From an uncultured Thermodesulfobacteriota bacterium (lineage in GTDB: Bacteria; Desulfobacterota; Zymogenia; Zymogenales; Zymogenaceae): DNA of 58,889 nucleotides. Location: assembly GCA_964542895.1 (NCBI GenBank), contig CAZIWT010000005.1, positions 863 to 59,751 on the forward strand, read 5' to 3'. How positions within the stretch are numbered: the stretch's first letter is position 1; each line of letters begins with the position of its first letter. A program made the position numbers and the translations under genes. Below the pieces are notes generated by a model, which saw nothing but the letters and a program-made list of their open reading frames with translations, had not been told where the DNA came from and did no database searches. Below, piece after piece: positions 1 through 58,889 of the stretch.

Positions 1-189
1 GCAAATACAGGAATAAAGCAATACAGCGGCATCCGGGAAGACGGTACCAAATGGGAAAAAGTAATGAGCTGGTTTGGATACAAGCTTCATCTTGTGATAG
101 ATGCGGAATATGAACTTCCTGTGGCATTCAGTGTAACAAAGGCAAGTGCTCCGGAGATACCCGAAGGGAAGAAACTCATAGAGGAACTC
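1..189 (+). mobile_element. IS transposase fragment (DDE, IS5/IS1182-like), open at the window edge
   Basis: Frame 1 is open from base 1: ANTGIKQYSGIREDGTKWEKVMSWFGYKLHLVIDAEYELPVAFSVTKAS. The 'FGYKLHL.vD' motif is typical of IS4/IS5-superfamily DDE transposases. Similarity stops near KKLIEEL. Confidence 0.7.
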
Positions 190-337
190 TCTTCCGACGA
201 CTGGCAGACCCGCGAGAACGCCGTCAAGAAGCTCGTGGAAAAAGGCGTACCCGTTCTTCGCGAAGTGGCGAAGCTGCTCGACAGCGACGACCTCGACCGC
301 AAGGACCGCGCGGAAAAAATCATCAGCGAAATCAGGG
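175..337 (+). pseudogene. HEAT/PBS-lyase-like repeat fragment fused in frame to the transposase fragment
   Basis: LIEELSSDDWQTRENAVKKLVEKGVPVLREVAKLLDSDDLDRKDRAEKII has HEAT-repeat spacing (L.S.D...R..A..L). It uses CGC Arg codons, unlike the AGG-rich host genes. Confidence 0.5.
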
Positions 338-458
338 GAATATTTGCGGTCAGCAGGTCGAGGCGGTTCAGCTTAACCTCGACGATAATCCCCATAAGGA
401 GGAACGTCAGGAGGGCCAGAAACGGTATCTCGGACGTTATCCACTTTTCAATCTTCAC
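338..458 (-). pseudogene. 5' end of a membrane/secreted protein gene, truncated by the mosaic junction
   Basis: GGAGGA RBS then GTG at 458 gives MKIEKWITSEIPFLALLTFLLMGIIVEVKLNRLDLLTANIP (one hydrophobic helix). Beyond ~338 the frame is just the antisense of the HEAT/transposase segments. Confidence 0.4.
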
Positions 459-594
459 CTCAATCCTCCTCCACGACTGAAAAAATCATGAACTTCATGT
501 TTCTCCCCTTGAGCTGCAAATTTACAGGCTTAAAAAGGGCCAATCAATAAACGGCGGTTTACTTGAGAAAAACACTCCAAAGTATTAAAGCGCT

Positions 595-3858
<3,264 letters not shown>

Positions 3859-3862
3859 ATGA

Positions 3863-5005
3863 TCAATTATGTTTCTTCATCATTTCGAGAAAGTCGCTAA
3901 AGAGGTACCTGGAATCGTGGGGGCCGGGCGAGGCCTCCGGGTGGTACTGCACCGAGAAGAGGGGAAGCTTTCTGTGCCGCAGCCCCTCCACGGTGTTGTC
4001 GTTGAGGTTTATGTGGGTCACCTCCACATCCTCCGGCAGGGAGTCCGCCTTAACCGCAAAGCCGTGGTTCTGGGAGGTTATCTCCACCCTCGAGGTCGCC
4101 AGGTTCTTGACCGGCTGGTTCGCCCCCCTATGCCCGAACTTCAGCTTGTAGGTTTTCCCCTTAAGCGCCAGGGCGATCAGCTGGTGCCCCAGGCATATCC
4201 CGAAGATCGGAATCTTTTTCCCTTTCTTTTCGATCAGCTTTTTGATCTCGTTTATGGCGTATGGGACCCCCTCAGGGTCGCCCGGGCCGTTGGAGAGAAA
4301 AATCCCGTCCGGCTTGAACTCCATTACCATATCCGCCGGGGCAGACGCCTTGACAACCTTCACCCTTATCCCGAGGGAGGTCAGGTTAAACAGGATGTTA
4401 TCCTTCATGCCGTAGTCGTAGGCGACCACTAAAAGCCCCGTGTCCTTTGCCACATTCGGTTTCGTGCCGGTGACCGTGGAGAGATCCACGGGCTTTTTCT
4501 TGAAGTCGTAGGTGTCGTCTGTGGTGACCTCGCTTACGAGGTCCCTCCCGATGAGGCCGAACGACTCCTTCGCCTTCTGGACCATGATCTTGGGGGAGAG
4601 GTCTACGGTGGAGATCACCGACTTCATGGCACCCGCCGTCCTGATGTGCCTTGTCAGGGCCCTCGTGTCGACGTTTCGTATGCCGATTATGTTGTGCCTC
4701 TTCAAGAAGGCGCCGAGGCTCTCCTCGCTTCGGAAGTTACTCACTATGGGCGAGAGGTCCTTCACTATGAAGCCGCTCACGTGCGGCTTCTTCGACTCGT
4801 TGTCGAAACAGTTCGTCCCGTAGTTTCCGATCTGCGGGTAGGTCATGGTCACGATCTGCCCCTTGTAGGAGGGGTCGGTCATTATCTCCTGGTAGCCGGT
4901 CATCGACGTGTTGAAGACCACCTCCCCGTCCCTTATGCCGTCTGCGCCGAAGGACTTCCCGTAGAAGATTGTGCCGTCCTCCAGGGCGATTGCCGCATTG
5001 TTCAT
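3863..5005 (-). CDS. carA: Carbamoyl-phosphate synthase small (glutaminase) subunit
   Basis: [30 protein letters not shown] (catalytic Cys), SQNHGF and QYHPE motifs; ends 4 nt before the carB start. Confidence 0.99.
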
Positions 5006-5120
5006 ATTTCGTACGCTCCTTAAGTAAAGAAATATATAGTAATTTTGAATTTATTTCAAGTCTATTTCTGGACTTGGGCAAAAATATAGCTTATAATTAA
5101 TAGTTTTTTTAGAGGCGTAA

Positions 5121-5684
5121 ATGATACCTAACAGGGATGAGTGCATTGAAATACTGCGGGAGCACGACGTCCCGGAGCATATAATCGGCCACAGCCTCAC
5201 GGTGGAGCGGGTGGCCCTCTTCATCGCGAAGGAGATAAACGGCGCTCTCGGCACAAACGAGCCGAGGCTTAACCGTGAGCTGATAAGTGCTGGGGCGCTC
5301 CTTCACGACATAGCGAAGATAAAGGCGATGGAGACGGGGGAGCTCCACGGTATATTGGGGGGGAAGATGGTAAGGGAGATGGGGTTTCCCGAGGTGGCCG
5401 ACCTGGTCGAGCAGCACGTTCGCCTTCGCAGCTACGACAAAAACGGCCGGATCTCGGAGACGGAGGTGATCAACTACGCCGACAAGCGGGTGACCCACGA
5501 CGAAGTTGTGACGCTCTCCGATCGCTTTTCGGATATACGGCACCGTTACGGGAAAAACTCCGACGAGATCTTCGAAAGAATCGACAAGACAATGGAGCTG
5601 ACGATGATCATCGAAAAGAAGATATTTGACATTGTATCCTTTGATCCGGATGATCTCGCTGAACTGATGAAACAGAAATATTGA
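5121..5684 (+). CDS. HD/HDIG-domain metal-dependent phosphohydrolase
   Basis: H(SLTV)...LLHDIAK...H...G...H...YADKR, the HD-superfamily metal ligands. Confidence 0.85.
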   Translation: MIPNRDECIEILREHDVPEHIIGHSLTVERVALFIAKEINGALGTNEPRLNRELISAGALLHDIAKIKAMETGELHGILGGKMVREMGFPEVADLVEQHVRLRSYDKNGRISETEVINYADKRVTHDEVVTLSDRFSDIRHRYGKNSDEIFERIDKTMELTMIIEKKIFDIVSFDPDDLAELMKQKY

Positions 5685-5702
5685 AGAAGGAGGAGATGGA
5701 AG

Positions 5703-6161
5703 TTGGACTTCATACTCGACAGGCTCGCCATCGGCGACCTATCAGACGCAAAGAACGAACAGATTTTGAGAGACAGCGGAATCACCGCAATACTGAACGT
5801 CGCCCAGGAGGCGAATCCCGAGCCCGACCTCGACCATTTCGATTACTACAAGGTAAATATAGACGACGGACAGGCGATGGACCTCTCCCACATCGGGGAC
5901 GCGGTGGACTTCATCCACTCGCGCATCAGGCAAGGCAAGGTCCTCGTACACTGCTTGATGGGGGTCAGCCGCTCGTCGACCATCGTCCTCTGCTACCTCC
6001 ACGAGTGCGGCTTCAGCCTGAGAAACGCCATGAACCTTATCAAGCGAAAGCGCCCGGACGCCCAGCCCCACGTGGCCCTATACAACTCCGTCCAGGAGTA
6101 TTATTTGAAGAAGGATAGGGAGATCGCACAAGAAAGGGAAGCAAAAAGAAATAGCGTATGA
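5703..6161 (+). CDS. Dual-specificity protein phosphatase (DSPc/PTP family)
   Basis: P-loop VHCLMGVSRS (HCxxGxxRS), general-acid loop NIDDG, LAIGD and ILNVA motifs; TTG start behind GGAGG. Confidence 0.9.
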   Translation: MDFILDRLAIGDLSDAKNEQILRDSGITAILNVAQEANPEPDLDHFDYYKVNIDDGQAMDLSHIGDAVDFIHSRIRQGKVLVHCLMGVSRSSTIVLCYLHECGFSLRNAMNLIKRKRPDAQPHVALYNSVQEYYLKKDREIAQEREAKRNSV

Positions 6162-6262
6162 AGGTGAGGAAAGACGCGGCGGGTAGACGGCCTTTGAAAG
6201 CACAATCGCTTCCTCTCACCCATTGAGATCGGTTGGGGGAAACCGTGAAGAAGAGGGACGAC

Positions 6263-6685
6263 TTGAATGCAAAAATCAGGGAGATGACAATCGATGATTA
6301 CGAACGTGTCATCGAACTCTGGAGGGAATTTGCCGGGATCGGCCTTTCGAGCGCGGATGGGAGGGAGGAGATCGGAAAATTCCTCGACCTCAATCCCCAC
6401 ACTTCGCTTGTCGTCGAGATAGACGGGAAGATCGCAGGGACGGCCCTCGGGGGCTTCGACGGGAGGAGGGGATATATCTACCACTTCGTGATCGATGTGG
6501 AGATGCAGGGGAGGGGTATCGGGACGAGGCTCTTGAAGGAACTGGAAAGGCAATTTAAAGGGCTCGGCGCTAAAAAGATCCACCTAATGATCTATAACGA
6601 CAACGAGGCATGGAGATTCTACAAGAAGAGGGGATACTTCAGGCGGGAAGGCGAGATCTTCGTTATGAGCAGGGATATTGATTGA
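6263..6685 (+). CDS. GNAT family N-acetyltransferase (YpeA-like)
   Basis: IREMTIDDY start, GRRGYIYHFVID..QGRGIG (acetyl-CoA motif A) and N..AWRFYKKRGY (motif B). TTG 6263 behind an AG-rich RBS is preferred over ORF start 6233. Confidence 0.9.
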   Translation: MNAKIREMTIDDYERVIELWREFAGIGLSSADGREEIGKFLDLNPHTSLVVEIDGKIAGTALGGFDGRRGYIYHFVIDVEMQGRGIGTRLLKELERQFKGLGAKKIHLMIYNDNEAWRFYKKRGYFRREGEIFVMSRDID

Positions 6686-6710
6686 GATTCCCGTATATTA
6701 GGATTTTTGT

Positions 6711-7736
6711 ATGAGGATCGGTTTGGCAGCGTACTCCAAGGTCGCCGTCGTTTCGGGATTCGCCGTCTCGATCCTGGGGGCGTTTTTGATGGGGGCCGGG
6801 TCGTTCCCAAAAGTCGTCGCCGGGCTTGTTATCGCCGTCGGCGTAATATTGGTCTTCGTCGGCGCCGTGGTATACGCGGTCACATCGATAATCTACCTGG
6901 TATCCAAAAAGCCCAACTACGAGACGGGGGCGGCGATAGAGGGGGAGTACTATCCTCTCACCGAGTCGGGGGAGATGGAGGAGGTGCCGGCAAGGCTCTC
7001 GGCCCGGAGGATGCTTTCGGGGAGAATAGATGAAGTGCCCCTCGTCATCAGGTTATATTTCACACCTACCGGCAGATACACGGCATCAAGGACCGAGTTC
7101 TTCTCGCCGTTTGAAGGCGGCGGTCGAAAGAAGCCCTTCAGGCTATATCCCACGGGTCAGGAGGTGAGGTCGGACCTGAGTGTTGGGGAGAGGTTCGCCC
7201 GGGCGTTCTATCTGCCGAAATCCGACTACGAGGCGTTCAGGGCCTCGGGGCTGAGCGTCGAGGCGATGGGGGCCCTCCTCGATTTTCAGGACGAGAACGG
7301 CGGCGTCCTTAGCATGGACGGGCGGGGCCTGTTCTGGAGCGTCGACCGGCTCGACTTCGGGGGACTCGGCTCCGATATGGCCAGGGAGTTTGCGGGAGTC
7401 TCTAAGATCGTCCTCGATTCCCTTCAACGAGTTGATAGATCGGGTATCGGAGATTCTAAATCCGTGCCGGAGGAGCTCTTTTACGGCTCCCGTAAGGGCA
7501 TCGGGGTATCATCACTGCCGATTTACACCACAAGGAGAACCCTGATTGGGATCGTGGCGGCGCTTCTTTCGATCGGCGGCTTCTGTCTTATCGGGGCCGT
7601 CGTCACATACGGGAGGGACAGGGAGACCTTCATAACACTCACGGCGATATCCGCCTTCACCATTACCCCGGGCCTTATCATGCTTCCGCTCTTGATCTAC
7701 CACATAGTAACGAGCAGGCGGGCGCTGAAGCCATAA
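6711..7736 (+). CDS. Hypothetical integral membrane protein (2 N-terminal + 2 C-terminal TM helices around a soluble domain)
   Basis: 341-aa ORF with host-like codon usage and hydrophobic pairs at both ends; no family motif recognised. Confidence 0.7.
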   Translation: MRIGLAAYSKVAVVSGFAVSILGAFLMGAGSFPKVVAGLVIAVGVILVFVGAVVYAVTSIIYLVSKKPNYETGAAIEGEYYPLTESGEMEEVPARLSARRMLSGRIDEVPLVIRLYFTPTGRYTASRTEFFSPFEGGGRKKPFRLYPTGQEVRSDLSVGERFARAFYLPKSDYEAFRASGLSVEAMGALLDFQDENGGVLSMDGRGLFWSVDRLDFGGLGSDMAREFAGVSKIVLDSLQRVDRSGIGDSKSVPEELFYGSRKGIGVSSLPIYTTRRTLIGIVAALLSIGGFCLIGAVVTYGRDRETFITLTAISAFTITPGLIMLPLLIYHIVTSRRALKP

Positions 7737-7780
7737 AATTTTTAAGACTTAATCTCTAAAACTTTTAATTGGGGGGAAAA

Positions 7781-9613
7781 ATGGGAAAGGAAATCGATGA
7801 AAAGAGGGAGGATTTTTGTACAGACAGGAGAGGATTTTTAAAAGGCCTTACCATTGCCCCCACAGCCGCCTATTTTGGAAGAATGGCGATGTCAATGGGG
7901 ACTTTGGGAACGGCCGGTGCAATCGGCGGATTGACCTCGATGGCGTCCTGCTCAAGGCCGAAAAGCCCCGGATCCGTCGACGTCGGCGCCAACCCCGACC
8001 TCAGAGAGCATACGAAAGAGTTCAACAGGGAGGTAATCGAGGTTACGGATGGTGTCCATGTAGCGGTGGGATTTGGACTGGCCAACTCGATCCTCATAGA
8101 GGGTGACGACGGCGTCGTCATCGTGGATACCATGGAGAGCTTGGAGGCGGCCGTGCCGGTAAGGGAGGCTTTTTCCGGAATCACCGAAAAGCCGATAAGG
8201 GCAATAATCTACACCCATTACCATCCAGATCACACCTTCGGGGCGGATGTTTTCTATATGGATGACAAACCGGATGTCTATTCCCACGCAACCACACCTT
8301 ACTATCTCGATAGACTTATAAATGTTGTTAGGTCTATCATATATAAACGCTCCACCCGGCAGTTTGGCACTATGCTGTCAGGGGAGAGCTTCATAAACGC
8401 AGGTATAGGGCCGGAGCTCCTATTTAGGGCGGAAAATACAATAGGGTTGATAAGGCCCAATGTTACCTTTAACGGTGAGATGATGGAGGTAGATATTGCG
8501 GGGATAAAGTTGGTGCTCGTTCATGCCCCGGGAGAAACCCCAGACCAAATTTTTGTATGGCTGCCGGAAAAAGGGGTCCTCCTGCCCGGAGACAACTACT
8601 ACAAATCTTTTCCGAACCTTTATGCCATAAGGGGGACACCCTACCGGGACGTGACCGATTGGGTCAGGAGCCTTGACAAGATGCGAAGGTTGATGCCGGA
8701 ACATCTCGTCCTGGGCCATTCCCGCCCATTGACGGGAAAGGATTTAATTTACGAAAACCTCACAAACTACAGGGACGCCATCCAGTTTGTCCACGACCAG
8801 ACGATTCGTGGAATCAATGAGGGATTGACGCCCGATCGTCTGGTTGAGCGGGTAAAGCTCCCCCCACACCTGGCGAATCTTCCCTACCTTCAGGAGTATT
8901 ACGGCACAGTGGAGTGGTCGGTCAGGGCCATTTTCGAGGGATACCTCGGGTGGTTCGGCGGAAATGCAACCGATCTTTTTCCCCTCCCGCCAAAAGAGCG
9001 GGCCGAGAAGATTTCCCGACTCGCCGGCGGGAAAGACGTCATACTCAAGAAAGCCAGAGAGGCAATGGAAAATGGGGACTACCAGTGGGTCTTGGAGCTG
9101 TCCGACATCCTGCTGGCCCTTGACCCGAACGATGCGGAGGCAAAGGAGATTAAGGCAGGGGGATTAACTGCCTTGGGAGAGAGACAGGTTGCGGCAACCG
9201 CAAGAAACTACTATTTAACTCAGGCTCTGGAGATTCAGGGGAAGATCGAGATAGGGGAAAGGGAGGTAAAGGAAATCAAGATGGTTCACGATGTTCCACT
9301 GGCCGCGATATTTGATTCGATGGCGGTGAGCCTCAATCCAGAGAAGTCATCAGACACGGACAAGGTCGTCGGCTTTCGCTTTCCCGATGTTAAAGAGGAT
9401 TTTACGCTTCACGTCCGCAGGGGCGTATGCGAGGTGCAGCCGGTGGCCCCCAAGTCACCGGACGTTACGGTTACGGTCAACTCGACCGTCTGGAAGGAGA
9501 TTGGCGCGGGCATGAGAAATCCCGCCGCGGCCCTGGCAAAGGGCGACGTTAAGGTGGAAGGGGGAACACTGAACATCGTCAAGTTCCTGTCCCTATTCGA
9601 CAGAAGTGATTAA
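7781..9613 (+). CDS. Tat-exported alkyl/aryl sulfatase (SdsA1/BDS1-like MBL-fold hydrolase with dimerisation and SCP2 domains)
   Basis: Twin-arginine DRRGFLK, metal motif YTHYHPDH, HAPGETPDQ, GDNYYKSFPNLYAIRGT and a C-terminal SCP2-like domain (..GDVKVEG). Confidence 0.88.
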   Translation: MGKEIDEKREDFCTDRRGFLKGLTIAPTAAYFGRMAMSMGTLGTAGAIGGLTSMASCSRPKSPGSVDVGANPDLREHTKEFNREVIEVTDGVHVAVGFGLANSILIEGDDGVVIVDTMESLEAAVPVREAFSGITEKPIRAIIYTHYHPDHTFGADVFYMDDKPDVYSHATTPYYLDRLINVVRSIIYKRSTRQFGTMLSGESFINAGIGPELLFRAENTIGLIRPNVTFNGEMMEVDIAGIKLVLVHAPGETPDQIFVWLPEKGVLLPGDNYYKSFPNLYAIRGTPYRDVTDWVRSLDKMRRLMPEHLVLGHSRPLTGKDLIYENLTNYRDAIQFVHDQTIRGINEGLTPDRLVERVKLPPHLANLPYLQEYYGTVEWSVRAIFEGYLGWFGGNATDLFPLPPKERAEKISRLAGGKDVILKKAREAMENGDYQWVLELSDILLALDPNDAEAKEIKAGGLTALGERQVAATARNYYLTQALEIQGKIEIGEREVKEIKMVHDVPLAAIFDSMAVSLNPEKSSDTDKVVGFRFPDVKEDFTLHVRRGVCEVQPVAPKSPDVTVTVNSTVWKEIGAGMRNPAAALAKGDVKVEGGTLNIVKFLSLFDRSD

Positions 9614-9862
9614 CGGGGTACAGGGATTACGGTGAAGTATCAAGTACTCCCTGTTTATTCAATTCCGGTCGTCACGGCAATCTACGTCCCTCTCATAAAA
9701 CAGAGGGGCGCTCCGCTTACTCTTCGGGATGAAGAAGAGAAGGTGAGGGAAAAAGTGAGAAGGTTCATTTATTAAAGTGAGAGAAGATTTGTAAGGCTAT
9801 GTATTGAGAAAATTAATAGTTTTTTTGAGAAAGCAACCTTAACGAACAAATCCCAATTAATC

Positions 9863-10087
9863 CTAAAAGAATCCCCTTACGATCAGCAGCACCCCGAAAA
9901 TGATAAGCGGTATGCCGATTACGGCGCCGACTACCGTTGTTGACAGGATAACGCCTACGATCATAAAGACCAGGCCGAGGATCACGGCGACGAGCCTGCC
10001 GGTGAGCTTGATGATCGTGGCCAAAAGCCTCCAGAAAGCGACGAACGGCCACAGTATCCAGGGCGTCTTTTTCTTGGTATCGGTCAT
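9863..10087 (-). CDS. Small hydrophobic membrane protein (74 aa)
   Basis: ATG 10087 behind GGAAGTGGAAAG gives MTDTKKKTPWILWPF...IVRGFF, with 2-3 TM segments. Confidence 0.7.
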   Translation of the reverse strand: MTDTKKKTPWILWPFVAFWRLLATIIKLTGRLVAVILGLVFMIVGVILSTTVVGAVIGIPLIIFGVLLIVRGFF

Positions 10088-10135
10088 CTTTCCACTTCCA
10101 TAAAAAAATTTTGAAAATAAATTCCAATTTAACGA

Positions 10136-10166
10136 AAAAGGGGGGCAAAAAACAAGACCCCCTTTT
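10136..10166. terminator. Possible bidirectional intrinsic terminator
   Basis: AAAAGGGGG-13 nt-CCCCCTTTT inverted repeat downstream of the thiolase operon. Confidence 0.4.
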
Positions 10167-10207
10167 CCTATTATCCATCTCAAAAGAAAGACCATGACCC
10201 GTAACTT

Positions 10208-10288
10208 ATTAACTCTTCAACTGTCAAGGCTTTTAGTGACCAGGGCACATTAACTCATTACTTGTCAAGGCTTTCAATGACACGGGCA
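10208..10288. repeat. Two imperfect 41-bp direct repeats, each carrying TTGACA on the - strand
   Basis: ATTAACTCttcaacTGTCAAGGCTTTtagTGACcaGGGCA (10208-10247) vs ATTAACTCattactTGTCAAGGCTTTcaaTGACacGGGCA (10249-10288). Confidence 0.8.
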
Positions 10289-10307
10289 TTCTATTGAATT
10301 CTCTTCT

Positions 10308-10778
10308 CTAATCCACCACCACGAAGTGCTCGATGTCGACGATCTTTCCCTCGCGCTTCTCCTTGAAGATAGCCTTTACCCTTGCCCCGACCTTTACCTT
10401 CGACTCGTCTTTGATCTCCACGAAGTGCTGGAAGCAGGTGTCGGCGCCGTCGAGCTTTATGAAGGCGTATCCGTAAGGAACAGGCTTTTCCTTTCCTGTC
10501 TCCGGATCGAGGAAGGCAAAGCGCAGGATCGTGTAGCTGTAGAGGACTCCCTCGTCTGCCACCTCCACCCACTCGTCCATCTCGGTGAAACATGGCCCGC
10601 AGAGCTTTCTCGGCGGGATGTATACCTTTTTACATTTAGGGCACCTGACGCCCATGAATTTCTTGTTGTCGCGGATCTCCGCCAGAAATCTGCTGCCGAA
10701 TTCTCCGACCGCGTAGCTGAAGGGTTGTTCACCCTCGCCGGAGTGCATCGTCAAGAGGTCGACTCCTTGGCCGCCCAT
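10308..10778 (-). CDS. DUF35 family Zn-ribbon/OB-fold protein (ChsH2/BbsA-like acyl-CoA-binding partner)
   Basis: RCPKC...PPRKLCGPC Zn ribbon, then an OB fold (EGVLYSYTI...YAFIKLDGAD...VGARVKAIF). Confidence 0.93.
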   Translation of the reverse strand: MGGQGVDLLTMHSGEGEQPFSYAVGEFGSRFLAEIRDNKKFMGVRCPKCKKVYIPPRKLCGPCFTEMDEWVEVADEGVLYSYTILRFAFLDPETGKEKPVPYGYAFIKLDGADTCFQHFVEIKDESKVKVGARVKAIFKEKREGKIVDIEHFVVVD

Positions 10779-10796
10779 AAAAGACCTCCTCTCTAT

Positions 10797-11954
10797 TTAC
10801 GGTTTCGTACTTCTAAAAACTGTGACGTCGCTCCAGAAACAGCCGCCGAATCCGGTGGCGAGGGCCGTCTTCACGTCCGGGACCTGCCTGGCCCCGCCCT
10901 TGCCCATGATCTGGATTGCGGCCTCGGCCATCCTGAGGAGGGCCGTCGCCCCGATGCAGTTTGTGGCGATTACCCCTCCCGACGGATTTATCGGAAGCTC
11001 GCCGTCCATATCCGTTTTGCCGTCGGCGATCAATTTCGGCGCCCCCCCGGGCTTACAGAGGTCCATCGCCTCTATCCAGGATAGGCCCGCGTATGAGTAG
11101 GGGAGGTAGAGCTCCATGACGTCGATCTCCTTTAACGGCTCCTTGATTCCCGCCTTCTGGTACGCCTCCTTCGCCGCAAGCTGCATGGAGGGGAGGTTGA
11201 CCAGGTCGGTGTCGCCCAGAAGGTTGTACGGATGTTTTACCGCGCCCGCGTGAAACCAGGCCGGCTTAGGGCATATCTTTTCGGCGTATTCCTCCGTGGC
11301 GTAGACCACTGCGCACGCCCCGTCGGTCCTGGGGCATACGTCCAGAAGCTTGATGGGGTCCGACAGCATAGGGGAGCTCATGACGTCCTCAACGGTGATC
11401 TCCTTTCTGAGCTGGGCGTAGGGGTTGTTGCAGGCGTGCTTCCTGTCCCTTACGGCAACCCTCGCGGCGTCCTCCTCGGTGGCGCCGTACGTATCGAGGT
11501 ACAGCATCGCCTCGACGGCAAGCCCGCCGATGGCGCCTGCGAATACCAGCCTATCCCAGATCGGGTCGAAGGCCGTAGTGATGGCGGCGGTCGTGTCCGA
11601 CTCGGAGTTTTTCTCCCAGCCGACCGCCAGGACCTTGTCGAACATCCCCGAGGCGGTAAGGTAATAGCCCGCCTGGCCCACCGTGGAGCCGGTGGTACCG
11701 CCGGTGGTGAGTTTGAAGACCGGCTTCATAAATCCGCCGATCCCGTCGATGCTCCACATGTCGACATAGTTGATCCCCTCGAAGTGGTCCATGTTTCCTA
11801 TGACTATAGCGTCGATATCGTCGATGGTCAGATCGCCGTCCTCCAGGCAGCGATCCACGGCCTCGTTGATCATCTCTATTCCATTCACGTCCAGACGGCT
11901 CGATCGGTGATGGGTCTGGCCCGTGGCTACTATTGCAGTTCTTTTCTTACCCAT
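10797..11954 (-). CDS. Thiolase-fold protein of SCP-x/Ltp type (Ltp3-like), lacking the nucleophilic Cys
   Basis: Start MGKKRTAIVATGQT behind GGGAGGT. Motifs NPYAQLR, DGACAVV, ELYLPYS, NPSGGVIATN; KLTTGGTTGST replaces the canonical ..CxSG. The ORF-track start 12419 overlaps the upstream gene and is spurious. Confidence 0.88.
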   Translation of the reverse strand: MGKKRTAIVATGQTHHRSSRLDVNGIEMINEAVDRCLEDGDLTIDDIDAIVIGNMDHFEGINYVDMWSIDGIGGFMKPVFKLTTGGTTGSTVGQAGYYLTASGMFDKVLAVGWEKNSESDTTAAITTAFDPIWDRLVFAGAIGGLAVEAMLYLDTYGATEEDAARVAVRDRKHACNNPYAQLRKEITVEDVMSSPMLSDPIKLLDVCPRTDGACAVVYATEEYAEKICPKPAWFHAGAVKHPYNLLGDTDLVNLPSMQLAAKEAYQKAGIKEPLKEIDVMELYLPYSYAGLSWIEAMDLCKPGGAPKLIADGKTDMDGELPINPSGGVIATNCIGATALLRMAEAAIQIMGKGGARQVPDVKTALATGFGGCFWSDVTVFRSTKP

Positions 11955-11959
11955 ATCGA

Positions 11960-13108
11960 TTACCTCCCTACTATCCAGACACAATGTGATTGGCCGCAGG
12001 CGCCGTTTATTCCGTGGGCGAGGGCCGTCTTGACTCCGTCGATCTGGTGCTCGCCGGCGTCGCCCCTGACCTGCAGGATCGCCTCGATAAGCCTTATCAT
12101 TCCCCCCGGCGTTACCGGGTGGCCGGAGAGGAGTCCCCCCGAGGGATTGACCGGCAGCTCTCCGTCCATCTCCGTTATCCCCTTGTCGATCAGCTTTCCG
12201 CCGCCGCCCGGCGGGCAGAAGGCGAGACCCTCGTACCACATAAGCTCCATGTACGAGAAGGCGTCGTAGACCTCGGCCACGTCGATCTCCTTCAACGGGT
12301 CTTCTATCCCCGCCATTCCGTACGCCTCCAGGGCCGCCTTGTCGAGGGCACTGGCGTCCGCCAGGTCCCTGTCTCCCAGGAAGTAGGCGTCGGCGGTGTA
12401 TGAAACCCCCTTGACCCATACCGGCTTCTTGGCCTTCTTGGCCTTTTCGCCCCCCGCAATTATTACGGCCGCCGCCGCATCGGATACCGGGGAGCAGTCG
12501 TACAGCTTCAAAGGGTCAGATATTATCTTGGAGTTGAGTACGTCGTCCACGCTGATATCAATGGCGATCTGGGCGTAGGGATTCTTGAGGGCGTTTTTGT
12601 GGTTTTTCACCGAAACCTTAGCGCACTGCTCCTCGGTGATGCCGTACTTGGCCATGTAGCGGCGCATCTGAAGCGCCGAGCTGTTCAGTGAATCGAGGCC
12701 GATGGGTCTCATGTATATGGGGTCGAAAATTGCGTTGGTGATGTAAACGTTGTCCGACTCGGAACCCTTTACGTGGGAGACGACGAGCGTGGTATCGTAG
12801 GTGCCGGATAGGATTCTCGACATCCCGTAGAATGAGGAGAAGGTTCCGTCCCCCTCCACCGCGGACATGTTCTTGGCAAGCCCGCCGCCGCAGGCGTCGT
12901 TCACCGCCATCGTCGAGATAGTTCGGCCGTCCCAGAAATCGTTGGATGTGGTAATGACGTTATCGATGTCGTCCATGGTCATGCCGGCGTCCTCCAGCGC
13001 CTTTTTGGTCGCCTCGTATACCATGTCCGCGAAGGTATCGCCGAGCTTGTTCCTCTCTATCTTTGTCTGGCCTACACCGACAAAGGCGATGTCATTAATC
13101 TCTGTCAT
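11960..13108 (-). CDS. Thiolase-fold protein of SCP-x/Ltp type (Ltp4-like), lacking the nucleophilic Cys
   Basis: IAFVGVGQT, SNDFWDGRT, SAVEGDG at the Cys position, EVYDAFSYMEL, NPSGGLLSGHP. Confidence 0.88.
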   Translation of the reverse strand: MTEINDIAFVGVGQTKIERNKLGDTFADMVYEATKKALEDAGMTMDDIDNVITTSNDFWDGRTISTMAVNDACGGGLAKNMSAVEGDGTFSSFYGMSRILSGTYDTTLVVSHVKGSESDNVYITNAIFDPIYMRPIGLDSLNSSALQMRRYMAKYGITEEQCAKVSVKNHKNALKNPYAQIAIDISVDDVLNSKIISDPLKLYDCSPVSDAAAAVIIAGGEKAKKAKKPVWVKGVSYTADAYFLGDRDLADASALDKAALEAYGMAGIEDPLKEIDVAEVYDAFSYMELMWYEGLAFCPPGGGGKLIDKGITEMDGELPVNPSGGLLSGHPVTPGGMIRLIEAILQVRGDAGEHQIDGVKTALAHGINGACGQSHCVWIVGR

Positions 13109-13119
13109 TTTTACCCTCG

Positions 13120-13578
13120 CTAAACAGGTTTAAAGTGCTTTATATCGAGTATATGCCCTTTTCTCTCCTTGTTGAAAACGGCCTTTACCCTCATGCCGAC
13201 CTTGATCTTTTCCGGGGGCACCTCGCCGATGAGGTGAACCAGCCCCGTGTCGGCTCCGTCGAGGAGAATGACCCCGATTATCTGGGGCGAATCCTGAGGG
13301 ATTAGGTCCGTTTTGTATCTGGCGATGGTGTAGGTCTGCAGGACGCCCTCGTCTTTGACCTCCGTCCACTCGTGGACAGGGACGAAGCAGTAGGTGCACG
13401 TCTTTTTCGGCGGCACAAAAACAAAGTCGCAGACGGGACACCTGGTGCCCCATATCTTCTGGTTCTCCTTTATCTCGGTGAGAAACCGGCTCCCCACCTC
13501 TCCAACTGACCAGGTATAGGGCACTTTTATCCTACTTTTATAGGCTATAAGCTCCTGGTCGCCCGCTTTTTGGGTCAT
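13120..13578 (-). CDS. DUF35 family Zn-ribbon/OB-fold protein (paralog of 10308-10778)
   Basis: RCPVC...PPKKTCTYC; shares VGE.GSRFL.EI and LDGAD with the downstream copy; ATG 13578 behind GGAGG. Confidence 0.93.
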   Translation of the reverse strand: MTQKAGDQELIAYKSRIKVPYTWSVGEVGSRFLTEIKENQKIWGTRCPVCDFVFVPPKKTCTYCFVPVHEWTEVKDEGVLQTYTIARYKTDLIPQDSPQIIGVILLDGADTGLVHLIGEVPPEKIKVGMRVKAVFNKERKGHILDIKHFKPV

Positions 13579-13684
13579 AATCAACCTCCGTAAATTCTAC
13601 AAAACTGTATTGGGTGTTATTATTACGTTTCCCATTAATCGACGATCATTGGACACCGTATTTCGTAAACGGGTTGGTTTAAGA

Positions 13685-13713
13685 AAAGTATCAGAGTTGG
13701 TCAAATATGTCAA
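13685..13713 (-). promoter_or_regulatory. Sigma70-type promoter for the DUF35/thiolase operon
   Basis: - strand TTGACA-17 nt-TACTTT, about 110 nt upstream of the start codon. Confidence 0.6.
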
Positions 13714-13898
13714 GGGCGGAGAATATTTTATAAAAATTTTACCCGATTTTTTTAAAACGATTGATTTTTGGGGGGAATTCGTCTTATAATGGCAAAAAGG
13801 GCCATCACAATATGTAGTTATGGGGATTTAAGACCCCACAAAATATCCAAGGTTATAGTGAAAAAATGCATAATTTCGCTATAAATTTACTTAATTTC

Positions 13899-13927
13899 TT
13901 GACAATTTAATGAAATTATATGAGAAT
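13899..13927 (+). promoter_or_regulatory. Possible sigma70 promoter for the 3D-domain gene
   Basis: TTGACA-17 nt-GAGAAT in AT-rich DNA. A second candidate, TTGATT-18-TATAAT, lies at 13761-13790. Confidence 0.45.
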
Positions 13928-13971
13928 TTTACCAAGAGATGCCCGTTTTTTATTTATAAGAGAGTTTTTTG

Positions 13972-14883
13972 ATGGAACGAAAGGACATCCTTAACCTCCT
14001 GGCCGACCAGCTTCGAACCGGCGGCAGGAAAGAGCGGGAGGTGGCGGCCCTCTTTCTGAAAGATGTACTCATTCGCCGCAGCGAATCGGTATCGAACAAG
14101 ATATTTGCGGCCAAACACCTCTTTGTCAACTGGTTCGGCGAGACCCTCACAAACGAGATACTGCTTATAAAGAGGGGCTACTACTCGTACGTCATAAAGG
14201 AGTCGATTTTCAGGCTGAAGAGATCGCTCTTCGGCTATCTGATAAACATCAAGAACGAGCTCTTCTGGGACGAGGCCTATTCGGACCTCTTGATCAGGAA
14301 TATCGTCTCGGTCGCGGCCGTCGTCGTCCTTCTGGTCCACGTCGGCAACTGGAAGACGTTGGAGGATCTGAAGAGGCCCACCCACACTTACGTTGCGATG
14401 GACAACAAGAACTGGGACGACGAGATCCTGTCGACCATCCTGGCCGCGGAGGAGTTCGACTCGGTTCTCAGCGAAAGCATAAGGGAAAACAAGATTCAGG
14501 AGCTTTTGGAATCGGGACATTCTTACGTCAGGCTGATCCGCGTGACTGGTTACTACTCCCCGCTGCCGGACCAGGAGAGATATGCAACGGGGAGCTACCG
14601 GGGAGACATCAGGCTGAACGGAAGGGGGGTCGCCGGAGCCGATTCGACCCCCGTCTATCTGGGCATGGCGGCGGGCCCTCCCAGCATGGGCTACGGCACT
14701 AAGCTGATCATAAAGGACCTCGCCAAGTTCGATATGCCCGATATCTACACCGTGCACGACAGGGGCTCGGCCATCAAGGGGAACAGGGTGGATATCTGGA
14801 TGGGGGCGGGCGAGGATGCGATGGATAAGGCCTATGATATAACGGGATACTACAAGGTGACGGTGGTAAAGGAGAAGAGGTAG
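13972..14883 (+). CDS. Membrane-anchored 3D (Asp-Asp-Asp) domain protein, putative cell-wall glycan hydrolase, with an unrecognised N-terminal domain
   Basis: C-terminal VTGYYS...ADST..YLGMAA...GTKL....YTVHDRGSAIKGNRVDIWMG is a 3D/MltA-B-like double-psi barrel. One TM helix (IVSVAAVVVLLVHV) near residue 115. Confidence 0.8.
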   Translation: MERKDILNLLADQLRTGGRKEREVAALFLKDVLIRRSESVSNKIFAAKHLFVNWFGETLTNEILLIKRGYYSYVIKESIFRLKRSLFGYLINIKNELFWDEAYSDLLIRNIVSVAAVVVLLVHVGNWKTLEDLKRPTHTYVAMDNKNWDDEILSTILAAEEFDSVLSESIRENKIQELLESGHSYVRLIRVTGYYSPLPDQERYATGSYRGDIRLNGRGVAGADSTPVYLGMAAGPPSMGYGTKLIIKDLAKFDMPDIYTVHDRGSAIKGNRVDIWMGAGEDAMDKAYDITGYYKVTVVKEKR

Positions 14884-15059
14884 CCCCGGCCCGACATATA
14901 AAAGGCGGCCTCCGTATCCCGCATGGCCAGTTCACGAAGAAGCAGGCCCGGCCTATGTTGTGACCCGGCCTTATATTGTGATCCAAACTTATCTCATATC
15001 AAATTGATATAAGAGGCGGTTGGCGGGAGCCGGCGGCCGTGATCGAAACAGGCAGCGAT

Positions 15060-15085
15060 CCCCTCAATTTTGAGGGGTTTTTTTT
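15060..15085 (+). terminator. Rho-independent terminator
   Basis: CCCCTCA-ATTT-TGAGGGG followed by T8. Confidence 0.85.
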
Positions 15086-15260
15086 GCCCAAATTCAGGTT
15101 GTTTTTTGGCTGGGTAGATATGGGGTGTTTTAATATTTTTTGGCTCTCCAGAGGGGATTAAGTTGTTTATGGTTAAAAAATGTGTTGATTTCTTTATACT
15201 TTTCTGATAAATCATTAAGTTATTCTAATATCAAAATGATCAGGGGAGAACAAAAGAACA

Positions 15261-16352
15261 TTGAAGGAGAAGCGAAACCTAAAGGAGCTGAGGGATCAAA
15301 TTGACCTCCTGGACGACGATATCCTGTCGCTCCTGAAAAAGCGTGTGGGGCTGGCGAAAAAGCTGGGAGAGGTCAAAAAGGACGCCAACCTCGACATCTT
15401 CGACCCGGCGAGGGAGGAGGAGGTAATAAAAAGGCTCTTGACCTTTTCCTCGGACGATCTGCCCGAAAAGTTCATCGGCTCGATCTACCGGGAGGTGATC
15501 GATTTTTCCAGGTCGCTCCAGAGGCCGCCCAGGATCGCGTATTTAGGGCCGGTGGCGAGCTTTACCTACTCGGCGGCCCTGCGGAGGTTCGGGAGCTATA
15601 GTGACTTTTTCGCCTCGGTGAGCACCGACGACGTCTTTGACGCGGTGTTGAGAAAGGAGGCGGATTTCGGCGTCGTGCCGGTGGAAAACTCCACGGAGGG
15701 GATAGTTAGCCACACCATAGATCAATTCATAGAGTCGGACCTCAAGATAGCGGGGGAGATATTCTTAAGGATCACGTTCGACCTGATGTCGAAGACCGGA
15801 AAGATCGAAGATGTCAAGCGGGTGATCTCTCACCCCCACGGTCTCGCCCAGACCAGAAGGTGGATATCCCACAACATACCGAGGATCGAGCTTGTCGAGG
15901 CGAACAGCACCTCGGAGGCGGCGCTGATTGCCTCGAAGGACAAAGCGGCGGCCGCCATAGGGAGCGAGGAGGCGGGAAAGATCTACGAGCTTGTCGCCGT
16001 GGAGAGGGACATAGGCGACAAGTCGGACAACTACACGAGGTTTCTCATAATAGCGGAGAAATCGCCGAAGGCCACCGGAAACGACAAGACATCGATCCTC
16101 TTTTCGGTCAAGGACAAGCCGGGCATCCTCCATAAGGTGCTGGGGTCCTTCGCAAAGGGGAACATCAACCTGACCAAGATAGAGTCCCGCCCTTCGAGAA
16201 GGGGAATCTGGGACTACGTCTTTTTTTTGGACATGGAGGGACACGCTGAGGATAAAAAGGTAAAGAGGGCGTTGAAGGAGATGAGCAGATACACGACCTT
16301 CGTAAAACTTATGGGTTCATACCCGAGAGGTGATAAAAGGAGCACGACATGA
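15261..16352 (+). CDS. pheA: Bifunctional chorismate mutase/prephenate dehydratase (P-protein) with ACT domain
   Basis: LRDQIDLLD..R (chorismate mutase), YLGP.ASF, VVPVENSTEG, NYTRFLII, NLTKIESRP. Confidence 0.97.
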   Translation: MKEKRNLKELRDQIDLLDDDILSLLKKRVGLAKKLGEVKKDANLDIFDPAREEEVIKRLLTFSSDDLPEKFIGSIYREVIDFSRSLQRPPRIAYLGPVASFTYSAALRRFGSYSDFFASVSTDDVFDAVLRKEADFGVVPVENSTEGIVSHTIDQFIESDLKIAGEIFLRITFDLMSKTGKIEDVKRVISHPHGLAQTRRWISHNIPRIELVEANSTSEAALIASKDKAAAAIGSEEAGKIYELVAVERDIGDKSDNYTRFLIIAEKSPKATGNDKTSILFSVKDKPGILHKVLGSFAKGNINLTKIESRPSRRGIWDYVFFLDMEGHAEDKKVKRALKEMSRYTTFVKLMGSYPRGDKRSTT

Positions 16353-17449
16353 TTAAAAAATTGGTTCCGGAGCACATCAAGAGCCTGACACCTTACCCGC
16401 CCGGAAAGCCGATCGAGGAGCTGGAGAGGGAGCTTGGAATCACGGGCTCCATAAAGCTTGCGTCAAACGAGAACCCCCTGGGCCCGTCGCCAATGGCGGT
16501 CGAAGCGATGAAAAAAGAGGTGGCCAAAGTCCACCGATACCCGGACGGGAGCTGTTTTTACCTGAAGGAGAAGCTGAGCGAGATCCAGGGGCTGAAGCCG
16601 GAGAACTATATCATAGGCAACGGCTCCAACGAGATCATCGAGATCCTGATAAGGGTACTGGTGAGGGAGGGGGACGAGGTTATCATGGGGGACCCGAGCT
16701 TCATCGTCTACAGGCTTGTGACGCAGGGGGTGGGGGGAAAGAGCGTGATCGTGCCCCTGAAGGACTGGGTTTTCGACCTCGACGCCATGAGGGGGGCAAT
16801 TACCGACAGGACGAGGCTCATCTTCATAGACAATCCGAACAACCCGGTGGGAACGGCGATAAAGAAGGATGACTTCTCCCGCTTCATGGAGGGTCTTCCG
16901 AAAAGCCTGGTCGTTGTCCTGGACGAGGCGTACAAGGAGTTCGACACCAGCGGCGAGAGCCCGGTATTCTCCGATTACATGGAGGGGGACGTCCCGATAA
17001 TCTCCACGAGGACCTTCTCGAAGCTCTACGGCATTTCCGGAGCGAGGATAGGGTACGGCGTTGCCGTGCCGGGGATAGTCTCGATGCTAAACAGGATCAG
17101 GTCTCCCTTCAATGTGAACTCCTTCGCCCAGGCGGGGGCTCTGGCGGCGCTTGACGATCACGATTTCGTGAAGAGGACCCTCGAACTGACCCGATCCGGG
17201 ATGGATTACCTCTACGATGAGTTTGAACTACTCGGGCTCGAATACATACCCTCCCAGGCGAATTTCGTCCTCGTGGACTTGGGGCTTTCGTCGCCCGACG
17301 TCTACAACGCGATGTTGAAGGAGGGGGTAATAGTCAGGCCGATGGCCGGCTATGGACTCAAAAACCACATCAGGGTCACCCTGGGGATGATGGAGGAGAA
17401 CGAGCGTTTTGTGGCGGCCTTGAAAAAGATTTTAGATAAGGGATTATAG
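16349..17449 (+). CDS. hisC: Histidinol-phosphate/aromatic aminotransferase
   Basis: [40 protein letters not shown] (PLP Lys). Confidence 0.96.
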
Positions 17450-17451
17450 AT

Positions 17452-18465
17452 ATGATTTTAATTCTAAAGCCGGGTTATACAGAGGAGGAGCTTAATTACC
17501 TGCTGGAGAGGATCGAGGAGGCGGGCCTGACGCCGCACATCTCCAAGGGTAAGGAGAGGACGATAGTGGGGGCGATCGGGGACGAGCGAATCCTCCAGAC
17601 GCTGCCGATAGAATCGCTTCCTGGGGTTGAGAAGGCCGTCCCGATCCTGAAGCCTTATAAGGTGGTCAGCCGGGATTTCAAGAAGGAGGACTCGGTCGTC
17701 AAGATCGGGGACGTCCCGGTCGGTGGGGAGAAGATACAGGTAATAGCGGGGCCCTGCGCGGTCGAGGGGCTCGATATGTTGAAGGAGATAGCAAAAGAGA
17801 CGAAATGGGCGGGATCGACGATACTCAGGGGCGGGGCGTACAAGCCCAGGACGTCCCCCTACTCCTTTCAGGGGCTCGGGGAGGAGGGATTGAAATACCT
17901 CGCCGAGGTGAGAAACGAGACAGGCCTCCCCGTGGTGACGGAGCTTATGAACATCAGGTACTCCGACCTCGTCAACAAATACGCGGACGCCATTCAGGTT
18001 GGAGCGAGGAACATGCAGAACTTCGATCTCTTAAAGGAGATCGGCAAGATGAAGAAGCCGGTCATCTTAAAGAGGGGGCTCTCGGCAACGATAATGGAGC
18101 TTCTTATGAGCGCGGAGTATATCGCCTCCGAGGGAAACACCGATATTATTCTATGTGAGCGGGGTATCAGGACTTTCGAGACCGAGACGAGAAACACCCT
18201 CGATATCAACGCCGTCCCGGTCCTAAAGGCGCTCACCCACCTTCCTGTGGTGGTCGACCCGAGCCACGCCACCGGCCGCTGGGAGCTGGTCACCCCCATC
18301 GGGCTTGCCGGAATCGCGGCTGGGGCGGACGGCCTCCTGGTGGAGGTGCACACAAATCCGGAAAAGGCGGTGAGCGACGGAAACCAGTCGTTAAAGCCGG
18401 ACAAGTTCCAGGACCTGATGGAAAAGGCGAAGAGGGTCGCGGAGGCGATCGGGAGGGTGATGTAA
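17452..18465 (+). CDS. aroF: DAHP synthase, class I-beta, with N-terminal regulatory domain
   Basis: [49 protein letters not shown]. Confidence 0.97.
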
Positions 18466-18480
18466 ATCCCCGATGGGAAG

Positions 18481-18560
18481 CCGGGTTATTAGACGGGGGG
18501 GTGGGTTGTTAGATGGAGGGGCGAATTACTTGATTTGGGGCAGGGTTATTCGGTGGGGGT
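18481..18560. repeat. Four degenerate 20-bp tandem repeats
   Basis: CCGGGTTATTAGACGGGGGG / GTGGGTTGTTAGATGGAGGG / GCGAATTACTTGATTTGGGG / CAGGGTTATTCGGTGGGGGT align with an exact 20-bp period. Confidence 0.65.
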
Positions 18561-18618
18561 CGAGGCCGGCTGAGATTAATATCAATGGCGGTGGACGTAT
18601 TTGCGCGGCGGTCTTTCG

Positions 18619-19908
18619 ATGAAAAATGATATTGAGATCAAGCCGGTTAAGGGCCTTAAAGGCGAGATTCAAATGCCCGGGGACAAGTCGGTCTCCCACA
18701 GGGCGGTCATCTTCGCCTCGATGGCATCCGGGAGATCGGAGGTCAAAAACTTCCTCTTCTCGGAAGATACGCTGAGGACAGTCGAGATCATGAGGGTTTT
18801 GGGGGCGGAGATTTCCTCCAATGCCGAGTCTCTCGTGATCACGGGTGTGGGGAAGGGGGGATTTGTGGAGCCCGTGGGCGTCCTCGAGTGCGGAAACTCG
18901 GGCACAACGATGAGGTTGATGATGGGCTTGCTTTCCGCCCAGGATTTCTTTTCAGTCCTCGCGGGAGACGCCTCCCTCTCGGAGAGGCCGATGGGGAGGG
19001 TGACGAAGCCGTTAAGGGAGATGGGCGCTAAGATGATGGGGAGGGGGGACGCCTCTTACGCCCCCATCGCAGTGAGGGGCGGGGGGCTTGTCGGCATAAG
19101 GTACGATATGCCGGTAAGCTCGGCCCAGGTGAAGTCGGCGCTGCTTTTGGCCGGGATGGGGGCTGAGGGGGGAACTCAAGTCTCGGACCCGGGAAACTCG
19201 AGGGACCACACCGAGAGGATGATGCGCTACTTCAATATCCCCATAGGTGAAGAGGGGAAATATATTACGGTGAAGCGCTGCGGAACATTTAAGAGCCGCG
19301 ACATAGAGGTCGTCGGAGATATATCTTCCGCGGCCTTCTTCATCGTAGGGGCGCTGATAACCGAAAAGTCGGATCTCCTTATCAAGGGTGTTGGGATGAA
19401 TCCCGGGAGGCGGGGGTTTATCGACGCCCTGATGGAGATGGGGGCGGATATAGAGATATTGAACGAGCGGGAGCTCTCCGGTGAACCGGCGGCCGACATC
19501 AGGGCCAAATCCTCATCCTTAAAGGGTATAGAGATCGGGGGGGACATAATCCCCGGTATGATAGACGAGGTACCCGCCATTGCCGTGGCCGCGGCGTACG
19601 CCGAGGGGGAGACGGCAATCACCGGGGCAGAAGAGCTCAGGGTCAAGGAGTCGGACAGGATCAAGACCACTGCCGAAAACCTGATGTCGCTGGGTGTTTC
19701 CGTGGAGGAACTGCCGGACGGCCTCGTGGTGAGGCCTAAGGGTGAAATCAGGGGGGGTGCGGCGAAGTCCTACGGGGATCATCGGGCGGCGATGGCGGCG
19801 GCGATAGCCGGACTCGCATCGGAGAAAGGTGTTACGGTCTCCGATGTGGGCTGCGTTAAGATCTCCTTTCCCGGCTTTTTTGACATGCTGGGCGAAGTAT
19901 CGATCTAA
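18619..19908 (+). CDS. aroA: 3-phosphoshikimate 1-carboxyvinyltransferase (EPSP synthase, class II)
   Basis: PGDKSVSHRA, GNSGTTMRL, SAQVKSA, RDHTERM, IDEVP, ELRVKESDR, DHR. Confidence 0.98.
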   Translation: MKNDIEIKPVKGLKGEIQMPGDKSVSHRAVIFASMASGRSEVKNFLFSEDTLRTVEIMRVLGAEISSNAESLVITGVGKGGFVEPVGVLECGNSGTTMRLMMGLLSAQDFFSVLAGDASLSERPMGRVTKPLREMGAKMMGRGDASYAPIAVRGGGLVGIRYDMPVSSAQVKSALLLAGMGAEGGTQVSDPGNSRDHTERMMRYFNIPIGEEGKYITVKRCGTFKSRDIEVVGDISSAAFFIVGALITEKSDLLIKGVGMNPGRRGFIDALMEMGADIEILNERELSGEPAADIRAKSSSLKGIEIGGDIIPGMIDEVPAIAVAAAYAEGETAITGAEELRVKESDRIKTTAENLMSLGVSVEELPDGLVVRPKGEIRGGAAKSYGDHRAAMAAAIAGLASEKGVTVSDVGCVKISFPGFFDMLGEVSI

Positions 19909-19944
19909 TACTATTACATATCAAAGCGGCGGTTTGATTACGAT

Positions 19945-20613
19945 ATGACGGGCGAAGAGGGGCTCATAATAGCGATGGACGGGCCGGCCGGCTCCGGTAA
20001 GAGCACGGTGAGCAAAGAGATCGCAGCAAAGCTCGGCTATCAATATATCGACACCGGGGCGATGTACAGGGCGGTGGCGGTGAGGTCGAACGAGCTTGGG
20101 ATTGAGCCGGACGACGACGAGGGGCTCGAGAGACTCTGTGATGAGATCAAGATAGAGTTTATCGACGGGAATATAACGGTGGACGGCAGGGATCTGTCGA
20201 AGAAGATCAGGACCCCCCTGGCTGACGGCCTCTCCTCCAAAGTGTCTTCCCGAAAGCCGGTAAGGAGGGCGATGATCGACCTCCAGCGGAAGATGGCCGC
20301 CATCGGCGGCGTGGTCATGGAGGGGAGGGACATCGGGACCGTGGTCCTTCCCGATGCGGACGCCAAGTTCTTCATAACGGCGTCCCCAAAAGTAAGGGGG
20401 GAGAGAAGACACAGGGAGCGGCTTTCCAAAGGGGAGGAATCGAACCTCGACCAGGTGATCGGGGCGATAAGGGATCGGGACGAGAGGGATTCCAAGAGAG
20501 AGCTTTCTCCGCTCAGGCCCGCTCAGGACGCCAGGATTATCGACACGACGGAATTAAATATTTCCGAGGTTGTGGACACGATTCTAAAAAGGCTTGGGAA
20601 AGACGATTCTTGA
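19945..20613 (+). CDS. cmk: Cytidylate kinase
   Basis: DGPAGSGKST, IDTGAMYRA, MEGRDIGTVVLPDA, RDERD. Confidence 0.98.
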   Translation: MTGEEGLIIAMDGPAGSGKSTVSKEIAAKLGYQYIDTGAMYRAVAVRSNELGIEPDDDEGLERLCDEIKIEFIDGNITVDGRDLSKKIRTPLADGLSSKVSSRKPVRRAMIDLQRKMAAIGGVVMEGRDIGTVVLPDADAKFFITASPKVRGERRHRERLSKGEESNLDQVIGAIRDRDERDSKRELSPLRPAQDARIIDTTELNISEVVDTILKRLGKDDS

Positions 20614-20674
20614 AACTTAATAGTAAAATTATAGGCTTTTATTCCATTTTTAGTATGAAAGATGTCTTTTTAGC

Positions 20675-20703
20675 TTGACTATTTAGGAGATATAGTTTAA
20701 CTT
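20675..20703 (+). promoter_or_regulatory. Possible rpsA promoter
   Basis: TTGACT-17 nt-TAACTT about 65 nt upstream of the rpsA start, followed by a leader hairpin (CCGCC-GAAT-GGTGG core). Confidence 0.4.
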
Positions 20704-20769
20704 TAAGTTTTAGTTTTACATATAGCCGCCGAATGGTGGTTTATATAGAAAATTAGGGGGTATAACCGA

Positions 20770-22623
20770 ATGATGAATAAGGAGGAGGAAGGCAAATTGC
20801 CCGAAGAGAATCTGAATGAGATTGCGGCGTCCGCAGTCAAGGAGGAGAAGAAAGTAGTCAAGGAAGTGGACATCGAAAAGCTCTACGAGGAGAGCCTGGA
20901 GAGACTCAAGGAGGACGAGATAGTCAAGGGTAAGGTCATTCAGGTAACAAAGGATTTTGTCCTGGTCGACGTGGGGTATAAGTCCGAGGGACAGATTCCG
21001 ATCGAGGAATTTGCCGACGGTGGTAAGGGTAAGGTGGAAGTTCAGGTAGGCGACGAGGTGGATGTCTACATCGAAAGGAGCGAGAACGAAAACGGAATGG
21101 TCGTTCTCTCCAAGGAGAAGGCGGATCAGTTCATCCTGTGGGACGAGATTAGAAAGGCGTGTGAGGATGACGAGATTGTCGAGGGTAAAATTGTCGGCAA
21201 GATAAAGGGGGGATTGATAGTTGATATAGGCGTTAAGGCATTTCTCCCCGGCTCCCAGATCGATCTCCACCCGGTGAGAAACCTCGACTCCCTCCTCGGC
21301 CAGACTCACCGTTTCAAGATAGTCAAGTTCAATCGCAGGAGGGGAAACATAGTCCTCTCCAGAAGGGCGCTCTTGGAGCAGGAGCGCGAGGAGCAGAAGA
21401 AGGAGACCATAAAAATCCTGGAGGAGGGGATGATCCTCGAGGGCGTGGTGAAGAACATCACAGACTACGGGGCGTTTATCGACCTCGGGGGGATCGACGG
21501 GCTCCTCCACATAACGGATATTTCCTGGGGCAGGGTAAACCACCCGACCGAGCAGCTCTCCATCGGAGAAAAGACTCAGGTAAAGGTCCTCAAGTTTGAC
21601 AAGGAGAAAGAGCGGGTCTCCCTCGGAATGAAGCAGATTACCCCGAATCCGTGGGATCATGCCACGGATAAATACGTCCACGGAAACAGGGTTACGGGCA
21701 AGGTCGTAAGCCTGACCGATTACGGGGCGTTCATCGAGCTGGAGGAGGGGATAGAGGGGCTGGTCCATATATCGGAGATGTCCTGGACAAAAAATATCAA
21801 GAGCCCGACCCAGGTGGTGTCCCTCAGCGACGAGGTGGAGACGGTGGTCCTCAATGTGGACGCCGAGAACAAGAGGATATCTCTGGGACTCAAGCAGGTC
21901 GAGCCGAATCCCTGGGAGACAATAAAAGAAAAATACAGCCCCGGGACGGTTATCAAGGGGACCGTGAAGAACGTCACGGAGTTCGGCGTCTTTGTCGGGA
22001 CCGACGAGGGCGTGGACGGCCTCGTTCACATCTCCGATATCTCCTGGCACAAAAAGATAAAACACCCCGCCGAGTATTACAAGAGGGGACAGGAGGTGGA
22101 GGCGGTTGTTCTGAACGTGGATCCCGCGGCGGAGCGCTTCTCGCTGGGGATAAAACAGCTTTCCGATGATCCGTGGAAGACAGAGTTTGCGGAGAAGTAC
22201 AAGCCGGGCACGATAGTCGAGGGCGAGGTCGTCAGCATAACGAGCTTCGGCGTATTCCTGAAGCTTCAGGAAGATATAGAGGGACTCGTCCACGTATCCG
22301 AGCTCGCCAAGGGAAGGGTGGAAGACCCCCAGAAGTTCTGCAAGGTGGGGGATACGCTCAAGGCCGTAGTGATAAACCTCGATTCCCATGAGAAGAAGAT
22401 CGGTTTGTCCCTGAGGGCCCTTATCCAGTCGGAGGAGCAGGGTGATGTCTCAAGCTACATGGACAACCAGGAGGGGCGAAACGTAGTGCTCGGCGATGTC
22501 CTTAAAAAGAAGTTTGAAGAGACAAATGTCTCCTTTTCCAACGGAGAAGATAAGGGCGAAGATAAAGGTGAAGAAGAGAGCGAAGATAAGGCGGAAGAGG
22601 ATACAGAAGAGAAGGAAGAATAG
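20770..22623 (+). CDS. rpsA: 30S ribosomal protein S1 (six S1 domains plus acidic C-terminal tail)
   Basis: VDVGYKSEG, KAFLPGSQ, DYGAFIDLGGIDGLLHITDISW and further GLVHISE/D repeats. Confidence 0.98.
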   Translation: MMNKEEEGKLPEENLNEIAASAVKEEKKVVKEVDIEKLYEESLERLKEDEIVKGKVIQVTKDFVLVDVGYKSEGQIPIEEFADGGKGKVEVQVGDEVDVYIERSENENGMVVLSKEKADQFILWDEIRKACEDDEIVEGKIVGKIKGGLIVDIGVKAFLPGSQIDLHPVRNLDSLLGQTHRFKIVKFNRRRGNIVLSRRALLEQEREEQKKETIKILEEGMILEGVVKNITDYGAFIDLGGIDGLLHITDISWGRVNHPTEQLSIGEKTQVKVLKFDKEKERVSLGMKQITPNPWDHATDKYVHGNRVTGKVVSLTDYGAFIELEEGIEGLVHISEMSWTKNIKSPTQVVSLSDEVETVVLNVDAENKRISLGLKQVEPNPWETIKEKYSPGTVIKGTVKNVTEFGVFVGTDEGVDGLVHISDISWHKKIKHPAEYYKRGQEVEAVVLNVDPAAERFSLGIKQLSDDPWKTEFAEKYKPGTIVEGEVVSITSFGVFLKLQEDIEGLVHVSELAKGRVEDPQKFCKVGDTLKAVVINLDSHEKKIGLSLRALIQSEEQGDVSSYMDNQEGRNVVLGDVLKKKFEETNVSFSNGEDKGEDKGEEESEDKAEEDTEEKEE

Positions 22624-22774
22624 TTTTCTGAATTCATTGGGCGGAAAGAAGGGTAGGGGGAGAGAAGGGGAGGAGGAGATTTCTGGCGATGGGAACTTAA
22701 ATGGCGGGAAATCGCTTAAAGAGGTCTTTTGGAGCAAGAGGCCCTTTGTTTAGCTGCTTTTATTTAACCAATAT

Positions 22775-22808
22775 ACTGGTTCAGGCGCTGTCTGAACCGG
22801 TTTCTTTT
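22775..22808 (+). terminator. Probable intrinsic terminator after rpsA
   Basis: ACTGGTTCAG-GCGCTGT-CTGAACCGGT followed by TTCTTTT. Confidence 0.55.
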
Positions 22809-22831
22809 ATATAGAAAATGAGGTGGAAAGA

Positions 22832-23719
22832 ATGGCCAAACGAAAGGGGATAATTATTACCGCAATCATCGCGGTCTCACTGGCGGTGATTGTAGGTATT
22901 TACTCCTTATCTATATATATAGTTATGGGGGTAAAGCCCTTTTCCAAGGGCGTGGGTATAATCGAGGTCGAGGGGGTAATTTACGATTCCGGGGATGTGA
23001 TCAAAAATATAAAGGATTTCAAAAAGAGGGAGGATATAGCCGCCGTCGTCTTGAGGGTGGAATCCCCCGGGGGAGGGGTGGCCGCGGCCCAGGAGATATA
23101 CGAGGAGCTTAGTAAGCTGGCGTCGGAAAAGGTTGTGGTGACCTCCATGGGAGGCGTTGCGGCCTCGGCGGGCTACTACATCTCGCTGGGTACGAACTAT
23201 ATCTTCGCAAATCCGGGCACCACGACCGGCAGTATCGGCGTTATACTTCAGGGGCTGGAGTTTCACAACGCCCTCGATTCCCTCGGAATAAAGGGATTTA
23301 TCATCAAGAGCGGAAAGTTCAAGGACACCGGTAGTCCCTTTCGGGAGATGACGGTGGAGGAGAGGCAGTACCTGCAGGACTATATCGATAATATCTTTCA
23401 GCAGTTTGTAAATGTCGTGGTTAAGGAGAGGAAGCTTCCCAGGGAGAAGGTGCTGGAGATCGCGGACGGAAGGATCCTGAGCGGCGAGCAGGCGTTGAAG
23501 CTCAAGCTCATCGACGAGCTGGGAAACATGGAGGACGCCGTCAAAAAGGCCGCCGAGATGGCCGGTATCGAGGGGGAGCCGAAGCTCGTATATCCCCCGA
23601 AGGAGAAGGTCTCTCTCCTCTCGATCCTCCTCTCCGATATGAAGACCGAGCTTGTCGATGCGATGTATGACAAGCTTATGGAAAACAGGGTCAGGGTCGA
23701 ATACAGGCTTGTGCCCTGA
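22832..23719 (+). CDS. sppA: Signal peptide peptidase SppA (36K type)
   Basis: N-terminal TM, LRVESPGGG, SMGGVAASAGYY (catalytic Ser), TGSIGVI, KSGKFKD. Confidence 0.96.
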   Translation: MAKRKGIIITAIIAVSLAVIVGIYSLSIYIVMGVKPFSKGVGIIEVEGVIYDSGDVIKNIKDFKKREDIAAVVLRVESPGGGVAAAQEIYEELSKLASEKVVVTSMGGVAASAGYYISLGTNYIFANPGTTTGSIGVILQGLEFHNALDSLGIKGFIIKSGKFKDTGSPFREMTVEERQYLQDYIDNIFQQFVNVVVKERKLPREKVLEIADGRILSGEQALKLKLIDELGNMEDAVKKAAEMAGIEGEPKLVYPPKEKVSLLSILLSDMKTELVDAMYDKLMENRVRVEYRLVP

Positions 23720-23728
23720 TATCTCTCC

Positions 23729-24616
23729 TTGAAAACTATTGGAAAGATGACCTGTTTTGGAAAAAAAGAACTTCTAAGCGTCGCATCTCTCCTCATCATC
23801 TTCGGTTTGATAATATGTCGGGGGGCCTTCGCCCTCGATTACATACTCATCCAGATCAAGCACAGGCCCGCGGACGAGCTCGTTGAGCTGGTTCTCCCGC
23901 TCCTTTCGGAGGGCGGCAAGGTCACGGCGGACTTAAACACCAACTCCCTCCTTGTGGTGGACGAGAGGGAGAACCTCGAAAAGGTAAAGGAGTTTATAGC
24001 CCTCGTGGACAGGCCCTCCACGCAGGTGAGGATAAGGGGGACGTTCTTCGACGAAAACACCTTCAGCGAGCTGAAGCTGGGCGTAAACTGGCTCTATTCG
24101 GACCATCACTTCGCCGTGGGAAATGTAGCCGGCATTCCCCCCGGTAAAGGTCTCTATCTCGAGGCGTCCCCTAGGGGAGGTGCCGGGAGGTCTCATCGTA
24201 CAACCGTTCAGGAGCTCCTGATCACCTCCGGCTCCTCCGGTGATTTTATTACCGGAAGAAGCGTGCCGGTGGACGGGAGGGTGACGGTATATATCAGGGA
24301 CCGGGGGATAAAGATCGAGGGGGTTTCTTTTCGGGACGTGTCCACCGGCTTCAGGGTGACGCCGGTTGTTACCGGCAACGGCAGGATCCGAATCGACGTC
24401 GAGCCCTTTCTCTCCTATTTCGTCGACGAGAGGAGGGGGGAGATCGTATTCAAGGAGGCAAAGACAAGCGTTGTGGTCACAAATGGGGTGGATGTCGTGA
24501 TAGCGTCGAGCGACTCTTCGGGGGGGAATGTGGTTTATGACGTCTTCTCCGGCTTCTCGAGCCGAGGCGACGGGGGCAGATACTACTTTGCGATAAAAGC
24601 CTCGATAGAAAAATAA
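23729..24616 (+). CDS. Short type II/III secretin-like protein (one NolW/N3-like domain plus a truncated secretin-like beta domain)
   Basis: Signal peptide (..RGAFA-LD), IKHRPADELV..LLS.GG.V.AD.NTNSLLV.D....LEKV...I..VDRP..QVRI, then beta-rich QEL...SG...FI..G.SVP and TGF.VTP. Confidence 0.7.
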   Translation: MKTIGKMTCFGKKELLSVASLLIIFGLIICRGAFALDYILIQIKHRPADELVELVLPLLSEGGKVTADLNTNSLLVVDERENLEKVKEFIALVDRPSTQVRIRGTFFDENTFSELKLGVNWLYSDHHFAVGNVAGIPPGKGLYLEASPRGGAGRSHRTTVQELLITSGSSGDFITGRSVPVDGRVTVYIRDRGIKIEGVSFRDVSTGFRVTPVVTGNGRIRIDVEPFLSYFVDERRGEIVFKEAKTSVVVTNGVDVVIASSDSSGGNVVYDVFSGFSSRGDGGRYYFAIKASIEK

Positions 24617-24644
24617 AAGTGTAAACAAAAGGGAGCAGCACTAA

Positions 24645-25061
24645 ATGGAGAATCTTGAGACAAAGGTAAAAGGACTGAAGGCGGAAGTCCAGAAGATGGC
24701 GGGGACGGCGGAAAAGTACGACCCAGAGCTGAGAAAGAAACGTAAGGATCTGAAGAGGGCCCAGAGGAAGCTGAGGAAGTTCAGGACCAGGAAGCAGTCC
24801 ATCGACGCCAAGATGGAAAAGGTCAGGGAGAAGCACGAGAGGGCCAAGAAGAAGGCCGAAGAGCTTCATAAGGCCGCCGAGGAGGCGAGGGTCGAGGGGG
24901 AGAAGGTAAAGGAGGAGAAAGAGAAGGAGGTCAAAGAGGAGGTGGAAGAAAAGGGAGAGAAGAAGGCCGAGGCCAAGGCGGAGCCGGCCGAGAAGGCGGA
25001 TGATTCAAAACCGGAGGATAAAGAGGCCGGGGGGGATGCCAAGGAGGAGGGGAAGGAGTAG
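24645..25061 (+). CDS. Highly charged coiled-coil/low-complexity protein
   Basis: GGGAG RBS; basic N-half (ELRKKRKDLKRAQRKLRKFR) and E/K/A-rich acidic C-half. Confidence 0.7.
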   Translation: MENLETKVKGLKAEVQKMAGTAEKYDPELRKKRKDLKRAQRKLRKFRTRKQSIDAKMEKVREKHERAKKKAEELHKAAEEARVEGEKVKEEKEKEVKEEVEEKGEKKAEAKAEPAEKADDSKPEDKEAGGDAKEEGKE

Positions 25062-25266
25062 CACAAAGGCCGTTTCAGGGGCCGCTCAATCCATGGAGTC
25101 AATAGCTTTAATGCCCTCATTTGGCGGATGGAAAGTAATGTCGGGGGGGAGAAGGACATTTTTACAGTGGTGAGAAAGGAGTGAGGGGAGGGGACGGGGC
25201 CTTGACGGGATCGAGGGCCGGTTTACGGCGGTCTATGAATTTCGAGCTCATGTTTTTAATCAAGAA

Positions 25267-26145
25267 ATGAAAGATATAAAACCGCCGCTTCTGGGAGCGC
25301 ATGTTTCCATTGCAGGCGGAATCTATACAGCCGCGGACAGGGCGGCGGAGCTCTCCATGAACTGCTTCCAAATTTTCACCAAGAACAACAACAGGTGGCA
25401 GACCAAGAAGTTTGCCCCCGGTGAGCCGGAGAGATTTTTGGAGGCGGTATCAAGCGGGGGGTTCAAGGGAGTGGTGGCCCACGTGGATTACCTGACGAGC
25501 CTGGCATCTCCCGACGACGCCATCCGGGAGAAATCGAAGGCGGGCCTGGTGAAGGAGCTTGGTAGGTGCAGGGAGCTCAAGATCAAGGTTCTCGTGATCC
25601 ATCCCACAAGCCACGGCGGCGCGGGGGTGGAGGGCGGGATAAGGCGCTACGCCGCAGGATTGAGGGAGGTAATCGGTGAGTTCGATGACGATGGGGGAGG
25701 GGATGTTACCATCCTCCTCGAGACCGTCGCCGGGCAGGGAAACGCGATAGGCAGAAGCTTCGAGGAGCTCGACGCAATCCGGGAAGAGACGGGATTTAAA
25801 GACCGTCTCGGCGTCTGCTACGACACGTGCCACACATTTGCGGCCGGCTACGACATCACGACGGGGGAAAAGTACGAGTCGGTAATCGAGGAGTTCGACA
25901 GGGTGCTCGGTCTCGAGAGCCTCAGGCTCTTTCATCTGAACGACTCTAAGAAGGGCCTCGGCTCGAACGTGGATCGGCATCAGCACATCGGCTGGGGCGA
26001 GATGGGCCTCGAGCCGTTCAGGCTGATAATGAACGACGACAGATTCGCCGGGATTCCCAAGATAATAGAGACCCCCAAGGAGGGTGACTATCTCAAGTAC
26101 GACAGGATAAACCTCGACACGCTCATCGGCCTTGTGGGGAAATAA
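25267..26145 (+). CDS. nfo: Endonuclease IV (AP endonuclease 2)
   Basis: GAHVSIAGG, QIFTKN, LLETVAGQG, DTCH, HLNDS, DRH, IETP (trinuclear Zn ligands). Confidence 0.97.
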   Translation: MKDIKPPLLGAHVSIAGGIYTAADRAAELSMNCFQIFTKNNNRWQTKKFAPGEPERFLEAVSSGGFKGVVAHVDYLTSLASPDDAIREKSKAGLVKELGRCRELKIKVLVIHPTSHGGAGVEGGIRRYAAGLREVIGEFDDDGGGDVTILLETVAGQGNAIGRSFEELDAIREETGFKDRLGVCYDTCHTFAAGYDITTGEKYESVIEEFDRVLGLESLRLFHLNDSKKGLGSNVDRHQHIGWGEMGLEPFRLIMNDDRFAGIPKIIETPKEGDYLKYDRINLDTLIGLVGK

Positions 26146-26171
26146 CTTTTTCGACCTTGAGGACCAAAACG

Positions 26172-26945
26172 ATGACAAAGCAATATAAAAACATTATCTA
26201 TGAATACTCTGATGGGGTGGGGATCGTCACCCTGAACCGGCAGAGGGAGATGAACGCCCTCTCGAAAAGCCTCTGTCAGGAGCTCTCTCATCTGATGGAG
26301 ATTGTAAAGGATGATGACGCTGTAAAAACCCTCCTCATCACCGGCGGAAGCGAGGTGTTCTCCGCCGGGATTGACATCGAGGAGCTCGTGAAGCTCGCCC
26401 CCCACCAATACCAGGATCACTTCGAGCCGATAATCGACTACTATCTCGACCTTTACGATTTCCCGAAGCCGATGGTCGCGGCGGTGATGGGTATCGCGAT
26501 GGGCGGGGGCTTCAACCTCGCACTCTCGTGCGACTTCATCATAGCGTCTGATACATCCATCTTCGCCCATCCGGAGGTGAAGTTCGGCCTCAATCCGATC
26601 TTCGATCCCCTCTGGAGGAGGGTGGGCATTGCAAGGGCGAAGGAGATAACGATGACGGGCGAGCCGATAGGCGCCCACGAGGCGGAGCGGATGGGATTGG
26701 TGAACAGGGTGTTGCCGGCGGAAGAGGTGATGGAGGCGGCGATGACACTGGCAAAGAATATCGCCGGAAAATCCCCCAAGGTCCTCTCCATGATCAAGCG
26801 GGTCTCGGATCTCGTCCCCAGGCTGGACAGGCGCTCCGCCATAGAGCACGAGGTGGAGCTCTCGGCGCTCCTCCTCTCCTACGAGGAGACCAGAACGAAG
26901 CTGAGCGAGGCGCTGGAAAAGCTCAAGAGTAAAAAGAGGAAATAG
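26172..26945 (+). CDS. Enoyl-CoA hydratase/isomerase (crotonase) family protein
   Basis: TLNR..MNAL, FSAGID, PKPMVAAV.G.AMGGG, PEVKFGL. Confidence 0.93.
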   Translation: MTKQYKNIIYEYSDGVGIVTLNRQREMNALSKSLCQELSHLMEIVKDDDAVKTLLITGGSEVFSAGIDIEELVKLAPHQYQDHFEPIIDYYLDLYDFPKPMVAAVMGIAMGGGFNLALSCDFIIASDTSIFAHPEVKFGLNPIFDPLWRRVGIARAKEITMTGEPIGAHEAERMGLVNRVLPAEEVMEAAMTLAKNIAGKSPKVLSMIKRVSDLVPRLDRRSAIEHEVELSALLLSYEETRTKLSEALEKLKSKKRK

Positions 26946-26954
26946 GTGTAAAAG

Positions 26955-27425
26955 ATGACCGGAGCTCCCCCGGGACCTGATGACAGGTTTTTGGATTCTC
27001 CCGTCTTCGAGGAGATGAGCGGCAAAGAGGTGAAGCGCCTCTTCCGCTACCTTGAGAGGAGGGAGTTTCCCGAAAACAGCACGATATTTATCGAGAAGAT
27101 GGACGGCGAGTCCCTCTTTCTGATCGCCGATGGGAGGGTGGAGTTGACCTGGATGGTTGCGGAGGGGAAGGAGAAGAAATTGGCGGAGCTCTCTTCCGGA
27201 GAGAGTTTCGGGGAGCTGGCTCTCTTCGATCCCGGCCCCAGGGCCGTTACGGCTAAGGTAATCGAAGGCTCGGATATATATATTCTTACAAAGGAGAAGT
27301 TCAAGGAGATGAGGAAGAAGGATCCGGAGATCTGCTTGAGTCTCGTGGTCGCCCTGTCGAAGAAGATCGCCCGGAGCCTGAGGGGAAGCATAAAGACGCT
27401 GTCGGATTCAATCGTAAAGGGTTGA
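26955..27425 (+). CDS. Stand-alone cyclic-nucleotide-binding domain protein
   Basis: Phosphate-binding cassette GESFGELALFDPGPRAVTA; no Crp HTH. Confidence 0.9.
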   Translation: MTGAPPGPDDRFLDSPVFEEMSGKEVKRLFRYLERREFPENSTIFIEKMDGESLFLIADGRVELTWMVAEGKEKKLAELSSGESFGELALFDPGPRAVTAKVIEGSDIYILTKEKFKEMRKKDPEICLSLVVALSKKIARSLRGSIKTLSDSIVKG

Positions 27426-27428
27426 TGG

Positions 27429-28547
27429 ATGGGGGCTGGAAGTGACAGCGGAAATAGTGACAGTAGGGGGAATAGTATTAATTATAAAAGTGATCGTGGA
27501 GGAAATCGCAGGAGGGTGGCCGCCGTGGATGTGGGAAGCAACACAGTCAGGCTCATGGTGGCGGAGGAGAAACCGGGACCCAAAAGGGGGGACAAGCGTC
27601 CCCCCTTTGACGTTTTGGAGAGGAGCAATAAAATAACGAGGCTCGGCGAGGGGATGGGCGACGGGTGGAGAAAGGGAAGGGGGCTGAAGGTGGGGGCGAT
27701 CGAGAGGACCGTGGACGCCCTCTCACGGTTTAAGAGTATGTGGGAAGAGCTCGGGGCCTCGGACTACAAGGTTGTGGCCACGAGTGCCGCGAGGGAGGCG
27801 GAAAACGGCGGGGAGCTTGTCGGTGCCGCCGAAGATCTGGGGATCGGGGTAGATATCATCTCGGAGCTGGAAGAGGCGAGGCTCTCGCTTGCGGGGATAG
27901 CGGGTTCTGCGGGTGTCGATATCGACAGGGGGTCGGCGCTGATATTTGACGTGGGCGGGGGGAGCACAGAGTTTACCCTGACAGAGGGGGGCCGCGTGGT
28001 CGACACGATAAGCACCGACCTGGGCGTGGTGAGATTGAAGGAGATGTTTTTGGCCCACGACCCCCCGGAGGAAATAGAGATCCTCGATCTCAAGAATTTT
28101 GTGGAAAAACGGCTCTCGTTGGTATATAATCGCTACACAAGCGGAGCGGGCAAAAAGAGGAGGAATCCAAGAGGCGTGGGGGAGAGGAATCGGATCGATT
28201 TCCCGACGCCGCCATTTGACAAACTCGTTGGGACGGCGGGTACGGTGACCACCATAGCCGCCATCGATATGGAAGTTGAGTCGGTCGACAGGTACGATCC
28301 CGTGAACGTGGACGGCTACACATTGAGTTACTCGCGGATATCTGAATTGTTCGATACTTTGAAGTCGATCACGAACGAAGAGAGGTTAACGAGATTTCCG
28401 GTGCTTGAGAGGGGAAGGGAGGACGTGATCGTCGCCGGGATCGTCATCGTGCTCTCCGTAATGAAAACCTTCGACCAGGGGCTTCTGACCTCCTCCGACA
28501 GCGGGCTTTTGGAGGGGATTGCAATCGATTTGTTGGACTCGCCCTGA
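27429..28547 (+). CDS. ppx: Ppx/GppA exopolyphosphatase / guanosine pentaphosphate phosphatase (single-domain type)
   Basis: DVGSNTVRL, ITRLGEG, ATSAAREA.N, EEARLS, DVGGGSTE, GTAGTVTT, GLLEG. The start codon is uncertain. Confidence 0.92.
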   Translation: MGAGSDSGNSDSRGNSINYKSDRGGNRRRVAAVDVGSNTVRLMVAEEKPGPKRGDKRPPFDVLERSNKITRLGEGMGDGWRKGRGLKVGAIERTVDALSRFKSMWEELGASDYKVVATSAAREAENGGELVGAAEDLGIGVDIISELEEARLSLAGIAGSAGVDIDRGSALIFDVGGGSTEFTLTEGGRVVDTISTDLGVVRLKEMFLAHDPPEEIEILDLKNFVEKRLSLVYNRYTSGAGKKRRNPRGVGERNRIDFPTPPFDKLVGTAGTVTTIAAIDMEVESVDRYDPVNVDGYTLSYSRISELFDTLKSITNEERLTRFPVLERGREDVIVAGIVIVLSVMKTFDQGLLTSSDSGLLEGIAIDLLDSP

Positions 28548-28591
28548 TAGATGAGGCTTAAAGGATCGTTTTGAAAGACAGAGGGAAAACC

Positions 28592-30055
28592 GTGAATGCA
28601 AAAAACGATAACTGGGGGCTTACGTTTGACGACATCCTCCTTATTCCGAGAAAGACCGAGGTAATTCCGAGGGACGTTGATGTCTCGACCCGCCTTACGA
28701 AGAAGATCAGGCTCTCCATTCCACTCTTAAGCTCCGCCATGGATACTGTGACGGAGTCGGCCACGGCCATATCGATGGCCCAGGAGGGGGGTGTCGGCAT
28801 CATCCACAAAAACATGGATATCATGGAGCAGGCCCTGGAGGTGGACAAGGTCAAGAAGTCGGAGAGCGGGATGATAGTCGATCCGATAACGATCGATCCG
28901 AAGAAGAAGATCCACGAGGCCCTCGAGATAATGGAGCGGTACCGTATCTCCGGGGTTCCGGTGGTGGAGGGGAAGAAGCTCGTTGGGATACTCACCAACC
29001 GCGACCTCCGCTTCGAGACCAACCTCAACCTCGCCGTCGAAGACGTGATGACGAAGGACAACCTCGTCAAGGTCAAGGAGGGGATTACCATCGAGGAGTC
29101 GAAGAAGAAGCTCCACGAGCACAGGATCGAGAAGCTCCTGGTGGTAGATGACAAGGACAATCTCAAGGGACTCATCACGGTAAAGGATATCCAGAAGAAG
29201 ATGAAATATCCGGACGCGTCGAAGGACGGGATGGGAAGGCTCCTTGTCGGCGCCGCCGTCGGGGTGGGGCCGGACAGGGAGGCGAGGATAGAGGCGCTCC
29301 TGGGCGCAAAGGTGGATATAATAGTTATCGATACCGCCCACGCCCACTCCAAGCTTGTGATAGACGCCGTCTCCGACACGAAGAAGAACTTCGACGACGT
29401 AGAGCTGATCTGCGGAAACGTGGCAACGGCGGAAGCGTGCAGCGCGCTGATAAAGGCGGGGGCGGACGCGGTCAAGGTGGGGATAGGCCCCGGCTCCATC
29501 TGCACAACGAGGATAGTGGCCGGGGTTGGGATGCCCCAGTTTTCCGCGATAAGGGACTGCTTTGCCGCCGCAAAAAAGACGGGTACCCCCATCATTGCGG
29601 ACGGCGGGATAAAGTTTTCGGGGGACGTCACCAAGGCGGTCGCCGCGGGGGCGGACACTATAATGATCGGGGGCCTCTTTGCGGGAACGGACGAGAGCCC
29701 CGGCGAGATCATCCTCTTTCAGGGGAGGTCATACAAGACCTACAGGGGGATGGGCTCCATCGAGGCGATGAAGGAGGGATCGAGCGATCGCTATTTTCAG
29801 GGGGACGTGGAAGAGGCGGGAAAGCTCGTGCCGGAGGGGATAGAGGGGAGGGTGCCGTACAAGGGGCCCCTCTCGCTCTCGATAACCCAGCTAGTCGGCG
29901 GGCTCAAGTCCGGGATGGGATACCTGGGGGCGAAAAACTTAGAGGAGCTCAAGGGGAAAATCCCCTATGTCCGAATCACGCCGGCGGGATTGAGGGAGAG
30001 CCACGTCCACGACGTAATAATTACGAAGGAAGCGCCGAACTACCGTTTGGAGTAG
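28592..30055 (+). CDS. guaB: IMP dehydrogenase with CBS pair
   Basis: [28 protein letters not shown] (catalytic Cys), ADGGI, YRGMGS, VPEGIEG. Confidence 0.99.
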
Positions 30056-30059
30056 TCAA

Positions 30060-31616
30060 TTGACAGAAGATATCCATAAAGAAAAAGTGCTGATCCTCGA
30101 CTTCGGCTCCCAGTACACCCAGCTCATCGCCAGGAGGGTGAGGGAGGAGAAGGTCTACTGCGAAATCTACCCGTTCAATATCCCTGTCGATGAGATCAGG
30201 GAGATCTCGCCCAGCGCCATAATACTGTCGGGAGGGCCGGCCAGCGTCTACGACAAGGGGGCGCCGATGATCACCGACGAGGTTTTTAAGCTCGGTGTTC
30301 CGGTTCTCGGAATCTGCTACGGGATGCAGATAATCGCATACCTCCTGGGGGGTAAGGTCGTCTCTTCCAGGAAGCGGGAGTACGGCAGGGCGGTTGTCAG
30401 GCCCGTTTCCAACAACGGCATCTTCTCAGGCTTTAGGGAAGGCGAGAAGGTCGAGGTGTGGATGAGCCACGGCGACAGCCTTAAGGCCCCGCCGAAGGGA
30501 TTCACGATCACCGCCGAGAGCGAAAACAGGCTTATGTCCGCGATCGAGAACGTGGAGTCGAGGATCTACGGCGTCCAGTTCCACCCGGAGGTCGTCCACA
30601 CCCCCAGGGGGGAGGAGATATTGAGGAACTTTCTCTTCGATATCTCGGATCTCCACGGCCTCTGGAACATGAGGTCGTTCGTCGAGATGGAGGTGGAGGA
30701 GATAAGAAAGAGGGTAGGAGACGACCGGGTCATCTGTGCGCTCTCCGGCGGGGTGGACTCCTCGGTGGTGGCGGCTCTCCTTTTTAGAGCCATAGGCGAC
30801 AGGCTGACCTGCATCTTCGTCAACAACGGTGTGTTGAGAAAGGGGGAGGCCGATAGGGTTAAGAAAGTATTTCGCGGCCACTTCAACGTGGACCTCGACT
30901 ACGTAGACGCCGGGGATTTCTTCTTGAAGCGTCTCTCGAACGTCGAAGACCCGGAGAAGAAGAGAAAGATCATCGGCAACACCTTCATAGAGATATTCGA
31001 GGCGGAGGCGGAGAAGATATCCGGGGTAAAGTACCTCGCCCAGGGGACCCTATACCCGGACGTGATCGAGAGCGTATCCTTCAAGGGCCCCTCCGCCACC
31101 ATAAAGTCCCACCACAACGTGGGCGGGCTGCCGGAGAAGATGAATCTTAAGCTTATCGAGCCGCTGAGGGAGCTCTTCAAGGACGAGGTGAGGCTTTTGG
31201 GGAGGGAGCTGGGGCTCCCGGACGAGATGATCAAGCGCCACCCGTTCCCCGGGCCGGGGCTCGCGGTGAGGATACTGGGGGAGGTGACAAAGGAGAACGT
31301 CGCCATGCTTCAGGAGGCAGACGTTATCATGGAAAACGAGATAAAGTCGAGCGGCTGGTACGACAAGATATGGCAGGCCTTCGCCGTGCTACTGCCGGTA
31401 AAGAGCGTCGGCGTGATGGGAGACGAGCGCACCTACGACAACGTCGTGGCCTTAAGGGCCGTTGACAGCCTCGACGGCATGACCGCCGACTGGTCGCGGA
31501 TCCCCCACGAGATACTGGCCAAGATATCCAACAGGATCATAAACGAGGTCAAGGGAGTTAACCGGGTCGTCTACGACATATCCTCCAAACCCCCCAGCAC
31601 CATCGAATGGGAGTAG
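30060..31616 (+). CDS. guaA: GMP synthase (glutamine-hydrolysing)
   Basis: [62 protein letters not shown]. Confidence 0.99.
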
Positions 31617-31621
31617 CCCCG

Positions 31622-34600
31622 ATGGCCGATAAGAGAACATCAAACTTCGTTCACCTCCATCTCCACACGCAGTACAGCCTGCTTGACGGTGCCATAAGGC
31701 TGGACGATCTTTTTTCCGCCGCCAACGATTTCAATATGCCGGCCGTGGCCATGACCGACCACGGCAACCTCTTCGGGGCGGTCGATTTTTACATCAAGGC
31801 GAAAGACGCCGGGATAAAGCCGATAATCGGCTGCGAGATGTACGTGGCCAGGGGCAAATACGACTCGAAGGGGGGAGGGGCCAAGGACGATTCCCACCAC
31901 CTGGTGCTCCTCGTGGAAAACGAGGCGGGCTACAAAAACCTGACGAGGCTTCTGACCCACGCCCACCTGGAGGGCTTCTACTACAAGCCGAGGGTGGACA
32001 AAGAGCTCCTCTCAAAACACAGCGAGGGGCTTATCGCCTCCTCCGCCTGTCTCAAGGGGGAGATAGCGGAAAAGATACTGGGGGACGACAAGAAAGGGGC
32101 CAGGGAGGTCGCCGGCAGGTACGCCGAGACCTTTCCCGGCAGGTTCTACCTCGAAATTATGGAAAACGGCATCGACGACCAGAGGCGGGTGAATGCCGAG
32201 CTCATCCGAATAGGAAAGGAGATAAACCTCCCCCTTGTGGCCACCAACGACTGCCACTATCTTAAAAAAAGCGACGCGGAGGCGCACGACGCCCTCCTCT
32301 GCATCCAGACCGGGAAGACGATAAACGAGACGAACAGGATGAAGTTCTCGTCCGACCAGTTCTACTTCAAGTCCCCGGAGGAGATGATAAACGCCTTTAA
32401 GGAAGTACCTGTGGCGATCAAAAACACGCTGGCCATAGCCGAGAGGTGCAATTTCTCCTTCTCGTTTGGCCAGTTCCAGTTCCCGGAATACAGCGTCCCT
32501 TCCGGGGAGAATCTGGACGACGTCCTCGACGGGGCGGCTTACGAGGGTTTGAAGGCGAGGATCGAGGCGATCAAGGCGAACAAGGGGGGAAGTGTCGAAT
32601 CCATCGAGAGGGAATACCGGGATCGGCTCGAGAGGGAGCTCAAGATGATCAAGGAGATGGGTTTTTCCGGCTATTTTCTTATCGTCGCCGACTTCATAAA
32701 CTACGCCAAGGAGAACTCCATCTCCGTAGGCCCGGGGCGGGGGTCCGCCGCCGGGAGCCTCGTGGCCTACTCCCTCGGGATAACCGATATAGACCCGATC
32801 GAGTACGACCTTTTGTTTGAGAGGTTCCTCAACCCGGAGAGGATCAGTATGCCGGATATCGACATAGACTTCTGCAAGAACGGCAGGGACGACGTCATCA
32901 GATACGTCTCGGAGAAGTACGGCGGGGAGGAGAAGGTCGCCCAGATCGTCACGTTCGGGAAGATGCAGGCGAGGGCGGTCATCCGGGATGTGGGGAGGGT
33001 CCTCGACATGCCCTATCCCGAGGTGGACGGCATAGCGAAGCTGATCCCCACAATGCCGCTCAACATCACCCTCGACGACGCCTTGAAGGCGGAGCCCCGC
33101 TTCAAGGAGATGGTCGATAGCGACCCGAGGATCAAGCGCCTCGTCAAGATCGCGAAGGGGCTGGAGGGGCTGAACCGCCACTCCTCGACCCACGCCGCGG
33201 GGATGGTAATCTCAAACCTCCCCCTCGTGGACTACATGCCGTTAACTAGGGGTCAGAAGGGTGAGGTGGTGACCCAGTTCGACATGAAGTGCGTGGAGAA
33301 ACTGGGGCTGATAAAGTTCGACTTTCTGGGCCTGAGGACGCTCACGGTCATCGAGGACACGATAAAGCTCATCAAGGAGAACAGGGGAGTCGATCTCGAT
33401 ATAACGAAGCTCTCCCTCAAGGACCCGAAAACCTTCAAGCTCCTCCAGTCCGGCAACACCGACGGTGTCTTTCAGCTGGAGAGCTCCGGCATGAAGGACC
33501 TGATGGTCAGGCTCGTGCCGGAGAAGTTCGAGGAGGTGATTGCGCTTGTGGCCCTCTACAGGCCGGGGCCTTTGAACACGGGAATGGCCGAGGAGTTCAT
33601 CAAGCGCAAGCACAACCGCAAGCTGATAAAATACGAGCTTCCCCAGCTGGAGGACATCCTGGGCGACACCTACGGTGTTATGGTCTATCAGGAGCAGGTG
33701 ATGCAGATTGCGGCCGCCCTGGCCAGCTTCACCACGGCGGACGGCGACCTCCTCAGAAGGGCGATGGGGAAGAAGATCAGGGACGAGATGGCCGCCCAGA
33801 AGGAAAGGTTTATGGAGGGCGCCCTGAAAAACGGGATAGATGAGAGGAAGGCGGAGAAGATATTCGACCAGATGGAGGAGTTCGCCGAGTACGGGTTCAA
33901 CAAGTCCCACAGCGCCGCCTACGCGATGGTGTCGTATCGGACGGCCTATCTCAAGGCGCACTACCCGGTGGAGTTCATGGCGGCGCTCCTGACCTCCGAG
34001 ATGGACGACACCGACAAGATAATGAAATATATAGGGGAGGCGAGGGAGATGGGGATAAAGGTCCTCCCGCCCCACATAAACGACAGCGGTCTCACGTTTT
34101 CCGCCTCGAAAGAAGAGATCCTGTTCGGGCTTGCCGCCGTGAAAAACGTCGGCGCGGCGGCGATCCAGTCGATCATAGAGTCGAGGAGGGAGGAGGGCGA
34201 TTTTTCGTCGCTGTTCGATTTCGCGAAGAGGGTCGATCTCAGAAAGGTCAACAAGAGGGTTCTGGAGAGCCTGATCAAGTGCGGGGCGTTCGATTTCTCC
34301 AACGTTTCCAGGGCCAGGATAATGGCCGCCATAGACAGGGCGGTCGAGATGGGACAGAGCTACCAGGACGAGAAGAGGATCGGGCAGGCCAACCTCTTTG
34401 AAAACCTGGATTCCCCCGGCGGCGGTACGATCGATTTGGAGGACTACCCGGTGGTCCCGGACTGGAGCGACCAGATGTTGATGGCAAACGAGAAGGAGAG
34501 CCTAGGGTTCTACATAACCGGTCACCCCCTCCTTGCCTACGAGAACGCCTTTAAATCGAAGACGAATTGTGATACCATTACCGTAAATGAAAAGCCGGAC

Positions 34601-35101
34601 AGGTCGTCTGTGTGGATGGGGGGGATATGTGCCGCCAAAAAGGAGATAATGACGAAGAAGGGTGACAGGATGGCGTTTCTGACCCTCGAGGATATGAAGG
34701 GATTCATCGAGGTCGTGGTCTTCTCCGAACTGTATCAGAAGTCCATTCAGCTCTTGGAAGATGATGTCCCGATCCTGGTTAGCGGTGTTCTGGACAGGGG
34801 GGACGAGACGAGCAAGATCCTCGCAAAGGAGATAGTGAGTTTGAAGGACGCGCCGATAAGAAGCGAGAAGAAGGTCTACATCGAGGTAAATGACCTCGGT
34901 ATGCCGGCCGAGGAGATGGAGAAGTTAAAACAGATTATGGAGAGACACAGGGGCAGGAGCCGTGTCTTCCTCCTGGTAAAGGGCAATGACAGCGGCAGCG
35001 TCATACTCTCGCTGCCGGGGAGCCTGGGGGTCGACCCGAACGGCAGTTTTATAAACGAGGTGAAGACCCTCTTTAACGGCGGCTCCGTCTGGACGGACTG
35101 A
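31622..35101 (+). CDS. dnaE: DNA polymerase III alpha subunit
   Basis: HLHLHTQYSLLDG (PHP), GRGSAAGSL, PDIDIDF, KFDFLGL, YGFNKSH; no intein seen. Confidence 0.99.
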   Translation: MADKRTSNFVHLHLHTQYSLLDGAIRLDDLFSAANDFNMPAVAMTDHGNLFGAVDFYIKAKDAGIKPIIGCEMYVARGKYDSKGGGAKDDSHHLVLLVENEAGYKNLTRLLTHAHLEGFYYKPRVDKELLSKHSEGLIASSACLKGEIAEKILGDDKKGAREVAGRYAETFPGRFYLEIMENGIDDQRRVNAELIRIGKEINLPLVATNDCHYLKKSDAEAHDALLCIQTGKTINETNRMKFSSDQFYFKSPEEMINAFKEVPVAIKNTLAIAERCNFSFSFGQFQFPEYSVPSGENLDDVLDGAAYEGLKARIEAIKANKGGSVESIEREYRDRLERELKMIKEMGFSGYFLIVADFINYAKENSISVGPGRGSAAGSLVAYSLGITDIDPIEYDLLFERFLNPERISMPDIDIDFCKNGRDDVIRYVSEKYGGEEKVAQIVTFGKMQARAVIRDVGRVLDMPYPEVDGIAKLIPTMPLNITLDDALKAEPRFKEMVDSDPRIKRLVKIAKGLEGLNRHSSTHAAGMVISNLPLVDYMPLTRGQKGEVVTQFDMKCVEKLGLIKFDFLGLRTLTVIEDTIKLIKENRGVDLDITKLSLKDPKTFKLLQSGNTDGVFQLESSGMKDLMVRLVPEKFEEVIALVALYRPGPLNTGMAEEFIKRKHNRKLIKYELPQLEDILGDTYGVMVYQEQVMQIAAALASFTTADGDLLRRAMGKKIRDEMAAQKERFMEGALKNGIDERKAEKIFDQMEEFAEYGFNKSHSAAYAMVSYRTAYLKAHYPVEFMAALLTSEMDDTDKIMKYIGEAREMGIKVLPPHINDSGLTFSASKEEILFGLAAVKNVGAAAIQSIIESRREEGDFSSLFDFAKRVDLRKVNKRVLESLIKCGAFDFSNVSRARIMAAIDRAVEMGQSYQDEKRIGQANLFENLDSPGGGTIDLEDYPVVPDWSDQMLMANEKESLGFYITGHPLLAYENAFKSKTNCDTITVNEKPDRSSVWMGGICAAKKEIMTKKGDRMAFLTLEDMKGFIEVVVFSELYQKSIQLLEDDVPILVSGVLDRGDETSKILAKEIVSLKDAPIRSEKKVYIEVNDLGMPAEEMEKLKQIMERHRGRSRVFLLVKGNDSGSVILSLPGSLGVDPNGSFINEVKTLFNGGSVWTD

Positions 35102-35287
35102 TCTTGTTCGAGGCCGTTATTGTGATCGGGGCAAATATGATAATCGAGGTGAATAGTATTCTGGGGTGGGGGTATTGAGAATCGTGGGCTTTTTGTTGGA
35201 GTTTTCAGGCCTTTTACGATCTCTATTCCGATTAGGATAAATCGAGGCCATGCAAAATATGATAGAGGTGGATCGGGGGGACTTCTT

Positions 35288-36244
35288 ATGAATGAGGTGA
35301 AATTTGACAGGAGCATCCGGGAGCTTACGAGAAAGATCAACGAGGTAAAAGAGACCGCGGATAATCTCGACGGATCGAAGATATCGGGTAACGTTCACGA
35401 TTTACAGGAGAAGGCAAAGAGGCTCGAGGAGGATTACTACCTGAAGGGCGACCGGTGGATGAAGGTCGAGATATCGAGGCACGAAAAGAGACCCCAGATG
35501 CTCGACTACATCTCCCATATTTTTGACGGATTTCTGGAGCTCAAGGGGGACAGGGCGTACAGTGATGACAGGGCTGTTATCGGCGGTCTCTCAAAATTCG
35601 AAGGGATCGGCGTAATGTTGATCGGCAACCATAAGGGGCGGGGATTGAAGGAGCGTCTCGAGAGGAATTTCGGGATGCCCCACCCGGAGGGGTATAGAAA
35701 AGCGATCAGGCTCATGAGGCTGGCCGAGCGCTTCGGACTCCCGCTGATCACGATGATAGACACCCCCGGCGCCTATCCGGGCGTGGAGGCGGAGAAGAGG
35801 GGTCAGTCGGAGGCGATAGCGAGCTGCATGTACACTATGATGAGGCTAAAGGTTCCCATAATCTCGGTGGTCCTCGGGGAGGGGGGGAGCGGGGGTGCCT
35901 TGGCCCTCGGTATCTCCGACAGGGTGTTGGTGATGGAAAACGCCAACTATTCGGTCGTCTCGCCGGAGGCGTGCGCCTCGATCCTCTGGAAAGACAGGAA
36001 GATGAAAAGGAAGGCCGCGGAGGCGCTCAAGTCGACGGCGAAGGACAACCTCGAGAACTGGCTTATCGATGATATCGTTACCGAGCCTCTCGGCGGGGCG
36101 CACCGCAGTCACAAGGAGGCCGCCGACGCCCTTTACGGCGTGCTGAAAAAACACTTTGCGGAGATCATTGCGATGGATCTCCACGAGCTCCTGGAGCAGC
36201 GCTACGGCCGTTTCAGGGCGATAGGGGTTTTTACATCCAAATAG
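35288..36244 (+). CDS. accA: Acetyl-CoA carboxylase carboxyltransferase alpha subunit
   Basis: NFGMPHPEGYRKA, IDTPGAYPG, GEGGSGGALA, YSVVSPEACASILW. Confidence 0.97.
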   Translation: MNEVKFDRSIRELTRKINEVKETADNLDGSKISGNVHDLQEKAKRLEEDYYLKGDRWMKVEISRHEKRPQMLDYISHIFDGFLELKGDRAYSDDRAVIGGLSKFEGIGVMLIGNHKGRGLKERLERNFGMPHPEGYRKAIRLMRLAERFGLPLITMIDTPGAYPGVEAEKRGQSEAIASCMYTMMRLKVPIISVVLGEGGSGGALALGISDRVLVMENANYSVVSPEACASILWKDRKMKRKAAEALKSTAKDNLENWLIDDIVTEPLGGAHRSHKEAADALYGVLKKHFAEIIAMDLHELLEQRYGRFRAIGVFTSK

Positions 36245-36306
36245 CTCTATTGATTTGGAAGGCGCCTGAAAATATGATATAATTAATAGTATTAAAGCTG
36301 AGAATT

Positions 36307-37038
36307 ATGCTTAATTTTCTAAAGACAATTAGAGAAGATATCAGGGTCGTATTTGAGAGGGATCCCGCGGCGAGGTCCACCCTCGAGATAATCCTCTGCT
36401 ATCCGGGGCTTCATGCCGTCCTTTTCTACAGGGTGGCACACTGGTTCTGGACAAAGAGGCTTTATCTTATAGGGAGGATAATCTCTCACCTGGGGAGGTT
36501 TCTTACCGGCATCGAGATCCACCCCGGGGCGAAGATCGGGCGGAGGTTTTTCATAGACCACGGCATGGGCGTTATCATCGGGGAGACATCGGAGATCGCC
36601 GACAACGTTACCATCTATCAGGGGGTGACGCTGGGGGGAAAGAGCTGGAGGAAGGAGAAGCGCCACCCGGACCTCGGGGAGCACGTGGTTGTTGGCGCCG
36701 GAACGAAGATCATCGGCCCCTGCAGGCTCGGCGCATTTTCGAGGATAGGGGCGAACTCCGTCGTGGTAAAGGACGTCCCGCCTAAATCCACCGTTGTGGG
36801 TGTGCCCGGCAGGATCATCTACTCGATGGAGGGGGAGATCCACGACGACGTGAACCTGGAGCATCACCTCCTGCCCGACCCGGAAGAGCAGGCTCTGCTG
36901 TGCATGATCGAGAGGGTCAAGGAGCTCGAGAAAAAGGTGAGGCTCCTTGAGGGTGAAAACAAAAAAAGGGAGAACGAGGAGGCGGGGGAGGCCTATTCCG
37001 AAGGTGAAAGGGAGCGGAAGGACCTCGGAGTTAAATGA
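36307..37038 (+). CDS. cysE: Serine O-acetyltransferase
   Basis: [45 protein letters not shown]; hexapeptide repeats. Confidence 0.97.
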
Positions 37039-37174
37039 GTGGGGAAGGTGGTGCAGGGCCGGTGGGGACGGAGGAGGGGAGAATAATATTCAGTCTTTCC
37101 AATATATCGAAATATCAAACCGGCAAAATATCAGACCGGGCTTAAATTCAAACAAAGGCCGTGAGACCTAAAAA

Positions 37175-37927
37175 TTGCGTGATATTTTCGCGAACAGGCT
37201 GTATCGAATAGGACGGGGTGGTCGTGATCTCAAGGCGTTTACCGTTACCGTCAAGGAGACCAACCTGTTTATTCAGGCCGAGGAGGACCTCACCAGGCAG
37301 GCCACGGACGCCGTCCTGTCGATTCGCGGAAACATCGAGAGCTACATAGAATCGAGGCCGGAGTTCGCCGCATCCCTCAATCCGATAGGGGCGGATCCTT
37401 ACGCGCCCGCTGTCGTCAAGGAGATGATCGAGGATTCGAGGCGTGCGGGCACGGGGCCGATGGCCGCCGTTGCGGGGTCGATAGCGGAGTTTGTGGCGCG
37501 GACGCTTTCCGACCGCGGGGACGGGAAGAGGGGGGAGGTGATCGTGGAGAACGGCGGGGACGTCTTTATGGTGACCGGGGGTGAGAGGGTCGTCGGCCTG
37601 TACGGCAGTGATATTCTACTGGGTCTCGGGATAAAGATTCCAGCCGCCGACTCTGGACGGGCGGGCGTCGGCATATCTTCATCCTCGGCTCTCCTCGGCG
37701 AGTCGTTAAGCCTTGGAAGGTGCGAGCTCGCGACAGTGGTTGCAAAGCGGGGGGCGCTTTCGGACGCGACGGCCACGGCCCTCGGTAACATGGTCAAAAG
37801 CGAGAGGGACATCGAGAGGTCGCTGGAGGAAATTTTGTATATCCCGGATGTGGTAGGAGGGGTTGTGGTGATCGACGGCAGGATGGGGATAAAAGGTGAT
37901 ATTGAGCTTGTCGCCCTGGGCGATTAG
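37175..37927 (+). CDS. UPF0280 / ApbE-like flavin-transferase family protein
   Basis: VKETNL, GPMAAVAG, VENGGD, SSS...G.SLSLG, ADATATALGN-like (LSDATATALGN). Confidence 0.88.
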   Translation: MRDIFANRLYRIGRGGRDLKAFTVTVKETNLFIQAEEDLTRQATDAVLSIRGNIESYIESRPEFAASLNPIGADPYAPAVVKEMIEDSRRAGTGPMAAVAGSIAEFVARTLSDRGDGKRGEVIVENGGDVFMVTGGERVVGLYGSDILLGLGIKIPAADSGRAGVGISSSSALLGESLSLGRCELATVVAKRGALSDATATALGNMVKSERDIERSLEEILYIPDVVGGVVVIDGRMGIKGDIELVALGD

Positions 37928-37954
37928 TTTTTAATACGATTTAACTATGGCAAT

Positions 37955-37982
37955 TTGACGATTCGGCCTGAATCACTATGAT
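37955..37982 (+). promoter_or_regulatory. Orphan sigma70-like promoter facing a non-coding region
   Basis: TTGACG-16 nt-TATGAT; no credible + strand gene follows it. Confidence 0.4.
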
Positions 37983-38108
37983 ACGGAATATCTACGGAGT
38001 GTCTATTGACAACCGCCGCTTCTGATAATACACGCTCTTTACAATCCCCCGTTTTCCCCAATTCTCGGCTCCTCGCTATCCCCCGCTTCTCTCAATCCCA
38101 AATCAATT

Positions 38109-38363
38109 TTGTGCCACCGCCCCCAGTTTTCCCTGCCCTTATTTGAGCCTTTCCCTATATCGTTTCTCTCCCCTTTAGGCCCACACTAACTTGCAACAAT
38201 CCCTAATTTACGGTATCCCCTCTATTGCGCCACCCCCAGATTGCGCTGGCCCCCGCCCCAGCTTGACCTGCTTGTGATTTACGCCAGCCTTCACTATACC
38301 CTGCCTGTCCACCTATTTGCACCGCCCCCAACCTGCGCCTCCCCCCTTTGCGCCCGCCCCAAC
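38109..38363. repeat. Six degenerate copies of a TTGCGCC(N)CCCCA motif
   Basis: Copies at 38109, 38225, 38241, 38317, 38333 and 38348 in a strongly pyrimidine-biased stretch. Confidence 0.6.
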
Positions 38364-38407
38364 TTGTCCCAATCCCCTCTTTCTATCCTTTTTATGGTTC
38401 GGTGGAT

Positions 38408-38569
38408 TTACCTATCGAAGCCAATCCCACCGAGGCCTACGTTGCCGCGGGGTGCCGCCTCTTTATAGTAGCCGTACCCGACGTAGGGGCTTGAAGTAGC
38501 GCAGGCTGAAAGGATGAGAACGGCGAATATGGATAAAAGCAAAAAGGCCAATTTCATTTTTCTAATCAT
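38408..38569 (-). CDS. Small lipoprotein (53 aa)
   Basis: MIRKMKLAFLLLSIFAVLILSA-C: basic n-region, hydrophobic h-region and lipobox LSAC. Mature part is Gly/Tyr-rich. Confidence 0.7.
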   Translation of the reverse strand: MIRKMKLAFLLLSIFAVLILSACATSSPYVGYGYYKEAAPRGNVGLGGIGFDR

Positions 38570-38785
38570 TATATTACCCCCCGAATAATTCACCCTTAAG
38601 TGGTTTTGTATTAGGGTATTAGAGTATTATAATTTTATGGTCAAGTCAAGAGGAAACTTAATGGACGGTGTAAAAATTTGAGGTGGAAGGGATATCGGAA
38701 AGGGGGGGCAGAAAACCGGCCGGGACGATACCCCTTTTCTTTTTTATCAACGGCTGTACGATCAGCCCCCCATGGCTCGATTAGC

Positions 38786-39322
38786 TCATTGTGAGTATCT
38801 CTTTATCGCTTCCTCCCAGACACCCCGGCTCTTGAGGATGAACTCGACCACCTCTCTGACGGCACCCCTTCCGCCCGGCTTTTCGGTAATAATATCCGCG
38901 GTCTTCAGGACCTCGTCGACGGAGTCGGCGACGGCTACCGCAAGCCCTACCATTCTCATCGCCGGGATGTCGATGAGGTCGTCCCCTATGTATGCCGCAT
39001 CGCCGCCGGTCAGCCTCGCCTCCTTGAGGATCTTCTCGACAGTCTCACCTTTTTTGATCGCCCCCTGGTAAAGGTAGTCTATCGAGAGCTCCCTGGCGCG
39101 GTGTTTTACGACTTTGGAGCTCCTCCCCGTCACGATAGCGGTCTTTATTCCCGCCCGGCCCAGCATCTTGATTCCGTGGCCGTCCCTCACGTCGAAGAAC
39201 TTGGATTCGACGCCTTTGTCGTCGATCACGATCCGGCCGTCGGTCAAGACGCCGTCCACGTCCATAATTAGAATCTTGACGTTGGAGGCCCGTTTTTTAG
39301 CGTCCTTTGCTTTTATCTTCAT
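38786..39322 (-). CDS. kdsC: KDO 8-phosphate phosphatase (HAD, YrbI family)
   Basis: DVDGVLTDG, FDVRDGHGI, YIGDDLID, GGRGAVRE. Confidence 0.96.
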   Translation of the reverse strand: MKIKAKDAKKRASNVKILIMDVDGVLTDGRIVIDDKGVESKFFDVRDGHGIKMLGRAGIKTAIVTGRSSKVVKHRARELSIDYLYQGAIKKGETVEKILKEARLTGGDAAYIGDDLIDIPAMRMVGLAVAVADSVDEVLKTADIITEKPGGRGAVREVVEFILKSRGVWEEAIKRYSQ

Positions 39323-39352
39323 CGATTCCTTTCTCAGAGATTTTAGTTTTAT

Positions 39353-40876
39353 CTACAGTCCCTTTTTCGTCTCTTCGAACGTGTCCTTTGAGCAGGCAAG
39401 CGCCGTGCCTATGGGGAGGACCTCGCCCGCCAGTCTTACCATCTCGGCGGACAGGTTCCTTATGTCCCACTGGGCCGTCCTGTCCATCCTGATCCTCGCG
39501 ATGTGGTAGAGCTCCCTGAGGTTTAAGGAGATAAGGGCCCTGAGCCTGTGGGCGTTGGTCAGGATGTAGGGTGCGGCCTGGGGCGATACCCCCCTTATCT
39601 TTTCGTATATGTCCCTTGTGCCTTCGGCGGCCCTCATAAAATCGTCCTTCAGGCCCGCCTCGACGATCGTCTCCGGGACTTCCACGCCGAGGTCGGGATC
39701 GTACTCCTGTCTTGTTATCGTCGCCATCCTGTGGCGCTTCAGCTGGGCGAAGCAGGAAGAGGAGACAACCGCCTCGAAGGTTAGGCCTATCGTCTCGAAC
39801 TCCCTCAGGGCGCGGTCGTAGGACTCCATGTATTTGAAGGAGGACTTGACTATCTCCTCGATTTTATCTTTTTCCATCCCCTTTATCGAGTTCAGGAGTG
39901 TTTCGTAGTCGAGGTCGGTCTGGGGAAAGACCAGCGCCGCGGCAAGGCGGGCGTCCCCGTCTTTTGTGTAATCGGCGAGCTTTAAGGGAGTATCTTCTAT
40001 CCCCTTGTCGCTCCGGCTGGTTTGTGAGTTTTTTGTGAACGACTTCCCTATCAGCTCTCTCGTCTTCGTGTCGTAGTCGGTCCCCTTGGCGTATTTTATA
40101 ACGGAGGGGGCGTGGGGGTAGAGGGCATCGTAGATCGTCTTGGAGAGCTCCCTCGCCTCGTTCAGCCCGCTTGCCGAGAGCCTTCTCATGGTCATCTCGA
40201 GGACCCTGGCGTTTGCGGTCATCCCCATCTGGGTCTGGGTGGCGAGGGGGACGATGTATCGTGCGTCCTCCTTGGCCCAGCCGTCGAGGGTGACCTTGCC
40301 CCTTTTATCTTTTGCGAGGTCAGGGTGTTTTTTGTGTATCATGGGGAGTAGCGCCTCGTAGAAGGTGTGGTACGTACCGTTTAGGCTTTCGACGGCGTTC
40401 CTGAAGGGGGTTTCGAGGCCCGCTTCGACCATCTCTTTCGGGATGACGTGATCGTCGGTCAGGGTTATGTACCTCTGCGATTTCTCGGTGTAGGAGGCGA
40501 GCCTCGTCCTCTGGAGCTCTTCGGTAACGAGCCTCGATATCCCGATGATGTCGAGGTTGAAGACGGCGTGCTCCGCCACCGACGAGTGTCCCATGCCGAA
40601 GATGATCGATTCGTTTGACCTTCTCGACGTCTCGACCTCCTTTAGGGCGTCGAGCCTTATCTCGTTTACCGGCCTGGGGTCCCTGCTTATGCGGGCGTAG
40701 GCCGCGCTGAAGGTCTCCGGAGTCAGCTCTTCCGAGGCCCCGAACCTGTCGAGGAAATCTGAAATCTCTTCACCGCTTCCACTTTTGATCCTTAAGGCCG
40801 CGCTTTTGTATTCGAACAGTCGCTCAACGTCAACGTTAAATCCGGAAAGAATGACCTTCATTTTAGTTTTACTCAT
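39353..40876 (-). CDS. thyX: Flavin-dependent thymidylate synthase, tandem two-domain form
   Basis: N-domain GHSSVAEH, SR, QRTRLASYTEKSQRY, EDARY; C-domain QLKRHRMAT, NLRELYH..R.R...AQWDIR. At 507 aa it is about twice the single-domain size. Confidence 0.9.
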   Translation of the reverse strand: MSKTKMKVILSGFNVDVERLFEYKSAALRIKSGSGEEISDFLDRFGASEELTPETFSAAYARISRDPRPVNEIRLDALKEVETSRRSNESIIFGMGHSSVAEHAVFNLDIIGISRLVTEELQRTRLASYTEKSQRYITLTDDHVIPKEMVEAGLETPFRNAVESLNGTYHTFYEALLPMIHKKHPDLAKDKRGKVTLDGWAKEDARYIVPLATQTQMGMTANARVLEMTMRRLSASGLNEARELSKTIYDALYPHAPSVIKYAKGTDYDTKTRELIGKSFTKNSQTSRSDKGIEDTPLKLADYTKDGDARLAAALVFPQTDLDYETLLNSIKGMEKDKIEEIVKSSFKYMESYDRALREFETIGLTFEAVVSSSCFAQLKRHRMATITRQEYDPDLGVEVPETIVEAGLKDDFMRAAEGTRDIYEKIRGVSPQAAPYILTNAHRLRALISLNLRELYHIARIRMDRTAQWDIRNLSAEMVRLAGEVLPIGTALACSKDTFEETKKGL

Positions 40877-40928
40877 TAAAAATTTGCTCCTTGAAGTTTT
40901 GCTCCTTAAAATATTTTCGTTTTACTCG

Positions 40929-41783
40929 TTAATATGTCCTTTTAAATCCCAATCCGCCTATAAAGAGAAACATCAATATAATGGGGATCCCGCCGAGGAG
41001 GGAAGCGGCACAGAACTCCGGCCAGTTTGTGGAAAAATCCCCCTCCAGAAACGACCTCAATCCCAGGGCCAGCGTGTAGAGCTTCGAGTCGGTCAGTACC
41101 ACCGCCGCGAGGAGGAAGTCGCAGTAGGCGGCGATGAAGTTGAAGGCGAAGGCGACAAGGAGGATCGGGGCGGTGGTGGGAAGGACAATGGAGAGATAGA
41201 TTTTTAAGGGCCCCGCACCGTCGAGGGTCGCCGCCTCCTCCATCGACCTCGGCACCGTGTCGAAGAAGCCCTTGATCATCCAGGTCGTGAAGGGGATCGC
41301 CCCTGCCAGGTAAACGAGGACAAGGGCGGTCAGTGTGTCGAGAATCTTGAAGAACTGGAGTATCTTGTATATGGCGACAATCGACATGATCCCCGGGAAG
41401 AGCTGGACGATAAGAAGCGTCGAGGTCATTACCTCCCTCCCCTTAAAGGCGTACCGGGAGAGGACGTGGGCGGATAGGGACGTGAGAAGGACGGCCAGAA
41501 GGGCGGTCATCCCGGATACGTAGACCGAGTTCTTTATCCAGAGGAGGAAGTCGGTCTCGGTAATTAACCTGACGTAGTTGTCGAGGGTGAAGCCCTCGGG
41601 AAGGAGCCTCCCGGAGTAGAGTTCCCCCCCGGCCGAGAAGGAGACCGACAGGATGAAGAGGATCGGGATCGAGGAGAAGAGGGCGATGAGGACTATAAAG
41701 GAGGTCCCCGTCAGGGATGCGGGAAGGTCCCTCACCATCTTGACACCTGCCCCGGTCAATTTGATTTCGGCTGTCGGCTTCAT
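40929..41783 (-). CDS. Sugar ABC transporter permease (MalG-like)
   Basis: NSVYVS, IKGFFDTVPRSMEEAATLDGA (EAA loop), TLALGL. Confidence 0.93.
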   Translation of the reverse strand: MKPTAEIKLTGAGVKMVRDLPASLTGTSFIVLIALFSSIPILFILSVSFSAGGELYSGRLLPEGFTLDNYVRLITETDFLLWIKNSVYVSGMTALLAVLLTSLSAHVLSRYAFKGREVMTSTLLIVQLFPGIMSIVAIYKILQFFKILDTLTALVLVYLAGAIPFTTWMIKGFFDTVPRSMEEAATLDGAGPLKIYLSIVLPTTAPILLVAFAFNFIAAYCDFLLAAVVLTDSKLYTLALGLRSFLEGDFSTNWPEFCAASLLGGIPIILMFLFIGGLGFKRTY

Positions 41784-41814
41784 TAAAAAGCCTCCTTACT
41801 TCTCCTCGTCTCTC

Positions 41815-42735
41815 TCAAAATACCTCCTCCCTCCCCCTTCTTATCCGTCTAAGATTATACAGGGTAATTAGGCCTATGGCAACAAATACGATTACCGCGT
41901 ATGCGGCGGCCAGCCCGTATCTCCTGCTCTGGAGGGTGAGTTTGAAAATGTAGGAGATAATGATGTCCGTAGAGCCCGCGCCGCCGATGCTCCCCGGGCT
42001 CGTGGGGCCGCCCGCCGTCAGGAGGTAGATGGCGGTGAAGTTGTTGAACGAGGCGGAAAATCCCATCACCAGAACCGGGATCATCCTTCTTACCACCAGC
42101 GGGAGCGTAAAGGAGGTGAAGATCGCGAGAGACCCGGCGCCGTCGAGGCGCGCCGCCTCCATCACCCCGCCCGGGATCGTCCTTATTATTCCTGTGGCCA
42201 TGGTGGTCATAAATGGTATCCCGAGCCATACGCTGACCACGATTACGGATAGTCTGGCCGTGTTGTGATCGGTAAGCCACGGGGTCTTTGCGAGGCCGAG
42301 CTGATCGAGGAGGAGATTTACCGCCCCGAAGTTGTAGTTCAAAAGCCCCTTCCATATCAGGATGGTGATGAACGCCGGCACCACCCAGGGGAGTATCATG
42401 AGGGGCCAGGCTGTGGCGGATATAAAGCGGGGGGTCTTGTTCAAGGCATCCGCCGCCAGGACACCGATGATAAAGGGGACGACGATCGATACGACGGAGT
42501 AGACGACGTTCCAAAGCCCCACCCTGAAGAAATCCGAGACGGGGCTTGTGAAAATCGTCATGTAGTTCAAAAGCCCCACGAAGTCGTAGCTGTCGTAGTG
42601 GTAGAGGCTCATGTTCGTGGTGGAGATGTAGACGTTGTAGAGGATGGGCGCAACGGAGAGGATCAGGACGAAAAAGACGATCGGGGCCAGTGTTGAGATT
42701 ATGAACAGGCCTTCCCTTTTTCTCACGTTCTTCAT
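41815..42735 (-). CDS. Sugar ABC transporter permease (MalF-like)
   Basis: TNMSL, ILPWVVPAFIT.L.W, MEAARLDGA, FNNFT.IYLLT.GGP, TDIIISY. Confidence 0.93.
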   Translation of the reverse strand: MKNVRKREGLFIISTLAPIVFFVLILSVAPILYNVYISTTNMSLYHYDSYDFVGLLNYMTIFTSPVSDFFRVGLWNVVYSVVSIVVPFIIGVLAADALNKTPRFISATAWPLMILPWVVPAFITILIWKGLLNYNFGAVNLLLDQLGLAKTPWLTDHNTARLSVIVVSVWLGIPFMTTMATGIIRTIPGGVMEAARLDGAGSLAIFTSFTLPLVVRRMIPVLVMGFSASFNNFTAIYLLTAGGPTSPGSIGGAGSTDIIISYIFKLTLQSRRYGLAAAYAVIVFVAIGLITLYNLRRIRRGREEVF

Positions 42736-44075
42736 CGCTTCATCTCCGAGATTACCGTCTTTAAGCGCTCCTCCATCGTGCAGAGGGCGTCCTTAGGGGT
42801 CGATTTTCCCTCGAGGGTGAGGTTTACGCCGTCGGCAAAGGCGTCCCAGACAAGCTCGCCCGCCGGGTCGTTCGGAAAGGGGAGGGAGTCCCCGGCGATT
42901 TTTACCGAGGTCTTCAAGGTCGGCTCCCTCTTGTAGTCCTCATCGGTGTAAACTAACGGGTTTGCCATGACGCGAACGCCCCCGGAGGCCTCGAAGTAGG
43001 TTCTCAGGTTTTCGGGCCTGAGGAGAAAGGCGACGAACGTGAGAGCGTCCTCCTTTTTATTCGAGTAGGCCGAGACGGCGACCCCCATCAGCGTGGAGAG
43101 GGGGCGCCCCCGCCTCCCGTCGGCGAAGGGGGGGATGGGGTGATATCCCACGTCGATGCCGAGCGACCTGTAGTAAGGGATAAGGTACGTCCCGTGGATC
43201 ATCGCCGCCGCCTTCCCCCTGGAGAAGAGGTCCGAGATGATCGGATAGGTGATACCCTTCGGGATGAGCGGCGGAGCGCCGCCTTGGATTTTTGTCAGTC
43301 CTTTCATAAACATCAGGGCCGAAATCCCGCCCTCCGTGCAGAAGCCGAGGTTCCCCGTGTCGTATACCCCGGCCGTATCTTCGGCGAAGATGTAGGCTCC
43401 GTTCGCGTCGTAGAAGGGAAAGGTGAAGTAAAGGTTCGTCGGGTCGGTTAAAAAGCCGTAGGTGTCCACCTTCCCGTCGCCGTCCGTGTCCCGGGTGAGA
43501 TTGGTGGCCGTCTCGATAAGCTCCTCCACCGTGTCGGGGGCGCTTTTTACCATCTCCATGTTGATGACCAGGCCGTAGGACTCCACGGTAAGCGGCACGC
43601 CGTAGAGCCCGGCGTTTCTACCGTCCCCGCCGCTCCACGTGAATGCGGAGACGAGGGATTCCGGGCAGTCTTTCAAAGACGCCGACATATCTATTATATC
43701 AGCATCCAAAGACGCAATATCCATCGCCATCGGCGCTATAAGCTTCATCAGCGCCAGGGCCCCCACCGAAGTGTGGGTTATGCTAAGGACGTCCGGCCCT
43801 TTACCGGCCGGGGCGGCGAGCTCCAGCTTCGTCGTTATCTCGAAGATACCTATCTCCCTCACGTCGACTTTGATCCCGCTCTTTTCCGTAAACCTCTTCC
43901 CGATCAGTCTTACGGCCTTCGCCTCCTCACTACTCATCGTGACCCAGAAGGTCAGCGTGGGCGTCTCAGCCTCCGGTGTCCCCCTGCATGAGCCGAAGAG
44001 GGCCAATGAGAGGAGGAGAGGGATCGCGATTATGGATACGGCTCCTCTTTTTGTTGTGCCGTGTACAAAATACAT
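42732..44075 (-). CDS. Extracellular sugar-binding lipoprotein (MalE-like)
   Basis: Lipobox LFGSC, GKGPDV, LYGVP, GKAAAMI.G; overlaps the malF-like start by 4 nt. Confidence 0.9.
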   Translation of the reverse strand: MYFVHGTTKRGAVSIIAIPLLLSLALFGSCRGTPEAETPTLTFWVTMSSEEAKAVRLIGKRFTEKSGIKVDVREIGIFEITTKLELAAPAGKGPDVLSITHTSVGALALMKLIAPMAMDIASLDADIIDMSASLKDCPESLVSAFTWSGGDGRNAGLYGVPLTVESYGLVINMEMVKSAPDTVEELIETATNLTRDTDGDGKVDTYGFLTDPTNLYFTFPFYDANGAYIFAEDTAGVYDTGNLGFCTEGGISALMFMKGLTKIQGGAPPLIPKGITYPIISDLFSRGKAAAMIHGTYLIPYYRSLGIDVGYHPIPPFADGRRGRPLSTLMGVAVSAYSNKKEDALTFVAFLLRPENLRTYFEASGGVRVMANPLVYTDEDYKREPTLKTSVKIAGDSLPFPNDPAGELVWDAFADGVNLTLEGKSTPKDALCTMEERLKTVISEMKR

Positions 44076-44398
44076 CGGGGATTCCGAAAGCCTTTAAAAA
44101 CGTTTTAGTCTGCGGTTAAGGTCGAATTGGGAAAAACCGTAAAGCCGCTTAATAAGTCTATTTCAAGGCGTTTTTCGGGTCAAGCTTAAAAGGTCGGTCA
44201 GGGATATTTTCCGCCTTGATAAGATCGAGGGATGAGTGTTACGGTCCGCGGTTTTGGCCGGGCGCCCTTTCTTGATGTCCGTGGGGTTTTGGATGCTTGG
44301 TCGATAAAAAAGTCCACGTCGACGGGCCCTTCAATATGGACGGTTTTCCAATTCAGGGTATTATTGGTGATCGCTTCCTTGCTCCCCGCCCGAATTAT

Positions 44399-44773
44399 TC
44401 AGGCTTTCTTGGAGCCGGCCCTTTTCAGGATATAGGCTGTCAGGTAAAGGGCGAAGACGATGATGAGATATATCATCAGGTAATAGAGCGCCCCCTCGAT
44501 CTGGCCCATGACCTTGAAGTTAAGGGCGGTTGGGTTGTTTACGAGGGATTCGTACCTGTAATTGCAGCCGTAGAATTTCCGGGATATCCCCCCGACGAGG
44601 ACCGCGGCTATGGCGGTGAGCTTGATCATAGTTGCGAGACGCTTCGGGTTGACGGGGATGGATACCGAGGAGAGCACATCCTCGACGTTCCTTAAGACTA
44701 AAAGAGTCAGTATAACGCCGACCGCGGTTGCGGCGATAAGCCCCGAAACGTAATATATGAGAACGGTGTTCAT
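44399..44773 (-). CDS. Small 3-TM membrane protein
   Basis: Three hydrophobic segments; shows patterned similarity to 45055-45402. Confidence 0.7.
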   Translation of the reverse strand: MNTVLIYYVSGLIAATAVGVILTLLVLRNVEDVLSSVSIPVNPKRLATMIKLTAIAAVLVGGISRKFYGCNYRYESLVNNPTALNFKVMGQIEGALYYLMIYLIIVFALYLTAYILKRAGSKKA

Positions 44774-45054
44774 TTAGTGGCCCTTTTTGGGTCGATGGGC
44801 ATGGGGGGTTTTTCATACGTTTTGTCGGCCCAAATGTCCGGCATATGGGCCATAGCCTGCAGCCCTATCCCCCTGGAGTCCGTAAAGATTTACCTCTCCC
44901 TTTATCTTGAAGCCCGATAAGAAGTCCTTTCAAATCGATTATCTATGCTGGACAAGGTCAAACGATAACCTAAAAATCCAATCCTACCCCTGCCTTTAGA
45001 AAAAAGCCCCTTGGTGCGCGTGTTTGGAAGGTCGCTCGAGGCTCTCCCGGCGGG

Positions 45055-45402
45055 TTACTTTTTCTTTGCGCCGATTGCCCACCCGATGAGGAGAGCGGAA
45101 AAGAGAATAAGAAACACCCATAGGAGCCGAAAGAGCATAGCCTCGAGCTGATCCACCACGGCCCAGACGAGGACGAGCTGATCTTGTTTGGCGCTTTCCG
45201 GATAGGTTTCGGACAAGGCCCCGGAGACCGATGCCAGCATTACAACGGTGTAGATTATCTTCGCCCAAAATTTTTGTACCTGTGATTCGGAAAAAAGAGT
45301 GCCGATGAAGGATTTTAAGCCACCCCTGAATATAATACAGAGGAGGATGCCGAGGATTACGGATATTGCGGCTACGGTCAGATAAATGCAGAAGATGTTC
45401 AT
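45055..45402 (-). CDS. Small 3-TM membrane protein
   Basis: GGAG RBS; three hydrophobic segments and a basic C-terminus. Confidence 0.72.
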   Translation of the reverse strand: MNIFCIYLTVAAISVILGILLCIIFRGGLKSFIGTLFSESQVQKFWAKIIYTVVMLASVSGALSETYPESAKQDQLVLVWAVVDQLEAMLFRLLWVFLILFSALLIGWAIGAKKK

Positions 45403-45610
45403 TTTTTTATCTCCAATTTATATCTCGAATGGATTTGAACGAGGTGCAAAATTACGAAGCCCGGCGGATATTTTAGATTCAATTGTTTAAACGACCCCGG
45501 GATTCTGAAATCTTCCTCTGTTGGAATAAAAATAGATTTCGCAGTTGTAGAGCGGATCTGCGGGGGAAACGGGGCCGCTGTTTAAATGGCGGGAGAGCTT
45601 GAGGGAAAAC

Positions 45611-45808
45611 CTAATCCATGAATATCTTCCTGCTCTCGGAGAAATCAATCCCGAGGGCGGTCAGGATTTTCCTCTTTGTCTCCATCCGGCAGCTCTTCCC
45701 CTTCTCGATGCGGTCGACGGTAAGCACGCTGACGCCCGCCTGTCTGGCCAGCTCAGATTTGCTCAGAAGCATCTGTTCCCTTATTTCTGTCAACGTATTC
45801 TTAGCCAT
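45611..45808 (-). CDS. Small XRE/Cro-type helix-turn-helix protein
   Basis: IREQMLLSKSELARQAGVSVLTVDRIEKG is an HTH_3 pattern; GGAGAG RBS. Confidence 0.88.
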   Translation of the reverse strand: MAKNTLTEIREQMLLSKSELARQAGVSVLTVDRIEKGKSCRMETKRKILTALGIDFSESRKIFMD

Positions 45809-46010
45809 CTCTCCATCCGATTCCTGATTGTAAATTTGCTTTGTAAAAATGCATCTCTCGGAGTCTTATAGAGTCTTATGGGATTTTCACCCCACCTGTT
45901 TGTTGTGGCCTCTAAAATACCCGTAAAAAACAACGAAAAACCTGGATTCCCGCAAACGACTAAAACCGAAACAAACAATCGTCCGTGGACTTAAAGGTAT
46001 AATTCCTCTG

Positions 46011-46418
46011 TTAGTATTCCACAACGGGAGGGAGGTCCTTCGCCTGATCGATCCAATTGGCCACGCTCTTCTCCGAGGGGAGCCTCCTTACGAGGTTCTT
46101 CTTCTCGTTTGTCTCTTTGATCTGCCGATAGAGGTTATCCGCCCTCCTGTTTCTGAGCTCCTTTACAGTGTCGACGCCCGCTTCCTCCAGGAGGTCGGAG
46201 TACTCCTCCGCCACACCCTTTATCCTCATCAGGTCGGCAAGATTTACCCACTCGAGGATCAGCTTGTGTCCGATGCCCGTGGAGTCTTCCAGCTCTTTTC
46301 TTCCCCTTGGGGTTTTGCCCCGTTCGAGAAGCTGGTTGGTGTTCGTAATTCCAACATCGTTGAGCTTTCCCTTGTAAACGTCTCCGATTCCCTCTATATC
46401 TTTAATCGGGTATCCCAT
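46011..46418 (-). CDS. DUF4332 helix-hairpin-helix domain protein
   Basis: IKDIEGIG...L...GI, ADLMRIKGVAEEYSDLLEEAGVDTVKELRNRRADNL. Confidence 0.88.
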   Translation of the reverse strand: MGYPIKDIEGIGDVYKGKLNDVGITNTNQLLERGKTPRGRKELEDSTGIGHKLILEWVNLADLMRIKGVAEEYSDLLEEAGVDTVKELRNRRADNLYRQIKETNEKKNLVRRLPSEKSVANWIDQAKDLPPVVEY

Positions 46419-47346
46419 GTTTGGCTCCTATAAAGTTTAAAAAATCTGTGTTAAAATTCCAAATTTTGATATTGATTCCGTCAATCTATAAATGCCGGCT
46501 ACACGCTTCATCACAGTGGGTAGATGGAAGAAAATCTCGGGGTCCGCATTTAAATCGAGGAGCTTTTTCGGCCCGCTGTTGAGTTTGTAAAGATGAAAGC
46601 CCCTTTTGTCTTCAACTTATCGAAAAACCTTGCAGTGAAGGTCTAAACACCCCCTTGGCAAGAAGCCCTTTTCAACAAGTATACTTTCTGGCGCGCTGTC
46701 GAATTTTTTTCTTGCTTCCGCCGTTTCCAGAGATAGTTTTATTAGTATAATAGAGTTATCAATTTAATTTAATTATTTATAAAAGTCAAGTAATTTTATA
46801 AAATTGTACGCTTTTTTTATAATATTTTCTTATTTTTTCCTCTCGGTGTGGCTCTGTTTGGATATCGACACCTTTTCGGGGCGGTTTAAGCGATTTCTCG
46901 GCCGAGGTGATATCGAATAAGGCCAAAAGCAATAGGGCGTATCTTGTATAATTGAGTGCCACAAAAAAAAACAGAGATTGACCGCCGTATCTCCTTCGCT
47001 CTTGGTCTTTTAAGGGCGCACATCAGCGACTATGAACGATTTGGGCACTGTTTTTCTTCACACAACCGCTGTCACTTGCATTTTTTACACAAGAATTATG
47101 TGTTCAGCTTTGAAATCCTCCAAGCGGCGACGGTTTGAATACAAGAAGAGGGCTCGCAGTTGGATCGACGGCGTTCCTATCCGTCAACGCCTTTAGTCCG
47201 ATCGACGTTTTCAGAAACAAGCTTTTCGAGCTTTATATTCCCTGCATCCTGTCGGGGCTCCCGGCGGCATTACAAAAGGCGCGTCCGCTTAAAAACCCCT
47301 CCCGCATATATAGACTTCGATCTTGAGCGCAATCTCCTCCCCCCGT

Positions 47347-49740
47347 CTACTCCTTCGGCTCAAGTTCGAGGGTGTACCTGGCGTCTTTGTCCACCCTATC
47401 GCGGCTCAACACGAACGGGCGGTATTTGTGGTCGATCCAAAGCTCCGTCTGGTCGTCGTAGTGGGTGCTCATGAAGTTTCCGGAGACGCCGTTGGGGGTC
47501 ACCATCTTGGAGTTGTTCATATCCGAGAGGTCGATGATGTATCTCAAAGACGCGCCGTGATAGACCTCCCACGGGTCCGTCAGCCGGTACGTAGCGGGAT
47601 TGACCGTAAAAAGACTTCCCCCCATGGGAAGCGGGCCGATGTTGAAGAGTTTCCCCATGAGGGCCGACTTCTTCCCGAAGGGGTGGTAGATGGTAAGCGT
47701 GTGGAGGTCGCCCCAGGCCCAGTCGTCGATGTCGGGTCCCATCTCCGATTCGAGGTAGCTCACGGCGTCCTTGAAGCTCATGGTGATGACGAAATCGATA
47801 TCTTCTATCTCCTCCGTCTCAGGGTCGTCAAACCAAGGTGATTTACCCCTCTTGAACATTTTCCTCAGGGAGTTGAAGACGAGGTACTTGTTGCCGATGT
47901 ACATGGTGTAGAGCTCTTCACCGAGCCTGTTTTTGAACGTCCTCTCGACGATGCCGTTTGCGGTCGCGTGAAAGACGCTCGCGGCGCGGCTCTCCGGTGT
48001 GGCGACGAAGTCCCAATCTTTAAGGAGCTCGAGGGCGGCCGCTTCCCGCTCCGACAATTCGGCGCCGGACAGGGCTTCGATCATGGTCGGCACCCAGTCC
48101 CGCGCGAGGACCACGTATGTGTCACCCTGCATCTTCGCGAAGTCGTCGGCGTTAAGCTTATCCTTTTCGGTCAGCATCTCCGTTATCCGTATGTACCTGT
48201 CCGGGGAGGCGTAACCGTTCGATATGATGTAGGGGTAGCCGTCTTTCTCGATCCGGTTGTTGGCCGTGGCTATCCAGCCGGAGGGCGGGTTTATCAGCTT
48301 GGGCTGTTCTCCCTTTGGAACGTATCCCGCCCACTCGTGTTTCCCGTCCCAGCCGGGAACCGGAACGGAGCCGTCAAATCCACTCCTTATTGGGATTCCC
48401 GCCACAAGCCAGTAGCCGATGTTCCCCTGGTCGTCCGCGCAGACGAGGTTTATGCCGGGGCACTGGAAAAGCTCCACCCATTTGTCGAAATCGTTGACGG
48501 TCTTCGCCCTGTTTACGTAATAGAGGGACGTTATGGCCTGGGCCCTTTCGGGAGCCACCCAGCGCATCGAGAGGGCGTATCCCTTCGGCTCGTCGAACTT
48601 GTTCAGGTCGTCGATGATCGGGCCGTGGCGCGTCATTCGGATATTGAAATTGACGTCGTCCGCACCCTTGACCTTTATCGTCTCTTCCCTTGTTTTTATT
48701 TCCTCCCAACTTCCCATGTAGAGGCAGCGGTTCGGGTCTTCGGGGTCAAGCTTTTCGAGGTAGTAATCGGAGTCGTCCACCATCCCCACGGTGCCGCCCC
48801 AGGCGCAGTTTCCGTTCGTCCCGGCGAAGACAAAGGGGATTCCCGGGAGCATGGCACCTGTGACGTTTAGGGTCGGTGTCGTTATGTGTGCCTCGTACCA
48901 GACCCCCGGGGCGCCGTGGGCCACGTGCGGGTCGTTTGCGAGGATCGGTTTTCCGGTCTCTGATTTTACTCCGGAGACAGCCCAGTTGTTGCTGGCGCCC
49001 CCTCCCACGCGGCCCGTGATTTCACGGGCGAGGTTCAGGGTCTTTAAAAAATCGATATTTTTACCCACGCTTAAGGGGGGTTTGTTTCCAATGATTGTCG
49101 GGCCGTTTTCCGGGTAGGCCGAAAAAATCTCGTCTGTAAGCTCCTTCCCCAGCTTGTCGGCTATGGTGGCCCTCAACATCTCCGTCTTGAACGTCCCGTT
49201 AAACTGCCACGCCAGAAAGTAATAGACGCTGACGCAGTCTTCGGGCCTCCACGGATCCGGCTTATACCCCAGCATCTTGAACTCGACGGGAAGGGGGCCG
49301 TCCCCGTTTTCGATGTAGTAGTTTATCCCCTTCGAAAAGGCCTCGAGAGAGGAGAGGACCTCGGGGGGGAACTCCCCGACGATATCCTTTTGGGCCCTCG
49401 GGGCGGTGAGTGTCCTGAAGAGCTTGTCCACCGACACCACCGACTCCCCCAGGAGCTCCGAGAGCCTGCCGGAGGTAACCCGCCTTATAAGGTCCAGCTG
49501 GAAGAGCCTGTCCTGGGCCATCGAGTAGCCGAGAGCGAAGTACGCGTCGCCGTCCGAATCGGCGTAGATATGGGGCATTCCGTAGCTGTCCCGGATGATC
49601 GTGACTTTGGAGTCTATTCCGTCGACGACCACCTCTCCCTCATAGCCGGGGAGCGTCGCCCTCAGGTAACCGTAAATGAAAATTACAGCTATGATAAGAA
49701 TGACAAAGACTGTTCCTAAGATCCACTTAATAACCTTCAT
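47347..49740 (-). CDS. Penicillin acylase family (peptidase S45) Ntn amidase, membrane-anchored
   Basis: RDSYGMPHIYA, AQDRLFQLD..RR, autocleavage site GGGA/SNNWAVSG, LANDPH, TANNR; N-terminal TM helix. Confidence 0.95.
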   Translation of the reverse strand: MKVIKWILGTVFVILIIAVIFIYGYLRATLPGYEGEVVVDGIDSKVTIIRDSYGMPHIYADSDGDAYFALGYSMAQDRLFQLDLIRRVTSGRLSELLGESVVSVDKLFRTLTAPRAQKDIVGEFPPEVLSSLEAFSKGINYYIENGDGPLPVEFKMLGYKPDPWRPEDCVSVYYFLAWQFNGTFKTEMLRATIADKLGKELTDEIFSAYPENGPTIIGNKPPLSVGKNIDFLKTLNLAREITGRVGGGASNNWAVSGVKSETGKPILANDPHVAHGAPGVWYEAHITTPTLNVTGAMLPGIPFVFAGTNGNCAWGGTVGMVDDSDYYLEKLDPEDPNRCLYMGSWEEIKTREETIKVKGADDVNFNIRMTRHGPIIDDLNKFDEPKGYALSMRWVAPERAQAITSLYYVNRAKTVNDFDKWVELFQCPGINLVCADDQGNIGYWLVAGIPIRSGFDGSVPVPGWDGKHEWAGYVPKGEQPKLINPPSGWIATANNRIEKDGYPYIISNGYASPDRYIRITEMLTEKDKLNADDFAKMQGDTYVVLARDWVPTMIEALSGAELSEREAAALELLKDWDFVATPESRAASVFHATANGIVERTFKNRLGEELYTMYIGNKYLVFNSLRKMFKRGKSPWFDDPETEEIEDIDFVITMSFKDAVSYLESEMGPDIDDWAWGDLHTLTIYHPFGKKSALMGKLFNIGPLPMGGSLFTVNPATYRLTDPWEVYHGASLRYIIDLSDMNNSKMVTPNGVSGNFMSTHYDDQTELWIDHKYRPFVLSRDRVDKDARYTLELEPKE

Positions 49741-49900
49741 CGTGACCTCCCAGGTTAAATATTTTTACGTATACTCATATTACATTTAGGCGGGATTTTC
49801 AAGGTAAATATGTGATTAGAGTAGAATTTTAGATAGGTGAGGTTTAGAGGACTTTATTATACAAGATTTCCCTTTATGCTTTGTCAATAAGGCTTAATAA

Positions 49901-50728
49901 TCAATCAAGCTTGAATATCCGTCTCGCATTTTCGTAAAGGAATAGAGACTTCACTTCTTTATCGAGCTTGAGAGAATCAAGGTCTTCGAGGCATCTTTCT
50001 GCCGTCAGCATGGGGTAATTTGTGCCGAATAGGACCTTCTTTTTGCCGTTCCGTTTCATATAGTCTACAAGTTCTGCGGGGAATCTCTTTGCAATGTAAG
50101 CGGAAGTTTCGATAAAAACATTAGTATGTTTTGTGGCAACGGCTATCATCTCTTGAGTCCAGGGATACCCGATGTGTCCGCACACAATCTTCAATTCGGG
50201 AAAATCAAGAGCAGCTTCATCGATGTATGGAATAGGCCTTCCAGGCTCGGACGGGCAGAGGGGGCCAGTATGACCGACCTGAAGACACACCGGAATATCC
50301 AGCTTAACGCACTCGGCAAAGATCGGATAGTAGTACCTGTGGGTGGGCGGCAGGTTCCAGTACCACTGAACGATCCTGATGCCGATAAATCCCAATTCTT
50401 TGAAGCAGCGGTTGAGTTCTCTTATTCCCTCCATGGGCCGGGAAATATCGACTGAAGCTATTCCCCGGAATCGGTCGGGATTGTTATTGATAATCTCAGC
50501 CACCTCATCGTTTGAAATGAGCGCTCCTTGCGGGCCCCACCACGCACAGATAAGTCCCGTGTGAACACCGGCCCTATCCATAGTCCCCAATGTATATTCA
50601 ATTGGTAAATCCTGCTCGAATTTTTCAATCCCCATCCAGCGGCGAAGTGAATCGAACATCGGATGATTTATAAACTTCATCGTGGGATGCTGCATCCATA
50701 CGTCAACGATATTAGAATCACTGTTCAT
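49901..50728 (-). CDS. Amidohydrolase_2 family protein
   Basis: VDVWMQHP, YYPIFAECVKLDIP, HTGP, CGHIGYPW, LFGTNYPM. Confidence 0.9.
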   Translation of the reverse strand: MNSDSNIVDVWMQHPTMKFINHPMFDSLRRWMGIEKFEQDLPIEYTLGTMDRAGVHTGLICAWWGPQGALISNDEVAEIINNNPDRFRGIASVDISRPMEGIRELNRCFKELGFIGIRIVQWYWNLPPTHRYYYPIFAECVKLDIPVCLQVGHTGPLCPSEPGRPIPYIDEAALDFPELKIVCGHIGYPWTQEMIAVATKHTNVFIETSAYIAKRFPAELVDYMKRNGKKKVLFGTNYPMLTAERCLEDLDSLKLDKEVKSLFLYENARRIFKLD

Positions 50729-50757
50729 TACAATACCTCGATAGTTAACTCTGTCGG

Positions 50758-51219
50758 CTATTTGCTGTTTTGTTTCATCTCTGCTTCGCAGCTTATTAGG
50801 TTGTCGAGGATTTTTCGGAGCTTATCCTCCAAGTCGTCCAACTCCTCTTCCGAAAGGCCCCTGCACACGATATCAGTCATCTCTTCGGAGACTTTGGCAT
50901 AGGTATCCATTAGGTTATGGTCTTTCTCGGTAAGCTTGATGAGGACCTCGCGACGGTCGCTTTTTGAACGGATTCGCTTAATATGCCCCGCTCTCTCCAG
51001 CCCGTCCAACATAGCCGTCAGCGTTGACTTGCTGAGGGAGGTTTCCTTGGCAAGTTGTTGGATGGGGATGTTGTCTTTGCGCCATAAAACGAAGAGTATC
51101 CTTCCCTGGGCGGGGGTGATGTGGCCGATTTTGTGTTCTCTGAGGATATTCGCAAAAATCCGACCCGCTGCCTGGTTTATCCTGGCGATCAGAAATGCAC
51201 CCTCTCGTTTCAACTTCAC
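50758..51219 (-). CDS. MarR family transcriptional regulator
   Basis: ITPAQGRILFVLW, LAKETSLSKSTLTAMLDGLE..G.I.R..S..DRR...I.LT. Confidence 0.95.
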   Translation of the reverse strand: MKLKREGAFLIARINQAAGRIFANILREHKIGHITPAQGRILFVLWRKDNIPIQQLAKETSLSKSTLTAMLDGLERAGHIKRIRSKSDRREVLIKLTEKDHNLMDTYAKVSEEMTDIVCRGLSEEELDDLEDKLRKILDNLISCEAEMKQNSK

Positions 51220-51479
51220 TTCCTAATCCAAATTTTAAAATTACTTTGAATCATTCTACGATAAAAGAGTATATATGTTCTAATTCGTATTGTACTATAT
51301 AGAACCATATTGAATAATACTATTCCTTTCAAAATGTTTGTCAAGCATTAATCAAGCTGTCTTATTTTTTTAGAATTTGAGCTGTCGAAGTGATAGCCTT
51401 TCGATTTAAGAAAATCGATCGCATCAGATTTGGATTTTCTCTCCTCCGTCTCGAATCATCGATAGCCTTCTCTCCATCC

Positions 51480-52847
51480 TTATCCAATCTTCTTCTGGAG
51501 CGAGCGCGCCGCCACGAGTATCGGGTCGATGGTGGGCGTGAACGGCGGTGCGTATGCGAGGTCGAGGTCTACAATATCGTCGATAGAGAGGTTTCCGGCA
51601 AGCGCCGCCGCCAGGATGTTTATGCGGTGGCCGGCTCCGTCTTTGCCCGCGATCTGGGCGCCGATGAGCCTTCGGGTCTTTCTCTCCGCAACGAGGTGCA
51701 CGCGAATCGGGGAAGAGCCGGGATACAGCCTGGGCCGTGACCTCCCCTCGATAGTCTGGCATACGGCGTCGATCCCCTCCTTCTGGGCGGCGGCAAGCGT
51801 AAGTCCCGTGAATCCGACCTCGAGGTCGAACACCTTGAAGTGGGCGGAGCCCAAAACTCCGGGATAGACTATATCTCCCCCGGCGGCGTTCTCCCCGGCG
51901 ACCCACCCCTGCTTGTTGGCGAGGTCCCCGAGGGCTATGTTCACACCCCTTGACGTGATACGGTGCTTCACCTCGACGCAGTCGCCCGCGGCGTAGATGT
52001 TGTCGTCCGACGTACGCTGGCGATCGTCGACCCATATCGCCCCGGTCTCGCCGATTTCGAGGCCCGCCTCCTTAGCCAGCCTGACGTCGGGCAAAAAACC
52101 CACCGAGACGAGGACCATCTCCGCATCAAATCTACCCTTGTCGGTTACGACCGACGTGACCTTGCCGTTTGAGACGTCAAAGGAGGAGATCTTGGCGTCG
52201 GTAACGAACTTAGTCTCCTTCTCGGCAAGCTCGTCCAGGACCATCTCCGCAATATCTTTTCCGAGCTGCCTCATCGGGAGGTCTCTGCGGTGGATGATGG
52301 TGTTTTCTATCCCCAGCTCTCCGAAGGCCTCGGCCATCTCCAGGGAGATAAAGCCCGCCCCGATCGTCACGGCCCTCCTGGGGGAGTTCTCGTTTATATA
52401 GTCTTTTATCCTCTTGCCGTCCGAGAGGGATTTCAGGGAAAAGACGTTGGGGGCGTCCTCGTTTTCGACGCCGAGTTTCCTGGAGTGGGAACCAGTGGTG
52501 ATTATCAGCTTGTCGTAGGGCCTCTTCAGCTCCTCGTTCTTATCGAGGTCGCGGATCAGTATTTCCCTCTTCTTCCTGTTGATATTGATGACTTCATGTT
52601 TCGTGTGGATGTCGATATCGTGGTCTTTCTTGAAGACCTCGGGGGGCCTGACGACGTATTTATCTATGACCTTTGACTTGGCTACATCTCCGATGTAGTA
52701 GGGCATGAGTCAGGCGGAATAGGAGATATATGAATCCTTCTCGAAGAGGTCTATCTTCAGGTTTCGATCGGTCCTGCGGGCGCGGCTGGCGGCTGCGGTT
52801 CCGGCCGCAACGCCACCGCAGATCAGGAGGCCGTTTTGATCTTTCAT
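51480..52847 (-). CDS. CoA-disulfide reductase / NADH oxidase family flavoprotein; predicted selenoprotein (Sec46 encoded by TGA 52710-52712)
   Basis: ATG 52847 behind GGGAG reads MKDQNGLLICGGVAAGTAAASRARRTDRNLKIDLFEKDSYISYSA-TGA-LMPYY, in frame with the 408-aa ORF. The TGA aligns to the Cys of the family motif SY/FxxCGLPY. Also present: LIITTGS, IGAGFISLE, IYAAGDC, DLAYAPPF. Confidence 0.9.
52674..52712 (-). promoter_or_regulatory. Candidate bacterial SECIS element
   Basis: mRNA UGA-11 nt-CUACAUC-GGA-GAUGUAG: a 7-bp perfect stem with a G-leading apical loop. UGACU can also pair with downstream AGUCA as a lower stem. Confidence 0.8.
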
Positions 52848-52892
52848 TTTCAACTTCTCCCAAGCGTTTTGTAATGTTTCAGATCGATTTCT

Positions 52893-52921
52893 ATTATCAG
52901 TGGGGAAGGGTAAAATGTCAA
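52893..52921 (-). promoter_or_regulatory. Sigma70 promoter of the CoADR-like gene
   Basis: TTGACA-17 nt-GATAAT, about 45 nt upstream of ATG 52847. This supports the extended start. Confidence 0.7.
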
Positions 52922-52952
52922 GGCCTTAAAAATCAAAAGGGCCAAAATGAGC

Positions 52953-52979
52953 GGGGAGAGGGGGAGAGGGGGAGGGGGG
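52953..52979 (+). other. Canonical G-quadruplex-forming motif
   Basis: GGGG-AGA-GGGGG-AGA-GGGGG-A-GGGGGG. Confidence 0.6.
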
Positions 52980-53182
52980 CGATCTTCGATCCGCAGCTGG
53001 ATATCTTTTATATCAGTTTTGGTCTCGGCATTTTCCGGGGGGGCTTTTTGAAGATGAGCCGAAAAACCTATTGGTGGAGGATTTAACAATCCAGATCGAC
53101 GTAGGGCCGGCGATAAAACTCGAGGTCCTGGAAAATGGAGGTCTCCAATTTCACTTAAGGATGAGGAGTCGTTTTACCCTAT

Positions 53183-56100
53183 TCAATGAGAATTTCTCTT
53201 GGCCACCCTCTGCTTGATGTCCTCGATGACGAGGTACAGACATGGAATAATAACGAGGGTCAAAAGGACGCCAAACGCCAAGCCCCACACGATGGAGACC
53301 GCCATGGGCGTCAGCATCGGCTCCCTGCCGCCGATACCTATCGCCATGGGGAGCAGGCCTCCGATGGTTGTCAGGGTGGTCAGCAGGATCGGCCTCAGGC
53401 GAATCTTTCCCGTCTCGATGACCGCTTCATAAAGGTTTGCTCCCTTATCCCTTGCCCTGTTGATGAAATCGACCATGACTATGGCGTCGTTTACGACGAT
53501 CCCTATCAGCGCAATAATTCCGATGCCCGCCATCAGGGAGAGCTCGATGTTGGTGATAAAGAGGCCGAACACCACCCCGATGAAGGAAAATGGGACCGTT
53601 ACCATTATGATAAGGGGCTGCACGTACGATCTAAAGAGGGCCGCCAGGATTATGTAGATGAGCAAAACGGCCATAAAGAGGGAGCGGAGGAGCGATAAGA
53701 TCGATTCCATCGTATCCTCATATTCACCGCCGTACTTGAAAGTATAGCCCGAGTACTTGACGCTTCTGGTTCCGAATTTCTCTATAAGGGCTTCGTTGAC
53801 CTCCTTCGATGTGTTCTGACCCTCGACGAGATTGGCTGACACCGTAACGGTGCGCTCGCGGTCGTTGTGGTAAATCCTCAGCATCCCGTCGCCGTAGCTC
53901 ACATCCGCAAAGGTCTTGATGGGGATCCTGTCCCCGTTGCCGTTGGAGACCGAAAAGTTCATAAGGTTGTTGAGGTCTGCCATATCCTCGTTGTATTTCA
54001 CGACGATGTCGATCTTGTCCGTGCCACGCATGATCTTTCCCGCGTCCCCCCCGGAGAAGGCGCTGCGAAGCTCCGATGAGATATCGTTAACGTTGAGTCC
54101 CAGTGAGCCCATCGTGTATTCGTCATATTGAAATCGAATCTCCTCCTTCCCTCTCCTGTAATCGTCTTCGATATCCACCACCCCCTTCATCGAGGCCAAT
54201 TCCTTTTTGAACTCCTCCGAAAGCTTCAAGAGGGTCTCGAACTCGTCCCCCTGGATACTGACCTCGACGGCCGAGCCCCTCGGCGGCCCCCTCCTCTGGG
54301 ACCTGTACGTAACGGATGTAGGACCGGCGATGAGATCGCTCTCCTCCCTGATCTCTTCGGTAATTTTCTCGGCCCCGATCTTCCTGTATCCGTGTTCGGT
54401 CAGCTCCACCCGGATCCGCCCGTTGTAAGATCTGGAGGACCCGCCCACGGACGCCATGATAACCGAAATCTCGTCTTCCGGGCGCTCGAGGATCAACTCC
54501 TCGACTTTCTTGACCACCCGGTCGGTGGCATCAAGGTTGCTGTCCGTGGGAAGGTTTATATAGGCCCTGAATTGTTCTGCGATAGAGCTTCCCATAAAGA
54601 CGAATTTCATCGTAAAGAGGCCGAAGAAGAGGGTTACAATAGCCACACCCACGAGACTCAAGAGCACCATATAGCGACGTCTCAATATTGATGTAAGGAG
54701 ATTCCCGTAATATTCCCTGACCCGATTAAACCAGCCCCTCGCCTCCTTGTTGGCCTGGGACACCTTGTTCTTTACGAATTCGTTAAGGTGCGAGGGAAGG
54801 ATAAAAAACGCCTCCAGGAGCGACGCCAGGAGCGTGACGATGACGACCACGGGAATCGTCTTCAGGAATTTGCCGATGATCCCGGATATGAAGAGGAGCG
54901 GAATGAACGCCGCGATATTCGTGGCGATGGCGGCAATGATGGGCATAACCACCTCCTGGGTGCCCGTGACCACCGCCTCCGTGAGGCTGTACCCCATCTC
55001 CCGGTATCGAAAAAAGTTTTCCGCCACGACTATGGCGTCGTCGACGACGATACCCAGAACGAGGATTAAGGCGAACATGGAGAGGAGGTTTAATGTAATC
55101 CCCGCGTAGCTCATTATGATGATCGTGAGGAGAAACGAGAAGGGGATTCCCATCGAGGCCCAGAAGGCCACCCGCGAGTCTAAAAAGGCGTAGAGAATGA
55201 GGATTACCAGTATCATGCCGAGGGCGGCGTTGAGCAAAAGCGTCTTTAGCCTTCTCTCCACGTATAGCGATTCATCGTCCGCCAGCGAAATATTTATGCC
55301 GTCATCGAGATGAGTCTGCTCGTTTTTTACAATTATCTTCACTTCTTTGGCTATGTTGATGACGTCCCCTGAGCCGCTCTTCATGACATCAAGTAGAATC
55401 GCCCGGCGCCCGTTAAACCTGACGAAGGTGTTCTCTTCCTCGAAGGTCTCGGTCACGTTTGCCACATCCCCCACCCTTACAACGCCGTCCGCGTAAGAGG
55501 AGATGATAATGTTTTTAATATCCTTGACCCCCTCCACCTCTCCGATGGACCTTATCAAAAGCTCCTTTTCTCCAGAGTCAAACGTCCCGCTGGGAAGGTT
55601 CAGGTTGCGCTTCTTGATGGCGCTTATGATGGTGCTGAACTTGAGGTTCAGGGCGTCCAGCTTCCTCGGGTCAACCTCCACCCAGACCTCCCGATCCAGG
55701 TATCCATCCATATCGACGGAGCTGACTCCCTTGACCAATTCTATCTCATCCTTCAATCGGTCGGCGGTTTTTCTGAGCCTTTCCTGATCGGTGTTGCCCC
55801 AGATACCGATCGTGATGACGTCGAATCTCGGCTCCCTCTTCACTATATTCGGGTCTTCGGCGTCTTCGGGGAGGTCCGAGACCTTGTCGACCTCGCTCTT
55901 TATATCGTTCAGGAGCTGGTCGAGCTTTGCCCCCACGATGTCCGCCTCCGCCTTTATGGTAATGGCGCAAGACCCCTCGCTGCTGGTGGATGTGATCGTA
56001 TCGATCCCGTCCACATCGAAGATCTGCTCCTCGATCGGGACGGTAATGAGATTTTCGACCTCTTCCGGCGAGGCCCCCTTGTATGTGGTGTTTATGTTGA

Positions 56101-56233
56101 TGTAGCCGAAATCGACGGAGGGGAAGACCTCCCTGTTGAGCTTGGTGGCGAAGTAGATCCCCAGTACGAGGACCGCAATCGTTATCATATTGACGAGGAC
56201 GGAGTTTCTTACCGAAAATCGAGCTATAGACAT
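53183..56233 (-). CDS. RND efflux permease (AcrB/AcrD/AcrF family)
   Basis: FPSVD, EEVENLITVPIEE, GIVVDDAIVVAEN, GIVVNDAIVMVD, RLRPILLTTLTT; 1016 aa. Confidence 0.96.
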   Translation of the reverse strand: MSIARFSVRNSVLVNMITIAVLVLGIYFATKLNREVFPSVDFGYININTTYKGASPEEVENLITVPIEEQIFDVDGIDTITSTSSEGSCAITIKAEADIVGAKLDQLLNDIKSEVDKVSDLPEDAEDPNIVKREPRFDVITIGIWGNTDQERLRKTADRLKDEIELVKGVSSVDMDGYLDREVWVEVDPRKLDALNLKFSTIISAIKKRNLNLPSGTFDSGEKELLIRSIGEVEGVKDIKNIIISSYADGVVRVGDVANVTETFEEENTFVRFNGRRAILLDVMKSGSGDVINIAKEVKIIVKNEQTHLDDGINISLADDESLYVERRLKTLLLNAALGMILVILILYAFLDSRVAFWASMGIPFSFLLTIIIMSYAGITLNLLSMFALILVLGIVVDDAIVVAENFFRYREMGYSLTEAVVTGTQEVVMPIIAAIATNIAAFIPLLFISGIIGKFLKTIPVVVIVTLLASLLEAFFILPSHLNEFVKNKVSQANKEARGWFNRVREYYGNLLTSILRRRYMVLLSLVGVAIVTLFFGLFTMKFVFMGSSIAEQFRAYINLPTDSNLDATDRVVKKVEELILERPEDEISVIMASVGGSSRSYNGRIRVELTEHGYRKIGAEKITEEIREESDLIAGPTSVTYRSQRRGPPRGSAVEVSIQGDEFETLLKLSEEFKKELASMKGVVDIEDDYRRGKEEIRFQYDEYTMGSLGLNVNDISSELRSAFSGGDAGKIMRGTDKIDIVVKYNEDMADLNNLMNFSVSNGNGDRIPIKTFADVSYGDGMLRIYHNDRERTVTVSANLVEGQNTSKEVNEALIEKFGTRSVKYSGYTFKYGGEYEDTMESILSLLRSLFMAVLLIYIILAALFRSYVQPLIIMVTVPFSFIGVVFGLFITNIELSLMAGIGIIALIGIVVNDAIVMVDFINRARDKGANLYEAVIETGKIRLRPILLTTLTTIGGLLPMAIGIGGREPMLTPMAVSIVWGLAFGVLLTLVIIPCLYLVIEDIKQRVAKRNSH

Positions 56234-56242
56234 TGTGCCGTG

Positions 56243-56270
56243 TTACTCCTTAATAGTTACTCCTTAATAG
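56243..56270. repeat. Perfect 14-bp tandem duplication spanning the MFP stop codon and the AcrB RBS
   Basis: TTACTCCTTAATAG x2 (- strand CTATTAAGGAGTAA x2). Confidence 0.9.
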
Positions 56271-57208
56271 TCTTCCGTAACGACAACCGAAGAATCTTCC
56301 TTTAGATTTTCCTTGCCGACAACCACCACACTCTCCCCGACCTTTACGCCTGTGAGCACCTCGACGCTCTCCTCGTTCACTATCCCGAGGGTGAGGGGGC
56401 GCTTTTTCGCCTTGTCACTTTCGACAATGAAACAGTACGGCCCGTTTCTCCCCTGCTTCTCATACATAATTGCCTTGGTGGGGATAATTACCACTCCCTC
56501 TTTCTTTTCGGTTACAATGAAGATGTCTCCGAACATTCCGGCTATGAGGGAGGTAACGCCGTCTTTGAAGAGTAGCTCGACCCTGGCGGTGCGGGTGGTC
56601 GTATCGAGAACGGGGCTCACCTGGCTCACCTCGCCGATAAAGACCTCCTTGGAGACGGTGGGCACGGAAAGCTCCGCCTTCATCCCGACCTTTATCAGCG
56701 GAAGCTCGCTGTCCGGCACCTTGATCGTCACCGTTATACCGCGGCCGCCCACGATCAGGGAGACGGCGGTCGTCTCCGTTGCGAGCTCCCCCCTGTCGAG
56801 GTAGTTTCTGGCAACGATTCCGGATATGGGGGCCCTGACGGTGACCGGCATGTAGTCGTCCCACCTCTCCTGGCGCTCGAGCGTCGCGATGACGCTCCCC
56901 TTCCTGACGTGATCCCCCTCCTTGTAATAGTACTTGATGATCTTGCCCGCCGCGACGCTGAAGACCTTGACTTCCTCCTCCGCGTGGAGCTCACCGGAAT
57001 AGAAGAGGGTGCTCCTTATCTCGCCCAGCTCGACCTTTCCCAGCATAACGGGGACGGCCCTGTCAAGCTTCATCCCTCTACCCCCCTTGCCGGGCGGCTT
57101 GGAGGCGAAAAGGCCTATCAGCAGAAGCACCAGTAATAAAAAAACTAGGACGATACCTATCCGGGCGTACTTTTTATTCAATAATTTATTTAACATTTTT
57201 TTGATCAA
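56264..57208 (-). CDS. RND periplasmic adaptor (membrane fusion protein)
   Basis: N-terminal TM, AGKI....EGD.V.KG..IA, VRAPISGIV, VSPVLD..TRT, LIAGMFG, GVKVGESVVV.G. Confidence 0.93.
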   Translation of the reverse strand: MIKKMLNKLLNKKYARIGIVLVFLLLVLLLIGLFASKPPGKGGRGMKLDRAVPVMLGKVELGEIRSTLFYSGELHAEEEVKVFSVAAGKIIKYYYKEGDHVRKGSVIATLERQERWDDYMPVTVRAPISGIVARNYLDRGELATETTAVSLIVGGRGITVTIKVPDSELPLIKVGMKAELSVPTVSKEVFIGEVSQVSPVLDTTTRTARVELLFKDGVTSLIAGMFGDIFIVTEKKEGVVIIPTKAIMYEKQGRNGPYCFIVESDKAKKRPLTLGIVNEESVEVLTGVKVGESVVVVGKENLKEDSSVVVTEDY

Positions 57209-57329
57209 TCCAAAAACTCCCTAATTAAAAATCGAAAATCGAAATTCTCTTGAAAAAAAATAGACGGCCCCTCCACGCTCATCTCCTCTTTGATCTCTTT
57301 TCGGTAGTCGGCTCCCCTGTCGTATCCGT

Positions 57330-58673
57330 TCAGCTGATCGGCCCCTCTCTCCCGAGGATCTTCCTTATCTCAAAGAGGGACTTCTCGTAATTGAACAGTG
57401 CGGTCAGATAGTTCAGCTTCGCCTCGGTGACCGCCAGGCGCGCGTCGAGAAGCTCCAAAAGGGTGCCGACACCGTTTTCGTAGCGGAGCTCCGCTGTTTT
57501 CAGATTTTCCACGGAAAGCCCTATGTTATACTCCTGCAGCTTGATTATCTCTCTGGACTCGACGAGGTTGTAGTAGGCGCTCCTGATGCTGTACTCCACA
57601 TCCCTATTCGTGTCCTTCAGCTCGATCTCGGCCTTTTTGTATTCCGCATTAGCCTGTTTCTTCTTGGCCATCGAGATGACAAGGTCGGTGATCGGGATCT
57701 CCACCATCACGCCCGCAGTGAACTCCCAGTCAGGCTCGTTGAAGCTGATGTTCTCCCATCCGGTCGCCGAATGATCGTAGTTGGCAAAGGCCTTCACCAC
57801 TGGGAAAAAGTCCCCTATGGCGATATCGACGTTCCTGTCGGCTATCCGCTCGTTCAGCTCCGCGATGTTTTGCTCGGGACTCTCGGCCTCGGCTGCGGCC
57901 ATAAGCGACTTTAGATCCACCTCCCTCTCGTAATATTTAAGCTCCCCCTCTACCTCGATCGGTTTGTCCAGGTCGATGTTCAAGAGCTTCTTCAGATCCT
58001 CATAGGCTACCGTGAGGTCGTTCTTCGCCTCGATAAGGGAGGTGCGGGCGTTGATCGATTCTACCTCTATCCTCATTACGTCATACTTCGGGACGAGGCC
58101 GTTTCTGTATTTGCCTTCGGTCTTCTCGAGATTCCTCGTCAGGAGCTCCAGCTCCTCCGTTCGCATCTCGATCTTCTTTTTGGCCAGGAGAATCGAGTAA
58201 AAGGCGACCTTAGTGTCGTAAATCGCCTCGTTTACGGCGATCCTGTACTTCTCTTCCGCGACTTGGAGCTGAAGGTGCGCAACGTTCAGCCCCCAGACGA
58301 TCTTCCCTCCCGAAAAGAGCGTGATGGAGGCGGTGATCCCCAAATCGTATTGATCGTTCGGCTCGTCCAGCGGGGTGGTGATCCCCGAAAAGAGGCCCGA
58401 TGCAGAAGTGGTCTCAGGGATCAGGCCGGTGTAGGTGTATTTCGCCTCGGCGTTGACAGAAAGTATGCTTGACCATTTCTCGAAGACCACACCCTTTGCC
58501 AGTCTTATCCCCTCCTTGGCCGTGAGGATATCGGATGACCTCTCCAGCGCTATTTCTATGCAGTCGTCGAGGGTGTATTTGGATGCCGGCCCGCCTTCCT
58601 GGGCGTAAAGGGGGGCGCAGAGAAAGAGGATGAGGATTAGAGGGGAGAAAAACTTTATAATACCGGTTTTCAT
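57330..58673 (-). CDS. TolC family outer-membrane efflux protein
   Basis: Signal peptide, TLDDCIEIAL, LFSGG, Y.NG....DV, FFPVV, RYENGVGTLLELLDA. Confidence 0.93.
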   Translation of the reverse strand: MKTGIIKFFSPLILILFLCAPLYAQEGGPASKYTLDDCIEIALERSSDILTAKEGIRLAKGVVFEKWSSILSVNAEAKYTYTGLIPETTSASGLFSGITTPLDEPNDQYDLGITASITLFSGGKIVWGLNVAHLQLQVAEEKYRIAVNEAIYDTKVAFYSILLAKKKIEMRTEELELLTRNLEKTEGKYRNGLVPKYDVMRIEVESINARTSLIEAKNDLTVAYEDLKKLLNIDLDKPIEVEGELKYYEREVDLKSLMAAAEAESPEQNIAELNERIADRNVDIAIGDFFPVVKAFANYDHSATGWENISFNEPDWEFTAGVMVEIPITDLVISMAKKKQANAEYKKAEIELKDTNRDVEYSIRSAYYNLVESREIIKLQEYNIGLSVENLKTAELRYENGVGTLLELLDARLAVTEAKLNYLTALFNYEKSLFEIRKILGREGPIS

Positions 58674-58889
58674 ATCCGTGTCCTGAATTTGGGCTTCTCA
58701 AAGGTCTTTGGTTGAGAAGAATTTGAAGTATTGCACAAAACGTATTCTTTGTCTAACTGTAAATGAAAAAGGCATTAGACAAAAAATATTACAATATGTT
58801 AAACAGCCGGCCGAAAGAAAACCTTCGGAAAAACTTAAAAATATTTCATCAACGATTATTCTTCAGATCTTCTTTCGGTCAGCGGTAAG

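Follow-up and report, generated by a model that had tools for sequence, protein, structure and literature searches.

A predicted selenoprotein gene for a CoA-disulfide reductase-like flavoenzyme with UGA at the catalytic cysteine position

Results

A minus-strand gene in the 58.9-kb window (the whole stretch of DNA that was analysed) is, with a probability of about 0.88, a real selenoprotein gene; as judged from sequence, it is predicted to encode a 455-residue flavoenzyme with selenocysteine at residue 46 (Sec46), the catalytic Cys position. The conservation of the in-frame TGA, the selection acting on the gene, a hairpin located downstream of the TGA, the existence of Cys forms and the normal use of the genetic code make a pseudogene, a split gene, an assembly error and a code reassignment unlikely. 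An initial annotation had already read the gene as encoding a 455-residue protein with Sec46; this reading is supported by the alignment of the UGA with the Cys of homologues, by the conservation of the TGA together with the hairpin, and by the loss of the hairpin in a Cys variant.

Gene structure and genomic context

The ORF called by the pipeline (51480..52706, minus strand, 408 codons) begins at MPYY. Upstream of it, the ATG at 52847 opens 45 in-frame codons reading MKDQNGLLICGGVAAGTAAA...YISYSA, which are followed by TGA and then by LMPYY; the full reading of this upstream peptide is MKDQNGLLICGGVAAGTAAASRARRTDRNLKIDLFEKDSYISYSA. The FAD-binding glycine motif is present only if translation starts at 52847, and therefore the enzyme could not bind FAD without the upstream 45 codons. 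Reading of the minus strand confirmed the elements described in the initial annotation, namely the ORF start at MPYY, the upstream ATG, the 45 codons with GGVAAG and the RBS, and the TTGACA-17-GATAAT promoter that it had proposed was found as well (Table 1). In the alignment, the -35 and -10 boxes are kept in L018 and L020 despite diverged flanks. Of the 11 related loci that were read, 10 have a Met codon 45 codons 5' of the TGA, the other locus (L026) being cut at its 5' end.

Table 1. Coordinates of the gene, its predicted signals and its neighbour in the window
Feature	Position	Strand	Description
Complete CDS, 455-residue flavoprotein	51480..52847	-	ATG 52847; predicted Sec codon 46; TAA stop 51482-51480
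Sigma-70-like promoter	52893..52921	-	-35 TTGACA 52921-52916, 17-nt spacer, -10 GATAAT 52898-52893; 11/12 matches
RBS GGGAG	52857..52861	-	9 nt 5' of ATG 52847; GGGAG/GGGGG block conserved in the alignment
GGVAAG, FAD-binding glycine motif	52800..52817	-	codons 11-16; present only with the start at 52847
In-frame UGA	52710..52712	-	read as Sec46 at the single redox-active Cys position, from Cys alignment and conservation
Predicted SECIS hairpin CUACAUC-GGA-GAUGUAG	52682..52698	-	7 bp, 3-nt loop; encodes Y50-Y51-I52-G53-D54-V55-A56
MarR-family regulator gene	50758..51219	-	about 260 nt downstream; own promoter-like site 51344..51317; genomic context only

The flavoprotein gene of the window, like that of L018, is flanked by a MarR-family regulator gene downstream and an RND efflux operon upstream, and the MarR-family neighbour was also seen in L018/L019. 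Synteny is shared with an orthologue of 89% identity in GCA_016929395.1. In another subclade an NAD(P)H-flavin (Flavodoxin_2/FMN_red) reductase gene lies upstream of the flavoprotein gene. NCBIfam searches of the genes neighbouring the relatives gave nothing informative except the MarR-family regulator of the window. These differing neighbourhoods are compatible with a redox-stress or detoxification role, without proving one.

The UGA occupies the position of the catalytic cysteine of a single-cysteine flavoprotein

Family searches were performed with the 455-residue product in which Cys was substituted at the UGA. The product contains the Pfam domains Pyr_redox_2, Pyr_redox and Pyr_redox_dim and has one redox residue, located some 40-46 positions from the N-terminus, which is the single-cysteine architecture of Nox/Npx/CoADR proteins. 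The best NCBIfam match was TIGR03385, CoA-disulfide reductase (2.3e-127, residues 7-447), and this model scored above that of the streptococcal NADH oxidase (425 compared with 242 bits). The curated cut-offs of the three CoADR equivalog models were all missed (425.4 vs 578.8 for TIGR03385, 389.5 vs 458 for NF007123 and 278.1 vs 394 for NF010037), and the protein is thus not an equivalog.

Residues 7-449 align with solved NADH oxidase and CoADR structures with E values of 1e-84 to 7e-92. Thermus NADH oxidase 6ruz is the top structure match (7e-92); the others are Archaeoglobus NoxA-3 (6pfz) and Pyrococcus CoADR (3kd9 and 4fx9), and the product also aligns with NADH peroxidase chains. The initial annotation had suggested comparing the read-through protein with its homologues: in the alignments with 6ruz, 6pfz and 3kd9, the UGA is matched by the catalytic Cys of SYGAC-GLPY. 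These sequence matches to solved structures make the predicted fold of the product certain enough. Very probably, the product is an FAD-dependent oxidoreductase with a single redox centre, of the CoA-disulfide reductase / NAD(P)H sulfur oxidoreductase / NADH oxidase group. Cys relatives are named 'CoA-dependent NAD(P)H sulfur oxidoreductase' in their source records.

The TGA is conserved and the codons on both sides of it are under the same selection

In the databases, the closest relatives (64-89% identity) are without exception entered as proteins of 407-409 residues starting from MPYY; in their DNA, too, a 45-codon ORF precedes the TGA and the long ORF follows it. The expectation that pipelines would miscall such genes was thus borne out: NCBI and other sources list an N-truncated 'FAD-dependent oxidoreductase' of 407-409 aa. 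The TGA and the 45+408 split were found, with an identical protein, in four loci from different samples (contigs of JGI 3300029258, JGI 3300029267, ENA ERZ27256770 and Logan SRR6963311). Beyond these, the TGA is kept in 10/10 non-redundant relatives with 63-88% nucleotide identity, and it occupies the same site in a second clade (L028, L029 and L030) of about 51-54% protein identity, the L028 product being 51% identical to the window protein. The initial annotation had asked whether relatives keep both the TGA and the hairpin; they do so in ten lineages and in the second clade. TGT or TGC is present at the UGA site in L008, L002, L011-L013 and L016.

An assembly or sequencing error, the true codon being TGC or TGT, has a negligible probability, as the identical TGA is present in the contigs from the four samples and in all diverged relatives, and the one true TGT variant (L008) differs from the Sec forms in its hairpin too.

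Selection was compared on the two sides of the TGA. Codons 1-45 had a median dN/dS of 0.129, compared with 0.128 in the remainder of the gene; purifying selection acts equally on the upstream 45 codons and on those downstream of the TGA. This bears on the possibility that a nonsense mutation inactivated an ordinary Cys-type CoADR-like gene. Gene callers do split the gene into ORFs of 45 and 408 aa, and sel genes were absent from the window and the fetched loci, both of which favour such a pseudogene. Against it, purifying selection is equal on both sides of the TGA, the same TGA is found in more than ten lineages that differ at 12-37% of nucleotides as well as in the second clade, the frame contains no other disruption, and the promoter and start codon are conserved. 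We consider a pseudogene highly improbable.

Another way to account for the conserved TGA is that translation stops there and re-initiates at the ATG at 52706 (M48), the 45- and 408-residue chains then joining non-covalently. The window and most members of clade 1 do have an ATG two codons 3' of the TGA. L001 (LLPYY) and L028-L030 (SEPYY, DEPYY) lack this ATG but retain both the TGA and the hairpin, an observation that speaks against a stop and restart of translation. In addition, the break would take out exactly the catalytic residue, and the frozen synonymous sites of the hairpin described below would be left unexplained. We therefore regard a split gene as extremely unlikely.

A conserved hairpin begins 11 nt downstream of the UGA

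The initial annotation had placed the hairpin CUACAUC-GGA-GAUGUAG exactly 11 nt after the UGA, and both its sequence and this distance proved correct. The hairpin is 17 nt long and its loop begins 18 nt after the UGA. Only six of the 1738 TGA trinucleotides in the window are followed at a permitted distance by a perfect 7-bp hairpin with a G-containing loop, and the TGA studied here is the only one of these six that lies in a coding frame. The bacterial SECIS consensus has a loop of 3-9 nt, a stem of 4-16 bp, a G among the first two bases of the loop and 16-37 nt between the UGA and the loop (PMC13188914). The hairpin of the window (loop GGA of 3 nt, stem of 7 bp, distance of 18 nt) has this geometry, and so do those of all Sec relatives.

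Folding energies were less distinctive. The SECIS energy criterion is -7.5 kcal/mol or lower (PMC13188914), and the hairpin alone, at -5.8 kcal/mol, lies above it; the 66-nt local fold reaches -11.4 kcal/mol, a value that depends on a lower stem not conserved in relatives. The stability of the 71-nt region did not differ from that of shuffled sequence (z = -0.14). As the fold energy is not unusual, it is not counted as evidence, and the single-sequence evidence consists of the geometry and position of the hairpin. An Rfam scan of positions 52500-52900 with E values up to 10 returned no SECIS family, only chance microRNA-like matches.

The conservation of the hairpin was analysed at the RNA and codon levels. 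First, the stem is identical in 10/10 lineages, and RNAalifold keeps this 7-bp helix alone. Second, we examined the 208 columns of the ten genes in which the amino acid is invariant and its codon degenerate. A single codon is used in all ten genes in 21 of these columns (10%), compared with all five of the stem codons (P = 7e-6), which are frozen as Y50 TAC, Y51 TAC, I52 ATC, D54 GAT and V55 GTA; among the Val codons of these genes, GTA is otherwise seldom used (12%). Synonymous diversity along the whole gene is lowest at codons 50-55, and variation is seen in the loop codon G53 (GGA or GGT) as well as in the neighbouring codons L47, P49 and A56. Across both clades the third base of the loop takes all four values and the two leading G's are fixed.

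In the second clade (L028-L030) the hairpin is UAUUACAUC-GG[G/C]-GAUGUAAUA, with a stem of 8-9 bp and a loop that again begins at a distance of 18 nt from the UGA. A U-A pair stands there in place of the outermost C-G pair of the window hairpin, a compensatory change; because the stem is nearly invariant, the covariation rests on this one event. In L008, which carries TGT and is nested within the Sec subclade (84-90% identity), V55 GTA is changed to ATC, the stem is destroyed and no hairpin folds. Similarly, five distant Cys loci have stems of 3-5 bp at most in the permitted zone. In conclusion, the hairpin behaves like a functional RNA element, and its predicted role is that of a SECIS. The conserved peptide that overlaps the stem, YYIGDV, is also found in a few Cys forms (P0015, P0031).

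Two additional pairings were considered. The initial annotation had proposed that UGACU can pair with AGUCA further down (52678-52674). This lower stem can form in the window, in L001 and in L018; it is broken in L010, L020 and L021, and it is missing from the alifold consensus, so that the pairing stands for the window and is not conserved in relatives. A pairing of GAUGUA with a downstream UAC(A/G)UC (codons 64-65) appeared in the single-sequence folds of one subclade. It was rejected since it is impossible in L028-L030 and leaves the frozen 5' arm unexplained.

Reading of the UGA and selenocysteine competence of the host

The UGA might also be read through without selenium, as Trp, Cys or Gly, by near-cognate suppression or in a reassigned code, the hairpin serving to slow termination. 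UGA-C is a leaky stop context, and two database relatives (P0039 and P0127) are recorded with W at the UGA site. We think that this W is probably the TGA as translated by gene callers using code 4. In this window TGA serves as a normal stop codon, and as the commonest one, ending 16 of the 39 genes. A Trp at the redox position would very probably abolish the known chemistry, and to our knowledge Sec is the only functional substitute at the one redox Cys. Finally, the size and spacing of the hairpin are those of SelB-dependent elements (PMC8659212, PMC13188914). Read-through without selenium is therefore improbable, and insertion of Sec remains the preferred reading.

No selA, selB, selD or tRNA-Sec gene was found in the 58.9-kb window or in any fetched relative locus, and a read-through ORF scan, a scan for hairpins after TGA, Pfam searches of 40 ORFs and ARAGORN revealed no other selenoprotein gene or sel gene in the window. 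The Sec competence of the host consequently rests on its apparent lineage. The closest records come from Thermodesulfobacteriota and 'Deltaproteobacteria' MAGs, and this group has by far the most selenoproteins (PMC1794560). From this selenoprotein-rich lineage we infer that the host would be Sec-competent.

Discussion

Relation to known selenoproteins and SECIS elements

Sec forms of this enzyme family have already been predicted in deltaproteobacteria (PMC1794560, PMC1976440). A 2006 catalogue of bacterial selenoprotein families included 'NADH oxidase', represented by a single member from Geobacter metallireducens (PMC1794560), and one further Sec copy was reported in the Olavius delta-1 symbiont (PMC1976440). 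According to the catalogues, the family was first predicted by Kryukov and Gladyshev in 2004, and its representative is WP_011365774.1 of G. metallireducens (PMC1794560, PMC9312934, PMC13188914). The caution of the initial annotation that the class may not be new was therefore justified: the family is catalogued, the class is known, and the gene of the window is an additional member.

The protein described here resembles the G. metallireducens family in its superfamily, in its best model (TIGR03385) and in the location of Sec at the N-terminal redox Cys before a conserved Pro-Tyr. Both have an apparently deltaproteobacterial-type anaerobe as host, and both are known from sequence alone. They differ in the residues that follow Sec: the catalogue motif of the FAD-dependent oxidoreductase/CoADR/NADH oxidase selenoprotein family is UGxP (PMC13188914), whereas ULMP is found in the window protein and ULLP, USEP or UDEP in its relatives, motifs that retain the Pro but not the Gly, a comparison made with the catalogue motif only. 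The local motif of the Sec clades is thus U-[LSD]-x-P, which lies beyond UGxP. With the Cys-type solved enzymes (6ruz, 6pfz, 3kd9 and 4fx9) the protein shares the FAD, NAD and dimerisation domains and the position of the catalytic residue; it differs from them in its predicted Sec in place of Cys and in its scores below the NCBIfam CoADR cut-offs.

Animal thioredoxin reductase belongs to the same broad flavoprotein superfamily and uses Sec in redox catalysis. Its Sec lies in a C-terminal GCUG extension and receives electrons from an N-terminal CxxxxC pair, and its SECIS is in the 3' UTR. In the window protein, in contrast, the predicted Sec replaces the flavin-proximal residue itself, and the putative SECIS lies inside the coding sequence.

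The initial annotation had described the hairpin as a textbook SECIS, which is true of its dimensions. The E. coli minimal SECIS element is 17 nt long and located 11 nt from the UGA (PMC8659212); like the fdhF element, the hairpin of the window is a 17-nt stem-loop in the coding sequence, 11 nt past the UGA, with a G opening the loop (PMC8659212). In other respects the description did not hold. The window hairpin lacks the bulged U17 of fdhF, it has a GGN loop of 3 nt instead of a loop with G23 and U24, its stem is a perfect 7-bp helix, its lower helix is not conserved, and its energy is the modest one given above.

Proposed mechanism

The gene would be transcribed from the conserved promoter and translated from the ATG at 52847. 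When the UGA enters the ribosomal A site, the 17-nt hairpin located 11 nt downstream would be held at the mRNA entrance, and its GGN loop would be offered to SelB·GTP·Sec-tRNA(Sec), so that Sec would be inserted and termination avoided. In the folded enzyme, Sec46 would occupy the site at which the Cys of the homologues faces the flavin. NAD(P)H would then reduce FAD, and FAD would reduce either a selenenylsulfide between Sec46 and a sulfur substrate (Sec46-S-substrate) or the selenenic acid of Sec46. In the cell, the enzyme is likely to serve either to reduce a CoA-linked disulfide, persulfide or polysulfide of low molecular weight or to protect an anaerobe against O2 or peroxide.

Evolution of the Sec forms

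There are at least two Sec clades, in addition to P0039 and P0127 with W at the site. In a rough and unsupported NJ tree, the Sec and W forms lie at the base of several Cys sub-branches, within one subfamily; most of the CGLPY-type Cys forms among the proteins read are placed outside the Sec-bearing subfamily in this same rough tree. This pattern suggests that the Sec state may be old and that it may have been replaced repeatedly by Cys, L008 being a recent example: its Cys replacement and hairpin collapse were found in the same metagenome as a Sec form.

Somewhat short of even odds, and put forward tentatively, is the broader proposal that these genes form an undescribed and fairly deep Sec subfamily of CoADR-like flavoproteins, distinct from the UGxP lineage of G. 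metallireducens. Its signature would be U-x-x-P-Y-[YF]-I-G-D-V, with a minimal 17-nt SECIS carried by the YYIGDV codons, and Sec would perhaps be ancestral in it and repeatedly converted to Cys.

Significance

No experimental characterisation of a Sec-containing member of the Nox/Npx/CoADR group was found in the searched literature. Public records list this protein and its relatives without the FAD-binding start or the catalytic residue; functional and metabolic inferences made from these MAGs consequently miss an intact redox enzyme. The 17-nt hairpin within a conserved peptide would be a compact case of a dual constraint, on coding and on RNA structure. The natural Sec/Cys pair formed by L009 and L008, which are 88% identical, provides a clean system in which to ask what selenium gains a flavin-coupled single-thiol redox centre. 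The gene of the window appears ordinary in kind, and it is a clean and well-supported case, the practical value of which lies in annotation and in this enzymology pair.

Signals surrounding the UGA codon

The base that follows the UGA codon (+4) is C (UGAC) in all Sec loci of the clade to which the window belongs, versus A or G in those of the second clade (L028, L029 and L030); therefore, the identity of this base is not among the conserved elements of the signal. The 3' arm of the predicted SECIS hairpin includes the sequence GAUGUA (52682-52687, minus strand), for which an alternative partner, UACGUC, is present downstream, in codons Y64-V65 (52653-52658). In single-sequence folds this alternative was favoured over the hairpin in one subclade. 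The GAUGUA/UACGUC pairing was rejected as a candidate, being impossible in the second Sec clade, and it is probably a by-product of recurring Tyr-Ile/Val codons. Directly upstream of the sigma-70-like promoter lies a C/CT-rich tract (cgcccccctccccctctccccctctccccgctc; see table), and a comparable CT-rich stretch is present in L018, the locus of an 89%-identical relative.

Other genes of the window

Features of the window outside the probable selenoprotein reading frame
Feature	Position	Strand	Remark
Two-gene unit: DUF35/ChsH2-type OB-fold protein and thiolase-like protein	10308-13584	minus	tandem duplicate
Protein with two Thy1 (ThyX-type thymidylate synthase) matches	39353-40876	minus	507 residues
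C/CT-rich tract	52940-52990	minus	upstream of promoter

In the region of this duplicate, the mechanically called ORF 10797..12419 shares about 460 nt with another such ORF, 11960..13108, which is read in a different frame; this indicates that the start of the 10797..12419 ORF is probably over-extended. The protein with two Thy1 matches is about twice the usual length, and a 502-residue counterpart is found in L018. When 47347-49740 of the window is compared with 12846-14588 of L018, synteny is seen to be lost downstream of the amidohydrolase gene; the window carries a penicillin-amidase-family gene, and the corresponding place in L018 is occupied by an AcnX-type aconitase pair. The 44100-47300 region has a GC content of 0.49, compared with about 0.55 elsewhere. 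Recognisable genes are sparse in this region, which encodes a DUF4332 protein and otherwise holds small ORFs for which no Pfam matches were found.

Relatives with Cys or Trp at the catalytic site

Both a Cys form (L008, TGT) and a Sec form (L009, TGA) of one enzyme originate from a single metagenome, Ga0272441. These two forms are 88% identical, and in the Cys form the hairpin has also disappeared, through the V55I change (GTA to ATC).

Two full-length database relatives, P0039 and P0127, have a Trp at the catalytic Cys/Sec site (SAWSLPFYIGDV, GAWETPYYIGDV). This Trp probably results from the translation of TGA by a gene caller using genetic code 4; if so, P0039 and P0127 would be additional hidden Sec forms of the enzyme.
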